A stretch of DNA of 8,095 nt, from assembly GCA_043813875.1 (NCBI GenBank), contig JBDRKP010000074.1, positions 1 to 8,095 on the forward strand, written 5' to 3'. A program made the translations under genes and the position numbers. The notes below the pieces were generated by a model. That model saw only the letters and a program-made list of their open reading frames with translations, did no database searches and was not told the origin of the DNA. This stretch comes from an archaeon (GTDB taxonomy: Archaea; EX4484-52; B79-G9). How positions within the stretch are numbered: position 1 is the first letter of the stretch; each line of letters opens with the position of its first letter. Shown one piece after another: positions 1 to 8,095 of the stretch.

Positions 1-201
1 TTTTCTGATATAATTTGGGTTTGAGTGAGAAATTTTACCTGAAATTTTGTCGTAAAACGATTTGACACAAAATTTCTGCTCTGGTTCTGGGAGGAATTTT
101 ACAAAAAATACCCATTATCACGGAAATTTTTGGCAGACCCATATGACCGATAACTATATAAATACCCGCATACATATTTATGACATTCTGGAAAACTTGG
201 G

Positions 202-272
202 CTCGGATGGGTGGAAGTCAAATACTTCTTGTTTCGGGATTGCTCCCGAAAACAAACTTCCTCCCCACCGGG
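202..272. other. GC-rich extended stem-loop downstream of the peptidase (terminator, stabiliser or small ncRNA candidate)
   Basis: The inner hairpin is TTGTTTCGGGA-TTGC-TCCCGAAAACAA (229-255, one bulge). The outer irregular stem pairs 202-218 with 256-272. Confidence 0.5.
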
Positions 273-285
273 ACTTCTATTCATA

Positions 286-1383
286 TCATGACAGGACATC
301 AAACTCATACTTATTTAGCCGATCGATACCTTTACTTCCTAAAACAACAGTATCTTCAAGTCTTATGCCAAATTTCCCTTTAACGTAGATTGCAGGCTCA
401 AGTGTGAATACCATGTTCTTTTTCAGCACAAATGAGGTCTTGGATGAAAGTGTAGGATATTCATGCACTTCGAGCCCCACACCATGACCCAGGCCGTGAA
501 AGTTCGAGTAATTTGTATGTTTATGACCGTTTTTCTCTAAAAATGATTTTGCAAGAGCATCAACATCATCTGAGCTCATGCCCGGAACGATTTCGTTTTC
601 GAGCAGTTTGTGAACATCCACAAGATCTGAATATGCTTTTTTCATTTCCGGATCATTACTGAAAATAAAGGTTCTGGATATGTCAGAGTTATAGAAACTG
701 CTTTTTATGCCCATGTCTATCAATACGAGGTCCTTGAATTTTCTTGTGGTCGGAGTGCCATGGATGTATGATGAGCCTTCATCGCCTGCGACCAGTATTG
801 GGAAACTCCATTCTTTCCCGCAGCCTACTATGAGCTGTTTGATTCTTTCGGAAATCTGTTTTTCTGATTTATCCTCCAAACCTTCAGAGACAAGGTCATT
901 GAGAACCCGATCTGCCAGCAGGCATGCGTTTTTTATTTCCGTGATCTCGGCATCATCCTTTATCGCCCTTATCTGAGAAATCTCTTTGCTTATGTCGACC
1001 AGACGGCATTTCGGCAGTTTCTTTAAAAGCGCGGAATAATAATTATAATCTACATTTCCGTCAATCCCAATTGTCATCCCATGACCATTCATCTCTTTTA
1101 GGTAATCTGAGATTTTTTTAGCCTTCAGATCGACTATGTTCCGTATGTCGGTCGCGGTTTCAGCTTTGTCCTTTTCGAATGTAAAGAGCGTTTCGGCGGC
1201 TTTTGTCAGTAGAATGGATGTAGGCCAGACGTCATAGAAACCAGTAAAATAATACACGTTTGGAATCGTGCTGGACTCGGGAGTAGTTATAGAGGAAATC
1301 AGTATCGCGTCCAGCTCTTTTTCGAAAAGAACCTTTCTTAAGAGTTGCAGGCGTTTTTTGCTGTTCATTACATTCATAGTCAT
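286..1383 (-). CDS. Xaa-Pro aminopeptidase/prolidase, peptidase family M24B
   Basis: 365 aa ORF. It has a creatinase-N-like N-terminus (NVYYFTGF), the linker RAIKDDAEI, and pita-bread metal-ligand motifs LIDMG, YNSDISRT, FHGLGHGVGLEVHE, TLEPAIY and GIRLEDTV. The start could be any of Met1, Met3 or Met6. Confidence 0.95.
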   Translation of the reverse strand: MTMNVMNSKKRLQLLRKVLFEKELDAILISSITTPESSTIPNVYYFTGFYDVWPTSILLTKAAETLFTFEKDKAETATDIRNIVDLKAKKISDYLKEMNGHGMTIGIDGNVDYNYYSALLKKLPKCRLVDISKEISQIRAIKDDAEITEIKNACLLADRVLNDLVSEGLEDKSEKQISERIKQLIVGCGKEWSFPILVAGDEGSSYIHGTPTTRKFKDLVLIDMGIKSSFYNSDISRTFIFSNDPEMKKAYSDLVDVHKLLENEIVPGMSSDDVDALAKSFLEKNGHKHTNYSNFHGLGHGVGLEVHEYPTLSSKTSFVLKKNMVFTLEPAIYVKGKFGIRLEDTVVLGSKGIDRLNKYEFDVLS

Positions 1384-1496
1384 CAGGAGTTATCAGAATT
1401 ATAGGATTTTGTGCGCGCTTCTCTGGATAAAAATATGGAATTCCAAATTATTGTATTCACAGGATTAGAAACAAAATAATATATAATTATCTTAAA

Positions 1497-2870
1497 CTAT
1501 CCAGGGGTTGTAATTGTCGGCACAGGCATAACAGCCACGTTTATTCTCAAGCATCTCACCAGATTATCAAGCATCCTGCGGGCTTTCAGGATGTTTTTTT
1601 TGTCTTTTTTAATGTCTGAGCAGAGCAATTCATCGACACAGTAAATCAGCGGAATCTTTAGTTTCTTGCATGCGTTTTTCAGGGCAATAAAGCTTTCGGA
1701 TTCCGGCTTAAAATAAGCGAATACCTGCTCGTACTTGTGATGGGAAAGATATGTCTCAATGCGCTTCTCTGTTACTTTTATATACGTCTTTTTTATCTCG
1801 AGGGTCTCTTCCCATTCAGGCCAGTCATAGTGGGCGAACGGATACTTGGTTTCAAATTCGCGCGGGATTACGCCGGGATTCGATATCATGAGCTGGTGGA
1901 GGTTTGAGTAAAACGGCAACGCGGTCAGCCGTTTCAGCAACTCGTGATGGGTCTGTGATCTTGAGTATGGTTTGCGGTAAGAGCAGGGCAGAAAAAGAGC
2001 GTATTTCTTGATTTCCGGCTTTGTGTAAAAGCGCGCAAGATAGTCCTGCCATACATCATAGACGGGATTTTTTAGGTTGTCAATGGTGGCGCCTACAAGC
2101 GGTGGCTGGCTTTTGAAGCGAGGATAGGTTATGTAGTCTTCGAAGTAAATCTCGACTTTTTTGTTCTTGCGGTGTTTATTTACCAGTGATTCGAATCCGC
2201 GCCTGTCGATTGGGCGCCATTCGCCGTTCAGCCATAAGCTGAAGAGGGGCGCGTAGCCATATGCGAAGGTGTTGATAATCACGACGGAATCGCCATGCTG
2301 CTCTGCAAATCGGACCGAATCGGCGAGTGATTGGGATATATCGCCAATGTATGGCAGATTCGCCATGAGGTATGTTCTTACAAAAAAACCTTCTTTTTTG
2401 ATGAAGGCAACTGCGGCCAAATAATCGGATAGCTTGAATCCCTTGCATATTTTCGCGAGCACTTCATCGTCTGCAACTTCAAGACCCAGCGCAAAATGAA
2501 TCTTGAGTTTTTTGCCATTGCTGGCGTCTTTTATTACTTCCAGGTTTTTTTTGGTGATGTGGGTCGGCAGGCATTCGATCACGAGATCTTTTACGCCCAG
2601 CGCAATGCATTTTTTTATGAGATATTCCTGAAACTTCACCGGGATCTGCAATTCGTCGAGGAAGCTTCCCGAGTTTAAGTATTTCACGGTGTCGTACTGG
2701 CGGTTGAGTTTTGTATCAAGATCTTTTTTCAAGCGGTCAAAATCCGGTTTCGGGACATCCGGTTTCTTGCTGAAGCTACAGAAGATGCAGCGTCCCCAGG
2801 AACAGCGGCCTGATTCGACGACAATCACAAGTTCAGTCTTATTTGCACACATTTGTTCACACGAGTTCAT
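1497..2870 (-). CDS. RaSEA-like (TIGR01210-type) radical SAM domain fused to an ArcS-type (DUF5591) domain; putative archaeosine biosynthesis protein
   Basis: 457 aa. The N-terminal ~250 aa carry C23-SWGR-C28-IF-C31, YLNSGSFLDELQIP, IECLP, ALGLEVADD, ICKGF and LWLNGEWRP, in the order expected for RaSEA-family motifs. The C-terminal part has LFLPCSYRKPYSRSQTH (aa 295-308 match the ArcS signature PC-X3-KPY-X2-S-X2-H) and ISNPGVIPREFE..YPFAHYD. It is adjacent to tgtA. Confidence 0.85.
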   Translation of the reverse strand: MNSCEQMCANKTELVIVVESGRCSWGRCIFCSFSKKPDVPKPDFDRLKKDLDTKLNRQYDTVKYLNSGSFLDELQIPVKFQEYLIKKCIALGVKDLVIECLPTHITKKNLEVIKDASNGKKLKIHFALGLEVADDEVLAKICKGFKLSDYLAAVAFIKKEGFFVRTYLMANLPYIGDISQSLADSVRFAEQHGDSVVIINTFAYGYAPLFSLWLNGEWRPIDRRGFESLVNKHRKNKKVEIYFEDYITYPRFKSQPPLVGATIDNLKNPVYDVWQDYLARFYTKPEIKKYALFLPCSYRKPYSRSQTHHELLKRLTALPFYSNLHQLMISNPGVIPREFETKYPFAHYDWPEWEETLEIKKTYIKVTEKRIETYLSHHKYEQVFAYFKPESESFIALKNACKKLKIPLIYCVDELLCSDIKKDKKNILKARRMLDNLVRCLRINVAVMPVPTITTPG

Positions 2871-2880
2871 TAACCGAAAA

Positions 2881-3035
2881 TATAGTAAACGCCATAACTT
2901 TTTAGACTAATGGCGTTTCCATATCCTTAAAAATCTATGATTTTTAGGATCCTATGAATCGAAGATTCATAAGGATAGATTGACATCTCTTGGTTTTTGG
3001 CATAGTTTGTCCATTTATTAACGATGTCAACTATA
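2881..3035. repeat. Structured intergenic repeat (MITE-like), copy 1, with a 52-bp internal hairpin insert
   Basis: 2882-2924 matches 5913-5955 at 42/43 nt, and 3006-3035 matches 5985-6014 at 25/30 nt. The ends read TATAGT...ACTATA. Internal inverted repeats are 2887-2895/2910-2918 and 2980-2987/3023-3030. Confidence 0.8.
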
Positions 3036-3172
3036 GATATATAAATTAAAGTGTTGGGAAATATTGAATCTCTGGCCTAAAAATATATAGTGATAAGCAG
3101 AAGTCAACCCGAATTATGCTTTTCACACATAGGTTGCTCGCCGGTCGGTAAAAATAATCTTGAGAGCAACCA

Positions 3173-3180
3173 TATTTAAA
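3173..3180 (+). promoter_or_regulatory. Putative TATA box for tgtA
   Basis: TATTTAAA ends 22 nt before the tgtA ATG, a spacing typical of leaderless or short-leader archaeal transcripts. Confidence 0.35.
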
Positions 3181-3202
3181 GTTAGCTAGTGATTGTGATA
3201 TC

Positions 3203-4921
3203 ATGTTTGAAATCAGAACAAGGGATGCAGGCGGAAGAATTGGTAAGTGGAGTTTCGGCAAGAAGAAACATACGGTCAATACGCCTCAAATAGCGATTGT
3301 AATCAACCCTAATCAGCAGATCATACCTCCTATAGACCTCGAGAAGAAGTTCGGGGCAGAGCTTGTAATAACCAATGCATATATCGCAAAAAAATCAAGG
3401 TCTGCGGAAGAGATTCAAGAAAAAGGGCTACACAAGTACTTTAAATGGAAGGGACCGATCTATACTGACAGCGGTACATACCAGATGTTCTCCAAAGGGA
3501 ATGTGACGATAACACCACAAGAGACAATCGATTTCCAGAAGAAAATAGGGTCAGACATCATAACGCCGCTTGATCTTTTCACTGTGCCGCAGGATTCACG
3601 CGAGACTGCAGAAAAGAATCTTTTCGAGACGATTTCACGCATCAAGGGTGCGCGTGAAATTGTAAAAAATGAGCAGCTTGTCGGGCCTGTTCAGGGAGGA
3701 TCGTTTCCTGACCTACGCAAGAGAGCGGCTATGGAGGTATCAAAAATTGCGCCAGATATCTATGCTGTCGGAGGCATAGTACCATTGATGAACCAATACA
3801 GATTCCGGGAGCTCATGGACGTCATATTGACCGCCAAAATGAATCTCACGCCGGAAAAACCGATTCACGCGTTCGGCTGCGGGCACCCGATGATATTCTC
3901 ATTGCTTGTTGCGGTCGGCATTGATTTGTTTGACAGTGCAGCATATGCATTGTATGCCAAAGATAACAGATATATGACTGAGCGAGGCACAGAACAGGTG
4001 AGTGAACTTCACGAACTGCCTTGCGAGTGCCCGGTATGTTCAAAATACAAATCGACGGAACTTGATGAAAAGCTGCTTGCAGAGCATAATCTCTACCAGA
4101 CATTCAAAGAAATAAAAACAATCAAGCATGCAATACACGAAGGCACCTTGTGGGAGCTTGTCGAGCAGAGGATCAGGGCGCATCCGCATATGATCGAGGC
4201 ATATCGCCACATCAGGAAATATAACAAGTATCTTGAGACTGTCGAGCCGATCAGCAGAAAGAAAGCATATTTTGAGACTGGTATCGAGAGCAGGTATCGG
4301 CCGGAAGTATATCGCGTGAAGGAACGTGTAAAAGAGCTAAACGAAGATGAAACATTCGAGTGGCAAAAAATTAAAATACCGTGTGGACTGAAAAATGTCT
4401 ATCCAATCGGGCAATCATTGCTTGTAGAAGGCAAGGATACAGAAATAAAACCAGACCCGGAAACCATCGTAAAAACGACGCTCAAGTATCAATACGGCAA
4501 GGGCGCGGAGATTATGATTTCAAAAGACACACAAATAGTCCATTCTAAAAATACAGGGCGCATCAGAAGCATAACCAAAGGCAATACATTGCTCGGCACA
4601 CTGAGAGCCCATGACGGCCTGTTCATCCCAACGGCCGCAGGCGCTTCTGAACTCAGGAAGCACATAGGAAAACAGGCATACTGCGTCAAAATAACAACGG
4701 ATGCAATCCCGTTTGTGAAGGAAGGGTGCAGTGTCTTTTCAAAATTCGTGGCAGATGCGGATGAGAAGATAAGGCCCGGCGATGAAGTGTTTGTGACAGA
4801 TGACAGCGACAACCTGATAGCTACGGGAACAGCTCTCATGAACCGAAAAGAAATGTCATATTTTAAAGACGGGGTTGCTGTAAAGACAAGACACGTGAAG
4901 GAAGAATCATTGTTCACGTGA
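3203..4921 (+). CDS. tgtA: Archaeosine tRNA-guanine(15) transglycosylase (ArcTGT) with C-terminal PUA domain
   Basis: 572 aa. It starts MFEIRTRDAGGRIG and has ITNAYI, the catalytic YTDSGTYQ, PVQGG, VGGIVPLM, HAFGCGHP, DLFDSAAY, the Zn site PCECPVC...HNL and LWELVEQR. The C2 and PUA domains follow (SKNTGRIR; SVFSKFV...IRPGDEVFV...ATG...GVAVKTR). Confidence 0.96.
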   Translation: MFEIRTRDAGGRIGKWSFGKKKHTVNTPQIAIVINPNQQIIPPIDLEKKFGAELVITNAYIAKKSRSAEEIQEKGLHKYFKWKGPIYTDSGTYQMFSKGNVTITPQETIDFQKKIGSDIITPLDLFTVPQDSRETAEKNLFETISRIKGAREIVKNEQLVGPVQGGSFPDLRKRAAMEVSKIAPDIYAVGGIVPLMNQYRFRELMDVILTAKMNLTPEKPIHAFGCGHPMIFSLLVAVGIDLFDSAAYALYAKDNRYMTERGTEQVSELHELPCECPVCSKYKSTELDEKLLAEHNLYQTFKEIKTIKHAIHEGTLWELVEQRIRAHPHMIEAYRHIRKYNKYLETVEPISRKKAYFETGIESRYRPEVYRVKERVKELNEDETFEWQKIKIPCGLKNVYPIGQSLLVEGKDTEIKPDPETIVKTTLKYQYGKGAEIMISKDTQIVHSKNTGRIRSITKGNTLLGTLRAHDGLFIPTAAGASELRKHIGKQAYCVKITTDAIPFVKEGCSVFSKFVADADEKIRPGDEVFVTDDSDNLIATGTALMNRKEMSYFKDGVAVKTRHVKEESLFT

Positions 4922-5335
4922 ATCCAGAATCAAATGTTCTGCAATTATCTCTAAATCGCCTTCATATAATTTTACAGTACCTTCCAAGCACAAATGGATG
5001 CTGTTTTCGATGTATTCTTTTGAAATCAACTCGGCCTGATTATTGAAAATCACGACTTTAACCGACAAGCCATCTTTCAGATCAAAAAACAGAGTGCCTT
5101 TTGTGCTGACGTGTTTTTTATCTACAAGCCCGCAAACTTTAACATATTCGCCGACGTTGTCTTTTGTTATCTCACTTATTGGAGTGTAGGGCACAGAACT
5201 TGTCGCTTCCATGATGTATATTATAAGCAAGCCCATAAAGGACAGCATAAGACATATCTTTTTGATGACTCGTTCATCTATAGCAATTTTTTTAAGTTCA
5301 CGCAGATTCACGAAGTTTGTAAACAGCAATGTCAT
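4907..5335 (-). CDS. OB-fold nucleic-acid-binding domain protein with an N-terminal transmembrane helix
   Basis: Hydrophobic segment ICLMLSFMGLLIIYIM, followed by an OB-fold pattern: ISEIT...VGEYVKVCGLV, TLFFDLKDG, VKVVIF, CLEGTVKLYEGDLEIIAE. The start is uncertain because the ATG overlaps thpR by 38 nt. The 3' end overlaps the tgtA 3' end by 15 nt. Confidence 0.8.
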   Translation of the reverse strand: MTLLFTNFVNLRELKKIAIDERVIKKICLMLSFMGLLIIYIMEATSSVPYTPISEITKDNVGEYVKVCGLVDKKHVSTKGTLFFDLKDGLSVKVVIFNNQAELISKEYIENSIHLCLEGTVKLYEGDLEIIAEHLILDSREQ

Positions 5336-5858
5336 GATATACCGGACCTCCAGGTGAAAGTATACTTTCTTTTAGTTTTATCTCGTCAATCTCAAAATAG
5401 CCGGTCTTAAAATCCTTGTTTTTTTCTAGAATAGATAGGATAGCATGCTTATTTTTCGAATTCCTTACTCTTGCAATAGTCATATGGGCCATGAACGGTT
5501 TATCGGATTCATATATACCGTGCTTTCGAAGATTGAACTGAAGATCGTTTTGGAGTTTAGATAAGGCCCCATCATCAATAATCGCAACCCATAAAACCCT
5601 AATATAATCACTATTGGGGAATACGCCCAAATCTCCGAGGCGACATTTTGTGGGACCATGAAATCCAACTACTTTGGCTAATATGTCTTTTGTCTTTTCT
5701 ATCTTGGAGTTATCCATATCACCAAGAAATATAAGTGTGGAGTGAAGCTGTTTTGTATTAACGATATCCAGATTTTCGAATATCTTGAATTCATTCTGCA
5801 TGGCATGAATATGAGTTTTTATGTCTTTTGGAAGATCGACAGCAATAAAACAGCGCAT
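5298..5858 (-). CDS. thpR: RNA 2',3'-cyclic phosphodiesterase (2H phosphoesterase, LigT/ThpR family)
   Basis: 186 aa. It starts MRCFIAVDLP, has two HxT motifs (LHSTLIFLG, AHMTIARVR), GVFP...RVLWV and the C-terminal LKESILSPGGPVY. Confidence 0.95.
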   Translation of the reverse strand: MRCFIAVDLPKDIKTHIHAMQNEFKIFENLDIVNTKQLHSTLIFLGDMDNSKIEKTKDILAKVVGFHGPTKCRLGDLGVFPNSDYIRVLWVAIIDDGALSKLQNDLQFNLRKHGIYESDKPFMAHMTIARVRNSKNKHAILSILEKNKDFKTGYFEIDEIKLKESILSPGGPVYHDIAVYKLRESA

Positions 5859-5912
5859 ATTTCAATCAACTCACGGCAATAAGTATTTATTATTTCACAT
5901 GAATTACATATA

Positions 5913-6014
5913 ATAGTAAATGCCATAACTTTTTAGACTAATGGCGTTTCCATATAATTAATGTCTATCGGTTCATATGTCCTATTTGCCCATCTAGTAA
6001 CGACATCAACTATA
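5913..6014. repeat. Structured intergenic repeat (MITE-like), copy 2
   Basis: 102-nt direct-orientation homolog of 2882-3035 that lacks the 2925-2976 insert and keeps the same two stems. Confidence 0.8.
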
Positions 6015-6156
6015 AAGGCATCATAAAACTTATAAGGTTTCACGTCAGAAAAATCCGGCGTGAACAAAGAGCAAGGACAGAGCAGGGCATAGATTCAAGC
6101 ATTTCAAGATCATCCGCGGGCACAAGCAGGGAGTTCCAATTATCAAAAGTGATCCC

Positions 6157-7218
6157 ATGAATTCACATGAACTTAACGTATGGTACACGAAAATTGGATG
6201 GACGAAGAATCCGTTCATACTTGACATACAGCCGAGCCTGATGGTAGGCCACAAAAATGAAATTGACAGACTGTTAAAAAACATCAAGGAATCCCAGAAA
6301 TACATATTGATTCTTGGACCAACTGGTGCCGGAAAAACAACATTGTTGAAACATATTTCTGAAAAATATTCTCCGGTATACCTGCCAAAACCGCCAAAGC
6401 ACCATGATGAACTCGTAAGCATATTCAAGACCACCATCCTTAAGCCAACGATATTAGAAAAGATATTGAAAAATGAAAACATAACCATCTATAACCTCGC
6501 GGAAAAAACAAACCGAAAACATAAAGGCAAATCAATCCTCTTTCTAGTTGATGAAGCCCACGAGACAGATATCGGAGTACTTGAATGGCTAAGGACAATA
6601 ACAGACCAAATAGATGGAGCCACACTAATACTTGCAGGACTTCCCGTTTTTAAGGAGACCCACCTTGCTAAACTGGAGACATTGAAACAGAGGATCACAT
6701 TAGAAATTGAGCTTAGAACATTGAATAAAGATGAAACCATCGAACTAATAAGAAAAAGGATTGAGAGCGCAGGAGGACATAATCTTGATCCGTTCACTTA
6801 TGATACGATAAATGAGATATACAAAAAAACAGGAGGATTTCCACGAGAAGTAATAAAGCAGTGCAATCACCTGATTCATCAAGCGATTGAGCGAAACTCA
6901 CAAATAGTAGATTCAACATATTTTAAAGATAAAAATGAGATTGATACGATCATAGATGTAAAAGAGACATTGTCGACACTCACGGAAAAACAGGCAGAAA
7001 TTGTCGAGATACTTTCAAAAACAGATGGAATAACCCCCACGGAATTGCTAGGGAGGTTGAATATATCGGAATACAAGTCAAAAATGCATGCACTGAGGGC
7101 AGTAAACAACATCTTGAGGAGACTGGAAACAAGCAATATGGTGATACGTGAAAAGCGGGGGCGCGCATACAAATATATGGTCTCGGCAAAACTAAAAAAC
7201 GTGCTCATCAATGCATAA
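6157..7218 (+). CDS. AAA+ ATPase (ExeA/GspA-like) with a probable C-terminal winged-helix domain
   Basis: 353 aa. It has the N-terminal GWTKNPF, Walker A GPTGAGKT, Walker B LFLVDEAH, LILAG, LKQRI and GGFPREV. The C-terminus LTEKQAEIVEIL...ITPTEL...NNILRRLE...VIREKRGRAYKY resembles a wHTH. Confidence 0.85.
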   Translation: MNSHELNVWYTKIGWTKNPFILDIQPSLMVGHKNEIDRLLKNIKESQKYILILGPTGAGKTTLLKHISEKYSPVYLPKPPKHHDELVSIFKTTILKPTILEKILKNENITIYNLAEKTNRKHKGKSILFLVDEAHETDIGVLEWLRTITDQIDGATLILAGLPVFKETHLAKLETLKQRITLEIELRTLNKDETIELIRKRIESAGGHNLDPFTYDTINEIYKKTGGFPREVIKQCNHLIHQAIERNSQIVDSTYFKDKNEIDTIIDVKETLSTLTEKQAEIVEILSKTDGITPTELLGRLNISEYKSKMHALRAVNNILRRLETSNMVIREKRGRAYKYMVSAKLKNVLINA

Positions 7219-7232
7219 CGGGGCGAGGATAA

Positions 7233-7913
7233 ATGATTGAATTCTTCATAATTGCGTTAATTTCCATAGCCCTCCTAAATACAAAATCATTTGATATTAC
7301 GTCTATAATCCTTTCAGCAATATACGGGCTGGTGATATGGCGGCTGGAGGGATTTGAATGGTTCCTTATCCTTTTGACTTTTCTTGTGACGTCCCTTTAC
7401 GCCACGCGCTGCGGACGCGAAAATAAGGAAAAAAAGTACGAATTCCGCGGGGCAGACAATGTGTTATCAAACGGGCTTGTGCCGTTTATGAGCGCGGTTT
7501 TCGGATACCCTTATTTTTATCTCGGCAGCATCTCGGCAGCATTGTCCGATACACTGGGATCGGAAATCGGCAAGCTTTCGAAGGAGAAACCAGTGTCAAT
7601 ATTGAATCCACATAAGAAGATAGAGCCCGGAACGAATGGAGGCGTCACAAAAACAGGCACTTTCGCAACAATAATCGGGGGCACTATTATCGGAATTCTT
7701 GCGATAATATTCTATAGCAGTTTTGTAAAAAACGATGTCTCTTCATACATATTATTCTTTGCTGTTGTTGCGGGAGGTGTATTCGGTTCGGTTGTTGATA
7801 GCCTTCTTGGACTATTATTTGAAAACCGGAAGATGATGACAAACGGATCCGTGAATTTCACTGCAACATTGTGCGGAGGAATCATTACTACAATCATCGT
7901 GTTTTTTTTATGA
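7233..7913 (+). CDS. DUF92 (TMEM19/TIGR00297-type) integral membrane protein
   Basis: 226 aa with several hydrophobic helices and the family motifs RGADNVLSNG, AALSDTLGSEIG, PGTNGGVT..GT, GSVVDSLLG and NGSVNFTAT. A GAGG RBS-like sequence lies upstream, 14 nt after the ATPase stop. Confidence 0.92.
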   Translation: MIEFFIIALISIALLNTKSFDITSIILSAIYGLVIWRLEGFEWFLILLTFLVTSLYATRCGRENKEKKYEFRGADNVLSNGLVPFMSAVFGYPYFYLGSISAALSDTLGSEIGKLSKEKPVSILNPHKKIEPGTNGGVTKTGTFATIIGGTIIGILAIIFYSSFVKNDVSSYILFFAVVAGGVFGSVVDSLLGLLFENRKMMTNGSVNFTATLCGGIITTIIVFFL

Positions 7914-8021
7914 TGCATCAATCAAATTAATGAGAATATGATTCGCAAATGGAAGGGTGCTGTTGTACAACCTCGAACAATAAGTACTCCTTATGACTAT
8001 AATCATCTAGGGTGATACTTG

Positions 8022-8095
8022 ATGATAGCATCTAGAGATAAAACAACAACTAGGAAATCCAAAACTAAAAAGACACGCCGGACTCCAATAGATTG
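8022..8095 (+). CDS. Probable 5' end of a downstream gene (partial; MIASRDKTTTRKSKTKKTRRTPID...)
   Basis: GGGTGA RBS-like motif at 8010-8015, then TTG/ATG at 8019/8022 and an open frame to the window edge. It is too short to identify. Confidence 0.45.
   Translation, partial: MIASRDKTTTRKSKTKKTRRTPID

Follow-up and report, generated by a model that had tools for sequence, protein, structure and literature searches.

A single gene on the minus strand of the window (the whole 8,095-nucleotide stretch of archaeal DNA that was analysed) joins a RaSEA-like radical SAM domain to an ArcS C1 domain, and it is probably (at a rough probability of 0.7, judged from sequence) a natural, minimal, single-chain archaeosine synthase that would complete archaeosine (G+) at tRNA position 15. 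RaSEA turns preQ0-Lys into archaeosine with removal of the lysine skeleton, and the ArcS-RaSEA complex is an alpha2beta2 assembly; the discovery of RaSEA is reportedly that of Yokogawa 2019, and the domain diversity of ArcS is said to have been described in Phillips 2010 and 2012. The initial annotation had proposed that both steps, lysine addition and radical cleavage, reside in one polypeptide, and the domain content, the invariant motifs, a compact structure model and linkage to tgtA argue for that proposal.

The open reading frame list confirms the single uninterrupted 457-aa frame that had been reported at 1497..2870 and places it on the minus strand. Translation likely begins at M7 (nt 2852), giving a protein of 451 aa, because the database copy of the window protein (P0001, 100% identical) has 451 aa and the homologues begin near M7. 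The features discussed below are:

1497..2870, minus strand: fusion open reading frame, 457 aa, uninterrupted, coordinates including the stop codon
2166..2840, minus strand: radical SAM core, a RaSEA-like partial TIM barrel (aa 11-235), from profile matches, the predicted strand/helix pattern and fold matches
2778..2804, minus strand: presumed [4Fe-4S]/SAM ligands C23-X4-C28-X2-C31, invariant in 111/111 sequences
2646..2672, minus strand: block S67-G68-S69-F70-x-D72-x-x-Q75, common to RaSEA except at position 75
2106..2165, minus strand: junction (aa 236-255), containing a short strand (E239-242) in the predicted secondary structure
1533..2105, minus strand: ArcS C1/DUF5591 domain (aa 256-446), from Pfam, NCBIfam, 2q07 and model superposition
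1947..1988, minus strand: ArcS signature PC-X3-KPY-X2-S-X2-H (aa 295-308)
1806..1877, minus strand: PGVIPREFE..YPF.HYDWPEWEE block (aa 332-355), from conservation and the AF0587 alignment
2853..3202, no strand: divergent spacer from the fusion gene to tgtA, 350 bp
3203..4921, plus strand: tgtA (ArcTGT), archaeal tRNA-guanine(15) transglycosylase with C2 and PUA, divergent from the fusion gene

Profile searches of each half, which the initial annotation had suggested, returned TIGR01210 for the N-terminal half and DUF5591 for the C-terminal half. The latter matches Pfam DUF5591 (PF17884) at aa 274-412 (E 9e-21) and two ArcS profiles, NF053620 (83.7 bits, aa 242-399; cut-off 600) and NF040592 (78.5 bits, aa 250-414; cut-off 440), both of which are matched only at about positions 258-415 of 575, i.e. 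in the C1 part. The window protein lies under all curated equivalog cut-offs (TIGR01210, NF040592 and NF053620). The exact ArcS signature that had been claimed is present at nt 1947-1988, where the coordinates of the frame place P295-C-SYR-KPY-SR-S-QT-H308; the motif is defined in the available text of PMC10516641 and PMC5699537. The downstream segment that had been noticed together with it (PGVIPREFETKYPFAHYDWPEWEE) could also be verified, and it aligns with AF0587 (2q07) of Archaeoglobus fulgidus, an ArcS-family crystal protein that the C-terminal half matches in a sequence search (E 1.7e-9). AF0587 is the sole solved structure matching this half, with the motif aligned; its 306-residue chain, whose function was given as unknown on deposition, extends beyond the aligned C1 part (156 alignment columns), and nothing in the fusion corresponds to that extra length.

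The N-terminal half had been described as RaSEA-like over aa ~10-250, and this assignment holds, with the core mapped to aa 11-235. It matches Pfam Radical_SAM (PF04055; aa 22-175, E 6e-11) and the NCBIfam RaSEA model TIGR01210 (82 bits; aa 13-220, profile positions 15-229 of 313), the runner-up radical SAM family in the NCBIfam scan of the window protein, TIGR01212, reaching 32 bits only. The TIGR01210 cut-off of 212 (212.15) bits is not attained by the window protein, nor by seven members of the fusion family that were scored individually (87.6-116 bits); the model is nevertheless the best radical SAM model in 111/111 family members, among which its best E-value is 2.8e-42. A search of 1.84 billion representatives with the N-terminal half matched 468 proteins at E<=1e-3. 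TIGR01210 was the best radical SAM model for every one of the 85 relatives scanned, out of 150 listed, and 55/85 exceed its cut-off. Grouping with an unrelated radical SAM family, an outcome that the initial annotation had set against its own claim, was not observed: the nearest relatives outside the fusion family are stand-alone proteins of the RaSEA type, most of those scanned passing the RaSEA cut-off.

A structure model, likewise suggested at the outset, was obtained with AlphaFold2 (pLDDT 94.9, pTM 0.91; disorder only at aa 1-7), and it predicts a single compact body for the two covalently joined halves. The model of the N-terminal half alternates strands and helices from E13 to H233, and fold matches were found to Elp3 radical SAM domains (E 2.5e-10), to the queuine lyase 6p78 (TM by target 0.69, 20% identity) and to AF0587 2q07 (E 9.6e-7). 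Residues 256-446 of an Atlas model superpose on stand-alone 210-aa DUF5591 proteins with TM 0.88/0.85; for the superposition on archaeosine synthase alpha clusters, the TM by query is 0.74-0.80.

Conservation was assessed by aligning the window protein and 110 homologues at 39-70% identity (111 sequences), all of which match TIGR01210 and both ArcS models. Residues C23, C28, C31, C296, K300, P301, Y302 and S305 are invariant in 111/111, as are G333, P336, P344, Y348, W350, E352 and E355, while P295 and H308 are conserved in at least 90%. As read from these sequences, the domain and motif signal is far beyond chance, and the invariance of both active-site motifs in 111/111 shows that both halves are under purifying selection. 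The survey of this architecture across archaeal genomes that had been called for places the fusion in at least 171 species genomes; the 80 fusion loci that were examined all come from MAGs, labelled mostly DPANN or Altiarchaeota. Archaea of the small-genome, DPANN type, to which the source of the window belongs, commonly carry it. The fusion gene is the sole carrier of DUF5591 in 81/81 sources (the window plus 80 loci, 1.23 Mb). Annotation pipelines label it "DUF5591 protein", "radical SAM protein" or "archaeosine synthase alpha-subunit". The novelty tentatively raised in the initial annotation is therefore to be divided: the gene is not singular, since a large family already exists in public data, but no description of the architecture was met in the literature covered, namely the available text of PMC11298593 (where "fused", "fusion" and "DPANN" have 0 occurrences), PMC10516641, PMC5699537, PMC8204110, PMC6884629, PMC7694415 and bioRxiv 2025.02.15.638363. 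Among longer homologues (801-2285 aa), 0/5470 candidates scored, and larger fusions, e.g. with TgtA, are weakly argued against.

The fusion is more reduced than had been recognized at first, being devoid, as judged from its domains, of the TGT-like, C2 and PUA domains of ArcS and of the four-Cys module of RaSEA. It shares with ArcS (the alpha subunit, the lysine transferase of Euryarchaeota) the C1/DUF5591 domain with complete motif and the downstream PREFE..YP..YD block, whereas the TGT-like N-terminal domain, C2 and PUA are found in ArcS only; a Pfam scan of the 457-aa protein detected no TGT, TGT_C2 or PUA, all three of which are present in the neighbouring TgtA. From RaSEA (the beta subunit) it differs at the C-terminus, where a HNC-X2-C...C-X-C four-Cys module is carried by 45/51 canonical RaSEA and by 0/44 fusion N-terminal halves. 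The junction at aa 236-255 is the point at which canonical RaSEA runs on into this tail (canonical-only segments follow aa 236 and aa 255). Between C31 and C296, C88 is the only Cys column at or above 30% in the 111 full-length sequences, at 75%.

In the window, the fusion gene and tgtA are arranged head to head. The tgtA product scores 502 bits against TIGR00432 (cut-off 350), matches Pfam TGT, TGT_C2 and PUA, and has Zn ligands (C274, C276, C279 and H295) that are invariant in 32 orthologues. The arrangement recurs: tgtA is found within the flank of the fusion gene in 35/80 related loci, and in head-to-head orientation with starts within 1000 bp in 18 of the 63 loci having at least 2100 bp upstream, plus L032, where the starts overlap. 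In 12 related loci the start codons of the two genes are 2-32 bp apart (one with overlapping starts); the 350-bp spacer of the window contains a hairpin-rich repeated element at 2873-3044. The 56 proteins that flank the gene in 14 loci without adjacent tgtA are mixed housekeeping proteins, with KsgA upstream in 3 loci, and include no PUA-domain partner, queC/D/E, ArcS or RaSEA. No tRNA gene or Rfam family was found in a search of the 8,095-nt window.

If the fusion is an archaeosine synthase, the neighbouring TgtA would put preQ0 into tRNA at G15, and the ArcS C1 domain, through C296 and the KPY-S-H motif, would join an amino acid, by homology lysine, to the preQ0 nitrile to give preQ0-Lys. 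The RaSEA-type domain, carrying a [4Fe-4S] cluster at C23/C28/C31, would then split SAM reductively, and radical C-N scission would remove the lysine carbon skeleton to leave the archaeosine formamidine. We infer the substrate, the lysine donor and the product. ArcS needs to be in complex with RaSEA to be active, and this complex moves lysine onto preQ0 nucleoside and its 5'-monophosphate (available text of PMC11298593); presumably, covalent fusion stands in for the docking that the separate subunits need. By analogy, the tRNA-binding domains that the fusion lacks (TGT-like N-terminal, C2 and PUA) would be dispensable, because ArcS-RaSEA of T. kodakarensis already accepts preQ0 nucleoside. It is also conceivable, with a small chance of being right, that the fusion is an archaeosine module in its own right, of an older or alternative type and without an RNA-binding domain, which reaches its target through TgtA-tRNA docking (substrate hand-over) or by recognizing nothing more than the preQ0 nucleotide. 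With this second mode, preQ0 could be amidinated at any place where a transglycosylase had inserted it, be it other RNAs or DNA, and the donor might not be lysine (invariant Q75 in place of Glu).

Whether the same architecture could perform another chemistry, with a non-lysine amine donor or another 7-deazaguanine end product, turns mainly on the radical SAM half, which would be a separate lineage with an altered pocket. In an unrooted quick tree, the fusion radical SAM halves form a distinct clade beside canonical RaSEA, sister rather than nested (SH-aLRT 99). Their Cys triad has fixed CX4CX2C spacing (44/44 fusion N-terminal halves versus 8/51 canonical RaSEA, where CX7-10CX2C predominates), and position 75 is Gln in 100% of 44 fusions and Glu in 100% of 51 canonical RaSEA. 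Moreover, N171, N200 and W218 occupy positions where the 51 canonical RaSEA have invariant or near-invariant K, P and Y. These four substitutions mean that chemistry or amine donor could differ from those of RaSEA, and the lost four-Cys tail and the score under the RaSEA cut-off point in the same direction. The fusion nonetheless retains most of the residues conserved in the RaSEA core: W25, K63, S67-G68-S69-F70, D72, E99, G129-L130-E131, K143, Y167 and P173 are common to the fusion and the 51 canonical RaSEA, with S, G, S, F and D of the 67-75 block conserved in both groups, as is the Cys triad. The exact and invariant ArcS motif, the ordinary tgtA linked to the fusion gene and the failure of any further modification gene to recur among the 56 flanking proteins in 14 loci likewise speak for archaeosine, and a different chemistry is accordingly considered unlikely. 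That the chemistry is identical to that of RaSEA is, however, something we infer, because the fusion halves are a sister clade, score 82 as against 212 bits and have no four-Cys module.

Considerably less probable is a target other than tRNA, i.e. DNA or free 7-deazaguanine bases or nucleosides in salvage or DNA modification, as with the phage C1-only ArcS2 that works with DpdA or with QueL. The absence of PUA, C2 and TGT-like domains would suit such a role, and according to the available text of PMC10516641, phages and some archaea encode a C1 domain on its own, and C1-only ArcS2 works in a DNA pathway. In E. coli, phage ArcS2 produced some dG+ with no RaSEA present (available text of PMC10516641), and thus C1 domains are not always tied to a radical SAM step. 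These C1-only DUF5591 proteins (phage/virus ArcS2 and archaeal proteins of about 200-210 aa) resemble the C-terminal half of the fusion in size and fold, but the fusion differs in the covalent attachment of its C1 to a radical SAM domain and in the linkage to a tRNA-type tgtA. The N-terminal half matches queuine lyase QueL (6p78), a small radical SAM enzyme that acts on a 7-deazaguanine side chain, in fold and in sequence (aa 11-139, E 8.8e-9). QueL, however, is a bacterial salvage enzyme without C1, and the RaSEA model fits the window protein far better (82 bits versus about 38 for the QueL similarity). Further, the linked transglycosylase is of the tRNA type, a PUA-containing TgtA that passes the TgtA cut-off and not a DpdA, and the neighbours are housekeeping rather than phage or defence genes.

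Equally improbable is a reading in which catalysis is confined to one half: the radical SAM half would be a scaffold activating C1, in the manner of apo-RaSEA with T. kodakarensis ArcS, and the amidine would be finished otherwise. Aerobically purified ArcS with apo-RaSEA does transfer lysine, free ArcS being inactive (available text of PMC11298593), and the C-terminal module of RaSEA is missing from the fusion, but a mere scaffold is not expected to keep its Cys triad invariant in 111/111 sequences, as are SAM-motif-like residues, over 39-70% identity.

Of note, the points counted against the archaeosine synthase reading were the sub-cut-off scores, the separate clade, the loss of the four-Cys module, Q75/N171/N200/W218, the absent tRNA-binding domain, the activity of phage ArcS2 without RaSEA and the canonical ArcS/RaSEA, QueF-like or GAT-QueC genes that the rest of the genome may carry.

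Because the partnership of ArcS and RaSEA has already been proven biochemically, the fusion confirms it and overturns nothing. If active, the enzyme would establish C1 plus a radical SAM core as the smallest catalytic unit for the two final steps of archaeosine synthesis, and the three tRNA-binding domains of ArcS and the four-Cys tail of RaSEA would be shown to be dispensable. An archaeosine step would also be assigned for a large share of the archaea with small genomes, in which the gene now passes as "DUF5591" or "radical SAM protein". According to the available text of PMC11298593, the field still lacks a structure of the lysine-transfer/radical-cleavage machine, and PDB sequence and fold searches returned no ArcS-RaSEA complex and no radical SAM partner of AF0587 among their matches; the fusion offers a one-chain, 450-residue structural target for this machine.

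A second protein, P0159, holds the same two enzymes in one frame in the opposite order, ArcS C1-C2-PUA followed by RaSEA. It is a single fragmentary record that could be a gene-calling read-through; this reverse-order fusion was counted in favour of the single-chain synthase reading. In the unrooted quick tree, its RaSEA part nests inside canonical RaSEA as the sister of P0171 (SH-aLRT 100), which suggests that P0159 arose by an independent fusion event.

The initial annotation had proposed that a single gene of the window joins the two enzymes that finish archaeosine (G+), and its reading of the frame and the motifs is borne out. One uninterrupted minus-strand ORF of 457 aa occupies window positions 1497..2870; because the database copy of the protein (P0001, 451 aa) begins at M7 of this ORF and the aligned homologues begin there too, nt 2852 is the likely start. 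Profile searches matched the N-terminal half to RaSEA, ahead of the next radical SAM family, and the C-terminal half to DUF5591.

Domains and motifs of the fusion protein (encoded on the minus strand)
aa 22-175: Radical_SAM (Pfam, E 6e-11)
aa 13-220: RaSEA model TIGR01210, profile positions 15-229 of 313 (NCBIfam, 82 bits)
next radical SAM family: TIGR01212 (MnmL/YtqA) (NCBIfam, 32 bits)
aa 242-399: ArcS model NF053620 (NCBIfam, 83.7 bits)
aa 250-414: ArcS model NF040592 (NCBIfam, 78.5 bits)
aa 274-412: DUF5591 (Pfam, E 9e-21)
nt 1947-1988, minus strand: exact ArcS signature P295-C-SYR-KPY-SR-S-QT-H308, placed from the ORF coordinates
aa 332-355: PGVIPREFE-type block, PGVIPREFETKYPFAHYDWPEWEE

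The ArcS signature and the block PGVIPREFETKYPFAHYDWPEWEE both align with AF0587 (2q07, E 1.7e-9 in a PDB sequence search), the sole ArcS-family protein with a solved structure among the PDB matches. The C-terminal half corresponds only to the C1 part of ArcS (approximately positions 258-415 of a 575-position profile), and Pfam detected no TGT, TGT_C2, or PUA domain in the window protein, although all three are found in the neighboring TgtA. The catalytic core and motif of ArcS reside in C1, a domain that phages and some archaea encode on its own (PMC10516641). In an Atlas model, aa 256-446 superpose on 210-aa DUF5591 proteins that stand alone (TM by query 0.88, by target 0.85) and on clusters named archaeosine synthase subunit alpha that bear PUA, TGT_C2, or TGT domains (TM by query 0.74-0.80); the C-terminal helices to approximately aa 446 therefore belong to the C1 fold. 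An AlphaFold2 model built from a 111-sequence alignment has a mean pLDDT of 94.9 and a pTM of 0.91, with values below 50 only at aa 1-7; the two halves are thus confidently modeled as one body, not as beads on a string. In a Foldseek search of the PDB, radical SAM domains of Elp3 ranked first (8pty_C, E 2.5e-10), and the matches also included the queuine lyase 6p78 (20% identity, TM by target 0.69) and AF0587 (2q07; 156 columns, E 9.6e-7). No ArcS-RaSEA complex was present among the PDB sequence or fold matches.

Of 8000 candidates scored in a first protein search, 145 were homologues with E<=1e-3. Precomputed Pfam assignments place both domains in 106 of 120 listed homologues, DUF5591 alone in 13, and Radical_SAM alone in 1; lengths are mostly 420-510 aa and identities to the window protein 39-70%. 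Conservation was assessed in an alignment of the window protein with 110 homologues, from which the self-match P0001 and nine rows with short or incomplete sequences were excluded (P0007, P0029, P0032, P0058, P0105, P0107, P0109, P0114, P0119). Across these 111 sequences, C23, C28, C31, C296, K300, P301, Y302, S305, and 21 further positions are invariant, and H308 is conserved at >=90%. TIGR01210 and both ArcS models match all 111 members, while TIGR01212 (105 members) and Elp3 (95) do so with much weaker best E-values. Invariant motifs and universal model matches over such deep divergence indicate that both halves are under purifying selection, and this conservation excludes an assembly or gene-calling artifact. 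Two variants depart from the common layout: P0133 (635 aa) carries approximately 270 extra residues between its radical SAM match (aa 2-154) and DUF5591 (aa 431-608), and in P0134 (544 aa) approximately 315 residues without a Pfam or NCBIfam match precede a fusion-clade radical SAM domain, with no DUF5591 detected in the same scan.

A survey of the architecture across 185,579 species, one genome each, matched 265 stretches, 171 of which encode a relative. The best 80 of these 171 were examined as loci, all 80 from metagenome-assembled genomes (MAGs), and the closest three (L008, L002, and L001, with 68, 67, and 64% identity) are labeled Nanohalarchaeota.

Taxonomic labels of the best 80 loci
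Aenigmatarchaeota: 11
Nanohalarchaeota: 6
Methanobacteriota-type: 6
Microcaldota (Micrarchaeota): 5
Nanobdellota: 4
Parvarchaeota: 3
Woesearchaeota: 2
Iainarchaeota: 2
Bathyarchaeota: 1
no phylum label (many "Nanobdellati archaeon", "Altiarchaeota", or plain "archaeon"): 40

As a lead only, the ESM Atlas holds two clusters of the same architecture (75 and 93 members) whose commonest known phyla are Thermoproteota and Altarchaeota. Members are named "DUF5591 domain-containing protein," "radical SAM protein," or "hypothetical protein" in their sources, and "archaeosine synthase alpha-subunit" or "radical SAM enzyme (TIGR01210 family)" by JGI; the architecture is thus already in public data and partly auto-annotated, without having been singled out. 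It should be noted that one MAG labeled Methanosarcinales carries two different fusion copies on separate short contigs (L006 and L022, 63% and 45% identical to the window protein), the former also with a window-like M24 peptidase (74% identity). This suggests a mixed bin with DPANN contigs, and the non-DPANN labels of a few loci, including L003 (Bathyarchaeota), L057, and L080, are therefore a poor guide to the range of the family.

The fusion gene lies beside tgtA, which encodes the archaeal tRNA-guanine(15) transglycosylase (ArcTGT), within a wider, partly conserved block centered on the M24 peptidase, fusion, and tgtA genes.

Genes around the fusion gene, with their frequency among the 80 loci
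3203..4921, divergent from the fusion gene: tgtA (TIGR00432, 502 bits versus a cut-off of 350; C2 and PUA domains)
M24 peptidase: 29/80
ThpR: 22/80
AAA+wHTH protein: 21/80
OB-fold protein: 14/80
DUF92: 7/80

The zinc ligands of TgtA (C274, C276, C279, and H295) are invariant in 32 aligned orthologues. Searched by tblastn with the window proteins, tgtA falls within the flank in 35 of the 80 loci, of which 63 extend 2100 bp or more upstream, and the linkage is kept down to approximately 40% fusion-protein identity. The two genes stand head-to-head with start codons <=1000 bp apart in 18 of the 35 linked loci (just 2-32 bp apart in 11 of these), their starts overlap in L032, and the other 16 have tgtA on the opposite strand, 1.2-9 kb upstream. 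Four Nanohaloarchaea-labeled loci (L012, L013, L015, and L024) have tgtA 2.4-3.2 kb from the fusion gene, not abutting it, and encode a TgtA of 628 versus 572 aa over the same query span, implying an insertion of approximately 60 residues. The block, at 286-1383 and 3203-7913 in the window, is kept in many DPANN-type MAGs (L002-L015, L024, L044, L067, L074, and others) and runs from an M24 Xaa-Pro peptidase to the fusion and, divergently, tgtA, a small OB-fold protein, a ThpR/LigT 2',3'-cyclic phosphodiesterase, an AAA ATPase with a C-terminal winged helix, and a DUF92 membrane protein; three of its genes (tgtA, the fusion gene, and thpR) are RNA-related. The AAA ATPase is conserved (up to 73% identity), and its best model is TIGR03015 (78 bits versus a cut-off of 324). 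In 14 loci without an adjacent tgtA, the 56 flanking proteins are products of unrelated housekeeping genes and include no PUA partner, queC/D/E, ArcS, or RaSEA. Across 1.23 Mb from 81 sources, a small part of each genome, a C-half HMM found exactly one ORF per source, the fusion itself, and a canonical-RaSEA HMM found the fusions and one weak other radical SAM gene (L050, 31 bits).

An exhaustive HMMER search with aa 1-255 against 1.84 billion representatives matched 468 proteins at E<=1e-3, of which 75 reached E<=1e-10 and 14 reached E<=1e-30, with the fusion family on top followed by stand-alone proteins of approximately 290-400 aa. An NCBIfam scan covered 85 of the 150 listed matches, and TIGR01210 was the best radical SAM model in all 85, so the N-terminal half does not side with an unrelated radical SAM family; 55 exceeded the curated cut-off of 212 bits and are therefore canonical RaSEA. 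In a PDB sequence search, the N-terminal half matched queuine lyase, a radical SAM enzyme (6p78, E 8.8e-9), and showed a weak match to Elp3. In an unrooted IQ-TREE quick search of 118 radical SAM domains (298 columns), whose stars are less trustworthy with long rows and which has six long end branches, a branch with SH-aLRT 99 separates the window protein, 43 other fusion N-halves, P0131 (also a fusion by Pfam), P0135, P0204, and P0134 from all 51 canonical RaSEA, and the stand-alone P0137 and P0140 adjoin the fusion group. We read the fusion lineage as probably of single origin and sister to RaSEA, in a tree that, having no outgroup, is silent on fusion versus fission. The 44 fusion N-halves share with the 51 canonical RaSEA the Cys triad, W25, K63, S67-G68-S69-F70, D72, E99, G129-L130-E131, K143, Y167, and P173. 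They differ at position 75 (Gln in 44/44 versus Glu in 51/51), 171 (N versus K), 200 (N versus P), and 218 (W versus Y), and in the cluster motif, which is CX4CX2C in 44/44 fusions whereas the first spacing in RaSEA is X4 (8), X7 (26), X8 (5), X9 (8), X10 (2), or longer (2). After the barrel, canonical RaSEA carry a tail of the form R-G-x-H-N-C-X2-C ... C-X-C ... W with all four Cys in 45/51 (for example P0143, P0148, and P0156), a module of which no mention was found in the literature examined and whose candidate roles are a zinc site, a second cluster, or ArcS docking. None of the 44 fusions has an equivalent, and between C31 and C296 only C88 (75%) is a Cys in >=30% of the 111 full-length sequences. 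Since the TIGR01210 match stops early in the fusions, by profile position 258 of 313 in seven others scanned, DUF5591 occupies the place of the tail, which the covalent link may make redundant.

In 2019, Yokogawa et al. reportedly described an alpha2beta2 ArcS-RaSEA complex whose reaction is said to require SAM and anaerobic conditions. Work on the separate enzymes has established that ArcTGT places preQ0 at position 15, that ArcS adds lysine to give preQ0-Lys, and that RaSEA converts this to G+ in complex with ArcS; that the complex alone transfers lysine, free ArcS being inactive; that its substrates include the preQ0 nucleoside and its 5'-monophosphate; and that ArcTGT does not co-purify with ArcS (PMC11298593). 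We infer, at a probability of roughly 0.7, that the fusion performs both lysine addition and radical SAM cleavage on one chain, in which the covalent link would replace subunit docking and tRNA-binding domains would be dispensable because recognition is, presumably, essentially of the preQ0 nucleotide. The separate clade of the fusion N-halves, Q75 in place of the RaSEA Glu, and the lost four-Cys tail would also fit the main rival, in which the same architecture serves another donor or product, and which we regard as improbable. Action on DNA or free bases is very unlikely with a tRNA-type TgtA as neighbor, and there is as little to recommend a radical SAM half that is a scaffold only, given its invariant cluster ligands.

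The proposal of a single-chain synthase is thus supported: the fusion is a minimal form of the two archaeosine-finishing enzymes, real, conserved, widespread, and beside tgtA. The window protein falls below the curated cut-offs of TIGR01210, NF040592, and NF053620, and it lacks domains that define full-length ArcS as well as the tail of RaSEA. By predicted action it groups as ArcS plus RaSEA, and the most fitting classification is a separate variant, fused and minimal, that is an equivalog of neither. No description of the fusion was found in the part of the literature that could be searched. With the ArcS-RaSEA partnership already proven, the fusion is no surprise. The loss of the four-Cys tail makes it more reduced than expected; for specialists it is a useful Rosetta-stone confirmation of the pairing and an attractive target for structural and mechanistic work. 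The opposite order occurs in P0159 (a 497-aa fragment), where a partial DUF5591, TGT_C2, and PUA precede a RaSEA domain (202 bits) that nests within canonical RaSEA as sister to P0171 (SH-aLRT 100). This suggests that ArcS and RaSEA fused more than once; the single record may reflect either a fusion of independent origin or read-through from one gene into the next.

The window holds two copies of a hairpin-rich intergenic element, 94% identical over 49 nt: one at 2873-3044, inside the 350 bp that separate the fusion gene from tgtA, and one at 5908-6026, between thpR and the AAA gene. Two of the closest MAG loci also have a copy directly upstream of the fusion gene (L001 4654-4826 and L008 3094-3255), with no further copies in the other 78 loci and no Rfam match. 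In 12 related loci the two genes start 2-32 bp apart (one pair overlapping), and the element therefore resembles an insertion. Folding of segment 2880-3035 surpasses that of shuffled sequences by a wide margin (z -6.0 for the plus and -6.8 for the minus strand), and in an 8-bp stem pairing is kept through two-sided changes in 4 pairs across 4 copies; candidate identities are a MITE-like repeat, a small RNA, and a set of regulatory hairpins.
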